NCBI GenBank assembly: GCA_048013815.1
Contig: CM106585.1
Coordinates: 22,382,001 to 22,446,000 of the forward strand
Direction of reading: 5' to 3'
Length of the DNA: 64,000 nt
Source: Setoptus koraiensis
Lineage: Eukaryota; Animalia; Arthropoda
Shown: positions 1-64,000 of the stretch, in pieces
Position numbering within the stretch: position 1 is the stretch's first letter
How the letters are laid out: each line of letters begins with the position of its first letter
The notes under the pieces: model-generated
The model's database searches: none
What the model was told of the DNA's origin: nothing
The model's input: only the letters and a program-made list of their open reading frames with translations
Translations under genes and position numbers: made by a program

Positions 1-313
1 ACTATCCGTTAACCGTCCGTTAACCGTCCGTTAGACGCTTACCTGCCGTAGCTTACCTGTTGCCGCTAATAGATTTGTTTTGGCGTTACATCTTACAGTG
101 AGTGTGCTGGCGAGACCTTCAATTGATTGATTTTCGGCATATCGACATGGCGCCAACACACACAAATGCAACATGGAGTGTGAAATTAAAAATGATTTCT
201 CGTTCTCGATTTGAATCATTTTTAACCGGTTCATCCGAGCCAACAGCAACAACAACAACAACTGCCACTACCCTTTATTAACAAGCTTCTTTTGTTGTCG
301 TGCCAATATCCAG

Positions 314-3300
314 GTGAATCTCGCTACTTAGGCCGTTATATTGGCGCCTTTCCCATAGGCTCCATTCACAGTGTTAAAGGTAACTATACTATTTATATAC
401 AATAATGATTGATTTTCACTTTTTTATTTCACTTTCGATTGATTCAAAGTTTGAAATTCAAACTTTGAATAATGCAACACAAGAGCCCGTCAATGGCGCT
501 TGTATCGTCAATCATAATCATAACTATCCATTATGAGACACGATACTTGGCCCTCGTCTAGTGCTGGCTCATTGTGCTCTATGGCCATGAACACTAGACA
601 CTAATAATAATGCACTCTTGTCTCATTGTACAACCCGTCGTCTGTGTCCGTGACTAACAATTTGTTATCCACACCAACGAACAAAAAAAAATTGTTTTGT
701 TTTGTATTAAGGTATTGCATTTGCCGCAAACGATAGGCAAATCTTCATCCAGGGATTCAACTACGACGGTTCGGGGCCCGACGCCTTCTTTTGGGCGGGC
801 ACATCCGGCGGGCCAAGTCCCAATGGATTCATGATACCCGATGAGCTTGGCAGGTAACGTATCGGGCGCAACATTGAGATTAGATTGAGCGACATTTCAA
901 TTACAACTAATTATAACTATCTATTTTATAATAATTAACGCTCGATTAATTATGACCGATTGTTGCAACAATTTTTGAATTTGGCTTGCGCAGAACTATC
1001 AAGTTGGGCCCGTACCAGAACCAGGACATTTTGTTGACGTTGCCCCAGGGCAGAACCATTCGTGATATCAAATGGATCTCTATTTGGTGTCGTTTGTTTC
1101 AAGCAAACTTTGGCCATATAACTATACCGTTGAATTTCGAGCCGCCCGTGCCCCTAAATCTTGGTCCGCTGCCATCGTTTGCGCACAAAACCCGGGCGGA
1201 TTCCGTCATGATTGAAGGTAACTATACACTCATGCTATTCACACCGAGCCTGACATCATGTCACTGACATGACCAACATTGTTGGACATTTCCAGCAATC
1301 AGTGCCAAATGGTCAATTAGATTAGACCTGCCTGCTGCACATTCGTTTACAGCAACGCTGTAACGGCACTCACTGACCAATTGACTGAATCCGTCTAATT
1401 GATACCGATGATTTTTGTTCATTTGCATCACGACAGATATAAAGACGTTACGCATCAGAAACTTGTTCTACGACGGAGCCGCGCCAGGTAAGTCAAGCGA
1501 TTGCAAGTGTTCAACTCGACCATCATGACACAATGAGAACAATACTAATCGACCCAAATCGATTTGCCAAATGTCCACTATACTGCTGCCACTTCCGGTC
1601 ATCCACATGCAACAATATGTATCTCTATTTTCATGCATGCGTCATGTTATCATTATCATTATTATTATTATTACTATTATAATTGTGCTAATTTGCAATA
1701 TTTGTTTCAAACTAAATAGACGCCTTTTTCCTGGTGGGCACTGGCTCTAGCCCGCATTCGCGCGGAACCAAAGTACCCGACGAGAACGGAAGGTACGCCA
1801 ATCTCAAACACTATCTCTGATTGTTTGGTTCGAAAGTCGGCACCGGCCAATGCTGACTTGTGCCGACTTTCGCCACGACAATAAGAGTTGCGACCACAAT
1901 ATGAGTGTCTAATTATGTCTAACGATGACTAATTATTATCCAACTATCCGACTCGCCCCCTTGTGTCTGCGACAACACGACAGTCTCACCAAACTGAAGG
2001 GCTACAACGGCAAGGACATTGTGCTCCGACTTCCGTCCAATTTGACCGTCAACGACATCGAATGGTTCGGTCTGTATTGCATACATTACGAGGAAAACTT
2101 TGGTCACGTGAGAATACCCCGCAACGCGAACGTGCCCGCCGACACAAAGTTGATCATGACCGCGGTAAGTTGCGTCGATTGGCACGCCATCTGCCGCACA
2201 ATAATGTCTCGGAAGTCGCTAAAATGTCATAATATGATTACTGATGACCAATTCTAATTGATCGTTCATTGACATTCAATCGACTCATGAATGTAGGTGT
2301 CCTCTTTTGCCAATTGCGAGGTCATTTTTCCCGACATCATGCAAATGGGCGCCAACAGCAAACAAACGCCCATGGAGGGCGCACTGCAGGTCAGCTGGGA
2401 GGTGAGGCAACCGGACATTTACATACAGTTGGAGGCCCGCGTCAATCCGGACCGTTACGTGTCGTTCGGTATAAGCGGTGATGTCAGTTCCACACAGATG
2501 ATTGGGGCCGACGTTGTGCTGGCTTATTTTGATTCTAAGATGCGCAGAGTGCAACTGATAGACTACATGCTGACAGACAAGTCACAGTGCGCCCCGCAAA
2601 CGGGTTCCGGTTCGTGTCCCGATCACATATTGCGCGGAGGCCGACAAGACAGCGAATTGTTGAGCTCCAATTACATAGATGGCGTTCTCAAGGTTGTGTA
2701 CAGACGCAAATTGGACACGGGCGACGACGTGGCAGACAAAATATTTGACCTCATTAGACCGATGGTAGTTGTGGCCGCCGTGGGCAATTTAAACAGTCAC
2801 AAGGAGGCCGGATATCACAGTGTGGCGGTGACAAGCGCCCGCCAGGCGCCCATTGAGATACATTTTGGGCGCGTGATGGCGTCGCGGGGCAACTGCAAGC
2901 CCATGCTACAATCGGGCAACCAATTGTCCGCTATGATGATGCCCACACCCCCATCCATGGGCAATGTTCCGGCCATGTTGCATAATCACAACGCTCACAT
3001 GATGAACATCAACAGCAATTTGGGCATCGGGGGAGCCGTTGCGAATCAGCGCCAGTCGTCGGCCAATTTGTTCGCGAGTCCCACGCTCAGCAACAGGCAA
3101 TCGGCCCAATCGATACAGAGCCCGTGGCAGCAACCCGTTCTGGAAAACACAAACACCTTCAGGGTTGTCATTGGGCCGTCGGGCGGCGAGCGCGGCTACA
3201 CGGCCCTCACGGGCATACAATCGTGGGGAATAGCCTACTGGATCAACAACAAACTCATACCGGTGCTCAGGGTTAAACGGGGCCAAAACTATACGTTTAT

Positions 3301-3793
3301 TGTGCAAACGGGCAAAAATCCCCAACGGCAGGCCAAATATCATCCGCTGTACATTACGAATCATCCGGAGGGCGGCGGCGGCCAGCGGCCCGACGAACTG
3401 AGATCGGCCACGCATCAAGTGTACGCGGGCATCAAGTTTATACCGGGCCGGCCGCCCGACGCAAGTCCGGGCGCGGGCAGATACTGCGAACTGGAGGCGC
3501 GCGACATTGACAGATCTAGCGAAAGTGACAGCGTCGACACCTATAGGGACACACTAATTGAACGCTGCGAAGACGGAACACCGGCCCGATTCACGTGGAC
3601 ACCCGACGACAACACGCCCGACATTGTGTATTATCAGTGTTTTACGCATAGGAACCTAGGATGGAAAATTCTCGTTTCGGGGGCCCGATCGTCGTTGCTG
3701 TCGGCGGCAACAAGTGCGCCCCTATGGTGGCTAATGGCAAGCTTGCTGATGGCAACATTCAACGGGCTAATTCAGTTCAAGGTGGTGACGTAA
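314..3793 (+). CDS. knk: Knickkopf/Skeletor-family cuticle protein (2x DM13 + DOMON + C-terminal conserved domain + GPI-type tail); signal-peptide exon not located
   Basis: GT-AG exons read in frame: 314-379, 712-853, 994-1217, 1437-1487, 1720-1792, 1984-2164, 2297-3793. DM13 motifs (FNYDGSGPDAFFWAG...PDELG; WISIWCRLFQANFGH; FYDGAAPDAFFLVG; WFGLYCIHYEENFGHV), DOMON (YVSFGISG...MIGADVV), WGIAYWINNKLIPVLRVKRG, YYQCFTHRNLGWKI and a hydrophobic C-terminus. knk versus Skeletor paralogue not resolved. Confidence 0.88.
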
Positions 3794-6700
3794 TTCTAGG
3801 CTACGAAGCTGGTGATCTCGTGGCCTAGATTATGATAATGGCATCACCGTGGCTTGTTTGTGTTGCCTCTGAATTGTTTGTCGTGTTTGTTGTCGATGTT
3901 TGCGGCCTGGCCGCCAGGGGCGCGCTAATCGACGACATCCGACCACTCACTGTGTACACAATGTACCCGCACGAAAGAGTATGTGTTATAAACATTGTAC
4001 AATACAAATAATATCTCGGCCGCTACTTGGCCGGCCTTTATACCCACCAGCCTTTATACCCGCCAGCCTTTAAACTCACCTGTGGTCGCTACCTGTTTAG
4101 TTCACTCTTCGGCTCGGCCGCTTTGCGGCTGACCTGCCGTCGCTTTGGGGCCAGAGACCCTAGTGGCCATTGTGGCAACTATTCTATCAATGTTTGGATG
4201 ACAATTCGATCGCAAGTTGACAATTGTTGTCGTTGTCGGGCCAGGCGAATTGGCCTCCATTTGGCGCTAACATCAACCGAGCCAAGCGACTCGTTTGATT
4301 CGTAATTCGAGAACAAGTCACCAATTGTCAATTTTAAGTCGCCAGCTCGCGGCTAGATGGTGCTGCGAACTGCGCACAGTTATTTCGTCAGCCGGTTATT
4401 CGCACCTAGTTGCGGGCCGCACCAAGACTCACAACAAACTTTGTTCAACAAACTTTGCTGAACAAAGTTGATACAACAGTTGCAATGTACAACTGCTGAT
4501 GGAACGGGTCGGGGAGGCTCGCAACAAACAACGGGCGCATTGGGCGACAAAGGGCAACTGGTGGCACCAGTACAATGGCTGATTGTGTGGTTGCCGATGC
4601 CGAAACCAATTCATTGAATGAACGCAGCCACCATCAATGCACGCCGACTTGCTGGCGCCTCGACGACTTTGCACGTGCCCAAACGCGTCTGCTAACACCA
4701 TTGCCGCTGTCAGAACAATGTTGCCTGCTAGAACGTCGCTTCGAACGCTGGCCGGTTGGCAGCGAATTCGAGCGGCGCTCAGATTCGAATTCGAAGGCGA
4801 GGAGCGTCCGAGTTGGAACGACTAATTGTAACGCGCTCCCAACTGGAGACAACTGAATCGTTGTGGCCGGGCCGGGCGGCGCACAGAGGCCAATTGGCAA
4901 TTCGAACACAGCGCCAATTGTCTGTGCCGACCGGCCCTGGAGCCGGGCCGACTGTCTGGCGGCCAACAGAGCGGCCAGACAGAGTTTAAAGTTTAAACTT
5001 TAAACCAAAGTCGCCAGCGACTTCAATTGTTCTTTGCTGCCTCTGCTGCACTGTTCACTTCTCGCTGGCGCTGGCTGGCCTTCTCTCCACTTGCTTCACT
5101 GACCACAACGGCATAACAAGAGCGCGGCCACATGAGATGACCACTGCACGCACAATTTATCCAATTGAACCATTATCTCAATCGTGTTGCTGCAGTCGCA
5201 TACTTTGCTGTTGGCGGACAATGCTGCCGTTGTTGTTGGCCTTGTTGCTGTTGTTGATGCTTATGGTGGTGTTGTTGTCGTCGTCGTGGTTGTTGTTGGT
5301 GCCCAAGCCGGCGCTGCTGTTTTCATGGTCGCCAGCCAGTGACGCCAATTGCCGCCTACAAACCGCCACCACAGCGCCAGTTACACACATAAACATTACG
5401 ACTTGCGTTGCCACGCCAGCATCGTGCACAGAACGTTCACTCGGCAAGCCGTGCATGTGGAAATGGCCGCCGACCATGCGCCGACCATTTCCATTGGAAG
5501 TGCGCCCCTTTCGTTGGCACGCACGGAGCAGGCGCACGTTCTGTGCCCGCGTGCGGCACACACGCGCCTTCTATTGGAGAGTCTCCATTGGAAACTACAG
5601 TCACTAGACGCGGCTTTAGTGTGAAAAGTTGATTGAAACACCCCAGAGAGGGACAGAGAGTGGCACCAATAATTTATTCATGCCTCTCCTTTATTCTTTA
5701 TCTGCTGTCTGGCGGCTCTCGGTGCCAGTGTCACTCTCGTTGCGAATCGTTCCATCGGCATGGTCTCCACGGATATCGTATATATATCGTAGTATATACA
5801 GTATGGATTCCATCATACATACACTATTCGCCCATCACTGGCCCAGTGACACTGATACTCACTTGGCGAGTCGCACACGGGGTCCAGTTTACGGTGCACG
5901 CTTGACGACTGACTGAGAATTGTTAGATTGCCAAAGTGAAATGTTTGCAAAGCCACTGCTGCAGCCATAGAGACGAGCACGGGCAAGATGCAAATGGGCC
6001 AGAGTGCAATGCGAGGCGACATGGGACACTAAAGAGTCTTTAGTGAGGAGTCTCCAGTAGAGCGACTCTTTAGCAAAGAGCCAGCAGACAGTCGTTAAGC
6101 GCCAATCTAATAATGATATCCCTACTATATACACTATGCGGCCTACAGTATGGACACACTTGCAAAAGAATACATTTCATCAACATTTCGTCAACATTTC
6201 GTTGTGTGCTGCTGGCCCACATCAGCCTATATTGCACAAAGAACGGCCCGTGTCCGTGTGGCTGTTGCATGCGGATATGCGACATTCGAAGCCGCATTGA
6301 TCGCCCATCGATGCAGCGGCCACACCACACCATACTGACACGTTATACAGTGCCCACCAACATGGCCACACGTTGTTGGCTATTTGTTGCTCATGCTATT
6401 ATGCAACCACAAAAATACATGTACAACAACTCCCATTGTGTATGTCCATTCGAACACCACATCTGAGCAGACCTCAATCCGCTGTCTCGGCATGCAACTG
6501 GCCAGCGCGAACAGTGCCGTTTTCGAATCACTTTGTTGGTGGATATTCGAAGCAATGCGCATCGGTGTCACAGCGACAGAATGCTCAGAAACAAAACAAG
6601 AATCTAGCCAATCAATCGACTCGTTCGAATCGAGTCATCGGGGGTTCAATCCATGCCAACGCACCGTTTCATCGTCTATATTTCGTCGTCACGTATTGTC

Positions 6701-6917
6701 GATATAAGCCAACAAAAGGTAATAATTGACGAAATAAGCCAATAATTGTATGGGCGAAATTGTGCGGCCAACAGACGCCTGACCACCGCGACACCAGACA
6801 GCGCCAAAACAACAACAACAACAATCTGTGCCGACTTTCTTTGTGTTGTTTGTCTGTGCAAGTTGCCAACAATAGTTAATGGGCGCCCTGTACTATCGGC
6901 GCAACACTTTGTGGAGT

Positions 6918-7620
6918 TTTGTGTGTGTGTGTGTGTGTGTGCATGCATTGGAATTAAAGAGAGTGATTGGGTGTGCTTATCTATCTCTGTTTGTGTCTGT
7001 CTCAATCTCTCTCTGTCTCTCTCATTATTTCATTATTATTATTATTACTACTATTACCACTATTACCACCATTACCTACTACTATTATTATTATTATCGT
7101 CGTCCGTATTATATTTTGTTTTGTTGTTATTGTATCGTCTCATCGGCATCGTCGGCATCATCGGCATCACACCATCAGCATCGTCGTCGTCGTTTCGTTA
7201 GTCATCGCCGTCGCCATCATCACACAACCATTCGCTCCAATTACCAACTCAAGATACAACACCAACAAATGAAGTTAGCCATCCAGGAGCTGCTCAATCG
7301 GCGAGCTTGTGTTTTTATTCTGCTATTATTATCATCATCACTATCATCACTACATTATTATTACTATACTATTGGCCAGAATCAATGCACAATGTGTTCA
7401 GTCAACAACAACAACGGCACCGCAACAATCGTTCATTGATGCCAATACCATTGGCACAAAATCATACTCCTCTACACTCACCACAATATTAATAATTCCA
7501 AGAATTACTATTACTGTTGTTGTTATCGATTGTGCCTACTCGTAGACTAGACTCACATAGACACCAACACACACAAACACACACCTTTACACACACACAC
7601 TAGCCAGATTAGCATTATTA
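6918..7620. repeat. Compound microsatellite zone (TG)n, (TC)n, (ATT/ACT)n, (CATCGT)n, (CA)n
   Basis: Directly visible simple repeats; ORFs across it are poly-Y/I/H artefacts. Confidence 0.85.
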
Positions 7621-7800
7621 TTATTGATTAGTGGTGTCACATTGCATCATCGCCACTTTTGTAACAATTCAACCTTAACAACAGCAATAACAACAACTAC
7701 AATATCAACAACAACAGCAATTACATCAAGCCAGCAACCAATCAGGCAACCAAGCCAGCTACCATAACTGTAAAACAGATATACTGTACTGGCCACCATA

Positions 7801-8549
7801 GTGGATGTCGCAATGGAAAAAACGGAGTGGATGATTGGACAGAAGGTCAAATCAAAATGGATCAGACAGTATACAAACGCAAACAAATTCTCGCATTTAG
7901 ACATAAACACATGGATTGAGATGCAAGAGAAATATATATGCGAAATTTGCCAGAGAGAGCTACTCAATCAAAACGCGTTAAGATTGCACAAAAGCACACA
8001 TGCCATAGAGAGATCGTTTCGTTGTGACCCATGCGGGGTATCCTTTAGGACAAAAGGTAAGTCCATCAATGATTCACATCACAGCTTGCTGTTGATGCAT
8101 ACTACCTTTGCAACTATTGTCCCAATCATTCATTATAATAATCACGTTGCTTTGTTATTATCTTGCCAAAACCGATTATAGGTCATTTACAGAAACATCG
8201 CCGGAGCACTGCGCACGAGAACAAAGTCACCATGAGTCAAGTATTTGGTATGCCTACAAGTGATAACCCACGCCCCTACAAATGTAAAGAATGCGATATA
8301 TCCTTCAGAATACATGGACACCTTGCTAAACATCTCCGCTCAAAAATGCATATAATGAAAATGGAATCCAATGGTTACATTCCCAGAGGCTTCTATGCCG
8401 AGATAGAGAGGTCCGGTATTATCATTAAAGATCGCATGGATACAACAGATTGCGAACAAAGCCTTAAAAGTTTACAATCTATAGCCCTAACTTTGCCAAA
8501 TTTAATTGTAGATAACCATCATCATCAGCCTACTAGTGCTGACAGTTAG
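7801..8549 (+). CDS. shn: Schnurri-like C2H2 zinc-finger protein, C-terminal triplet; 5' end unresolved
   Basis: Exon to 8056 (AG|GTAAGT), exon 8182-8549. Reads YICEICQ...LRLHKSTHAIERSFRCDPCGVSFRTKGHLQKHRRSTAH...NPRPYKCKECDISFRIHGHLAKHLRSKMH...YAEIERSG...DTTDCEQSL, matching the recalled insect Schnurri ZF6-8 region. Confidence 0.85.
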
Positions 8550-8831
8550 TCATAACAGTTATAATAACAATAATAACTATAATATTAATTAATTAAAGAC
8601 TACTTATTTGTAGTATTCACAACTCATAGCAGACAAAAACTGTGACAGAATTGATCATTTGGTTCGTAGTTACGAGGATTAGATGAAATTTTATTTTTCA
8701 TCACAAAAGACCTAAATAAGACAAGGTCATGTGTGTTATCATGAATACATAAATTTATCGGTATCTATCATTTTGATTTCATTATCAATATTATATCATT
8801 GTCGATGCCATCATTGTTGCTTTTATTATCC

Positions 8832-9215
8832 TTAGCCCAACAGGCCCAATCTGAAGACGTCGTGTTCGACATAATAGGTGTTGTTGGCCGCTTTTAGAAC
8901 AAACACCTGGCTGAAACTGAGGGGAGGGTCGTCGTCGGTCTTCAATTGACCGAATACCATAACAACAACACCACCATCAAATGTTGGTTGACAGTCCACT
9001 GTTGTTATTTGATGTTTAATAGTCTGAAATGTCAGTGCTCCAATTTTTTCCATTATCTTTGCCCTTCCCATAAATTGATCACCTTGAAATGTTAGTAGTG
9101 AATTTGTTTCACTATAAAAGTTGGCCACTCCGGCCCTTTGGGCAGCTCCTCCATCGAATAGTGTGTAATACTGGTTGACAAAAGTCTCACCAATAGTGGC
9201 AAAATTTGGATTCAT
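8832..9215 (-). CDS. NTF2: Nuclear transport factor 2 (RanGDP import factor), intronless CDS
   Basis: IGETFVNQYY...LLTFQGDQFMGRAKIMEKI...ITTVDCQPT...GQLKTDDDPPLSFSQVFVLK...HDVFRL. Probable 5'UTR intron (donor CAG|GTGAG near 9595, acceptor just before the ATG). Confidence 0.95.
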   Translation of the reverse strand: MNPNFATIGETFVNQYYTLFDGGAAQRAGVANFYSETNSLLTFQGDQFMGRAKIMEKIGALTFQTIKHQITTVDCQPTFDGGVVVMVFGQLKTDDDPPLSFSQVFVLKAANNTYYVEHDVFRLGLLG

Positions 9216-10217
9216 TTTGTTGGGCTTTCTGGTTATGGTACCAAAAGGAGTCAGATGTATTCTGAGATGCTGACTAATAAGAGCTTGTATGTTAACTATT
9301 CTAATATCCTATCAGGCTTCACAATATAAATATAAATAGAAGCAAAAGTGTGATGAGTAATAAAATAGACTCATGTAATAATATTATCGTACACAAAGAA
9401 TATGTTACATGTGGCTTGTGGCTTGTGAGGATGACTAACTAATCGCGAACATTTATTGTTCATTGTGAATGGCGCACATTTTAAAATCTTTAATTTTTTT
9501 CGCTCCGTTCGATGACTAATGATGGGAGCTAGGAGGATGCTTCAACTTTGGGAAGGTCAGGTCTCCCTAGAGCGAGAGAAAGAGAGACGGCTCACCTGTC
9601 ATCTATTTTAGCTAGAAGCACTTGGGTTCCTGGACTCATATCGCACCATCCAATTATCACTGTCGGCTTGAGTCAGCTAGAAAGTTAAAGACGGCAATTT
9701 AGTCGACATATAAAAGTCGCAAAATGTTGTTGTTGTTGTGTACTGTTCGATGGCGTCTCCTGTTCTCCCCTCTCCTTTAAAGACAAACGAAAGTGGGCGA
9801 AACATCGGGGGCCGAGCTAAGAATTCGCGGATATTCGTACGAATATTTTGTGCGATCGCTTCTTATTGTGTGCTATTTTTGTGCGTCATCCGCGAATTTT
9901 CTTGTTTATTTTCGCCCAATTCCAGGCATGTATCGAGGCGTGGCAGCAAGACCGCTCACGGATTGCGCGTACCCGAGCGCGTTTAAATCGCGTGGGGCAG
10001 CGCAACAACAGCGGCATGATCACTACGAGCACCAGCAACAAAAGCACCACAATAATAACAATAACAATAACATTATTAACACCAATATATACCTGTTAGA
10101 TAGAAATATATTTCATAAGAAGGAAGCCAGGTGGCCCATTCCTCTCTTCGTTAGTCGAAACGAAGAATCATCAGTCTCTCATTTATTACCGTAACACACA
10201 TCTCTATTAAAAGCAAA

Positions 10218-10940
10218 ATGGCGTTGAGAGTCCAATTCGAGGGAAACAACGAAATCGGAGTGTTTGCCAAATTAACCAACACTTACTGTTTAGTTGCAAT
10301 TGGTGGAAGTGAGAATTTCTACAGCGTTTTCGAAAACGAACTAAGCGACGTTATTCCAGTTATTCATGCATCCATTGGCGGTTGTCGTATTGTGGGCAGG
10401 TTAACAGTGGGAAACAGGCATGGTTTATTGGTTCCAAATTCAACCACAGACCAGGAACTACAACATTTAAGAAATTCATTGCCAGACTCTGTCAAGATAC
10501 AACGCGTAGAAGAAAGACTTAGTGCCCTCGGTAACGTTGTTGCATGTAACGATTATGTTGGTATAATACATCCAGATTTGGATAGAGAGACTGAAGAGAT
10601 ACTAACAGATGTCCTCAAGATTGAAACATTCAGACAAACAATTGCAGACAACGTTCTAGTTGGTACCTATTGTTCATTGTCCAACGTAGGAGGCTTATTA
10701 CATCCCAGAACAGGTATAGAGCATCAAAATGAATTGGCCTCACTATTGCAGGTTCCTCTTGTGGCCGGCACTGTTAACAGGGGCTCCGATATTGTAGGAG
10801 CCGGTATTGTTGTCAATGATTATAATGCTTTTTGTGGATTCGATACGACATCCACCGAATTATCTCTCATAGAGAATATATTCAAGATTAATGAAACTGC
10901 ACAACATCATCAAATGTTCTTAATGGGCGGTAATAAATAG
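10218..10940 (+). CDS. eIF6: Eukaryotic translation initiation factor 6, intronless
   Basis: [59 protein letters not shown]; colinear with known eIF6. Confidence 0.97.
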
Positions 10941-11130
10941 TTGTGAGCAACACACGAATAAAAACAATTTTTTTTTTCAAAACTAGCAGCGTTATAATTT
11001 TTACTATGTCGAGCGTGTCGAGGAGTTTATTTGAAAATTCCCTATTGCTGTTGTCGCATCTACTATGTGACCAGGTTGGCGGTATTGTGAGTTTGGTGAA
11101 ACCATTCTTCCGACAGCGTGATCTCACTTA

Positions 11131-11469
11131 TCAGGACTCTGGCTGTTGTGTCTGGTGTTGTTGTTGCTGTTGGGCATCATTTAGATCATCATTATTATCA
11201 ATATTTGATACAATATCACGTAATAATGAAAACTTTTCATTGTTAAATATGGCGGTCTTTAGATGAGATGTCGATAATGTACGGGCATTTTTTGATTTAG
11301 TAATTTCTCTTGCGTCCTTCAATAGGCTCTCTAAGAACATTTCTAGAGCTCTTGACATGATCACCGGTACTGCTGATCCTATTTTTCCTACCTCTTCGTC
11401 AGATTGCATAATTCGTTTAATCCTAGATGGCGAAAATCTGGCATCGTATTTCTTTCTTTTTGTGGACAT
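11131..11469 (-). CDS. DRAP1: NC2 alpha / Dr1-associated corepressor (histone fold), intronless
   Basis: ATG at 11469: MSTKRKKYDARFSPSRIKRIMQSDEEVGKIGSAVPVIMSRALEMFLESLL...NARTLSTSHLK. Confidence 0.93.
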   Translation of the reverse strand: MSTKRKKYDARFSPSRIKRIMQSDEEVGKIGSAVPVIMSRALEMFLESLLKDAREITKSKNARTLSTSHLKTAIFNNEKFSLLRDIVSNIDNNDDLNDAQQQQQHQTQQPES

Positions 11470-11569
11470 CCTTCTATTTTGTTTCTGAAAAATCAAATGA
11501 ATTGATGACGGAATCTATGTAATCGGTTAGCTTCGATCAATATTTTATAGCGACATCGACATGTACGAT

Positions 11570-11625
11570 TCATCGATAGATTACTCACTACAGTGTCGAT
11601 AATATTCGCTTACTTTATCGATAGC
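11570..11625. promoter_or_regulatory. DRE-like (TATCGATA) housekeeping promoter element upstream of DRAP1
   Basis: Perfect TATCGATA at 11616-11623 plus further CGATA copies (near 11575 and 11597), about 150 bp upstream of the DRAP1 ATG. Function inferred from Drosophila DRE/BEAF knowledge. Confidence 0.4.
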
Positions 11626-12315
11626 TTGATTTATCATCAACTGGCGACATCGAAACAAGAATTGATTTGTTTGGTTTGGAGAATTAATGTGGCTGTGGCC
11701 GTACAAGGCGCACTGAAAGTCGCACAAGCTTTTGTTCGGCTCTTTCGCCGCCAGAGGTCACCTCGCAGCAACGTTTTGATTAACGCGCGGAGTACGAAAC
11801 AAAAAAGTTGTGATCCGGATTCCGGACAGGTTCACCTCGCGCTTCCCAGCTCCCCCGGGCGAAACCTCTGAAACAAGCAAAAAAGTATGTAAGATCGCTA
11901 AAGAAACTACACGTTAAACAGGTCAGCACTTTTTTTTTATCAAGCTAGAAGTATAACGCACATGTTAGTTGAGGCGCCTGGGGTCAGGGTTTGGGCCGCC
12001 ATTAGGTCGAGCTGGGGTTCTTGTGGAGGGTCTCTCACTACAATCTCACTACAATCTCACTACAAAGATTAGCCTTTGGAACTTTCAAGAAAAATTCACA
12101 GGAGATCAGTTGGAGTAGATAGAGCACGCGAAAAGTGTTGGAAACAAGCTGACAAGACGCCCTGTCGATGTTATATATGGTTTAATAAAGGTCAATTGAT
12201 ATCTGTAGACGTGTACAGGAAACTTAAATAAATTACTTGAGGTATAGCGCCACAATATGGAGCCACGGCTTTGAGGAGACTCTTGTGGGCAAACAAAATG
12301 AAACATTAGTTGTCA

Positions 12316-15300
12316 TTAGTAATCGTCTTCGCTTCTGAAACCCAACAATATTCTCTCGAGTGGTGTCACTTTAGTTTCTTCTTGTATGTTATAATATTCG
12401 CGCAATTCTTCGGCCGGAAACCAGCACAAGCTAAAGTTTTCTGCTGCAATTAAGTTCACTTTAAATACGCGCAACATGGCCACCAACGGTATCCAAATTA
12501 TAGATGACACAACTAATACAAAGCCCAATACAAGACACCACGTTGGCCATGCCTTTGTCTCCAGTGACGCCTTACTCGCTATCCAGGCCTGATAATATAA
12601 TGAGGTATCTAATTCACTGAACGAAGATATCAGTATTATAATTAGAGTTATTGGTGCAAAATAACGCCAGCATAATAATATAAATAGCGGCGGCCTCTTG
12701 CCTGTCATTAGTTCGCAATCGTCGTTGAAACGTTTCAAGCCGTAGATATAGGACACTGCCAGTAACTCAAATAAAGCTATTACAACCAAAGGAAAATTTC
12801 CAGCGAATTGATCAAATATGGAAAACATATAATTGCCGCTGCCGTGTGCAAACATAATAAGTGATATACAGAACGACACTCCACAAATGAGGCCTATTTT
12901 CGTTGTTGATTGCCATTGGACGATTTGATTTAAGATGATGATTATCAATATAAGAGGAAAATTGAGAGGGATTAGAATTAATATGCTTGTCAGATTTGTT
13001 CACGACGACCAGCGTCGATAATCAATAATCGATTATCGATTATAAATTGCGAGCGCAGTAACGGACGGAGCAGGCAAATAAAGACAATTATATAATATAA
13101 ACTTGTTAGACTTACCCGTTGCGTACTCTCGATTCATCTTGGGCGACAACTTTAAATCCGCTATCGACGATAATAGACCCTCGAGAGTTCCAAATTGCGA
13201 ATCTAGACCAAGAGTCAACAACATTAAAAAGAACATAATCGACCATAGATTGGCGTTTGGAAATTGATTGATTGCCTCGGTGAAAACAATAAATGCTAAA
13301 CCTGTGCCAGAGGCGCTCCTATCTAGCTCCTTCTTCAGGTCACATTGGGGTAGATTTGGGATGGAATCAATAATGGATTTTAAATTTTCACTACTTATCA
13401 TGTTGCCTGCATCAACCATAAATTCAATATCACTATCACCATAGTCTATATCATCTTCTGTCCTTTGACTGTCCAATTGCTGATCTAAACTCTGGATGGC
13501 GTTTAAAGCATCATTTAAATCGTAGTAATCAGTGACGGAACCGTCATCTGTAATGCTCGGATGACTAAATACCGAACCATAATCAATAACTTTCAGATTG
13601 TGGTCTCCTAAATAAAAATCAATCATTAATTCTCTATTGGCAACACATTTATCGTACATAATGTTGGCTTTGAAGCCTGATTTGATGCAAACAATATATA
13701 ATGATAGTTTGATTTGAATTTGATTAGTTTGTGTTTCATCATGACCGATAGATTGTTTGCTGTTGGAGAGTGCCTAGTCATTTGTGGCGGATGAATACTC
13801 ACCTAACACGGCGAAAATCACCACGCCGGCATATAATGAGGTCAGACTGTTTATGATGGATACCGTTACGGCATCTTTATAACAATTATTGTTCACTGGG
13901 TTGTATGAGGACAACGCTATGAGTCCTCCGAAACCCAAACCTAGCGAGTAAAACACTTGAGCAGCCGACTGAAGCCAAACATGAGGATCGGCCAGTTTCG
14001 ACCACTGACTCGGCGTTTTTCAAACAGATAAATGAATGATGAGGAGAGATAGATAAATGATTGAGAGAGATAAATAAATGATCAAGAGAGAAAGGGAAAC
14101 GTTGCAGAACTCTATCGCTATAATTGAGAGCTGAACTTTAATTTTGGGAAGTAATTGTGTCTGTGGGGAGGGAAAAGATGCTGTCATTTTGACAGTGGGT
14201 GACGACTTACGTTGGGCGCAAACAAATGATAAACTCCGTCGGACATTCCATCAAGCGACATGGCTTTTACAAAAAAAATTGTCAATATCACATAGGGAAA
14301 AGTTGACGTAATGTATACTATTTTCTTGGCAGACGACAGGCCCTTAACGAGACATATATAGCTTGTGAACCACGATATTGCCAGACATAGTGCCATGTGA
14401 TAATTGAGGCCGGTCCATCGTTCTACGTCATCCGATGTGTCTAATGTTTCACGATACCAGTAATACTGAGTGGGGCTACTATTCTACACGGCGCACATAA
14501 ACAACATGATTGTTTTGGTTTTATTGAGACAGACGGATAATAATAATGTATTGCTGTTAGTACAAAGGCCAACATATCACCAGACATGTAATAAAGTGTG
14601 TATGTAATGAAAATGGTCACTCCGGGTCACGAACAAAGCCATCACGAACGTGCCCACTAAGCAGTGGGTTATCCGGGCTTAAATCTGGCTTTGTGGCACG
14701 AAGGGAACGAAGGAAAAATTTCGGCGCACAGAGCCAAAAAGACTGAACGTTTCTGCCCTGATGAGCCCAAATGATCGAGACCTTATTTATTTTGCCGATG
14801 AGCGACACCGTACCGCTGGTATATCTGATGTGCAAATCGGGCACATGATCAATTGAGAGAGCCCCAAAAACTGGATGAGATTGTTACACACAAATCGCAG
14901 GAGGTTTTTGGGCCTCGCTGCCGAAGGTAACAGGACCGAAAAAGAGGCGCTCTGTGCGCTTGTTACAGAAATTTAGCGAGCTAAATATCCGGCGTATCGT
15001 GCACACAACGGGTTAAATTGATCAACCGATTCATCGATCAGGCGATTTGTTTCTGTGGGGGCAATTCTGTTATTAAGATAACTTGCTCGGCGCGATTATA
15101 TTGATCCCCTAGTTAGAGGTTGTCGCTGTGTTTCTCCTTGCCGATGACACTTTCAGAGGGGTTCGCCTCATCAGAATGGCTCGTATCTATCGACTGATAC
15201 GAGTGGTTAACTACGAGCACGAGCGCTTAGACGTAAAAACATGTCAGAAAGAAACGAAATGAGACAGCACGATACCGACACCGAAAGCGATGCGGAAAAT

Positions 15301-18300
15301 AGAATCGATTTACAGTCGATCGTTGTCGCTCTTGGAAGCGGGAGGGGGGGGGCACTCACTGTCGGCCGGCTTGTTGTGGGGCCCCACCCGACATATCGGT
15401 CTCTATTTGTCCATTTGTCCATGTTGGTCTGTCAGTTCTAGTTTCATCAGACACGACGACCTCTTGAATAGAAAGGAACTCGAACGAATTCCCAGAAAGG
15501 CGCACTCTTTTGAAAGCGCTCGCAACTCTTTGCCCGCGATCGGATCAACATGAGCACTCTCAAAAAGCACAAACACAACACAATTCATTGGTGTCGGTAT
15601 CGCCGAGGGTGTTGTTGTAGGATTCGAAATGCTAACAATGGCCAGACCATTATTATTGCTGTTGTTGTTGTTGTTGTTGTTGCTGTCGTTCAGTATCATA
15701 GATCAATAGATAAAAATAAAGAATAATGCGTTTCGTCGGAACACACCCGTCGTCATCGCACTAATCGAAGCTCCTCTCAACGAGTGCAACGAGCTTGCAA
15801 CCATTGTTATCATACTAAAGGGGCCCGTCGAAAGAGGAGAGATTTCTATCGTTAACAAAGCACCACTTATCCTCACAGTATTGTAAACAGACAGATAGAG
15901 CATTTGATGGGCTATCGCATTCATTTTCTCCATCATCTACGCCAATGATTAAATAATAAATTTAATTTAATTTTTTGTGTTGCGCACAAGGGGCTTCGTG
16001 ATGAGCCTATCGAGACACTTGTGCATCAGCTAACTCAACCTGGCCGCAAGATTTCAAAGAACAAACATCTTCGCTAGATCAAACATGCCAGCTATTGATC
16101 ACGCTAGCGGCGAGCTGCATTGCGAAAATCTTCTTCATCCAAAATAAGGCGGCATCTGCATCGCCGGCAGTAGTTTTATTCACCGTCCACAACTACATAA
16201 ATCGCCTATGATGGACTTGGTCAGATGAAAAATATTCACGTTTGAGCCTTAGACTTTGAAGTTGAAGTGAAGTGAATTAGAAGTTGAAAGTCTGATTTCT
16301 CGATTGGGATTTCGTGTGTGTGTGTGTTTTTTTTTTCGGATAGAAATCGCATTTTGAAGTTCGACTGTTGGGTCGTTACGGCACAACCAACGATCATCTG
16401 GCCGTTGCCTCAATGCTTGTTTTTCATGCGATTCATCTGACCAGCAACTCAAGCGTAATCTTTGATTGATGGCCCTCGAATGGCGAAATTTCCGATTGTT
16501 TGTATGGTTTCTATTTTCTTTTTCTCGCTGCAAGCGCTACGCGAGACGCCCGTCTCAACGACGTTTTCCTGTTCAATTTTTCAATCTCAATTTTTCTATC
16601 TCACGTCCATGAACGTGTGCAGCTAGCTCACGAGGCTCGGAAAGAGTATTTCGGGGACTATTTCGAATTCGTTTCTTGCGTTTCTTATCTGTGTCACTAC
16701 AGTAATATCATTGCGATTAAACTCTCTTTCTCCGATATAGATTTTTGCTCGTGCTTACCTGACATTCTATTGTGTAGTCGCGATGTGCGCTGGCTGGTCT
16801 CGCTGTGAACTGATTCAAGGCTGGCGTGTTGTCATCGACAGAGGAGTTACCTCTTGATGGGCAATGAGTAAATGGCAGAGGGGACTTTAAACTGGACCAA
16901 AGGTAATATATGCACCAGGCAACAATAGTATTGTAATAGAGTCCAATATTGAATGACACGATCGCCGAAGCTATCCCTAAGCCGGCGGCAAATGGTGATA
17001 CCAAGTTCCAGCAGGATACCGCGGCCTTTCGTATCCGTTGACCTATCGCAAGCTCCAAATAGAACAATGGTATACCTGATTTGCAAAGAGAAACGGTGGA
17101 TTTCATGCAAAACATTCAAGAGAAAGACCCGTGAGTTGATTGCAGTTGTCTATTGTGACATTGGTGTCATTTTTAGCCAGAAAATCAAATTGGGACCAGT
17201 CTCGATCGGCTCAAATTTTCTACTTTACCTTCTACAATCAACATTATTACAAAGGGTATAATGAAAGCGGCTCCTCCATTTTTTTGCACCAACATGGGAA
17301 ATCTCCACACATTGCCCAGGCCAATGGAATAACTATTTGAGTAACAGGACGGGACGGAATTTTTAATTGAAGCAGATTTCTTTTTTTTTTTCGAAATTTC
17401 ACATGCAATAGGGATATAGAAGGACGTTTTGTGGCAAATTCAACAAACAAAATCGTCACAGTTTGAATGAAGACGAAAACATGTTTGGCTCATCGATTTC
17501 AAGCATTCAGCGGTGAGAGATAAATGCGTATATTCTGCCAAAAAATGCATCCCATACGAAGGCAACGCAGAAATTTCGAGTTTTTCTCCGCGATCAGCCC
17601 CAACCGAAAGTGTTGCTACTCACAACGAGGGCTATATGAGTCTTTCGAGTCGAGAGAAGCATCCGGGTGCTAGAATTGCTAATTGGTGCATTGGTTCAAT
17701 AGCATCGAGTGATTTATCTAGCAACTGATTCATTAAGCTGCTCAATGGGAACACTGTAGCAATATCAGATATAAGAATAACAAAACAGATGCAGAAATGA
17801 CCTCTCTGTCTCTATGCAAGTTGCCCTTATTAAGCCACTCACATATGGCGAGCTGGTTGTTTGGCGCGAACTAGATTCCTTTGCTAACGAATATGCTAAT
17901 CAGGGCCCGAAAAACAAACTAGGGCGAATCGTTGATCAACATTGAATCAGTGATTATGTAAATAAGTGATGTTGGCCACAGTTACAGTTACAGATAAACA
18001 TTACCTATAGTAGTAGTATAGTATGGGCTAACAATATTATGATACATGCTGCAAACAAACGAGTTGCATAACACGTGAAAGGGTTGGCATAACACGTAAA
18101 ATACATTACGTAATGCGCACAATGTGCGCATTACGTAATGTATTGTGTGTATTGTGTGTATTGCGCACAGTGTGTTAGTTGTGATGATATTTGCATGTAT
18201 CATGATAAATAAAGCAGCAAAACAAGACAGTGCAGTGATATATGGGCACGCTTTATGAGGAACGTGACAACAGAAAATTGATTACATAATCAGTGAGCAG

Positions 18301-18436
18301 CTAACCTGGTAACAGCGAGAAAATATTGCAACTTGGATTCCCACATCTCTCGCGCCTCGTCGCCTTTCCAGTTGAATTGTTCGTGGTCGCCACGTAATTC
18401 GTTGACCATATCCATGGTATATTTCTCTTGGGAGTT
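12316..18436 (-). CDS. SLC6 Na+-dependent neutral amino acid / orphan neurotransmitter transporter (NTT4/SLC6A15-20 type)
   Basis: Exons on minus strand: 18436-18306, 17332-17229, 17075-16759, 14483-14211, 14004-13803, 13676-13116, 12893-12316, all GT-AG and in frame. Motifs [86 protein letters not shown]. First ATG in this exon set is at 18415. Confidence 0.92.
18072..18144. promoter_or_regulatory. Intronic E-box plus 45-bp palindrome carrying two PAR-bZIP sites
   Basis: CACGTG at 18072-18077; arms 18100-18121 and 18123-18144 are perfect reverse complements, each containing ATTACGTAAT. Confidence 0.5.
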
Positions 18437-20869
18437 CTAAGTGTGAGCCAAAGTAAAGTTTGCATAAGGAAGAGAAGAGAGACAGAGAGAAACGTTATTA
18501 TTAGCTCATAGTATCAATGTATGTTTGTTTATTAATGAGGCCGTTTCAACTTGGGCCGCCTCTATCGACCAATATCGACACGCCGGCGCTGCAACAAGAT
18601 TACAGGTTGTGCTAAGCGAAGCTACGAAAACCACTCATTCATTATTACTATATTTCGTTTCGAATTTATATATTATAATAATAATAATAGCGCGAATCAA
18701 TCCAAACAGATCCGCATGGAGCGCATCGTATAAATATTCGCATGTGAACTGTCGCTATACAACAAGCGGTAATTTACATACTGTAGCGACTGACAGACGA
18801 GACATATCTTTTATTGGTCTATGCGACAAATGATGGCACCAATAAAGAGTGAGCGGGATCAACGATTTTTGCATCAATCGACTGTAGTTGGCCGACATCT
18901 CACACGGCTAATCATACAATATAGTTTGCTATATTTTGGCTGTATGTGGATGGTCGCCGACGAGCATATTTACATGCGAGTCACGAAATATGCAGCTACA
19001 TTTCTATTGATGCTTGTATGATGAGGACATAGTTGTAACGGTAATTGTCGCGCTCTTGCAATTAAGTTTTTGCCCAATGGCATTATAAGGCAATTAAATT
19101 ATCAATATTTATGTGGCAACAACAGACACGTCACATTACGCAACATAGTGCCAGCATAGTAGACAGGTGAGCCGCTGGCGAGACGTGCCAACGACGCACA
19201 GAATTGCCAATAGAAAAAGAAAGAGATCATTTCTATTGGCGAGACACAGGCATTTGTTTTGCTTTGTTGATTATCTTCAATTAGCTCACAACATTAAAGT
19301 ACCTATGTAATAAGAGTCGCCAATTTGTGTGGAAATATCACATGTAGTGCAATGGACACAATGGTGGCACAATATGCGAACAGTGGCTTGATATATGTCG
19401 TTTATCATAATGTTTCGTCTTGTGTCCATCTATACGGGTGATATATGGTGATACTGGCCCGTAATTGCGTTAGCTTGAGCAGCTTCTTACAGTTTAATGC
19501 GGCCCTAATCAATGGGCAGGCAGCATTGGATTAGTAAATACTGTTTGACGCTTCAATGCTTATTATGTAATGTTATGTACGATGTTTATATCGTTGTTGG
19601 ATGTTGTTGTATCGGATTGCACCACTAGTCGTTGTTGTCGCTATTGTTGTTGTTGTCGCTACTGGTCACATCAGACTATGATCACACTATGATCAGACTA
19701 TGATGATTATGGACACACAATAGCAAGTGCAATTGAGGCCACTCTGGCGAGCCAAAACTGGCCAACTCCTGTAACACATCAACTTTATCTGATAGCTGTA
19801 ATGGGACCCGAGGTAAACATCTTGAATCGCTACGATGATATTAGTCAGACGGCTGGATTAGTTAACGCTTGGCCAGTATAAATCTTGTTGCATTGTCTGT
19901 TTCTGTGTCTGATAGACAAAGGCAAGTTTAATTATCACTTGAGCGCGACAATTAATTGATATGAGACTCCGTCGACCCAAGGGCCCCAGATCCACCTGTG
20001 CAACTGCTGCGAATTCTCTCAGGATTTCAGTTTGCGCAAGTTTGCCAGTTGCCAGTTGAACTCATCAGTCCAGGCTAATCAGCAACTAAATAGAGCCAAC
20101 TAAAACACACCATTGGCCTAATTTCTAAATGGACCTCTCTAGTAGTCATCGGTGGTTCGTGCGCAAAGCAATTACACGGTAGCCCTAAAAAAGGCCCCAA
20201 CTTCAACTTCTATCAGTTGCGCAAGTTCATTATACACATAGCGCGCGCGTTGGCTTCCGTTTCTAAACAGTCAACAAAAACAACTGGCCCCTATAAGGGC
20301 AACCCAATAATTAAACATTCTCACTTGGCAAAAGTGTTTGTATTTCTGGTGCCCCAAGCGCCAGAAAAGCTAGCGCTTTTCTATGCTTGCACTGTTGTGT
20401 TGAAAGGCAGGCCTCGTTTTTTTTCTCTCTTTCAAACGGGCGAAAAATTACGCCCTTGGCCCCGTTGACAGTTTTTCTGGCTGGCGCAATCACAGCTTGC
20501 TTGTGGTGAAAAATTCTGTGCACCAATCCAGAGCCTCTTAATTGATGCCTCATCTAATTGAATTTAATCATTATCTTTGGGCCAGCCTCAACGGATGAAA
20601 TTAAAGTCGGCGGAGGTGGCTTCAATATGCGTCTCGCCACTGAAGAATGTTCCGAACAAAGCGAACATTTGCTACATTCAAACATATGGGCCGGCTCTCC
20701 GATGAGTCGAGTTCAGTTATGAATTCTCATCATGATCGAAAAATGTATAAATATTGCACTTGGCTCAAAAAGCGCGCAAAAGGCACCCGACCGAGCAACC
20801 GTCACGGACGAATCATTGGAGCGAGGGAAAATTCAGAAAAATTTAGCCGCGAATGCGGAAAAATCTAAA

Positions 20870-20953
20870 TTTTTCGCCAAATTTCTCGCTAGATTTTTCG
20901 CAAAATTTTTCGCTAGATTTTTCGCCAAACTTTTCGCTAGCTTTTTTCGTGAA
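20870..20953. repeat. 12-bp-period minisatellite (TTTTTCGCCAAA / TTTTTCGCTAGA alternating, ~7 units)
   Basis: Units read directly at 20870, 20882, 20894, 20906, 20918, 20930, 20942. Confidence 0.85.
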
Positions 20954-23900
20954 ACAGTTGCAAAGCATATTAATAATGCGGCATTATATCGGGCAGCTTG
21001 TTGTATTTCGTGTGTCCAGGGGCCAAGAATGTCGCCCATGAGTGCAGCCAGTGCTAGTTACGAAACAAAAACGCTCATCCATGTCGTTTTCGTTTTAAAA
21101 ATCAGTCACCTGATTTTTCGAAAAGTTGCATCTCGCTGCAAACAATGCAACGGTTAATTTCTATGGATAGTCTCGATAAAACAGCGATGTTTTGGTTGTT
21201 TCAAAGTTGAGCCAGACTAATATGCAATGTATACATTGTTTGTTAGTGCATAAACTAAGTAGCAAACTACTAATCTACTTTGCGAGAAACTAATATGCTC
21301 CATTAGGCGTGTGGGCGTTTTTTGCACTTGTTCTGATGGACTGCACAACAGTGAAGAATGTTGTTTGCGTTGCGCAACAGAAGAGACAAGTGCATTAACC
21401 AGAAATAAAGTGGCGCCGGCCGGGCCCCATTTCGCCGGCCGGCTTGTATATCCGGTAAGAGGAGTCATGCGAGATTGGTTTGGAAAATTTCACAAATGAT
21501 CGCAAATGATCTGGCCCCATCTAAACTACTGCTAACACTGCTAATACTACTTTTGCTCGTCAGCTTTGTGACGGCTGCTCAGTGGGGCCGTTTATCGTTT
21601 GTCTGATGCCAAAAACATTAGCGAAGCGCGTTGATTTATTTAGTAACGGCGTCAAATACGCACGCACCCACTGGCTCGGTTGTTGAGTTGATTTTTTGCC
21701 CATTGGTGCCATTAGTGGCGCTACTGGCGTTGTTTTGTATAATAAGAAGAAGCAATTTTAATGGCAAACAAAAGAATCGCAAGCATCACGCGCTTGCACC
21801 GGATATGGTCGTCGGTGAGGCTTCGCCGAGGTGACTCGGCTGGCGGCGCCGTCTAGTTGCATATTGTTGCATAATAAAGCTGCTTATGTTGCTGGCTGTC
21901 TGTTTGTCGAGCGGGCTGTCTGGCTGGCCGGCTCGGCAGTCGACATTGATGAGCCAATCGTGTGTGCCAATAGACGATGCAAATACCACACGCCGAATAC
22001 TGGCCCCGCATGTATAATCCGTCTGATAGGGGGCCCTGAAAGAGGCGCGATAGAGGCGCCGCCAACTGCCTTTCGGATTGCCTATATCTGGTGTCTGGTC
22101 ACATATCGCACCAACGACGAGCACTGCTGCTGACAACAACGGCAAAAGAATGGGCACTTCACTCTACTCTTTTGATGCTTGATTGCCACGTAGTGGGCGC
22201 ACGGACAGCGCGCCCTCGTTGACGTCGACGACGGCGACACTGTTGTTGTTTTGCGGTGACAAACAACACCCCATTGGGGCGCCCGAGGGCGCTCGCCAGG
22301 CCGCCATTATGCCGACCGGGTGACGCCTCAATCGGGCGCTTCGGACATTGGCGCTGTCAGTGGCTGGATCGAGTGTCTAGATAACGGTGTGCAGTTGTCG
22401 TTGCTTGTTTGCGCGCTGTCTAGGTACGTCTAGTCTAGTTTGTGTATCGGCGCCAGCAGTGAGTGACCTGCTGACTCGGCTGGTTTGCGCCAAGATTATT
22501 ATATATAGATAGCGGTATTGCGACATTGCGAAGCAGCAACAACAGCAACAACAGCAACAACAGCGACAGCAACAACGACAGCAACGACAACCACAACAAC
22601 AATGAGACAAATAGGCGACAAATGGCCACTGGCGAGCATAAGGGGGCGCAGTTTCGTTGCTGATTGTGTCAGCCAGAGAAAAAGAATGGCGCGCCCGGTC
22701 TGGAGAAAAGAAAGAGTTCCACTGGGGCCCACCACAAACGGCTGCATATCTGCTGTCTGTTGCTGGTCGCCAGCCAACGGGCCCGCTAACAAGCTACTCT
22801 CACCTTCGGTGGCAGGCCGATGAAGGTGACAATCCAATGAAACCAAACAAAAAGAGAATGAAAGACAGGTATCGCGAGTGACGAGCGTTCGAATGACATG
22901 ATGGCAATTTTCTCGGATTTCTATCTGGCGTGCTCTCGTATTCGCGATGGCGCACCCGAACACAAATTTATCATGCGATTTATCGTGCGCGCTAGCTCTG
23001 GTATCTCGGCCGAAGTGAGCGCACTAAATTATTTGGTGCTAAATACGAATTAGGAAATTGTCCGACAATTATTGTCGCGGATTTTGCTACAACTTTCCTC
23101 AAGCCATCCGGCAAACATGCCATGAGCACGCGTGAGTATCCAAATAAGTATGTTAATAAATATTCCAAAATGTTGTTGAAATTATTTTCGCTCAAGTGCG
23201 ATTGTGATTTTGCCAAAAAATGGTTGGCAACAAAATGTTGGTGCTCGCCGGAGATGTCGAACATCGGATGTCCCTTCAAACGTGAATTTGCCCCGTCTCG
23301 ATATCGGCGCAAAAGCTCTAGTCACTTGGTATCAGCAAGTTGGCAAGCTCGGTGCGGGCCAAAATCAATCTGCTGTGAGCGTTATATCTCTTTCGATGCG
23401 CTTGCGTGTGCCACGGGCCCACAATGTGAGGCCCACAATGTGAGCTATATGTGATATATGGTTGGTCGCATTCGGCTATCCGTTTAGCATGCAACATCCG
23501 ATCATGCTGCTTTTGCTCATTAATAAAGCGCCTCATTACTTGATTGCATCGTCACGATGATTTCGTCATAGTTTATTAGTTTATTGAAACACACGCGCAA
23601 TAGGAAGCCAACTAGATACAGCTTAATGACCTTGCCAAACCGAACAGTATATATATATATATGCAGGCCCTAATGAAATTGCTAGCTTACCCACGCACAC
23701 CCTGTTGGCTGCGCAGATAATATAAACAGAGAAACGCGCACAAACACGTAACAATCACGTACTGGGGCCCCGAACTGTAATCAGAGCAACCACAGAGATA
23801 TGACAATGCAACTTTGCAAGCATCATGTCGGCATTAGACTCGTTCCAGAGTTCTAGGGGGCAACCGAGACACAACTGGCCAAGCATAAACATTACATAAC

Positions 23901-26599
23901 TGACAATCACATCTGATTCATCTGGTTGTGATCGCCATCAAATGTACATTTTCTGACATCAATGGTCGTTCTCTAGTGCCAGTTGTCACAATTGGCACAA
24001 TCGGCCCGCCAGGCCAATTCATAAAAGCTTATAATATAATCTTTATTTATTATATCGCAGTTTGTGTAATTATTGTCTGTATTTATGCCTATCGGTCAGC
24101 ATATACGCCGGCACGTAACAGGCCTGCCGGCAAGCAGTTTGACAAGCTCTGACGGTCTAACCCGCTCCAAGTTGAAAGTTGCAACTAAATCCAAGCCTGA
24201 AATTATGATATTACAATATATTTAATTATATTGCAAACAAGTGGAAATTGCTAGCCTCGGCTTGAGCACAAGACAAGTGGGCGCATTTATATTGCCATGG
24301 CACGAAAATAAAAATAAAAATGCCCGTCTCTCAACGACCAGAGCCGAGTTGCCGACGAAGGTCGGCAGAGCATTGAATCCTTCATCGAGCTTATTATTCA
24401 CTCTGACGACAATTGTGTGGAGAGGCACCCAGTCTGGCGCATCCGGCCACAATTGGCGATCATCGAGAGCTGAGATTAAGCTCAAAATTCGTTTTCTCCA
24501 AATCGCACTCACTTTAAATCCCATCAGCTGTGATGCAGATTGGTATTGGCTTGCGTGAGAGCCAATTATGGGGCCCATTTACAGCAACAATACAATTTAT
24601 TATTGCTACACTCATTTTGCAAATGACAATTGTCGACTTTGCACACTTTGTACATACACTTTACACTGTACCAAAGGTTTATACAAAGTGTTGTCTGGCC
24701 AGCACTTTATTTTATATTTTATACCATATAGTATTGGTGCACCGTCGTGTCTCGTTGCAGTTTGGCAAGCTCTGGATGTTGCTTTAACCGCTAACGTGAT
24801 CACAATCAGGATAACTCGTTTAACGATGTTTGTTGTCGGTGTTGGCTGGCCAACAAACGGCTAATACGATAGCCCAACAACCTTGATAATAACAACAACG
24901 GTCGTAATTGCATTTGCAAGCGTGGTCCGAATAACAATCAATACAAGTGAATTATTGCAAATAGTGCCAGCGCTGGCATGATTGAGAAAAATGATGATAG
25001 AGAGGATTATATTGTTATTGAGTTGTTGCATTGTTGTCGTCGTTGTTGTTTGTTTGGCTGCGAGAAATTTCTTCATTGGTGCCCTTCGACCAACAATTGT
25101 GGCAATTGTGGCCATTGTTATTCGTGTTGTTGGCGCTAAGTTGGGGCCAAGTGCTCGTGCACTGCGCCTACACAAAACAAGATCAATCAATGGAGAAAAG
25201 AGAAAATTGGGGCCCTCGACCGATGATGGCTTGCGCTGTGTGTGCGTCGGCTGTTCACCGGACACCGGATAGGACCGGCACAGACGAGATAAATCGCCCC
25301 AGACTATGGCGCGGCGCGGGCTCTGTGGCACGGGCTGTGTGGCACGGAGAGACGCTCATTCGAGGCGAGCCATTCTCGCCAATTATCCGGTCCTGATTAA
25401 CCGTCGCACGTCGCCATACCCGCACCCTCGCCCAGACCCATACCCGGTACACCGGTAGTACCGGTCCGGTACCCAGAGCCAAGTGTTGTGATATAGCCGG
25501 CAAATGGCACTCGCCAGTGGCCACCGGTGAGTGGCAAATAGAAATAAATTCAATTTACTCAAGGCCGGCATTTGTTTGCTCTATTAGAGTGCACACAGAT
25601 TGGCGAATTGCCGGCTATCAGTATGACACTATCTCGTAATGTGGTGACACAAAACTACAACCATTTGCTACACACCATCGTACCATATGACACCAGGTAA
25701 CGCTGACACTCAGCTGTATTTTGTAGCTGTCAATAGCTGTCAAGAGTCAGCTGACAGTTACTGAGTGTTTTACAACACAACAAAGTGTCAGCATGTTCTC
25801 GCCCAAACCAATCCATTTGTGTGGCCTCATGCTTTGTATTTGGCTTTGTTTGTATTTAGTGTCAAGTTAAATTGTTAATAAATTGTGACGCCGCCATATA
25901 AGTGTGCCACTATCACTGTTATACTCATGAGTTGTCAACAAACAATTGCAGTCAATAAATTATAACCTCAAATATCTTGCCGGCTCAGCTAACACGTGAC
26001 AGCACGTGATATTGTTTCGAGTGGGGCGCCTCGCTGCAAGCGGCCGACAAGAGAGAAGTCAGTGCGTTGCCAGGCGACAAGATGATGTTATAAATATTTT
26101 ATTTTATATTATGTAATATTCAGTTTGTTGTGCTTGCGGGTGCAAGCCAGTGCATGCATAGATAGACTAATATCAATACCATAATTATTGGCCGGGCCCC
26201 ATTGTGTTGTGCGAGCAAGTGGGTCGTTCTATCTTGTCCCTTGAACCTGATTCATCAATGCTGAGGCCGGATAAAATTAATGATGCTATCAAGGCCACTG
26301 TCGAGGCCTCTATGGAGGCATCGAGCTGGCCTTGCGGAGACATGCTAATGCCAACAATGGTGCGTCGTGACAAACGTCGATTGTCATCATTAGACGACCA
26401 AGGCAACTTGCGCTGTATTTGCGATATTTCAAATAACAATAATATAATGACAATGATAATGGTAATACATGTAGTAATAATGATAATAATAAAATGGGCA
26501 AGTGTGCAAACGCAAACAAATGAGCCAAGCGGACACTCATAATTGTTCTGGCCCACTTAGGCAAATACCAGCCCGACTTGGCCGGCGGTGCGGCTTGTC

Positions 26600-26658
26600 G
26601 CCGGATTGCCGGGTTGCCGGGTTGCCGGGTTGCCGGGTCGCCCGGTTGCCGGGTTGCC
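26600..26658. repeat. 8-bp tandem repeat (GCCGGGTT)n, ~7 units
   Basis: Direct reading. Confidence 0.85.
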
Positions 26659-27899
26659 ATGGCCACGCGAGTGCCAAGCGACTGAAGAGGCGCCCATATC
26701 GACCAAATTGGAAATGGATCGGAATGGCTTGTTGGGGGAGCGCGCTTAGCCGCGCTCTATTGGACACACAATATACTCACTGCAACATGCATTTGTCAAC
26801 AGTGACCCCTCTGGCCCTCGTTGTAATATCCGCGAATTTCGTCGAGCCGAGCTCGCTTGTTTTGAGACAATGCTTCGAGGAATGCCACCGCTGTTGCTGC
26901 CGCCGCCGCCGCCATCGGAACCATTGAACGGTCGCTGACAAAAACAAGTGTCAGTTGGCGAATGCCAAACGAGAAGGACATGTCGTCTGTATATATATCG
27001 GATAAATATATATATATGCGATTGAGGAAGCAGCGGCCTATATCAGTGGCAGTTGTTTGAGTTGCGAATCTCTTCTTGCAGCTTGCTCTCGATCTTCGTT
27101 CTCTCTGTGACGGTCAGAGTCTGATCGTCGACACAATCGATCTCTATCTCGGGCTCGGATGGCGCTGCCGCTCTGGGCCGCCATTTGAGGCCAAAAGGGA
27201 GAAAGAGAGAGATAAAGCAAACAGAGTGGACAGCCAGACAAAGGAAAACGGCAATTTCTAATAAGGGTCTTGATATTACCGGCACATAGTTAGGCCATGC
27301 AGTTTCTCTCAATGCCATTGGCACAAAGCGAGCGATAGAGTGACAGTGAGCAAGTGCCTCTGGTGTAACAATCGGGGGATATGTTGCTTTCGTTGTTGTC
27401 TCACTGTCTGACAATGGCCATTGATGGCCATTGGCAGATATATTACATGATCACATTCGATTCGATCATTTTCTGGGGGGCTATTTCTGGGGATATTGTT
27501 TGAATTTTAATGATTTGCCACTGCCAAAAGAAGAGGAGGCACGCAAAACTGGTAAACTGGGCCCCATCTAGACCTGCAATGCTGCTGGCAGGCTATTTTT
27601 ATCATCACACGTGAGCAAGATGATAAAATGCACCCCGACAAATACCCCGGCTGGGCATCGATAGTGATGTAATAATGATAAAAACACACACACACACACA
27701 CACACACGCACATAAATACATACATGTACATGATAAATGTGGACAGCGACTTTTATTACTTATTCATACTGTCTGCACACCGAACGCGACGCATCCTTGC
27801 CTTTTTTATCCATTACATAACTCAAATACACACTGCACGTATAACTCGTCTGACAAGTTGTATCTGGGCCGAGCGGGCCCCTGCTTTTTCGCGCGACTT

Positions 27900-27993
27900 G
27901 CTGGCTCGTCTCGCTGGCTCGTCTCACTGGCTGGCTCGTCTCACTGGCTCGTCTCGCTGGCTGGCTCGTCTCACTGGCTGGCTCGTCTCACTA
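27900..27993. repeat. 13/17-bp minisatellite built on GGCTCGTCTC, 6 copies
   Basis: Direct reading. Confidence 0.85.
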
Positions 27994-30900
27994 GCCGAGG
28001 CCCCTCGAAAAAACAACGAGCAAGGTGCAAATATCGGCTGCGTAGCGCTAAGTAGCCGTCGGCTGATTGTGCTGTGATTCTCCTGTTTGACCGACGTTTG
28101 CATTATGTAGAGGGTGTTTGCAACAATAATTCATTGATACACTGGCTGCCCAAACTTTGGGCCCCAAAGTGCATTTTTCGAGCACTCGAACAGTCACGGT
28201 GAAGTGCGTCGTTGTGCAAACTGTTTATCACTTGGGGCGCCCGTTCGCCGTCCACCATTCAAGGGGACACTTCGAGGTGCCAATATTCATGGCAGCCAGT
28301 GGTCGCGTAGGTGAGCCGCTGTTGGCAAGTGCAAGTTTTCTTTTGCAAATTTTCATTTTGCTTTTTGTTGGGCCCACGACAATTGAAAAAATCTTCTTCT
28401 CGGAACTGAAAAACTATTTTGACTACTCGTACTCACAAAATTGATTTTGCAAGCGGCACACACACACTTTATATATAATACAAACTCATGCCGATGGGTA
28501 ATATGTCCGCCGATGTGTATACACATCGGCAAGTGTCTAGGAATTTTTAATAGAATTTTTGATGAGCCCGAGCGTGCGAGTGAACCCGTCGATGAAATGA
28601 TTTCCAGCACGCATTTCGTCCAATTTATACAACGTACCAATAGATGGCCACTGTGGCGATGTTTTCAAGGGGCCCGCCGCTGTCGCTTTGGACTGTAGAC
28701 TTTACAGTGTCCAATTCGCAGTCCGCACTGTCTGGGCTCCAGAGCTCGGAGTCGATTTTGTGAATTTTGCGAAATTGACACATTTTATTTTTGGCACCAA
28801 GCGGGCCGGCCAATCGTGCGAGAGAATTGTTTTTCTCAGTCAGATTGGCCCTGAGTCAATATTAGATTAGAGCGTGACCAATGAGCGTAGCACATGACCG
28901 TAAATAATGATAATGACATTATGAATTCTCCGTCTCGTCGAGGCCGCACTCTCGAGCCAGCTCGCCATCTCGCCATCTCGGGCTAGCTCGCCATCGGGTC
29001 GTTGCAAGTTGCAACAGTGTTGGTGATGTTGCAACTTGCAACATTGAGCCATGTAGTTGCCGTGATAATGTTCGTGGCTCGAGCACAGATTTCGCCCGGC
29101 CGATCTAATCCGCTGAAACGAACGCTGCTGCCGGCAAGCGACAATTGAGTTGCGCAATGCGAGTTTATTAGCCCACAAACGGGATAACGGGACATTCGGG
29201 CATACATTGTGTGTATCCAGAAGATGATAGATTGAATCGCGCAAGACCAAACTAGCCCACCCCAGAGCGGAAATCCCAAGCGCCCACGAGATTGGGGCCC
29301 TGGAGATGGGCCCATCGAGCTGGCAAATGGCAAAGCCAATTTAAAGCCCAAAATCAGGATATATCCACGGGCCGACGATTGGCCTCCTATAACCTAATTG
29401 AACTGGCAACATTGAATGGTCAGGGCCGCAGCGCCGAACCATTAAGGCGCCCCTTTGAATTCTGGCCCCGTCTCGGGGGTGGCGCTGGCCAGATTTTCCA
29501 GTCGCTGACCATTATCAGCCGCGATGCTTTTGTTTGTTTGTTTGTTTGTTTGTGTTCCTGTGACGCTCCATCTATCATCGCAACAAACAACACGGAAACA
29601 ATGGGCCCCGTTACAACGGAATGGCAAATGCAACGGCGCACAATTCGCCGGCGAAATTTTTGCCAATTTTTCTCCTACGAGAGGGGGCGAGAGAGCGCGA
29701 AAGCGAGCTGATAACAAGAGTCCAGCAGGAACTGGCTGGCACGAGATTGATCGGACGTCAAACAAACGGCCCAGAACCTTTGCAACAATCTGTTCATCTG
29801 GCCGGCCGTGTGCGGCATTAGGCAAGGCGATTATCTTAATTCTAATGGGGCCCGGCCGGGCAAGAGAGAGAGAGAGAGAGAGCAGAAATTAGAGCGGTTG
29901 AGGCCGAGTAAATCATTATTTTTGATGGGCAGCCTCGGCTGGGGCCCATCAAAAGCCGAACGCACTCGCTTGAGCGAAATTCGCGCAGCTCAGGCTGGCA
30001 TCGCTGGCGTTTTGCTGCGGTCAATATCGCGCTCCAATCGCTCGGTTTGTTTGTCTTTTTTAGTTGCGCAATTTGATTGCGACAGCTAGAATTGCGGCCT
30101 GTGAGGCCTGTGAGGCATCTGAGGCATTTGGGGCATTCGGGCATCCGGGGTACATGAGGCATTTGAGGCAAATAAACAGTCAAAAACAAGCGATTTGGCG
30201 TGTTGTTGGCTGTCTGACTCGCTGGCGGGCGTCGTATAAACTAAACCGGGACGCGCGTCACTCGTTCGTTATCAGACCAATCAAAATGGAATTTGCTTGT
30301 CAGGCTCACGAGGCCGTGCGATATGAGCCGGCCGCCAGCCTACTGCAACACGTCGGGCCGGCTTAGCCGTCCGCCAGTTTCGGCAATTTCGCCTCGGGCC
30401 TCAATTAGGACTAAACAGGCAACTATTACAGTGACTGGCGCGCTTTTGTAATTGAACATGGCATTTGGGCCGTAAATTTCATATGTCTCAGCTAGCCGCC
30501 CCGCCGGTTGCCGGTTGCCAGTTACCAGTTACCAGTGAGGCCCATAAGGCACCAGGTATGTGAGCACTGCGGCATCAACATCCAGCGCTCAAGCGAGCGA
30601 GCGGGCACAGAAATAATAATAATAAAGCGATGCTTTCGAGAGCCACAGAAACATTAATGGCGCCCGTCGTATCATATAGAGCGTACGAAAGCTTGTCGGA
30701 GCAACCGAATTGGGGCCCATGCCGCGACTCACGGGCCACGGGTGCCCAAGCCCGTGAGTCACGGGTGCCCCAGAGAGCTCTAACTTAGGGTCTCTAAGAT
30801 GCGGCTAAGCGCATGAGCGCCGCTCGCGATTTCATGTAAGATAGTGACTGAATAATCCAGCCAAATCGATAGAAAGAGCTTGCGAGAACTCACCTCATCA

Positions 30901-32554
30901 TCACGTTGCCGGCGCACTTTCGACACCAACTAAAAACATATTTATACCGAGCGATTTATATTTGTACCGAAGCTTGTAGGCGGCGCCGAGCCACGGCTTA
31001 ATATATAAATTGTATAATAATGAGCCACATGTAGCCATGATAGCGATATCGAGCCGATGAGCCACAGATAAATGTGGATCGGATAATTGTTGAGAGGTCC
31101 GCCGCTGCTCTGCGCTTCAACCATGCCAACACACGATGTGTGGCCCGATAAATTGATGGATAGTCGTTTGAGCCGCAGCATCGGCCGGCAATGGGGGAGC
31201 ATCGATACTTGTTATTATTATTGTTGGCCCGACAACAACATTTGCCAACACAACACTGGCTGATGCAATGCGAACCGCCAGCAATATTGGGGCCAGATAA
31301 GAGCAACAATAACATGAATGTATAAATATATCCCTTGCTCGCTTAGCGATTGGCTCGATTCAATCGAGTCGATTGGCTCGATTGGCTGCCCTCGAGAAGA
31401 TGAGACTGTCGACTGTTGGCATGGTACGCGATTTCGGCTGACTGCAACAGTGCCACTGCTACCTGCACGTGGTAAGAGGGCACAGGTAGCCGGCGGATTG
31501 TTTGGTGCAAAAAAAATAAACAAGACAATTTGCCAGACTCGTGGCAGTTGCGTCCACGTATACGCCTGGGGTATTTCGCTCATTGGGGCCCCGGCTCGGC
31601 TTGCAAATGCGACTTTTTGGTCAAGTTGCAGGCAAGTGTAAACAAGGCCAGTTATTGCTCAATTGCAGTGTTGAAAATTGATAGAGTGCACTGATTGGCT
31701 TGTGTGTGTGTGTGTATCATCGAAATTGTATTAATGCGCTCGTTGGGGCTCGATTGAGAGGCCAACGACAATATTGCCGCACTGGCAATATTTGTGCCGA
31801 TTGCTATGTCAACATAGGCTGAGATATTTGTTTTTTTTTTGCCTTTATCACGCCAACACTAACTAACAGTCAACTACGGTCCTCGTCAGCTATTTCTGAA
31901 CTTGCCGGCCGCCGGCTAAGCTCGGCTAACTACCCATTTTCTCTGTGGTACCGGTACATTTAGTATTGAGCATCAGTAAAAAACACGGTAAAAAATAATA
32001 TTTTCATAACAATAATAGATGCTCTTGAGTTGGATACATTCAACGGCGTCTATAGTGGGCCCCGTCAGACGGACGACACGCGACAAAATGCGAAGCGTCC
32101 CTTCGCGGGCAACTTGTTTTCCGAGCCTCGGACAAAAAAAACACAGTCTGAGGGGCCCCATGGCAAATCGGAGGTCGCGACACTGTCGCTCGGTTGCGCT
32201 GGTCGGTCAGTGAGTCAAGCTAAACAAAAACTAGAAACAAGTGCTCAGATTCGCCAGGCCGTCAAGCGTGGCCTAAATCCGATCTGCATCATGTACTTGC
32301 TCTCTCTCTCGCTCCGCTACACACCCGACTCAACGTGGCGCTTCCGAAGAGGCCCCCATTCTGACAGGTTTGTGATGCATTTCGAGCGTTGTTGCCGGCC
32401 TCTTGTTGGTCGATGGCATAATAGGACTGCATATTATGCGCTCAACTTTTATTTCGAAGCGTAATTGTATTTATTTCGTCTTGTTTCGGCCCATTCAGCG
32501 GCCATTTGATGTGTCCTGAGCGCGCACTCTGGACAATTTGTTGATTTTGGTATT

Positions 32555-32644
32555 CTCGATGTGCCCACTCTCGATGTGCCCACTCTCGGTGTGCCGATGC
32601 TCGATGTGCCCATGCTCGATGTGCCCATGCTCGATGTGCTGATA
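32555..32644. repeat. 15-bp minisatellite CTCGATGTGCCCAYK, 6 units
   Basis: Direct reading; no unique spacers. Confidence 0.85.
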
Positions 32645-33611
32645 CTTGACGAGATCGAGGTCGGAATGATTAATAGTTTAAATTGTCGTCACAAAGATCA
32701 AGTTGCCGAATGAAAGATAAAAAGTAAAATGACACACAGCGAGTGGCGAGTGACGCATTAATCATTTGGCGTCATTGTAATACAATCAAGATTATGCAAA
32801 TGAATTTAAGTGTCGGCAGTGCCGGCGAGTGCTGCCAGCGATAAGTGGGGCCGACGGGGCCCCGGCTAAAGAGCGCACGTCATCAATAATAGAAAACTTA
32901 TCACATTTTTGCATACTCTGTGCATGCCTACGTCTGTCCAAAAGTGGTAAGTGGGGCCGGCGAATACACTGGCACAACGCGTAGCCTCACTGTACAGTGG
33001 CCGCTGCACACTGTGGAATTGGTTGCAAAATAACCGGCCTGGCGGCTATTTATTTATATACATACACTACATATATACATAATACCGATATATATATATT
33101 GCGCAATACATAATATACGCAGTATGCGCGTACTGCTGACAAAAGAAGGGGCCCCGACAACAACAGCAGCAACAACAACAACAGCGGCAACAACAACAGC
33201 AACACATGCAGCACTTGTGACCGACAGAATAATTTCAATGCATCTGCCTTTGCGGCCTCTACCACTGGCTGGCATGACACTCCATTTGGGGACACTCCTG
33301 GCACACACCGAGCAACATACTCACTACTCAGTGCTTTGGCTAACACACTTTCGTGACAATATATCACCACTGGCGCCCCCATGCTGCATAAATGCTGATA
33401 TCGAGGCGACTGGCGCCAGGCGGCTGAATTGGGGCCCACAATGGCAACCAGCGCCAAGCTGGCATTCACTTTGGGCTGCGCTCGCTCGTGCTTGGTTCGG
33501 CCCAAGTTCGGGGGGCCCCAAAGTGGATTTGCAGCTTCTGGGCAGTGGGGTTGCGAATTGGGGCCCCTGAAGCTGCACAAGATGTGACGATCCGGCCCGG
33601 TGACACGGACA

Positions 33612-33685
33612 CCGATGGCAACGCGACGGCAACGCGACGGCAACGCAACGGCAGCGCAATGGCAAACCGATGGCAACGCAACCGA
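33612..33685. repeat. Imperfect ~12-bp repeat GGCAACGCGAC-like
   Basis: Direct reading. Confidence 0.7.
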
Positions 33686-33881
33686 GTGCAACGAGAGCGC
33701 CCGAAAAAAGCGCCCCTCTGTGGAGGCGTCATAGCGGAGCCCCCTCAGTGTTGCGCAAGCTTGTATGACGAGTACGTGATAGATTAAGTAGATTCCGATG
33801 GCATCTGGATCAATGCTTATCCCTATCGGCCTTATCTGGCGCGATGCGGGCCGGACCGGCCCGGCGCTGCGTCGGGCGCGC

Positions 33882-34076
<195 letters not shown>

Positions 34077-35493
34077 CTGCGACACTGGCTCGAAAATGCA
34101 CCGGCCGAGTGACCGTCGCCATTGACTAATTTGCGCCGATGCCAACAACTACTCTAGTGTCGTGCAGTGTGACGCATGTGAATAATAAATATAATAGAAT
34201 GGCGAGCTCAACTTATTATTATATTTCATTACATAATGCACTCTAGCCAGTGTCAAATAACTGTGTGTGTGTGTGCACGTAGTGCGCGCCAAGTGCCCGC
34301 TTATAACTGTGACAACACAAGGTTAGTCGCTATATAAAGAGAGACAAAGGTGTGAAGGGGAGGGTGAAAACGGCAGAGGGGAGACCGAAAAGGGAGAGTG
34401 AAAAGTATTGCCAGTTGGCGACACTATTTGTGGGGCCACTGTTTGAGTTGCATAATGGAATTAAAAGTGGCTGCGTGGCTCGCAAGCGCCGCCGGTAATA
34501 AAGCCAACTGTCATGCCAACTTGCACGCCAGTAATGAAAGTAATCAGATACAAGTAGCGAGATAAAGCAGATTATCGCCTTTCGTCTCGGCGAGCGAGCC
34601 TCGACTTGCTACAAACATGCTAATGTGCCAGCCAGCATGCCCACTACGAGACAGGGATCACTCTCGATGCGGGCGCCACCTGAACAACAAATCAACAAAT
34701 GGTGGTGCACTATCTTTAGTTGGCGCACTCACACTGAGCGCTTGTCAGAGTGCGCGAAAATCGCTAGCTACCCGCGCCGCGCCTCGCCTCGCCAGCTACC
34801 TGTGCGCCATGGTGACTAATTGAACGCGTCAGTGACATTTGCACCAATACACACTTTATGGCATTTGGTACGCGTTACCTGTGCTACCTGTGACAGGCTG
34901 CGATGCAGTGTATATTAGTGTGGCCAGCGCCAGTGCGGATGGGCCCCATGCCAGATAACCAAGATGCGAGGCACCGGCAAATCGGATGCGTGTGAGCGAC
35001 AATCATCATCCAATTATGCGTCGGGCTAGGCAAATTTCGCTGGCCGATTGGCCGGTCTGGCAGCGTCACTTGGAGCCAATCTAATCTGGCTAGCCGTGGA
35101 GACTAGCGTTGCCGACCGAGCAGAGCGGTCAATTATCTGCTCGCTGTCAGTGCTGCTGGCCCTCGGTTGGCCAGGGGCCCCAGCTGGCGAGGGGCCTCAG
35201 ATGGCTCACTGCCCCAGTTGGTCGACGGGGCAAGAGAGAAATTGAGCCAGAGTGGGCAGAACAGGAAGTGGCGGCGCAGAATTAATGACACAATAATTAA
35301 TTAATATTGTTCATTCGTAATCTGCTGCCGGGCTACTGGCACAGCGGCACAGTAGATTACGACGACGACATTAGACATTGCGCGCAAACACTGGATTGGT
35401 CGCCGCAACCGGCGACAGGTAACCGCGCCGCCGACTAATGCCGCTCGGCTCCCCTCACGCAGCAACCCGGAATAGATTAATCAATCAGCTTAC

Positions 35494-36093
35494 CTGTGCC
35501 TCTTGGTTTTGTCGGTCGCTGTTGTTGTTGGCGGCGGTGGCCGGTTGGCCGCCCAACACAGCTTGCATTCTTTCTTTGGCCTCGATCAATTTCTGGCACA
35601 ACACTTGCCGCTGGCGCTGATAGTAGGTGGAATGGTCCAATTTCACAGAAATAGTCTCTTGATGATAATTGTTGCTGTTGTTGCTGTTGCTGTTGCCGTA
35701 GTTGTAGCTGTAGGTGTTGTTGGCCACTTGAAAGTTGTTGCTGGTTGGCGCGTAAATGGGCGGCATTGCTCTGTTGTTGCTGCTGTTGTTGCTGTTGTTG
35801 CTGCTGCTGTTGACAGTGTTGTGCTGCTGGTGGCGTGCCGAGTTGAGCGTTTTGAGCTCGTGATTTTCGTTGCGTGATTGCGGCGCCCCAATGGGCGAAT
35901 TGGCGCCGCCAGTGTCACTTCCGTTGTTGTCCGCTGCGCTGGCCACATTGCGGCTTGCGTAGCATGCCGGCGCGTCGGTCTTGAAAGGATTTCTGCTATT
36001 CACTCTAGAGTCAGCCGATGAAATGGTCGACACTGGCGCCTGGTGCGGCTGGGGGCGCGAGCCGGGCGGCGGCGGCCGACTGGGCATGGCTAC
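35494..36093 (-). CDS. Orphan coding-like exon (~198 codons, N/S/Q-rich), possibly a distal first coding exon of the SLC6 gene
   Basis: CAG acceptor at 36094, ATG at 36087, open frame to a strong phase-0 donor CAG|GTAAGC at 35493. Non-repetitive end ETISVKLDHSTYYQRQRQVLCQKLIEAKERMQAVLG looks helical. No family recognised. Confidence 0.5.
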
Positions 36094-37578
36094 CTGTGTG
36101 TATTTGTGTGGCGGCCGGCTGTCGGATATAATTCACTATTGCCTACTATACACTGTATTCACTAATTAGCTAATTGGCTCTGTTGGCTTCGATGGCCTCG
36201 TTGGCTGCGTTGGCTTTGCTCTATTGGCTCTATTAGCCAATGATGTAACTCTCTGACAAACTGCGACAAACTGCCGCTAGAATATTGGTGGTCGCGAAAA
36301 ACAAACAAACACTTGCGAGTGGCGCACTTTTGCCGTAATTACGCGCGCGTATATATTTGGCGATTATTAGCAAATGCAGGTCTGCAGCAAGTTATTGTGT
36401 CCACTCTCTGGTGTGCATTTACACATGCCTCATTTACATATGTCTCTATCATATATCACAACATTGGCTGGATCGGCTGCGCGAATCGGTGGTGCGAATA
36501 AGTGGCAAGATAAGAATCACGACAAGTTGCTGTTGCAACTTGTGCGCTGCGGTGCGATATTGAATTGTTGTCGTTGTCGTCGTGGTCGCTAATATTTGAA
36601 TGTCCTCTCAATATGCACTCTGAGGCGCCTAGCTCCGCATACGTTTACGTTTTGCCTAGAGTTAGTTGGTGGATATGATTCAATGTTTTTCATGTGTCTC
36701 CAATGTAATTACAGGCTATCGCTGACTGCATTTCGCTGCATATCTCTCACGGTGTGTGTGTGTGTGCCTCGGTGCCACCCAAAGTGAGTACTGAGTTGTC
36801 GGTGTGCGCGCTCGCAAGTCATTTGCGTTCGTTGCCGCAAACCCGAAAAGAAAAAGAGGCCAACAGCGGACACGGTCGCCATGGCGGCCTCAGGTCGCGA
36901 AAGTCGCTATAGCATCTGAGCAGCCGTCTGAGCGGAGTGGCGCGCCGTTCAGCGCCGACAGTTCGCCACGCAGCTAGCGTGCGCGCCGTGCCCAAATAAC
37001 GCGCCGCTTCTTCCCTCTGCCTCCCACAACCATTACGGGACTCGCCAAAGCCAGTTTGGGGCCCCGTCGAGCGCCAGTTTGGGGCCCGTCGAGCGTCGGA
37101 GCAGGCGCACTGTGCCTCGCACGACGCGAGTTAGCCGGTAAGTTTGTGCGCGCACGGTTAGCGAGCCTCGTCTCGTCTCGTCTCGGGCCGGGCCGGCCCA
37201 CCCTGCCGCTCCGCTCAGTTGTACAAGTGAACGGGATCTATCATTATTTTGTGCCCAAGTCGCTGGCGTGCTCCTCCGGTCACCCGGCCCACTGTTTGCT
37301 CAGGGCCCGCGTGTGCGTTCAAACTCGCGCATAGCGGCTCACCGAGCCAGTTAAAAGTGCCCCCCGCTTTGTGTAGCAAATGTGCCAGTGTGCGCACCCA
37401 AAAAACCGGAGCAATGCGTTATATACGTATATCTATGTATAAAAGAGTTTGCTCGCACAACTGGCACAGCGACTGAGTGGGCGCACATTCGCCACCTGCC
37501 AACTGACAGCGCCGCCAGCCGACTACGCAAGCAACTGATGCAGCAGCAGCAGCAGATGCCTCCCCCGCAGTAGGCGCC

Positions 37579-37662
37579 GTTACGTAATAGTGATTACGTA
37601 ATGATGATTACGTAATGGGGACACGGGATTATCCCTGATATTCAAGCGCGCGCGCGCGCTTG
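37579..37662. promoter_or_regulatory. Dense candidate cis-regulatory module: three PAR-bZIP sites, GGGATTATCCC palindrome, (GC)7
   Basis: RTTACGTAAT at 37579, 37593, 37607 (14-bp period); GGGATTATCCC at 37625-37635; CAA(GC)7TTG palindrome at 37643-37662. Confidence 0.5.
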
Positions 37663-40600
37663 TTTTGTGTTTATGCTTGTTATGCAATGTGTGTGCACAA
37701 GTCGCAAGTCACATCACACAGCGCAGACGGTGGCACAGGTGGCACAGATGGCGCGCACAGCGGTCGGCGCTGTTCGGCTGGCTAGCCAAGTTGACTTGAC
37801 TGCTGCTTGTGTGTCGGATAATAGCGACGAGTGGCCCAGTGGATAATAGCGGCTCGTGCAGCAGATAGTTGGGGGCGCCGGCCAACTGAATACCGTGTGC
37901 GTCTAACGGTGTGCATCTGAACGGAAGAATCGGTGTCGCCGAACGCGAGCGCGGGGGGGGGGCACCGACGATTTTTCCGTTCCTCTGGCACAGCAGCAGT
38001 GGCAGCAAATTGCCAGGCCACGGCTTGTTGGGCGCCCATTGGGCGACCCCGACCAATGGGGCCCAATCCGAGAAGACACTTTGAGGGGGCGCAGTGTGAA
38101 GCCGGATTAAATGGGGCTGCGCGCGCAACCAAATGCAAGACTGCCCGGCGAGTCATTGGTGCGGCGTGTTGCGCGTAACAAGCTTGTGATTGGCGGGCCC
38201 AATTTCGTCGGCAACCGGCCCCGCTCGGGCTCGGCGAAGGGCCGGCCTCATCAAGCCTTGGTCGAGCCGGCCCGGCCGCGAGTGTGTCACCGAGATTAGC
38301 ATAGAATAAATATTAATATATTGCGAGCTATTTATACATGTTTGGTTGGCCGCTTGCTGGCCAGTGGCGCCAGTGGCGCTAGTCGCGGGCTTGCGAGCTG
38401 GCCCCGCCGCCGCCCGTTGGCGCTACCTGGTGGCCGCTCGGGCTGTCGCTAGGTGGCCCGGTCATTATGGCAATTGTGCGCTGTTTGTGTACACTTGCCG
38501 CGAGAAAATTTCGGCCACGTTTGTGTACATTTGTGTGCGTGTGTGTGTGCGCGCCGGCCATTGGCACGTGCCTTCCGCTGGCCGGCTCCCCCGGCTGCAA
38601 CAACTATCTAGATAAGTTATATAATATAACTATTACAACACTGGCCGCGCCATAATATGTTATATGGACGCAGTGAGCGGGCCGAGCGAGACCCGGGGCC
38701 CCCGAACGCCACAAACAGCAACAAATATCGCGTCGCCGGAAGCGCTGGCGCTGCTGCAACACATAACGACACACTCGCTCGCGATGTTTATTGTTCGTTA
38801 TCTGTCGTGACAGATACAAAATATCGCGTCCATTAGAGCTTTAATAAAACGAAAAAGCTCGCCAGCGAGTCAGCCAGCCAGCGGGTCAGCCAGCCAACGA
38901 GTGTCTTGCCGGGTCCGCCGGCCCGACTGCCCAGTTTGTTGGTGTAGGCTGTCCCTCGCGTCTGTCTATCTGTCCATCTCGGCCACTGGTCGCTTGTCTG
39001 TCTCAGCTACTGGCCCGCAGCCCGCAAATAGCCACGAGTTTGCTGCGAATTGTTTGTTCAATCACGTGTAAGCTGTACACGTCACGCGTTGGCTCGCTGC
39101 CGGGGCCCCCCTTTTGGCCGGCCAAAAGGGGGGCCCCACGGCGAACCAAAATTGGCTCACTGAGGCTCAGTTTGGCCCAGCTCACGGTTTGGTTTGGCCC
39201 AGTTCGGCCGACAGAGGGCAATCTGGGAGCCAAGTGGCCAGCGAGGGCGTTTTAACTGGCACGTTAACTACACATTGTGCACATTGCTGCACAACAAAAC
39301 GAAATCACGTCACAATGGCCTGCGCAATGGCCTGCCGACTTGATAGATGGCCGTGATGCGAATCGCCCTCTTGCGGTGCCTCCCAATTCCAGACAGAGCC
39401 CCACTACCGGGCCGGCCTGTCAGGCCCACAGTGCGCGCGGGCAGCCGCTCACTCGCCGGTCTCGGCGCCAATTCATCCGGCCCGTCGCGGCTAGACCGTC
39501 GCGGCCAGACTGTCGCGGGCCGCATAAATTGGCGAGTTGTTGCAGTGGCAGAGCCAGTTATGAAGCTGACAGTGAGTTATGATGAACTGAACGCACGCAC
39601 AAAATAACATGACAGTGTCATAATCAAACTAACGTCAGTTGTGTGTCATTGCTGGTCATCAAGTTATGTTTGTCTGTGTGGCCATCAATTTGATTTTGTT
39701 GCTGGTTGTCGCGGTGGCAAGTGCAAATGGACAACAAGCGCGTTCTCAGACGACGATACGGCCTCAGATTGGTTGAATTGTTGGCTCGTTCAGGTTGGCA
39801 GCCGGCCCTTCAAAACGGACACAAATTGGACGTTGTACACGAACAAATCGGACGCGCAAACTGGAGGTAGAGCAAAACTGAAGTAGACAAGTGTCAACTG
39901 TTGTTGCGTCACCGTTTAGCTGGCACAGAGAGCGACAATTTGCAGCCAAATGGACAATAATCAGTGGATGGGCGCCATAATAATAATAGTAATAATGATA
40001 ATAATAGTAATAATAGTAGTTCGAGCTGGGGCCTAGCTCGTGTGTGCCAATACAGCAAGGCAAGCCAATAAACGGGCTGAAAAATTGGCAAACAAACAGA
40101 GTTATCCAATGAGTTCGTGTGCTCGTTCGTTTGTGGAAGGACTTAATTGGGCGATTCAATCATTTGGCCATTGCCGTACAGCAGCGACTAGAGCGACCAT
40201 CATTGGATTCGAATTGCATGTAACAGCCGCGAATAGCGGACAATTTTCGCAACACAGCCACCCATTGACATGTCACTTATAGATATATTTATATACTTAT
40301 ATACAGTGTCAGTATATGTACAGACGGACTGTGTATAGACTGATCAGGATTACGCTGGCACGTCCAGCGATGGGGCGATCGCAAGAGTCCGGCGGCCGGA
40401 CAACGTAACGAGGCATTAGGTAGAGTAGAGACGAGGGACGCGACTAGTGACCGACTATCAACATTGTTATCGTTTATTGGTTATTGGTGATGTAATAGTC
40501 TCATGTTTGCGTTCGCTACATTGTGTTGGCGCTGCTCTGTTAACAGTGCAGTGTTTACAGTCACAATTACAGTTAATTGATTTATGCCGAGTAGCTGGCT

Positions 40601-41208
40601 AAATTAACTATAATTGACAACGCTCATTGCTCATCGCTACTGGGCTTGCCGGTTGGTGTTTGGCTGTGTTTGGCTGCGTTTGTTGTGTTTGTGTTGTATG
40701 GACAGGCCAGTGACATGATAATGAGCAGCGCACAACACAAGCAAACAAGCGCCAACTGTAATTAGATAATGGGGCCCACTTGAGCTGCCACCGATACTGT
40801 GTGTATCAGTTGCAGAGACACTTGCTTGATTGCTGGCGACTTGATTTTGTTCGCCCGCCGCCAACTGGCCGCTGAACTGGCTGGCGATGACGTAATCTGG
40901 CTTGTTTGTTTGGTTGTTGTGCTCTGTGAGGCCTCTATTTGGTGTGTGTCTCTCTCTCTGTTTATACTATCGCTTGTCCGGTGGTGCTTGCTGATAACAC
41001 TTTGCAGCTGATCGTGGTTGCTGGTGGCCACTGCTGTCGTTGTTGTTGCCGCATTCGTTGTTGTTGCTGCTGTCGCTGTTGGTGCTGTTGTTGTTGATGT
41101 TGCTGCTGTTGATGTTGTTGTTGGTGGTGGTGCTGATGATGTTGTTGGCGCAGTAATGGACGACCATACTTACGGTTTGGACGGTGGTTGGCGCGCCGCC
41201 GCCGCTTA

Positions 41209-41613
41209 TTAACGGCGCCTAAAGCCGAAGAAGGGCGACGGCAGCATCTCGACTTCTTCGTGTCCGTGCGAGTTGGCCAAAACAATGTTGCCCTCCTTCT
41301 TTTTGCCTCTCATTATTATGTTGCCGTTGTACAATATTATGTCCTCGCCTCCCTTGCCCTTGTTTCCTCCGCCGGCCATGGCTTCGCCAATAAACAAACT
41401 GGCCACAATGGCCACAATGGCCACACTGGCCAACATAAACACCAACGACGATGACGCTGATGAGTCCGATGAGGCCCATGATGCGGGCCTCCTCGATTGG
41501 CGCCTAATTTTGTTTGTTGCAGCAACTCGTTTTGCTGATGCAGCCATTCTGCTGCTGTTGTCTGGTGCTGGTGTTGCTGTTGCCACTGATGGTGATGATA
41601 TAAATGAGCTCAT
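41209..41613 (-). CDS. Small orphan protein with signal/anchor segment and Gly/Lys-rich mature peptide
   Basis: ATG-initiated 134-aa ORF with GC3-rich codons in its 3' half; hydrophobic LVFMLASVAIVAIVASLFIGEAMA followed by GGGNKGKGGEDIILYNGNIIMRGKKKEGNIVLANSHGHEEVEMLPSPFFGFRRR; candidate upstream UTR donor CAG|GTGAGT near 42023. Confidence 0.65.
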   Translation of the reverse strand: MSSFISSPSVATATPAPDNSSRMAASAKRVAATNKIRRQSRRPASWASSDSSASSSLVFMLASVAIVAIVASLFIGEAMAGGGNKGKGGEDIILYNGNIIMRGKKKEGNIVLANSHGHEEVEMLPSPFFGFRRR

Positions 41614-42107
41614 TTTGCTATTATGTGTGTGTGCTTGCTTGCTCGCTGGTAAAATTACAAAACGGTGCGTTCTTTTCTTCCACTCACTGGCTTCTTTTCG
41701 AATCGATTCGGTTGGTGTTGCTACAAATTACCGATTGCTGAATGCTCAATGCTCAAGTGATACTTTTATCCGCGCCACCCGCGGCCTTATATACTGGCGC
41801 GCTCCATACGAGCGTACCTAACGAGGTGGAGTCTTCCCCCAGACCGGGCGTATGTGTGTTTTGCATATTGAGGATACGATTGGCCAGCAGACGCCAAAAT
41901 CAATAAACTGCCCTCTTCTGTGAGCGTATGAGTGATTGTCTCGCCAGAGAGACAACCGAACACAATCCGCCGCGACTGCCGACAAGCATGACAGCGCAAC
42001 CCTATAGCTACCTGTCTACTCACCTGTGCCAAATAAAACGGCTAGCGCCGCTACTAATTAGCACCTCGATGAAGCGTAACTCGTAACTGTGCCGCTTGCC
42101 GTAATTC

Positions 42108-42109
<2 letters not shown>

Positions 42110-42162
<53 letters not shown>
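42110..42162. repeat. (CT)n microsatellite, ~26 units
   Basis: Direct reading. Confidence 0.95.
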
Positions 42163-42164
<2 letters not shown>

Positions 42165-43371
42165 CTTATGCAACACAACACAACACAACAATCTTTTATT
42201 TTAATGCGGCACAATCAACAATATCCTAGTGACACAATAACATTTAGTAATTATAATTGTTATTGTTGTAGCCGATTATTCGTAGAGTGCCTATTAGGCC
42301 AACAAACTAGTCGCCGGCAGAGGCCAGTTACGAGACAGTTAGCCAGTGTTCGGCAACGGGCGTCAGCAAGCGGTCTAATTATAGTATAGAGTGGGCAGTA
42401 TATAGTATGGGCTTATCGGGCGATCATTCAACAACAATTAGCAACAACAAACACTGTCACAGGGAACAGTTGCAGTCGGTGTAGCGGTTCGCATTGGCTC
42501 GCCTAATTATAGACTGATACACAACACAATCAAGTGACAGTTGGCGCCAAAAAGAAGAACATTAACAAATGGTTGTCACACAACACAGTTATGACATAAC
42601 TGTTTGTGTGTTCATTCATTCAGACAACTTGTTGTCTGGCGTGTGAAAAATTGAAAATTAACATGCATACTCTCGAGCGAGCTTGCCAGCTTGTCAGCCG
42701 TTAGCTCGGCTCGGATATCTTGTGTGTGTGCTGTCGGGAGCGCAACAATGAGCATCTATCATGCAACCGAATGTTGTTGCGTCACAGCACTTCCACTTTT
42801 CTCACGATCATCGTACACACTGTAGAGTCTACAGCTCTCTCTATAGCCCAGCCTCGACAATTCGCAGGTAATATTAGTAATACATACATATGTACAGGTA
42901 GTAGAAGACTGTATTAGCGTGGCGCAAGAGAGCCAGTTCATTTAATTATAACAACCTCAGAGATACATCAAGCGAGGTGTTTGTTGTGCAATCATATTGT
43001 TCACTGATCTATTGTTATTCGGAAGTAGTTTAGTTTTGGTGCGCGAACACACCAGCAAACACATCAATCAGCAAGATAGTTCCTGTTGACAGTAGCGGAG
43101 ACAATAAATTAAAAAATATCTACCTCAGCTAGTATCCGTTACACGCAAAACACATACAGATATATCATTGTGTGACATTCGATTGGCACTTTGCTGCTAT
43201 TATTGCTGTTTACATAAAACAAACTCTCTGCTGTCGTATGTCTATTGAGCCATCTGACAGTTGGCCAGGATAATAACAATAGTGATTGCTGTCGTTGCCG
43301 ATAGGATGTCAGTTACACTTACACTATCAAGTCTGTACACAAGCGCGATCTGTTTGTAAATGGTCGCTTGC

Positions 43372-46300
43372 TCAACGCAACAATGTCTGACTCATTTGCT
43401 CATTCCAGAAATTAACTAGTCTGTCCTCGCGATTCTGACAAAATTCTCTGAAATTTTTGTATAATGCAACGGCGAAACCCTCGTCTTGAGTGCTAGCCGA
43501 ACGCCAACGCTTCGTCAGCATATAATTCCACGACCATAGATAGCCTATCTTGGAATCGGCTTTAGTGCGATCCTCCGTCTGTTTAACGCCACTGAAATGC
43601 CTAGTTATATACTCTTCGTGGGGACTACAGATGGGCTCAGATAGTTCCAATTTGAGCATAAAGGTCCTCTTTCTAGTTGGCGACATTATATGGGGACACT
43701 TAATGCTATCAATGTTTGGCAACATAACAAACACAAAGCCTGATATGTGCACAAATTGGCGCTGAATGTCTGTAGCAGTTGAATCGTGAAAGGGTATAAA
43801 TCCGAATCTAGCCAATATGCGCTCTTGCAAATAGGCAACTAGATCGTCATTCATAAAGGGCCTGTCAGGTATTTTGTCTATGCCTAAGCCTATGAAAATT
43901 GGACAACGCAACGGGTCCGCTTTGCCACTGAATGGCAACGCAAATGGCTCCCATGGTATAGGCACAATGTGAACATTTGAATTGCCTGCCTTCCTAGACC
44001 AACCTTGCACCATTTCGGCAATGCCGGCCCCACTGGCAACCATCCATTTGATGACTAACTCGAACGCTTGCTCTGGATCGTAGAAGCTGTGATATTTCAC
44101 ATGCACCCATTCGGCGCGCTTATCATCGCGCAACGACGAATCTATATCGATGTTGATAGATTTGAATTTAAATTCGCGTGTCTCAAAATTATAACTAGAA
44201 TCGTTAATAATTTGATTTGTTGTTGCCATCGATTGTGAGGCCGCCGCCATTGCCTTGGGAAGCGAAGGCATGCTCTTGGTTGCTATCTTTGATGCCGCTG
44301 TTGTTGTTGTTGTTGTTGTTGCGTGTCTTATTGGCACTGGTGCCAGTTTAGTTTCTGGCGCTCGATCCGACACGCTTGCCGCCGCCGCAGCTACGGCGTT
44401 CGTCAAATCGACGAACGGATTATCCGCACTTGCACCAGTCACCAGTGGCGGTGTTGTTTCGGTCAATGTCGTAGACGTTATTGTTGTTGTCGCGGCTCTT
44501 CTCGTTGCTCCAATTGTCGTTTCAGAGGATTCATTGCCGGAGTTTGTTGGCTCCGTCGCAGCTGTAGCCACAGCCGACCCGGAGGCCGACTCTTTGGACG
44601 ATTCTGAGCTAGTGTCTGGTCGTTGTTGTTGTTGTTGTTGTTGACTGTTGTGCAATTGCAGTAACTCCACCTCAAACCAATCCTTCAGTGAGCTGTCATC
44701 GTCTTGGGTGCTGGTCGGGGTGCTGTTACGATTTATGGTTGTTCTTCGTGTTCTGTTGATTATTTCGACAAATTTTATGAAACTTTGCACCAGCGAATTG
44801 CGCTCCTCTTCGCTGTAGTCGTCGTGACAATCGTACCAGCCGTCGTGGCCCTCAAAGCGCGACTTTCGCAATTGAGATCTGCTAGGCAATATGAGAATTC
44901 TCAAACGCCAAAACTTTAAGCTACTTTTCAATTCGTAGAATTCACTTTCGCCCCGTGTGCAAATGTAATTATCTAGATAATTCCAATTGTAATTCTCTAG
45001 TTTTTCACTAGTGAAATCCACCCATGACACGCCATAGTTCTCGTGAAATGGGGCACGAAATCTATAACAATAGTTGATCTTGTTTGTTGGATACGGATGC
45101 CTGGGCCGATATTGTGTCACTGTTATGGACGAACCCTCTAGAGTTAATCTGTGAAATATTCTACCAATGCTCATGGTGTAATCGGTGCGCTCAAATTGTT
45201 CGTCGAAGTTCTTAACCAACGGATTGCCATTATTCAAATAGCTGATGCTTCTTTGTTGCAACTCAGACGACTTCTGTCTGGGCAACAGTATAATCTGGAA
45301 GCCCTTTTGAAGCCGCTGACACACCAGCTCTCTGTAAACCTCAATAAGATTATACTTGGAATGTATACATTCAGGTAACAGAGTGTAGGCGCTCATGACG
45401 TAATCATTTTGTAGACTGGTTTTGCTTGGAAAGAAATCAGTTGTTAATGGCAAACAAGCGGGCATGGTCAACGATTTCCAATCAACGCCCGTCGTGATGG
45501 CGGGCGTCCATTCTTGCTCTCCGCTAGCACACCAAGCAAACCTAATAGTGTCATTAGATACCAATGTACTCTTGTCATGCACAGGTGTTGTTTGTATGCT
45601 GCCATTACCAGCGCCAGTGGCCCTGCTCGACACATTTGCGCCGGCCCCAGCTTGACCAGTGGACGAACCGCCGCCAGTTGTATTGTTGCTGTTTGCAACA
45701 TTATTGACAATCATCTTGCCAGTGTGATCTTGGCCCCCAGCTGAGCCGCTGCCAGCTCCAGCCTTTAGGCCGGCTCGTGATCGTGAGGCGGCCGTTGACG
45801 AGGAGGTCACAATCATGTTTGTGCTATTTCTTATACTACCAGAACGCATTTTAGTGTGACTGGGCCCAATGAGGTTCCCACCAACAACTGGCTTATCATT
45901 GGCCGGATTCAGCCATGGATGGTCCTTTAATTGTAACAATGTACTGTCCTCTTGATCGGAGGTGGTCGTTGGCGATAGCGCCAGAGCATTTGATGGCGCT
46001 CCAGAGATGTTTGCAACATTATCGTGCGGCACAGCTTGATAGTGATGCTGTTGCATAAATATACCCGTGGGCCCTTGAGGAAAAACGTGAGTCCATCTGC
46101 GCCTGTTAGGCGTCAGTTTTATGGTCATGTGCGATGGATCAAATGGATTTATCAGGGCTTTCGGCCTGGTCTGGGCCCTATTCATTCTGCTCGATTGAAC
46201 ACTGTAGCCGTGTATGGACAGATCGTCGGCTGACTCAGGTTTCATATGCAATTCAGGTAATGGGTTGTCCACTAGGGACATTTGGGTAAATGGCGACGAT

Positions 46301-48162
46301 ACTGACGACAGTCTAGATTGTGTGACGTTAACATTGTCGGACGATGTCTTGCTGCTGAGAACTTTTCTACTGTTTCCTGTCGTAGAGTGCATTGTTGAAT
46401 GTTCATCAGGACCCCATTGATTGTGGCCTCGATGGTATTCTTCTATGCTTTGAACATCGGAAGCTCTTCTTCTATTAAACTTGTCATACAATTGCGAATA
46501 CGGTCCTCCTTGACTCGCGGTGGAGCTGGTGAAATAGTTACTAAATGTCCTATTGGAATCAAGTGGTGTCATTATGGAACTTCTCTGTCGCGATGTAGGC
46601 TGCTGGCACTGGTAGTTTAACAATGAGTTTGTTTTAAACACTTGCGCATCATACTCGTCATAATCCACTAAATCCGGTATTGCAGTATGAGAACTGAGAA
46701 TTCTCTCATGATGTCTACCACCAATGTCATCTCTGATGTGCCCCAAATGGTCACCGGATTGCATATCATTACAATTATTTTCATTCAAATTTTTACAGCT
46801 TTTATCTTTGTTAGCCTGCAATCTTTTCTTATCATTTGGACAGCAATCTGTATTAGTGCTATGTATAGTTGGTAGCTTTATACGCGGAACAAAATTAGAG
46901 TAGTGAACTTGATTTGTTGTAGAGTAAAAACTCAGATTTATCCAATGTGGCATATTATAAACATCACAAGTTGTTATTTGATCGTTTTGATTAGTAGCTT
47001 TTGCGTTAAATCTAAGCAGTGGAACTGTGTGCAATGGTTGCTCCCCCAAACAAACAAGGTCGCTACCGATACCATTGTCTATGATCCTCTGTTTTGTCAG
47101 ATTAGTCATCTCGAAATCAACTTCGAAAACACCGACGCCAGGCGACACCACAACCGATAATTGACCGGTACGGTCAAAACTTCTATCAAAGTAATGTTTC
47201 TCAAATACATTCAGTGACATGTTGAGCACCTCGAGAAAATTTCCTTGTGATGCGCTCGAATTGTAAGCCCTCGGTATTTTGGTCCCATAGATCTCTTGAT
47301 GTCTGTCTATCACCTCCATTTGATACTGATTAAATAGTGATCTCAGGGTAGTCAATTTGACATTCCAATCATGTAAATCGAAGCGATCATTTTGAAAGGC
47401 AACTCTGTAACAGTCCTCGTAGAATCTGTTCTTGTTATCTTGTTGAAGACACTCGCGCATTTCCTTTGGAAATTCCTCTATGCTCTCAGCCTCATAAAAT
47501 GTTCTGGAAAACAAAACAATGGTTATATCGTGGCTGCATTCGTATAGTCGCCATTTTGCAAACAAATCTGACAGAAAACCATTGACTGCCTTCTCGAAAT
47601 ATAAATCACCGTTTATATCATAATCCCACATTTCTGAGCTCATCTGTATGAAGAGATACACCAAACTGGATGCTGATCGGAACACTATTTTAGTATCATC
47701 GTCGACATAACCGGATTCCATTTTCTCTCCTTGTGACCATATTTCCCAAATTTGACTGCGTATATTGGAATATTCAATCTTCTGTTTGAGGTAGACGCAT
47801 TTATTATTGAGATGATTGCGAAGTCCCCACATGTAACTTCTCGCTAGGTAGGCGTTGCTGAAACACATCTCTATAGAGTCAACAATAACGCTCTTTTTGT
47901 CCACAATATTGACTATGACATCAAAATAGGGCCTAAGTTTGAATTGATTGGCGATAGAATCTTTGATGCTGATGCTACCAGGATGGGCAAAGGATTCGGG
48001 CCATTTCCTCACTTGTAAGAGCAACCGACTTGTTGTGGAGCCTTCGGAGGGTTTAATTTGCACAACGTCACCAAGATTGAGTTCGGGATAGTCCTTTTGA
48101 TTGATAATAATGTCCTCCTCGCTGAAGGCCGGTTGATGTTTGTTCAATTTTAAAATGGGCAT
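43372..48162 (-). CDS. DEPDC5: GATOR1 subunit DEPDC5/Iml1, single-exon CDS, no DEP domain
   Basis: Continuous ORF (first ATG 48162; frame open from 48183). Motifs FIQMSSEMWDYDINGDLYFEKAVNGFL, FLEVLNMSLNVFEKHY, VVSPGVGVFEVD, GIGSDLVCLGEQPLHTVPL, PHWINLSFY, INPFDPS, RRRWTHVFP, VDWKSLTMPACLPLTTDFFP, YNWNYLDNYIC, AFELVIKWM, GYLWSWNYMLTKRWR. Confidence 0.96.
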   Translation of the reverse strand: MPILKLNKHQPAFSEEDIIINQKDYPELNLGDVVQIKPSEGSTTSRLLLQVRKWPESFAHPGSISIKDSIANQFKLRPYFDVIVNIVDKKSVIVDSIEMCFSNAYLARSYMWGLRNHLNNKCVYLKQKIEYSNIRSQIWEIWSQGEKMESGYVDDDTKIVFRSASSLVYLFIQMSSEMWDYDINGDLYFEKAVNGFLSDLFAKWRLYECSHDITIVLFSRTFYEAESIEEFPKEMRECLQQDNKNRFYEDCYRVAFQNDRFDLHDWNVKLTTLRSLFNQYQMEVIDRHQEIYGTKIPRAYNSSASQGNFLEVLNMSLNVFEKHYFDRSFDRTGQLSVVVSPGVGVFEVDFEMTNLTKQRIIDNGIGSDLVCLGEQPLHTVPLLRFNAKATNQNDQITTCDVYNMPHWINLSFYSTTNQVHYSNFVPRIKLPTIHSTNTDCCPNDKKRLQANKDKSCKNLNENNCNDMQSGDHLGHIRDDIGGRHHERILSSHTAIPDLVDYDEYDAQVFKTNSLLNYQCQQPTSRQRSSIMTPLDSNRTFSNYFTSSTASQGGPYSQLYDKFNRRRASDVQSIEEYHRGHNQWGPDEHSTMHSTTGNSRKVLSSKTSSDNVNVTQSRLSSVSSPFTQMSLVDNPLPELHMKPESADDLSIHGYSVQSSRMNRAQTRPKALINPFDPSHMTIKLTPNRRRWTHVFPQGPTGIFMQQHHYQAVPHDNVANISGAPSNALALSPTTTSDQEDSTLLQLKDHPWLNPANDKPVVGGNLIGPSHTKMRSGSIRNSTNMIVTSSSTAASRSRAGLKAGAGSGSAGGQDHTGKMIVNNVANSNNTTGGGSSTGQAGAGANVSSRATGAGNGSIQTTPVHDKSTLVSNDTIRFAWCASGEQEWTPAITTGVDWKSLTMPACLPLTTDFFPSKTSLQNDYVMSAYTLLPECIHSKYNLIEVYRELVCQRLQKGFQIILLPRQKSSELQQRSISYLNNGNPLVKNFDEQFERTDYTMSIGRIFHRLTLEGSSITVTQYRPRHPYPTNKINYCYRFRAPFHENYGVSWVDFTSEKLENYNWNYLDNYICTRGESEFYELKSSLKFWRLRILILPSRSQLRKSRFEGHDGWYDCHDDYSEEERNSLVQSFIKFVEIINRTRRTTINRNSTPTSTQDDDSSLKDWFEVELLQLHNSQQQQQQQRPDTSSESSKESASGSAVATAATEPTNSGNESSETTIGATRRAATTTITSTTLTETTPPLVTGASADNPFVDLTNAVAAAAASVSDRAPETKLAPVPIRHATTTTTTTAASKIATKSMPSLPKAMAAASQSMATTNQIINDSSYNFETREFKFKSINIDIDSSLRDDKRAEWVHVKYHSFYDPEQAFELVIKWMVASGAGIAEMVQGWSRKAGNSNVHIVPIPWEPFALPFSGKADPLRCPIFIGLGIDKIPDRPFMNDDLVAYLQERILARFGFIPFHDSTATDIQRQFVHISGFVFVMLPNIDSIKCPHIMSPTRKRTFMLKLELSEPICSPHEEYITRHFSGVKQTEDRTKADSKIGYLWSWNYMLTKRWRSASTQDEGFAVALYKNFREFCQNREDRLVNFWNEQMSQTLLR

Positions 48163-49663
48163 GATGGAAAGGTGCCTCGCCACGGATTGGCTTAGTCACT
48201 GATGAGTGGACGATTTATCACTGTTGATGAGGGCCAAATATAAGAGAAAAGTTGTAGGTTTTCGTGGGCACTCTCATGTGGAACATGTTGCATTTGTATA
48301 ATGAAAAGTTGGTCCAATGTGACTGGTGACCGGCTGAGTTTGAATGGGCAAAACTAACTTAGAACAACGACAATTTCGTCCATTTTGGTTTAGTTGTTTA
48401 CTAACAAATTGATTAGTGTCGGTGATGGGATAATATTTCGACGATCGAATGGTATAGTCGAATGTGTTTAGTATAAATCAATGCTAATAGCTGGAGTCCA
48501 CGGGTGAGGTGTTTACATTTTTACTGCTTGCAAACAACAACTGACATTTGTTTACATTATCACCGACAAAATAACTTCTGATCACAGCACATAGGGGGCG
48601 CGCAGAGCAACGAGAAAAGCACACATGCTCAGCACATCAACATCCATATGTAGCACAACTGGTGCCCTTGTTCGAGCGACTGATGAGCCTTCGCAGACAA
48701 CGAGGCGTCAATTTGTGCCAGTCAGTTGTCAGGCGATTCGTACAAAAGTAAACTATACATTTTATCAAAGGTTCGGCTCGTGGCAGCCTAGAGAGCCCGA
48801 GTTTCAGTGTGAATATTGAGGCACCTGTTGGAGACAGGCACCTCGATGATTGTACAGAATGCAGACAGCAGCAGCAGTGAGAAGAGGCGCATTTGTAACT
48901 GACCACGGAATTTATTCGGGAGGACAATTGTTCGAATGGACAGCGATGATTTGAATTTATAATGATGGTCAAATGTGATTAGAGATGGGCGTAGAGAGCG
49001 TGATTCACGTTTCCAGCGTCACGTAATGGCAATGTTTTTGCATATATTGTGGCCAGCAACACATACCACACACACACACTTCGCCCCTATAGCCTAACGC
49101 ACAAAGAATGTGTAGTGGTGGCGTTGTTATTATTACGTCATCCTAGCTTTGTCCCATGTCGCTGCTGCTGCTGCTCGTCGTTACAGTATTAGGCCCACCT
49201 TTTACTCTATCGAGCAACAATGCTGAGAGCGAGAGCAAGATGGAGGCCGGATAAATGGATGGATTTGCACCACAAAGAAACGACAATCGACGCGCATCGT
49301 ATGCGTATAGTGATTTTGCTGTGCCAGAACACTATAAACACTATGAGCACGCGAACATTGCAAGAATTAGAAGTTGCAGTATCTTGAATGAGAATCAGAG
49401 AAAGTTTCTTCTTAATATCGTTGGAGTGTGTGTGTCGAACATTTGTTGAGCGGTGCCGGCGGCAGCTGTTGCTTTTGGGCCGCTGTTAGAGGCGTCTCTT
49501 CCTGTTGATAGCTGCAACTTGGGGTCCATCATTTCAAAATCATAACAAAGAACTGCAACAGCAACTGCAACAACCCGTGTGCGTGTGCCTGTGATGCAGT
49601 TTCGTCCGTAGAGAAAAAGAATTCGGCAACAGCGATGGAGCAGAACAAACAGAATCGATTCAT

Positions 49664-49697
<34 letters not shown>

Positions 49698-50817
49698 CAC
49701 ACGAGCCGTGGTGGTGGTGATGATTCGATGCTTCCGAACACTTGGACAATCCACCAGTTATATAAGAAGTTAATGTGTGTGTGCCACGAGTTTGGCCCAC
49801 GACGAGCGTACTCGGTCGTAATCGGCAGTTATAAACAGCGCTCGACTGTCCATCCCTTTGCCCGATCCAACTTGATGCAACAGAGCATGTTTGACGGGGA
49901 CTTATGCACTATGTTCTTTTCTTGCTCAATCGGCCAATTGCTTGCCGAATCGTCACCTCGACAGGCGTTCAGTGCGAGTCGTACAGAAAGTATAAATAAC
50001 TGACCAACGGATCGATGTTGCACATGCATTCTTGTTTCAATGCACACACACAGTTATAATTGAGAATGGGCACGAGTTGTTGCTCGCTGCACGTTACTAA
50101 CACAACCATTTGTTGGCGACCAGTTGTTCATGACTGGCCCGTTCTTTGTACGCTCGCATTGTGTGTTGGCTGTTGTTGCTGTTGAGCCACCGTTTGCTGG
50201 ACCGGGCCAGCGTTCATCTGCAGCATGTTACGTAACACACCCAATAATGGTTATATGGCCAATTTCTTTGTTGTGCGGCCACTCTTGTTCGTGTGTGCAT
50301 TGTGTGTGTGTGTGCTCTACTGTAGAGCCTCTACAGAATATCGACTGCCCATTCTGTGTCGTGTGTGTACTGTGTACCAACCAACTGTACACACACTCTT
50401 TATACAGCTTTATACAGCTCTCGTTGTGTGTGGCAACAGAGCAGCGTATATGTGCCCGTTGCTCTACATGTACTCTACATGTATGTATAGGTGCTCTAAT
50501 ATCTAATGGGAGCGCAACAGCCGAAGCCGCGATTACGTAACACGTATCTGGCTCGTGGCAGTGACGCACAGACGCGTACACTCACACACTCACAGACACA
50601 CACACAGACACACAGAGACGGACGGGAGTAACTGACTCACAACAGTGTCTGACGTGGCAGCACACCCGTCAGTTAAGCCCACGAGTGCAGTTTGTGTGCG
50701 CGTTCGCGCTGGGCCCGAATGGAGGGCGCCGAATTGAGAGCTGCCAGTCGGGCGCTAGTTCGCCACTAGTGTGTGTGTGTGTGTGCGACGCACTATAGGC
50801 ACCGATGGAAACTTCGC

Positions 50818-50886
50818 TCTGCGAACTGCGAACCGCGAGCGAACTGCGAGCGAATCGACGCGAACTGCGAGCGGATCGACGCGAAC
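50818..50886. repeat. Imperfect GCGAACTGCGA-type repeat
   Basis: Direct reading. Confidence 0.65.
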
Positions 50887-51167
50887 GATGATCAACAGAG
50901 CGACCACTGCTTGCAGCGTAGCCTAGACTGCCGAGGGGCTGCAGGCAGGGGCCGTGCGCGGGGGCCGCGCGCCACTAGTAGCAACAAGAAGATTCGTGTG
51001 CGTAAGTGGGGCCCGTGGCCAGCGTTTGTGTGCAGCGCCGCCGCGCACATTACGCGTGTCTGTTGCGAAACACACAAATGCGTAGTTCCGACCGTGTGCG
51101 TTACGCGGCGGCGGCGGCGGCCAACGTTCAGTTGCGCTGCGGCCAGCGCGCGCACTGCGCCCAACGG

Positions 51168-51286
51168 CACACACACACGCACACATAGGCACACACACAC
51201 GCACACATAGGCACACACACACACACGCACACATAGGCACACACACACACACGCACACATAGGCACACACACACACACGCACACAC
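51168..51286. repeat. CA-based minisatellite (ACACACACGCACACATAGGC)n upstream of scratch
   Basis: Unit ending CACATAGGC seen four times plus a partial fifth. Confidence 0.85.
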
Positions 51287-51851
51287 AACGGCCAACCGGA
51301 GGCAGGGGCGACAAAAGTGGGGACAAAAGTGTGGGCAGAAAACGGTTGCCGTCTGAGCAGGCTCGCTGTGCCGTCAGCAGTAACTAGAGTCTAGTTGGCC
51401 CGTGCAACAGACACACAAGCGGTGGTTGCAACAACTCCCTCTGTTCCACTTTCTATATTGTGTGTGTGCCCGTGCGTGTGTTTGCTCGTGCCCAAGCGTG
51501 AGTGCGTGCGTGTGCGTGTGTCCCCCCTCCACCACGTAACCACTGCGGGCTCGCTCGTTGCGGGCCCTCTCAACAGTCCAAACGGATCCTCGAAGCAACA
51601 AATTCTTTTTCGTGCGCTTCACCGTACAGCCGCTGTCGTTGGTGCGAGCCGTTCGCTGGTGCCACAATCGCTCTTATATTTTGATATTACCATCTCTAGT
51701 CGATATCACACAACATTGAACCATTTATAATCAGCGCAAAATACCTGGTCTAGTCAGCATTGCAAAGTCGTCGTCGCCATCAAACTGTTGGTAGCGCGTC
51801 ATGGAATAAACCACAATTCTAATTCTAAATCTAGTATTATTACGCTAAATT

Positions 51852-53921
51852 ATGCCCCGAGCATTTCTAGTCAAGCGCCACAGCAGCAAGTCGGCCCATC
51901 ATTCGTCGTCGTCGTCGTCGGCAAGCTCGTCCCAAGCGCCCAACGCAACACCCAATCTAGCCCAGCACAGATATCAACAGCATGGTGCGGCCGGCAACAA
52001 ATGCGCCCAACCGCTGCCCGCCATCATTGGGCAGCCAAAATATGCGGGCACCTCGTCGTTGCTGATAACGACACCGCCGAGCCGACAGCAGCACCAAGGC
52101 AACAACAACAATGCCAACAACAATTCTAACAGCATCAATAGCGCCGCCATTGCAAATGATCAACAATACAACAGAATAGGACATCAATCATCGGCGAAAA
52201 ATCTTGCCCTCATTTGCTCGGCGCCATTCATTAGACCGTCAGCGAAAAATCTAGCCACCGTTGCTAATATAGCGGCTAATCAGAGGTCAGTCAACGCGGC
52301 TATAGCGGCTGCACAATCAACAAACAACGACAAAAGTCATGTTAATGGATCGCAAAAGTCCAACTCAAACATATCCTTCAGTCAGGCCTCGCCGGCTTCC
52401 AATAATAAAACTCATTCTAGTCCTTATCAATCTGGTCAACAAAATACAAAACAATCCAGCAATGTTTCCAAATTACAATCAAATCGCCAAGATCATCATT
52501 CTAACGGCAATAAGTCAGCAACTTCTAAAATAAACAATAATAATAAATCAGCTAACCTTAACAAACAACAGGGCAGGAGCGCGTCTATTAACAATAATAA
52601 AACAGTCAAAGCTACAACCACTAAACAGTCGTTGACTAATAAGCCCAATTTACCGGCCGTCCGTCGCAATGCACAAGCGGATATCTTTGGACAGACAACT
52701 ACAAGCAACAAGCGGCCAAGGATTCAGTTGGTCACTAAACGAACCTCAAGTTCGCCATCAAAGAAGTCACCCAAGGGTCCAGCGACCAAGAAGGCCAAAA
52801 CAAGTACCACACCAGACATACCCAATGCGGCTAAAGCAGCAGCTAATGCTAATTTCACTTTTGAAACATTTTTCAACAGCGATGGAAGAAGCAAGAGAGC
52901 AAAACTCAATCAACAACAATCGAAGACTGGTAAATCTTCAGGTGAGCCGAGTGAAACAAAATCTGCTACTGCGAAATCAAGCGAAGTATCCGGATCACCA
53001 GCAACTAAGGGACCAGTTGTAACAGCTCAAATAGTTCCAGCTCCAGTGATAGCTTCGGTATTGGGAGAGTCTAATAAAACTCGTTACACCTGTACAGAAT
53101 GTGGTAAAAATTATGCCACCTCTTCAAATCTGTCTCGTCACAAGCAAACTCATCGTAGTTTAGATTCACAATTAGCCAAAAGATGTCCCCATTGTGGCAA
53201 AGTTTATGTTTCTATGCCAGCATTAGCCATGCATATACTAACACACAACCTTAATCATCAATGTCATGAATGTGGCAAAGCATTCTCTCGACCATGGCTA
53301 TTGAACGGTCATATGAGAAGTCATACAGGCGAGAAACCGTTTGGTTGTGAGCATTGTGGCAAACAATTTGCTGATAGATCCAATCTCCGAGCTCACATGC
53401 AAACTCACAGTTCACTGAAGGTGTGGAAATGTCGCCGATGCAACAAGCAATTCGCTCTGAAATCATACTTGAACAAACATTACGAATCATCTTGCTACAA
53501 AGATGGTGGAGCCCCAGACCTCGATGATGATTCAGACTATCTTGGGCAATATCAGCAACAAGTACCCCATGGAATACTTATAGTCGATGGACGAAGTAGT
53601 AGTGGTAGAGCACGCTTGAGTAGCATACAAAGCTCCACTTCCGGTACCCCAGGAGGTCGTACCATCAGATTTAAAAGTATCGACGACTCTCACGACGAGG
53701 ATGACTCATCGGACGAGTCTGATCCTGAGTTGAAACGCATCAAGCGACGGGTCAGTTCGAAGAGCAAAAAACAAATTCAGCCACCACCATTGAGAGCTGG
53801 GATGTTGCGCAACAGGGAAAAGTTGCGTCCACCGAAGTACCACCAAATGGACGGCGGTGACTACGATGATGGAGAGGACCAGGAACATGATCACCATAGA
53901 AAGAATACTTCGGAAATATAA
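51852..53921 (+). CDS. scrt: Scratch (Snail superfamily) zinc-finger repressor, intronless
   Basis: N-terminal SNAG MPRAFLVK; Scratch-domain-like FTFETFFNSDGRSKR; five fingers incl. CTECGKNYATSSNLSRHKQTHRSLDSQLAK, VYVSMPALAMHILTH, AFSRPWLL, FADRSNLRAHMQTH, FALKSYLNKHYESSC. Confidence 0.95.
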   Translation: MPRAFLVKRHSSKSAHHSSSSSSASSSQAPNATPNLAQHRYQQHGAAGNKCAQPLPAIIGQPKYAGTSSLLITTPPSRQQHQGNNNNANNNSNSINSAAIANDQQYNRIGHQSSAKNLALICSAPFIRPSAKNLATVANIAANQRSVNAAIAAAQSTNNDKSHVNGSQKSNSNISFSQASPASNNKTHSSPYQSGQQNTKQSSNVSKLQSNRQDHHSNGNKSATSKINNNNKSANLNKQQGRSASINNNKTVKATTTKQSLTNKPNLPAVRRNAQADIFGQTTTSNKRPRIQLVTKRTSSSPSKKSPKGPATKKAKTSTTPDIPNAAKAAANANFTFETFFNSDGRSKRAKLNQQQSKTGKSSGEPSETKSATAKSSEVSGSPATKGPVVTAQIVPAPVIASVLGESNKTRYTCTECGKNYATSSNLSRHKQTHRSLDSQLAKRCPHCGKVYVSMPALAMHILTHNLNHQCHECGKAFSRPWLLNGHMRSHTGEKPFGCEHCGKQFADRSNLRAHMQTHSSLKVWKCRRCNKQFALKSYLNKHYESSCYKDGGAPDLDDDSDYLGQYQQQVPHGILIVDGRSSSGRARLSSIQSSTSGTPGGRTIRFKSIDDSHDEDDSSDESDPELKRIKRRVSSKSKKQIQPPPLRAGMLRNREKLRPPKYHQMDGGDYDDGEDQEHDHHRKNTSEI

Positions 53922-54859
53922 AGATGAATCTTTTCATTTTAATTGCTACTTAATTATTATTACTTAATCTCTAGTCTTACCTTATAGTATATATGACATG
54001 CCCAATTCAGGAAAAGGTTTTCAATGATCTCCAGATTAATATCTAGTCAGCAAGTCGATGTTCAATTCACCTTATAATCTAAGAAAGGCTACAATTGACA
54101 AATTAATACTTAATGATTGGATAACGAGTCACATTCCCTTAAAAAGGATGTAGAATCAAGACCAAAATACTTATAAAACTTATAGATAGAATTAATGATT
54201 ATTAAACTTAATATATAATAATGATAGTCGATAGGACAAATATTCGATGCATTTCCTTTCCCGATTGAGCTGTCGATTAACTTTTTAGTCATGTTGTACT
54301 CAAGTGATCAGTTAATATTTAGCGAGGTGAAAATCTAGCAGCTACATCAGTTGCTATCAAAGCCATAGCTGAACAAGCCGGTTACTTCATGACCGTTGAG
54401 GCGCCCCGACAAATTACCAGACGATCGTCGAAGAAAAATAAGATACCTGTAGTTGTAGCTGTACCTGTTGGAACAAAAGAATGGTGTATAGAAAACTGTT
54501 TCGACAACTGGAACTAAAGACTTGAGACAAGATAAGTATCACTGCCAACTCTTCGTGAAAAGTAGACAATCATTAATACTACTAATTAATCTTAAAACTA
54601 TTTGTGAAAGTCACATGCCAGGATGCGATGGTGTGCAATGATAACTGTAATAGATGAGATCGGATGGATCAATCACAAGGACATTTACAAGTTGATGTTA
54701 GTATTTTTCTATTGAGTAATAGATTCGTTCACAGAGTTGATGCGGGTGATCATAATCAATTTTTTGTTCAGAATCAGAATTTCATCCGTCTAAGCGAGTA
54801 CATAATTCAAATAATTAGAAAATACTAAATGTTTATCCGTCAAACTAAATACACAAAAA

Positions 54860-56485
54860 TTAAATCAAATCAAATTGATACTGCTGATTGTTAGCATCAG
54901 AGCTAGCGAATTCGTACACGTTATCCGACGCTTTTGGACGAAGGCTCTCATCCTCGTTAGCGGGGTCGTCTGTAAAATAGTTGTCAATGATGCTATAAGC
55001 CAGCTTATAAATATCCTCATTCATGTGGTTTTGCAAATTTTCAATCTTGTCCAATCCTCCACATTTTTCAATCTGCTCGGCAATCTTATCGTATTTGGTA
55101 TCAGAAGATTTTAGAATATTATTGAGAGTATCTAAAGCTATGTGCAATGTATTTGTTTCCGTGATGCTGAGTAAATTGCATATGGGCTCTATTACATCCA
55201 GCTCAACTAAATATGCAATTTGTTCAGGTGAGCCGCTTATGGTCAGGTTATAAACTGTCCAGGCGGCCTCACGTTGCGTACTATAATCGCTTTTGTCCAA
55301 ATGTTCTATAACAATCGGAATGATATTTTCATCGATCACAGCTTGTATTTGATCGACATCGCCAGCTGTAATATTTGATAGAAACCACAATACTTCTTTG
55401 CTAATTTTATCCTTATTTGGCTGATTCATGTCCTTTCCAGCTAAAAGAAGACTCCTCACACGTGGTAATGCTCCAAGATCAATCACAACTTGAGTCTGTT
55501 CATCAGTGCCAGTCACAATGCTTCCAACGGCCCTAATGGCAGCCATCTGAAGCTTGAGTTCTTTGTGTGTCAGTAAGGGAGTCACTTTTGCAATAATACC
55601 AGAATCAATAATCATTTGAACTAGTTCAGGTCCCGATTCAGTGACATATGACAGAGCCCATGTGGTATCCATCAAAATACTTTGGTCATCACTATCAATG
55701 AGGTAACTCAAAGCTGGCAATAGCTGTTTGACAACTTCGATAGGCGGCGGCGGATCTTTGTTGCGGCACAAATTAACTATGACCCAAGTGACGTTGCGCA
55801 AGAAACTTATGTCCATCTGGGGGCTTATCAAACGTAGTAGTGAGGGCACAACACCGTGCTTTATAACTTCGTCACGAAGAACTGCTCCATCACCAACAAT
55901 GTTACCTAAAGCCCAAACAGCTTGCTCGCACACTTTGACATCTGGGGAACTCAACAATCTTATAAAAAGGGGCACTGCCCCCGAGTCATAAACAGATCTT
56001 GTTTGTTTCGATGATCCCGAGGCGATATTTGTGAGCACCCATGCTACTTCGAATTGTAATGTTGGACAGTCATCACGATTTAATAACTCTGTGAACCTAG
56101 GCACGAGGCCACTAGCTATAACTTCATCAATAGGGGGTGAGGGTTCTTGCGACAATATCTTGCGAACCTTTTGGGTATTATAAATGAGTGCATTCAGATC
56201 GTCGTTTTGTGTCAGAGCTCTGTAAGTCTCAGTAGTTATAACCTCTCCATTTTCATATTGAGCAATATTAGAATCAGGTGGACATGAATTCTCTGGTACC
56301 GGATTTTGGCTCTCATCGTCAATCATGCTGACAGTATTGGTGCCCTGTGGCACCGCTCTCCGCTTACTGAATACTTGATTATCACGTTTTTGCTTGCGCA
56401 GTTGAACTCCTTCCTCCTCTCTTCGGCGACGTAATTCCCTAGGATTCAATCCTGTATTCTTATACTTGGCTCGATGATCATCCAT
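54860..56485 (-). CDS. Kap-alpha3: Importin alpha, alpha3 (KPNA3/4) clade, intronless CDS
   Basis: IBB domain (ELRRRREEEGVQLRKQKR), ARM repeats (LQFEVAWVLTNIASG, EQAVWALGNIVGDG), clade-typical VNLCRNKDPPPP, KLAYSIIDNYF. AG acceptor 9 nt before the ATG suggests a 5'UTR intron. Confidence 0.94.
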   Translation of the reverse strand: MDDHRAKYKNTGLNPRELRRRREEEGVQLRKQKRDNQVFSKRRAVPQGTNTVSMIDDESQNPVPENSCPPDSNIAQYENGEVITTETYRALTQNDDLNALIYNTQKVRKILSQEPSPPIDEVIASGLVPRFTELLNRDDCPTLQFEVAWVLTNIASGSSKQTRSVYDSGAVPLFIRLLSSPDVKVCEQAVWALGNIVGDGAVLRDEVIKHGVVPSLLRLISPQMDISFLRNVTWVIVNLCRNKDPPPPIEVVKQLLPALSYLIDSDDQSILMDTTWALSYVTESGPELVQMIIDSGIIAKVTPLLTHKELKLQMAAIRAVGSIVTGTDEQTQVVIDLGALPRVRSLLLAGKDMNQPNKDKISKEVLWFLSNITAGDVDQIQAVIDENIIPIVIEHLDKSDYSTQREAAWTVYNLTISGSPEQIAYLVELDVIEPICNLLSITETNTLHIALDTLNNILKSSDTKYDKIAEQIEKCGGLDKIENLQNHMNEDIYKLAYSIIDNYFTDDPANEDESLRPKASDNVYEFASSDANNQQYQFDLI

Positions 56486-58382
56486 CTCGGTGCACTGTTA
56501 GATTGGCTATATAACAAAAAATGTCAAATTAATTATAATTTGATTGATTGAATAGTAGTAATTATATTAATAATAAGTAGAGGTACTTTAATTTGATATG
56601 ATTTAGCTCCTTAAACAATTCGCCAATCGTGTGATGATTGTAAGTCCTATCTTTTGTAATCGTGTATAGTTAATTGCAGTACATATGCTTAGATGATGAA
56701 CTCTAGTTTAATAGATAGCCAGTAAGTATGCTCAGGCATTGTTGTTCAATACAAATGCATCAAATTTATTAACCGCGCAATATTTGAACTGCTGTTAATT
56801 TTAAATCAACGCAATTCTTTTGCGGCGACTCATTTGTTTTAGCGTGTCCAGGTGACGGCATAACTGATTGCTGTTGCAACCAGAGAAGCCGGCACCCATT
56901 ATCAATTTGTTATAGCTGCAGTCGAATCATTTGTACTAAATGACTACAATTACATCTCCAACACTTCCGAATAAAATTCTTGCGAACTGCTTACTGAAAC
57001 AGATATCGCTTTATAGTACATTACATGTATTACAGTTGCAATATTGTCATAAAGTAATTTTGGATTTGATGATGATATGCTCGCGTGGGGCCTGCGCGAT
57101 TAACAATTGATCCGCTGGTAAATATGTCAGCCAAGTTCTTTGAATGTCTAAACTTGTTAGTGAAGATTAAGGGCGATATCCTGTGATTGTTTGCCATCCA
57201 TCTGTTCTGAATCTAGCGTGACCCTCGCACCCAGAAACAAATACGGATGATATACCATGCAGAGTTGGATTTCAATGACGATATCGAAAGGAATTACAAC
57301 AAATGAATAGTAACAAACAGAACGAACACGGCCCGGGGATAGTTTGATCAGATTCTCCGCAATAGAAAATCAAATTCCAGATGAGTTCCGCTAAAAAGAT
57401 AGTCAATGCAGAGAGATTATCATAAGTTATTATTAGTGTATCCAATGGTATATGTGATGCATTTTGAAAATTTATGACACATCCATATAGCACATTCTCT
57501 TTTATAATGTGTACCGATGATATTTTAGTTTCGATCAGTTAGTTTCGAATGATGAACTCATCAGCTCATCAAGATAATCTAGGTGGCGAGGAATGTAGAC
57601 GGACGCATTTTTTTCACATTGATTTTCCATATAGAATTCAGCAGCTTACTTATTTTCAACTAGGTCATAGAAAATAAACTATGTAACTAAACGAATAGAT
57701 ACAATCTTGTTCGAATGGGTGCTGTTTTGTTCATCTGTACTATTGACGATTAATAGCAACGAGCGCCTTGTGTCTAATTTGTGTGTACTTTTCGTAAGTC
57801 GTATACAGTTTGTGATTCGAGCAACAGTAAGACAAGAGATAAGAATGAATGAATGGGAAGAGCTTTCGAAAACAGAGAAAGAGATAAAAAATAAGAAGCC
57901 ATCTAACAAGAAATCGATGCATGCACACACCATTTTCTGCATACCATTATACACTCACAATTGTTAGCTGAGCGATCTCAACAAATTCATAACCTTGAGA
58001 TCCCATGAAAACAAGCTTGCTAGAACCATTAAGTGTTCTCTGTTTGCAACCGTCAACTATACCGCCTACCTAACTGATTGAAATCTTATATTGGGCATAA
58101 CAGTTGCCGAAAGTGTTCAAAACGGCTTTCATATCTGATTATTGTTGCCAATTATTCACCACGTGCATTTGCTGTTTTAATCAAAAACAAAATAAGTATG
58201 AAGATCAAAAGAAAGAGAAGAATCTTGAACAAAACAAAACAATTTTAGAGTCTCCAACTTTCGATGAGGACTGCAACCAAGACGTTTTCACCGCTAGCGT
58301 ACTTGTTGAGGAAATTGCGAATACTTCTAGGAGGGGATACATATTAGAAGGAAATTACCTAACATCACTAGGGCAGGAAGTG

Positions 58383-60221
<1,839 letters not shown>

Positions 60222-60247
<26 letters not shown>

Positions 60248-60900
60248 TATCTAGATCAGTATGCGACGCTGACTGATGACGCAGCAGGTGCTCCAGTTAT
60301 GTATGAGATCGTGGTCGTTGCGAGACGTTATGTGGTTGGTAGAGTTGGGTTGTGAGAGCGTATGGTTGTTACTCGGGGTGAGTTAACGCGTGAGGCGACT
60401 CTAGAAGTTTTAGCGCGCTTAAACTATTGACAACTGCGTATTAGCTGGGTATTAGGAGGTTGAGTGAGCGTGGCGTCTGTATAGAGGAGGGTTGTGAAAT
60501 GGGTTTGGGGTACAGTATGCATGGCTGACGGAGCGCTGAGGGTGGTGTGTACGTGGTAGGAGGAGGGCGTAGCAGCGTAGCTTATAGCTCATTCTGATTG
60601 GTTCGGTGGGTGACTAGTTGAGGTCTTGTGGGTGGTGGTCGACTTTTAATATCTTTAGTGATGCTGCATGTTGTTACGTGGTGCGTTTTATCATTCATGT
60701 ATCTGGCGTATTTAGTGTCATAATGCGGGGTCATGTTCTGTCATGTTTGGAGTGTCAGCGAGGGAAAGAGTTTTGTGAGGAGTGTTAGTCCTGGCCGACG
60801 CTATAGGTTACTGGTGTGATGCGCTAGTGATCGGCATGTCGGGCATGCAGCATAATGTGTGACAGTTGTCATGGATATACGACTCGCTCATGTGTGTAGG
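60222..60900. other. G/T-skewed, indel-rich segment; probable unpolished long-read patch
   Basis: Abrupt compositional change; ghost of the p38 C-terminus (YLDQYATLTDDAAGAP) after an in-frame stop; no ORF of 60 aa or more in the supplied track between 60247 and 60943. Confidence 0.75.
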
Positions 60901-61010
60901 ATAGTAATCTTTTTGTATAAAAGGATGTTTATTTAGATTATGTCACATGTGTATAATGAGGTTACATTTACAGATGCATGAGCATGATTTGTAACTATTG
61001 TTGATTTCAC

Positions 61011-61752
61011 CTTCGCAGTGGGGAGCGTCTCCAGCTTGGATTATCACCTCTGAAGGGTGGTCCGCCTGCGCCTGTACCTCCAGGTCCTCTAAATGGAGGC
61101 TTTGAATTGAACACCTTAGCCACGCTGATTTCTTGACCGTCAATCTGGCCCCCGTCCATGTATTTGATGGCTCGCTCAGCGTCCTCGGGTTTTTCGTATT
61201 CAACATAAGCTGAGCCACGACTTAGATGGGGATGCCAACGATCATAGGGTAGATCTACAGATTTTATACTTCCATAGAATTTGAAGATCTCCTGTATATG
61301 ATTCTTGTTGACATTCTTAGTCAATCGACTAACGTGTACCTTGCTACTGGGCGATGGAGATCGGCGGCGGTTTCTTTGAATAGCTGATCGCGATGACGAT
61401 GAGGACGATGACGATGAGCTCGAGGAAGAAGATGAACTTGAAGATGACGAAGATGATGATGATCGTGATGATGATGAAGATGAGGATCTGGATGAGCTCG
61501 ATCTAGAGCGGCTGTAGATATCAGATGATGTGTGTAATAATGATATTTCATAAGATAAACAAAGATGAAATATTGAAATAGATTATAATCAGTTCTACGT
61601 GTAATGGCGTCTGTGAATTCAGTAACTATGGGAACCTCATCTTCTGTTAGATTTACTAATTATAATGTTTACACTTACCTACGAGAAGAGCCGCTACTTG
61701 ATCCATGAGATGCTCTTTTCTTACCACGACTGCGGCTCGAATTTCGGCCCAT
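61011..61752 (-). CDS. RNPS1: RNA-binding protein with serine-rich domain 1 (EJC/ASAP), last exon not recoverable
   Basis: Exon 61752-61679 (MGRNSSRSRG...), exon 61511-61011: poly-Ser tract then RRM KVHVSRLTKNVNKNHIQEIFKFYG...SRGSAYVEYEKPEDAERAIKYMDGGQIDGQEI; ends at donor AG|GTGAAA that runs into the noisy patch. Confidence 0.92.
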
Positions 61753-62282
61753 CGCAATTTGAAAGAAAAGTGATTCTTTTAAGAGGTCGAATTGGTATTA
61801 GGAAAATGTCTCTGGCAATGAAGGAATAAATAAATCCAAAATGCAGTAACGGTCATGAATATTTTTACTGACAATAAAATGTAAAGGCGTGTTTCGTCGA
61901 AATATAGTATAGTGTTGTTAGATTTTCAAGATTTGCGGCTAATAACGATCGCACAGAACATAGCATCTGTGCCACTTTCCCCCACAGTGAACTCACAACT
62001 ACAATACAAATTTACCAGTTTTTGCCCCTTTGTTAATCTCTGCCCATGTAGCAGCCAACCTGTCTATGATAGGCTATTATTGAACCAATCATTGTAACCA
62101 ATATTCATGATTAGGGAAGATTCTTTACAACATGTTCAGCATCACAACAAGGGAAAATTACATCATTTAAGAGAGCTGTAATTTATTTTCAGAATCTATC
62201 GTCTCAAAGTCTACATCAAAGATAGAGCCTCGCCCCAAGTAAATAGGACCAGACAAGCTAGTCTCATTAGAACCGTACAATA

Positions 62283-62546
62283 ATGAGCGATAGATACAAT
62301 ATCCACAGTCAGTCAGAGCATCTGCAATCCAAGTACATAGGTACTGGACATGCCGACACAACTAAACATGAGTGGATGGTCAACGTGCATCGAGACTCCT
62401 ATTCTTCATACCTTGGTCATCCTGATATTCTCACTTATTTGGCCATTGCTGAAAGCGAATCAAGAGGGGCAATGAGATTTCATTGTCTGAAAAGGATGTT
62501 ACAGCCGTGCGGTCCACCTCCACAAAAACCACCAGAGGATGAGTAA
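62283..62546 (+). CDS. SF3B5: Splicing factor 3B subunit 5, intronless
   Basis: MSDRYNIHSQSEHLQSKYIGTGHADTT...HRDSYSSYLGH...MLQPCGPPP. Confidence 0.96.
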   Translation: MSDRYNIHSQSEHLQSKYIGTGHADTTKHEWMVNVHRDSYSSYLGHPDILTYLAIAESESRGAMRFHCLKRMLQPCGPPPQKPPEDE

Positions 62547-62789
62547 CGTTCATTAGACTCATTTTTATACTTCAAATAAGATATATTTATTTGTACACAA
62601 TTGTCGAACGAGCCTCCTATTATTACATATCACGGATCATGTGATGTATCTTTCGTTATGTCGAACACGTGATTTTATGGACATGATGCACACGAAGAAT
62701 GAATTTGTCATTGACGCGTTTGAACCCTAACTAAGAAAAAATGTATTGCAACTATTTCGAACTTAAATAGAATATATTAAAAGATTCAA

Positions 62790-64000
62790 CTAATTGTTAA
62801 GTCGAACTCCGTTGACTTCTTTCAAAGAATCTGGTAGTGGGTATTTCCTCGGCCTTCCGACGGGTCGTCCAGTTTTCACGTATTTGTAGGGCTTTTTGAA
62901 TACCGCTTGCTTCTGCTTATTTTTAGCGGGTCTACCTGGACCTCGACCTGACTTGACCTTTTTATTTTTGGTAGCGGGGGCGGGCGTCAAGTTGCTTTTT
63001 GCCTTGCTAATATTGATATTCGCTCCTGGTTGCGGTTGTGGTTTCTTGCAAATCACCTTGGCTTCGGGTTGAGAAGCTACGGCTAGACCGCTAGTCACTG
63101 GATTATTTTGAGTATTACATGAATCACTAGAGATACCAAGATCTTTTTCAATAAGTTCCGCTAAGCCTCCCTTTTGAGCTAGCATAGATAAGAACGTCAT
63201 TATGAAGGGCTCATAGTTGTGAGTGCGCCTCGAATCGTCAATCTTGTATTTTCTTCTCTTCTCAAATTCTTCTTTGATATATTCTTCAATCTGGTTAATG
63301 TCGGACTCAATCCTACGTACTAAAGAGATAAGATCTAGAAGGGTAAATTTTGGTCCGTTTTGTTGAGCATTTGCCGTAGAATTTGATGGCATCTTATGGC
63401 TGGGTAATGGGGCTTGTCTGTGAGCGATATGAGGGTTGACGAATTTATCACCACGTAGGTCAATAAATAATTTCGATGACGCATCTTCTTGAGGGTGTCG
63501 ACTATCGATCATACCATCAACTTGATTTACTTTTACCTCATGAGGGGATCGGCAATCTGTTGATGGTTTGGCCGATGTTTCCGATTCATAGTCAGACTCG
63601 TTGTTGGCCAGACACAGAGATGTTGCATCATTTTGTTGTGAAGGTTTTTGTGATAAGTTAAAAGGTTTCGCTTCTGTAGCCGGCGGTAAGTCAAGATACC
63701 TTCTCTGAGTGAGAGCTGATGTTGATGGTGAATTATTATAACCAATACTATTGTGACTGCTAGAATGGGCCTGGCCAGGCAATCTAGGCTCTTCACTCGC
63801 TAGCTTTTCGTTTGAAGTGTCACCAGACTGAGAGTTTGGATCGCTATTTGTTATGACTATTTTTGGAGTACTATTAATTGGCAGAGTGGCCCTTACAGTA
63901 GTTTCGTTCGGATCCGTATCTCTTTTACGAGAGCCCAGTTTTACAACGAAGAATTTATTGAGCTTTTCGTCATTGCAGAATAAATTTCGGAGTCGTGTTT
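62790..64000 (-). CDS. BAP1: BAP1/calypso deubiquitinase, 3' part (linker, ULD, basic tail); 5' part beyond window
   Basis: Frame open from 63998 to the stop at 62790. ULD LKEE-like EEEFEKRRKYKIDDSRRTHNYEPFIMTFLSMLAQKG matches BAP1 ([26 protein letters not shown]) better than UCHL5. Confidence 0.85.
   Translation of the reverse strand, partial: TRLRNLFCNDEKLNKFFVVKLGSRKRDTDPNETTVRATLPINSTPKIVITNSDPNSQSGDTSNEKLASEEPRLPGQAHSSSHNSIGYNNSPSTSALTQRRYLDLPPATEAKPFNLSQKPSQQNDATSLCLANNESDYESETSAKPSTDCRSPHEVKVNQVDGMIDSRHPQEDASSKLFIDLRGDKFVNPHIAHRQAPLPSHKMPSNSTANAQQNGPKFTLLDLISLVRRIESDINQIEEYIKEEFEKRRKYKIDDSRRTHNYEPFIMTFLSMLAQKGGLAELIEKDLGISSDSCNTQNNPVTSGLAVASQPEAKVICKKPQPQPGANINISKAKSNLTPAPATKNKKVKSGRGPGRPAKNKQKQAVFKKPYKYVKTGRPVGRPRKYPLPDSLKEVNGVRLNN

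What the first reader, a model, noticed from the sequence alone, without database searches (positions are those of the whole stretch)
3800..8549. Possible mini-Schnurri: only the C-terminal zinc-finger triplet
The gene at 7801-8549 encodes the three fingers and downstream helix that match insect Schnurri ZF6-8, the part known in Drosophila to mediate Mad/Medea silencer complexes. Insect Shn is ~2500 aa with two further finger pairs, yet only ~4 kb separates this exon from the knk stop and none of the supplied ORFs there contains a recognisable C2H2 pair. The locus may encode a naturally minimal BMP-pathway cofactor, or one half of a split schnurri.
Basis: partly seen in the sequence, partly recalled or inferred. 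Interest (0 to 1): 0.7.

Follow-up and report, generated by a model that had tools for sequence, protein, structure and literature searches.

The report
Miniature Schnurri gene in gall mites
This eriophyoid (gall-mite-type) genome, like at least six related mite genomes, encodes a roughly 200-residue version of the normally 1,200-3,100-residue BMP co-repressor Schnurri. It keeps only the three zinc fingers that in flies dock onto Smad proteins, so it is a natural test of how little of Schnurri is needed.

Summary
A two-exon gene on the + strand (CDS 7813-8056 and 8182-8549, GT..AG intron 8057-8181, about 203 codons) encodes three intact C2H2 fingers plus a confidently folded helical extension. 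Its best full-coverage relatives are the C-terminal ZF6-8 region of arthropod Schnurri/HIVEP proteins.

The rest of Schnurri is absent from the 64-kb window. There is no finger pair, no other Shn-like segment even at E<=10, and no N-run.

Six related mite loci from different sequencing runs carry the same small gene in compact, non-syntenic neighbourhoods. Each has the same start codon context and an in-frame stop 4-28 codons upstream. In one relative a divergent synthetase gene starts only 650 bp away.

The only named short relative is a 196-aa Aceria tosichella protein, mislabelled E4F1. Other mites (oribatid, trombidiform), ticks, horseshoe crab, crustaceans and insects have long forms. Synonymous sites are saturated while dN is 0.02-0.44, so the gene is under purifying selection.

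So a lineage-wide mini-Schnurri is well supported. I found no paper describing this.

The parts
7813..8056 (+). Exon 1 CDS of mini-Schnurri: start ATG (gcaATGG), N-terminal 40 residues, finger ZF-a (=Shn ZF6) and the first half of ZF-b
   Evidence: ORF and sequence. The conserved start aligns with P0001, P0002, L003 and P0105. In-frame TAA at 7771-7773, 14 codons upstream.
7843..7872 (+). Conserved pre-finger motif K-[VIL]-K-[SA]-[KR]-W-[IT]-[RK]-[QS]-[YF]
   Evidence: Present in all eriophyoid-type sequences. Aligns loosely with a K..EF[IMF]P block about 25 residues before ZF6 of long Shn proteins. dN 0.024 against saturated dS for L001/L005 exon 1.
7939..8001 (+). Finger ZF-a (C-x2-C-x12-H-x3-H), counterpart of Shn ZF6
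   Evidence: Regex scan; alignment A1/A3.
8057..8181 (+). Intron (125 nt, GT..AG, phase 1) inside finger ZF-b between 'FRTKG' and 'HLQKH'
   Evidence: Sequence. Same position in L003/L004 and L011; absent in L001, L005 and L009. Absent in Dinothrombium and Medioppia long genes.
8182..8549 (+). Exon 2 CDS: second half of ZF-b (to 8216), ZF-c (8283-8351), helical extension (about 8343-8492), short non-conserved tail, stop TAG 8547-8549
   Evidence: AlphaFold2 model of this exon's product gives pLDDT 86-94 over residues 31-100, with a beta-hairpin and helices 44-52, 54-62, 70-77, 81-84 and 90-103.
3794..7812 (.). About 4 kb between the knk-like stop and the mini-Schnurri ATG: no detectable coding, RNA family or Shn-like sequence; presumably promoter, 5'UTR and regulatory DNA
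   Evidence: No Pfam hit for 10 ORFs; no Rfam hit; no tblastn hit from 12 long Shn proteins at E<=10 other than noise; no conserved peptide shared with the relatives' upstream regions; only short microsatellites.
2297..3793 (+). Last large exon of the upstream knickkopf-like gene (DOMON domain, C-terminal hydrophobic tail), same strand
   Evidence: Pfam DOMON E 2e-20; ORF end.

Best explanation
The locus is a complete, stand-alone, two-exon gene for a roughly 203-residue 'mini-Schnurri'. This is the eriophyoid-mite orthologue of the Dpp/BMP co-repressor Schnurri (HIVEP family). It has lost everything upstream of a short conserved pre-finger motif and everything downstream of the helical extension that follows the last finger. 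What remains is the ZF6-8 module, which in Drosophila is the part that binds the Mad-Medea trimer on GRCGNC(N5)GTCTG silencer elements.

Shown here: the gene structure, the orthology of the triplet, and conservation of the short form across at least seven eriophoid-type genomes plus one Aceria protein. Also shown: purifying selection, absence of other Shn parts in the window and in up to 10 kb upstream in relatives, and long forms in all outgroups.

Inferred: the protein still docks on Smad-DNA complexes. It would then either recruit co-repressors through its conserved N-terminal motif or helical extension, or block activation by occupancy. The shortening probably belongs to the general genome and protein streamlining of Eriophyoidea.
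For: Gene model and intact fingers.

Orthology:
- Exon 2 alone hits fragments named HIV type I enhancer-binding protein, and a Habropoda Shn C-terminus, at 60-69% identity.
- An exhaustive search with the intronless relative P0001 gives alignments over residues ~24-175 only to the C-terminal region of 1,200-3,100-aa proteins. These are named HIVEP3, zinc finger protein 40 or schnurri in Anabrus, Pediculus, Homarus, Macrosteles, Glossina, Ixodes, Tachypleus, Dinothrombium and Medioppia.
- Those proteins carry the canonical ZF1-2, CCHC and ZF4-5 fingers as well.

Short form is lineage-wide:
- L001/L002 178 aa, L005 184 aa, L009 180 aa (intronless).
- L003/L004 and L011 have the same intron as the window.
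- P0105 is 196 aa, Aceria tosichella, UniRef A0A6G1SER5.
- All have ATGG with a purine at -3 and an in-frame stop 4-28 codons upstream.

No room or trace of the rest:
- In L003 a divergent tRNA-synthetase gene starts 650 bp upstream of the ATG.
- tblastn of 8-12 long Shn proteins finds only the triplet in the window, L001, L003 and L004.
- The same search finds ZF4-5 and other Shn segments 1.5-3 kb upstream of the triplet in the non-eriophyoid control locus L006.

Selection: dS saturated, dN 0.02-0.44.

Fold: ZF-c plus helical extension at pLDDT 86-94.

Function in flies: ZF6-8 bind the Mad-Med-SE complex without ZF1-5. Flies with ZF1,2,4,5 destroyed are viable and fertile (PMC10853822). ShnCT, the 637 C-terminal residues, recapitulates repression (PMC9508838 and PMC3738585).
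Against: A 5' coding exon spliced in between the upstream stop (7771) and the ATG (7813) is therefore not excluded for the window.

The Aceria entry is taken to be transcript-derived only from my own recollection; the tool shows only that it has no contig on record.

Fly ShnCT is three times longer than this protein. From my recollection of Pyrowolakis et al. 2004, not checked here, it contains a repression region outside ZF6-8, so docking without repression is possible.

The rest of the genome could not be searched, so a separate gene for the finger pairs may exist.
Confidence: 0.8

Rival explanations
1. Split Schnurri. The mini-gene is real, but the N-terminal part (ZF1-2, CCHC, ZF4-5) survives as a separate gene elsewhere in eriophyoid genomes, so the ancestral functions are divided between two proteins. 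This is compatible with the gene model above and differs only in what was lost.
For: Nothing positive. The finger pairs are very conserved across animals, so complete loss would be unusual. Absence could not be tested on the whole assembly.
Against: Two word searches with the acariform ZF4-5 pair, covering candidate lengths 275-2,235 aa, listed no Aceria or other recognisably eriophyoid protein. Only the best 120 of 205 and of 941 hits were shown, so this is weak. In flies the pairs are dispensable for viability, so loss is plausible.
Confidence: 0.2
2. These are simply the last two exons of a normal long schnurri gene. Its upstream exons would lie beyond the knk-like gene or outside the window, with knk nested in a long intron.
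For: Fly shn is a long gene with large introns. The window holds only 7.8 kb upstream of the fingers. AG dinucleotides exist between the upstream stop and the ATG. No reads could be laid.
Against: Same conserved Met, Kozak context and upstream stops in seven loci. In L003/L004 the next gene upstream is divergent and starts 650 bp away, and 10 kb of dense genes upstream hold no Shn segment. The 15-billion-protein collection holds no long protein with an eriophyoid-type triplet: the only hit above 51% identity is the 196-aa Aceria protein. No conserved coding sequence is shared between species upstream of the ATG. The knk-like gene sits on the same strand with its own terminal exon.
Confidence: 0.07
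3. It is not Schnurri but another small C2H2 factor, for example E4F1 as the Aceria homologue is labelled in UniRef, or a decaying gene relic.
For: UniRef names P0105 'Transcription factor E4F1'. Pfam sees only generic C2H2 fingers below or near threshold.
Against: All alignments that span fingers plus helical extension are to Shn/HIVEP C-termini, and none of the looked-up relatives is named E4F1. The H-x5-H fingers and the 'KHLRSKMHIMK.E..G..P.G.YAE.ERSG...TTDC..SL.SL' extension are shared column by column with Shn. Saturated dS with low dN, intact ligands and intact splice sites argue against a relic.
Confidence: 0.02

Closest known systems
Drosophila Schnurri (Shn), C-terminal ZF6-8 module / ShnCT fragment
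   Same: Three C2H2 fingers in the same order and spacing (x3 then two H-x5-H fingers), the same linker lengths and the same conserved helical segment after the last finger. Identity to arthropod Shn C-termini is 45-65%. In flies this module binds Mad-Medea on silencer elements.
   Different: The natural protein is about 180-203 aa, against about 2,500 aa for fly Shn and 637 aa for the engineered ShnCT. It has no ZF1-5, no long low-complexity regions and no C-terminal extra fingers. It starts about 40 residues before ZF6 and ends 10-45 residues after the helical extension.
Vertebrate HIVEP1/2/3 (Shn1-3, ZAS proteins)
   Same: Same family. The H-x5-H 'KHLRSKxH' finger type resembles the second finger of the ZAS pairs; the PDB 1bbo finger matches at 52% over 27 residues.
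   Different: Vertebrate proteins have the two finger pairs but lack ZF6-8 (PMC10853822). The mite protein is the exact complement: ZF6-8 without the pairs.
Long Schnurri of other Acariformes (Dinothrombium tinctorium RWS12450.1, 1,566 aa; Leptotrombidium deliense, 1,739 aa; Medioppia subpectinata and Oppiella nova, partial >1,270 aa)
   Same: Closest long relatives by taxonomy. The triplet and extension are 54-66% identical.
   Different: They keep ZF4-5 about 400-560 residues upstream of the triplet, which lies within a long exon (>600 bp of uninterrupted tblastn match, Dinothrombium and Medioppia only). The eriophyoid genes have nothing there.
Aceria tosichella A0A6G1SER5 ('Transcription factor E4F1')
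   Same: Same short architecture, 196 aa, 62% identical to window exon 2, and starts at the same Met.
   Different: Carries a database name that my comparisons do not support. No paper found that discusses it.

Membership tests
Schnurri (arthropod Shn) orthologue | C-terminal triplet ZF6-8 with the conserved post-finger helical segment | tested here: met
   Alignments A1-A3; tblastn E 1e-36 to 6e-39; best full-coverage hits are proteins named HIVEP, schnurri or zinc finger protein 40.
Schnurri / HIVEP (ZAS) family | Two widely separated C2H2 pairs (ZF1-2 'AKPSVLQKH', ZF4-5 'KKPSMLKKH') plus a lone CCHC finger | tested here: not met
   None in the gene, in the 64-kb window, or in up to 10 kb upstream in relatives. 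The control locus L006 and all long proteins show them. The whole genome was not searchable.
Schnurri / HIVEP (ZAS) family | Very large protein (>1,200 aa) with long low-complexity regions | tested here: not met
   About 203 codons here and 178-196 aa in relatives.
Schnurri (functional definition) | Forms a ternary complex with pMad-Medea on GRCGNC(N5)GTCTG and represses transcription | not testable with these tools
   Known for fly ZF6-8 and ShnCT. It needs EMSA or reporter assays with the mite proteins.
E4F1 (name given to the Aceria homologue) | Closest relatives over the full length are E4F1 proteins | tested here: not met
   All full-coverage hits that were looked up are Shn/HIVEP; none is named E4F1. 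No direct comparison with an E4F1 sequence was run.

The most novel reading that the evidence does not exclude
Eriophyoid mites have discarded the whole ZAS/HIVEP part of Schnurri, with no finger-pair gene anywhere in the genome. The remaining 180-200-residue protein is then a self-sufficient Smad co-repressor. The ZF6-8 module would dock on Mad-Medea silencers, and the conserved K-x-K-S-R-W pre-finger motif or the four-helix extension would supply repression. That would make it the smallest natural Schnurri and define the minimal functional unit of BMP-dependent silencing.
Probability: 0.35. Interest if true: 0.7.

Novelty: new variant of a known kind. Interest (0 to 1): 0.55.

Why it matters
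Fly genetics had to engineer fragments (ShnCT, finger mutants) to ask which parts of Schnurri matter. Here evolution has done a harsher deletion and kept the result under purifying selection across a whole superfamily of mites.

If the mini-protein still silences Smad targets, it defines a minimal BMP co-repressor of about 180 residues. It would also give a small, foldable module (fingers plus helical extension, with no solved structure) for structural work on the Smad-Shn-DNA complex. If it only docks, it shows how a co-repressor can be turned into a competitive modulator.

It is also a clear, datable example of protein miniaturisation accompanying genome streamlining in Eriophyoidea, and it corrects a database name (E4F1).

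Tried and rejected
There is no transcript support for this species.
- Every search, alignment, dN/dS calculation and fold used exon 1 (7813-8055) and exon 2 (8184-8546) separately by reference, or used naturally intronless relatives (P0001, P0105).
- Upstream exons in 3800-7800: Pfam on 10 ORFs, Rfam, low-stringency tblastn with 12 long Shn proteins, and tblastx/blastn against the relatives' upstream DNA were all blank or noise.
- Split-gene test: two word searches with the ZF4-5 pair and look-ups in the scan's notes gave no eriophyoid finger-pair protein. The lists are truncated and mostly unnamed, so I draw no conclusion. One divergent hit (P0354) comes from a run (SRR26903790) not linked to the mite loci.
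- Origin by 5'-truncated retrocopy versus in-situ loss: the ZF-b intron is shared by the window, L003/L004 and L011 but is absent from the Dinothrombium and Medioppia long genes. It does not decide the question.
- Fold search of the exon-2 model against the PDB: only isolated fingers matched, all with E>2.
- I first misread an out-of-frame TAG at 7799-7801 as the upstream stop. The in-frame stop is TAA 7771-7773.
- No contig looked human, and nothing was withheld for that reason.
Full report
**What is in the sequence**

On the + strand two overlapping ORFs (7801-8181 and 8163-8549) are joined by a canonical intron. The donor is AAAG|GTAAGT at 8056/8057 and the acceptor is TTATAG|GT at 8181/8182. 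The intron is phase 1, inside the codon for the Gly of 'FRTKG|HLQKH'.

The coding model is ATG 7813 to 8056 plus 8182 to 8549 (TAG), 612 nt, about 203 residues. It encodes three C2H2 fingers with all ligands intact:
- 7939-8001 (C-x2-C-x12-H-x3-H);
- 8023-8056 plus 8182-8216 (H-x5-H);
- 8283-8351 (H-x5-H).

Pfam sees only generic C2H2 models near threshold.

The flanking genes are a knickkopf-like DOMON gene ending at 3793 (+), NTF2 at 8832-9215 (-), eIF6, and a histone-fold gene. The window contains no N.

Each was searched, aligned and folded on its own by reference.

**Is it Schnurri?**

Exon 2 alone retrieves 84 short proteins, mostly exon-sized fragments, at up to 69% identity. Some are named 'HIV type I enhancer-binding protein', and one is a Habropoda Shn C-terminus.

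I ran an exhaustive HMMER search with the intronless relative P0001. Apart from poly-finger proteins that score through many stretches, it returns a coherent set in which residues ~24-175 align in one piece to the C-terminal region of 1,200-3,100-aa proteins. Looked up, these are:
- HIVEP3 (Anabrus, Macrosteles);
- 'immunodeficiency virus type I enhancer binding protein' (Pediculus, Ixodes);
- zinc finger protein 40-like (Homarus);
- unnamed proteins of Glossina, Nilaparvata, Tachypleus and Cyprideis;
- unnamed proteins of the mites Dinothrombium tinctorium and Medioppia subpectinata.

The same proteins appear in a search with the ZF4-5 pair, alongside entries named 'zinc finger protein schnurri' or 'shn'. 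They show the canonical finger map: ZF1-2, a lone CCHC, ZF4-5 (KKPSMLKKH) and the triplet.

Column-by-column alignment shows the mite fingers, the linkers and the post-finger segment 'HIMK.E..G..P.G.YAE.ERSG....TTDC..SL.SL' to be shared with those proteins. The UniRef label 'E4F1' on the Aceria homologue is not supported by any of this.

**Is the rest of Schnurri nearby?**

No. A six-frame regex scan finds fingers only in this gene and in a snail-type array at 53.1-53.5 kb.

tblastn with 8 and then 12 long Shn proteins hits only 7903-8115 and 8145-8513, plus non-specific hits on the snail fingers. At E<=10 everything else is noise with E>0.8.

The method does detect upstream parts when they exist. 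In the non-eriophyoid control locus L006 it finds the ZF4-5 pair and further Shn segments 1.5-3 kb upstream of the triplet.

The 4 kb between the knk-like stop and the ATG has no Pfam, Rfam or conserved-peptide signal.

**Comparative evidence for a stand-alone small gene**

Earlier notes of this scan call the genome a mite of eriophyoid type. My own test agrees: the nearest named relative is Aceria tosichella.

The assembly's size and two pieces would fit a genome like Setoptus koraiensis (47 Mb, two chromosomes; PMC11920263). That is only a guess.

Six related loci from different sequencing runs carry the same gene:

| Locus | Run | Product | Intron |
|---|---|---|---|
| L001/L002 | SRR10674624 / SRR10674652 | 178 aa | none |
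| L005 | SRR27355166 | 184 aa | none |
| L009 | SRR33927335 | 180 aa | none |
| L003/L004 | SRR27556032 / SRR33927342 | not computed | same position as window |
| L011 | SRR29668662 | not computed | same position as window |

A JGI metagenome contig (L010) carries a further exon 2.

Neighbours differ between species:
- a tryptophanyl/tyrosyl-type tRNA synthetase downstream in L001;
- a divergent class-I synthetase upstream in L003, whose start lies 650 bp from the ATG;
- a glutaredoxin gene downstream in L009.

So the small gene is not being carried along as part of a larger conserved unit.

All seven loci start with ATGG and a purine at -3. The next residues are conserved: M-[ED]-x-T-E-K-[IV]-K-S-R-W (window: MEKTE..KVKSKW). 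Each has an in-frame stop 4-28 codons upstream.

The only short protein among the true orthologues in the 1.8-billion-representative library is the 196-aa Aceria tosichella entry A0A6G1SER5, which begins at the same Met. It has no contig on record, which fits a transcriptome-derived entry. That it comes from a transcriptome assembly is my recollection and was not verified here.

No long protein with an eriophyoid-type triplet (>51% identity) exists in that library.

**Selection and fold**

Exon-wise Nei-Gojobori estimates give saturated synonymous divergence: dS is undefined, or 2.8 for the closest pair. Against that, dN is 0.02-0.44. This includes the pre-finger N-terminus, with dN 0.024 for L001 against L005.

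AlphaFold2 on the exon-2 product with nine aligned sequences gives pLDDT 86-94 for the last finger and a compact extension of four helices. The half-finger, the linker and the tail are disordered. Foldseek finds nothing in the PDB beyond single fingers.

**Phylogenetic placement of the event**

Long forms occur in Trombidiformes (Dinothrombium 1,566 aa, Leptotrombidium 1,739 aa), Oribatida (Medioppia, Oppiella), ticks, a spider, horseshoe crab, crustaceans and insects. The truncation is therefore derived, and so far specific to the eriophyoid-type clade.

The intron inside the second finger is shared by three eriophyoid-type lineages and lost in three. That fits the massive intron loss described for Aculops lycopersici (PMC7738191). 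The intron is absent from the Dinothrombium and Medioppia genes. It therefore does not tell whether the short gene arose by in-situ loss of upstream exons or from a 5'-truncated copy.

**Mechanism**

Shown in flies: Shn binds the Mad-Medea-silencer complex through ZF6-8, without apparent involvement of ZF1-5. Vertebrate HIVEPs lack ZF6-8. Flies with ZF1,2,4,5 inactivated are viable and fertile and still repress brk (PMC10853822). ShnCT, the last 637 residues, supershifts Mad-Med on silencers and recapitulates repression (PMC3738585, PMC9508838).

Inferred for the mite: the mini-protein keeps the docking module and therefore most likely still joins Smad complexes on silencer-type sites. Whether it represses actively, through the conserved K-x-K-S-R-W motif or the helical extension, or passively, is unknown. 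I give about 50% to active repression.

**What stays open**

- Whether a separate gene keeps the finger pairs. Two word searches and the scan's notes gave nothing usable.
- All biochemistry.

**Novelty**

Full-text searches found no paper linking schnurri to mites in this sense. Neither the Aculops genome paper nor the Floracarus preprint mentions schnurri or HIVEP.

I rate this a new variant of a known kind. It is of moderate-to-good interest for BMP signalling and for the biology of genome miniaturisation.

Noticed in passing
window:48694-48709 (-): Single exact match to the fly Mad-Medea-Schnurri silencer consensus GRCGNC(N5)GTCTG (GACGCCTCGTTGTCTG). It lies in the intergenic DNA between the start of the DEPDC5 gene (about 48183, - strand) and a SNAG-domain snail/scratch-type gene (51852-53921, +). 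Expected 0.06 per window; 6 of 100 shuffles reach one match, so it may be chance.
   Followed up: partly
window:51852-53921 (+): Single-ORF 689-aa snail-family gene: MPRAFLVKR SNAG start, five C-terminal C2H2 fingers at 53091-53495, and a long low-complexity middle.
   Followed up: no
UniRef A0A6G1SER5 (P0105), Aceria tosichella: The database name 'Transcription factor E4F1' looks wrong. The protein aligns end to end with the mini-Schnurri family and with Shn ZF6-8.
   Followed up: yes
L001:1-2000: The first 2 kb of this related mite contig are very GC-rich, with long overlapping Arg/Ala/Pro-rich ORFs on both strands, unlike the rest of the contig. This could be a chimeric assembly end or a repeat.
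   Followed up: no
window:8057-8181; L003:9895-10021; L011 about 590-700: The intron inside the second finger is at an identical position and phase in three eriophyoid-type lineages. It is precisely absent in three others, and also absent in the Dinothrombium and Medioppia long genes. This is a small case study of intron gain or loss in this clade.
   Followed up: partly
window:6800-7620: The last 1 kb before the gene is AT-rich with strong C-over-G skew and several microsatellites (AAC, TG, ATT, TAT, AC). These give long spurious low-complexity ORFs on the + strand.
   Followed up: no

Follow-up and report, generated by a model that had tools for sequence, protein, structure and literature searches.

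DEPDC5 acts as a central brake on mTORC1 and is a major gene for focal epilepsy. The question raised by the locus described here is whether such a protein can keep working once its namesake domain, DEP, has been removed by evolution. The window (the whole 64-kb stretch of DNA that was analysed) carries a mite gene of the DEPDC5/Iml1 family in which the two ends of the usual DEP region lie almost side by side. It is very probable that this is a functional DEPDC5/Iml1 gene of an acariform mite, that the ancestor of its clade lost a linker together with DEP, and that the core GATOR1 role, as judged from conservation, has been kept.

Gene and domain layout

By far the longest open reading frame (ORF) of the window is a single minus-strand frame of 1603 codons at 43372-48183. 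Its translation gives a complete, intron-free coding sequence on the minus strand (43375..48162) that begins with Met at 48162, is closed by a TGA stop at 43372-43374 and encodes a DEPDC5/Iml1 orthologue of 1596 amino acids (aa). In a phmmer search of solved structures this protein matches human DEPDC5 at E 1e-240 and yeast Iml1 at E 1e-57. The blocks aligned to human DEPDC5 are the N-terminal half, SHEN (query residues 889-1141) and the C-terminal domain or CTD (query residues 1333-1589), and no part of the mite protein aligns to the human DEP in that search.

The individual domains, all on the minus strand, follow one another in the familiar order. The protein opens with the IML1_N double-psi beta-barrel (aa 2-86; 47905..48159; Pfam PF23013, E 1.8e-21) and continues with the vWA-like IML1/SABA domain (aa 97-385; 47008..47874; PF12257, E 8e-101), which covers the full profile, positions 1-286. 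In human GATOR1, SABA is the part that binds NPRL2. SHEN (aa 889-1141; 44740..45498) aligns with residues 738-999 of human DEPDC5 (phmmer against 6ces_D, E 1.3e-57). Its Tyr926 (45385-45387) aligns with human Tyr775, which Shen, in 2018, reportedly included in the RagA-binding 'critical strip' of SHEN. The tyrosine at this position (Y47 of the alignment) is invariant, being present in 43 of 43 aligned sequences.

The C-terminal domain (aa 1333-1579; 43426..44166, minus strand; PF19418, E 4e-61) matches positions 63-297 only of the 298 in its profile, and its human counterpart comprises residues ~1351-1594. The first PF19418 element, WFEVEL, is kept as an island 165 aa upstream of the match. 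In an AF2 model of aa 880-1596, both SHEN and the CTD are confidently folded, and Foldseek matches this model to DEPDC5 in GATOR1, GATOR1-Rag and KICSTOR-GATOR1 structures at E ~1e-27. The mite protein is a DEP-less variant of the DEPDC5/Iml1 orthologue group and not a typical member.

The junction between SHEN and the post-DEP motif

The junction lies at 44662..44781 on the minus strand and has been characterized by alignment, by contigs and by dN/dS. Read in the direction of translation, it comprises the SHEN-end motif FIKFVEIINRTRR (aa 1128-1140; 44743-44781), a 19-aa connector (44686-44742) and the post-DEP motif KDWFEVEL (aa 1160-1167; 44662-44685), all taken from the minus-strand translation. 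The initial annotation of this locus had put the two motifs about 25 aa apart inside one ORF. The single continuous ORF is borne out, but the connector is shorter, at 19 aa.

Its companion statement, that the same motifs are parted in human DEPDC5 by a long linker and DEP, agrees with the alignments. The mite SHEN-end motif aligns with human FVRFVEGLNRIRR, whose last residue is R999, and human FQRKWFEVAF is found at ~1288-1297 (numbering corrected for an 18-residue tag on the aligned chain), preceded by the DEP block EILEAMK...FISAEVVHWLV...LITHASGE...GFYFYKIV. The aligned counterpart of FQRKWFEVAF in the mite Dinothrombium is FKREWFEVEL. Because the DEPDC5_CTD Pfam profile starts ~14 residues ahead of WFEVEL in Dinothrombium and Leptotrombidium, with the generic DEP match ending just before, the WFEVEL-type motif can be regarded as the first element of the C-terminal family. 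In the AF2 model of the query, KDWFEVEL has a pLDDT below 50.

A junction of this kind might also be created by a collapse or mis-join in the assembly. Short repeats flank it within the coding sequence at 44288-44328 and 44612-44652, both outside the junction itself, and Logan contigs of several runs break there, as such an artefact might lead one to expect. Logan contigs of four runs, which are assembled contigs and not raw reads, were aligned with positions 43300-48250 (4951 letters); no RNA run was found to contain the stretch. A 5397-nt contig of run X2 (depth 134) spans 44329-48250 with 0 differences. A contig of X5, a different run of what is likely the source sample, spans 44653-46956, and one of X3, which belongs to another study, spans 44653-44907. 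Contigs of three runs from three studies cross 44662-44781 in this way, with no gaps, insertions or joints reported. In addition, an orthologue of 89% identity on locus L001 has the same junction, and twenty more relatives are without DEP. The mis-join is almost certainly not the explanation. The DEP-less junction is real DNA, and the assembly collapse that the initial annotation had named as a refuting case does not apply.

Searches for a DEP domain

If DEP is absent from its usual place, it could still be present elsewhere in the ORF. PF00610 (DEP) gives no Pfam match in the mite protein even at E<=1. A DEPDC5-specific DEP HMM, trained on 21 arthropod DEPDC5 proteins and run without filters, matches all 99 of the other arthropod orthologues retrieved (P0022-P0120) at E 1e-40 to 7e-11, the weakest of these matches being to a partial sequence. 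The same model matches 0 of the 22 proteins that make up the query and its closest 21 relatives (P0001-P0021), with nothing at E<=10 in the query. It also finds no match in six-frame translations of the 64-kb window and of the relatives' loci L001-L003 (best E about 6). The initial annotation had named a DEP match elsewhere in the ORF as a refuting outcome, and these searches give none, either in the ORF or in the rest of the window.

In the alignment, the DEP block is missing outright from the DEP-less clade. From the SHEN end to the CTD motif 'DID...R.EW', the DEP-bearing mites and the scorpion have 195-271 aa, as compared with 176-197 aa to 'DID' in the query and P0001 and 64-128 aa in P0002-P0021; spiders stand outside this comparison, as the regular expression found no CTD motif in them.

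The space directly after KDWFEVEL is filled in the query by a lineage-specific low-complexity linker of 143 aa, recognized from its composition (aa 1168-1310; 44233..44661, minus strand). It includes a poly-Q tract that derives from a CAA repeat at ~44620-44652, and it is missing in P0002-P0021. DEP might persist within this stretch, diverged beyond recognition, and the generic PF00610 model is weak enough on true DEPDC5 DEP domains (26-41 bits; cut-off, 32.7) that such a case could escape it. However, the family-specific model with its filters off is silent here as well. The stretch consists of T, A, S, P, Q and G to 66%, has a dN/dS of 0.37 and many indels relative to the L001 orthologue, and is predicted to be disordered, with an AF2 pLDDT below 50. 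Moreover, the spacing from SHEN to the CTD motif goes down to 64 aa in relatives, into which a DEP fold of ~90 aa plus a spacer cannot fit. A hidden, diverged DEP is very unlikely.

The same weakness of the generic model has consequences for precomputed annotation. No precomputed PF00610 label is found in ants, Tetranychus, Polistes and many others, though the DEP block is present in them. Many DEP-bearing orthologues go unlabelled because the generic model scores them near its threshold. Precomputed Pfam labels were rejected as proof of DEP loss, since unlabelled ants and Tetranychus carry the block. Users of databases should be aware that DEP-bearing DEPDC5 orthologues can look DEP-less in such annotation.

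Phylogenetic extent of the loss

The best 21 database matches to the mite protein are 52-89% identical to it, all are without DEP, and all come from raw public assemblies. They are followed by matches from Oppia, Leptotrombidium, Dinothrombium, Brevipalpus, Sarcoptes, Dermatophagoides, Tetranychus, Euroglyphus, a scorpion, spiders and insects. DEP is kept in oribatid, astigmatid, tetranychid and trombidiid mites, and in the spiders, the scorpion and the insects.

The DEP-less sequences, at least 22 in number, group as one clade in a maximum-likelihood tree (1365 columns, LG+G4), with an SH-aLRT of 100 and a stem of 0.95 substitutions per site. Within it, the query pairs with P0001, and the other 20 sequences form the sister group. 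The clade sits inside Acariformes (SH-aLRT 100), beside Parasitengona, Tetranychoidea and a group of Oppia plus Astigmata. A single ancestral loss of DEP, old and clade-wide, would be the simplest reading of this tree. The loss had been put forward as lineage-specific, and this is correct insofar as DEP is retained in other arachnids, six further mite lineages among them. It is, however, not private to the species, but extends to a clade of at least 22 sequences. The source is an acariform mite and probably an eriophyoid, an assignment that fits both the position in the tree and the lack of introns.

Selection and further changes in the protein

The strength of selection was estimated against the 89%-identical orthologue on L001, at a dS of 0.79. 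Overall dN/dS is 0.063. It falls to 0.005 in the N-terminal domain plus SABA (aa 1-431), and is 0.029 in SHEN, 0.045 in the CTD and 0.069 across the junction (aa 1128-1170, 43 codons). Ratios of ~0.06 overall and 0.07 at the junction imply a functional gene. By this measure, the DEP-less DEPDC5 gene is functional and is under strong purifying selection in its N-terminal, SABA, SHEN and C-terminal parts as well as at the junction.

The DEP domain and the linker had been described as cleanly deleted, with the other domains intact. Both are indeed gone, and the rest of the protein is present and constrained. The deletion is nevertheless accompanied by further changes, namely the 143-aa insert and the loss of ~17 residues from a loop of SHEN. 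This second loss is the only clade-wide deletion of at least 8 columns besides that of the linker and DEP. The missing loop lies right after the conserved LLPE motif (45364-45378, aa 929-933) and adjoins Tyr926, the counterpart of human Tyr775.

At 0.95, the stem leading to the DEP-less sequences is also longer than the stems of other mites, which measure 0.28-0.59. Its length implies that the whole protein changed fast around the time of DEP loss. Taken together, the long stem and the second, small deletion in SHEN show that the protein was altered in several respects, and its function may have shifted instead of merely persisting.

P0002-P0021 are without WFEVEL and conserve instead a motif, 'SPTRLNVxI', that is located 25-60 aa ahead of the CTD 'DID' motif. 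SPTRLNVxI and WFEVEL may be the same strand in diverged form. In the AF2 model of P0002, SPTRLNVxI has a pLDDT of only ~55 and forms a two-residue bridge, and the local alignment to PF19418 in this protein begins near profile position 36.

Introns, neighbouring genes and the possibility of a second copy

The absence of introns from a gene of this size calls for comparison with other genes of the window. Importin-alpha (54860-56485, minus strand; complete, 541 aa, with IBB, Arm repeats and Arm_3) and eIF6 (10218-10940, plus strand; complete, 240 aa) are each encoded in a single ORF. In contrast, a gene for an SLC6 transporter (12316-13659) is split into exons. As importin-alpha and eIF6 are also single ORFs, the intron-free state seems to be normal in this genome. 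In eriophyoids, 75-84% of genes are reported to be intron-free, the introns having been lost on the stem of the group (PMC7738191; preprint 10.64898/2026.08.24.746826). Two of the relatives, P0010 and P0015, reside on genomic contigs together with neighbouring genes and are likewise intron-free.

The DEPDC5 genes of relatives are flanked by tetraspanin and synaphin/complexin on L002 and by a carnitine acyltransferase on L003. These neighbours differ from those in the window, so that synteny around DEPDC5 is apparently not conserved.

An intron-free, DEP-less gene could also arise as a retrocopy or as a second paralogue. In that case, DEP would be found elsewhere in the genome, either in a DEPDC5 that still has the domain or in a separate gene that provides it in trans. 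The lack of introns and the long stem branch are what such a history would leave behind. The protein collection also draws its full-length proteins from raw contigs chiefly where genes lack introns, such that an intron-bearing parent copy could be missed, and the searches covered 64 kb of this genome plus some 36 kb from relatives. Against this, the single-ORF state of importin-alpha and eIF6 and the figures reported for eriophyoid genomes make missing introns unexceptional. Furthermore, 22 of 22 clade members are both intron-free and DEP-less, some of them on genomic contigs with neighbours, and the nearest DEP-bearing sequence among the best 120 matches is that of Oppia, at 46% identity. A dN/dS of 0.06 is as expected for the sole essential copy. 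A second copy that retains DEP is therefore improbable, and an orthologue that has itself lost DEP is the preferred reading.

Comparison with known systems

Human DEPDC5 (PDB 6CES, 7T3A-C, 9O5A and 9V0J) resembles the mite protein in the order of its N-terminal, SABA, SHEN and C-terminal parts. The two differ in what lies between R999 and FQRKWFEVAF, which in the human protein is a linker of ~170 residues plus DEP (about 1172-1260) and in the mite protein is 19 residues. They differ also in the 143-aa low-complexity insert after the WFEV motif, which is a feature of the mite.

The Iml1 proteins of other mites and arachnids (Dinothrombium P0026, Leptotrombidium P0023, Tetranychus P0029, Oppia P0022, spiders and the scorpion) are orthologues with 45-51% identity to the mite protein; that of Sarcoptes (P0028) reaches 62%, over a shorter stretch. 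They share the motifs on either side of the junction, INRIRR at the SHEN end and an EWFEVEL-type motif, which reads WFEVEL in Leptotrombidium and Dinothrombium and WFEVKL in Tetranychus. Unlike the mite protein, they keep a linker and the DEP block (TFISAEAV..W...LICHASGD...GFYLYYI) between these motifs, and the DEP HMM finds the block at E 1e-30 to 1e-40.

Yeast Iml1/Sea1 of SEACIT (PDB 8ADL), a homologue by its match at E 1e-57, has kept DEP too. In the map of the SEA complex, this DEP is unresolved and makes no visible contact, while the C-terminal part of the protein as a whole (SHEN, DEP and CTD) is flexible and is required for vacuolar recruitment; the same study reports no DEP-only deletion of Iml1/Sea1 (PMC9646525). 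An unresolved, contact-free DEP fits the idea of a peripheral module. A review names DEP among the domains of DEPDC5 and gives it no role in GATOR1 (PMC8534245). A literature search, to which the reports of KICSTOR-GATOR1 structures were external, returned no test of the DEPDC5 DEP alone and no description of a DEP-less Iml1.

A proposed role for DEP

We propose that the clade ancestor lost ~180 residues, comprising the disordered linker that follows SHEN and the entire DEP domain, and that SHEN now joins the first conserved C-terminal element by way of 19 residues. Judging from conservation, the mite protein would still assemble with NPRL2/NPRL3 through SABA. It would likewise still meet RagA through SHEN and restrain TORC1. 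DEP would represent an accessory module for a regulatory or localizing contact, situated outside the core GAP machine, and would have become dispensable in this lineage, perhaps together with its binding partner. DEP is probably not needed for the core job of the protein in this clade and would, as far as conservation goes, be dispensable for Rag/TORC1 inhibition.

A narrower proposal is that DEP docks one particular partner or input, and that the clade lost both together. Candidates would be KICSTOR or GATOR2, a handle for a ubiquitin ligase, or a contact with a membrane or receptor. This version is rather unlikely. If it is true, comparing the gene repertoires of mites with and without DEP would name the function of DEP.

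The loss of an accessory DEP from a working DEPDC5 remains the preferred reading, and it has several uses. The protein is well known and its DEP-less form is new, which makes the clade a natural deletion experiment on the namesake domain of DEPDC5. The mite junction gives natural boundaries for a clean deletion construct in which the SHEN end is joined to the WFEV strand. The loss also invites a comparative search for anything that disappeared together with DEP. An old and large animal clade that holds the rest of DEPDC5 under tight constraint without DEP is evidence that the domain lies outside the core GAP machine.
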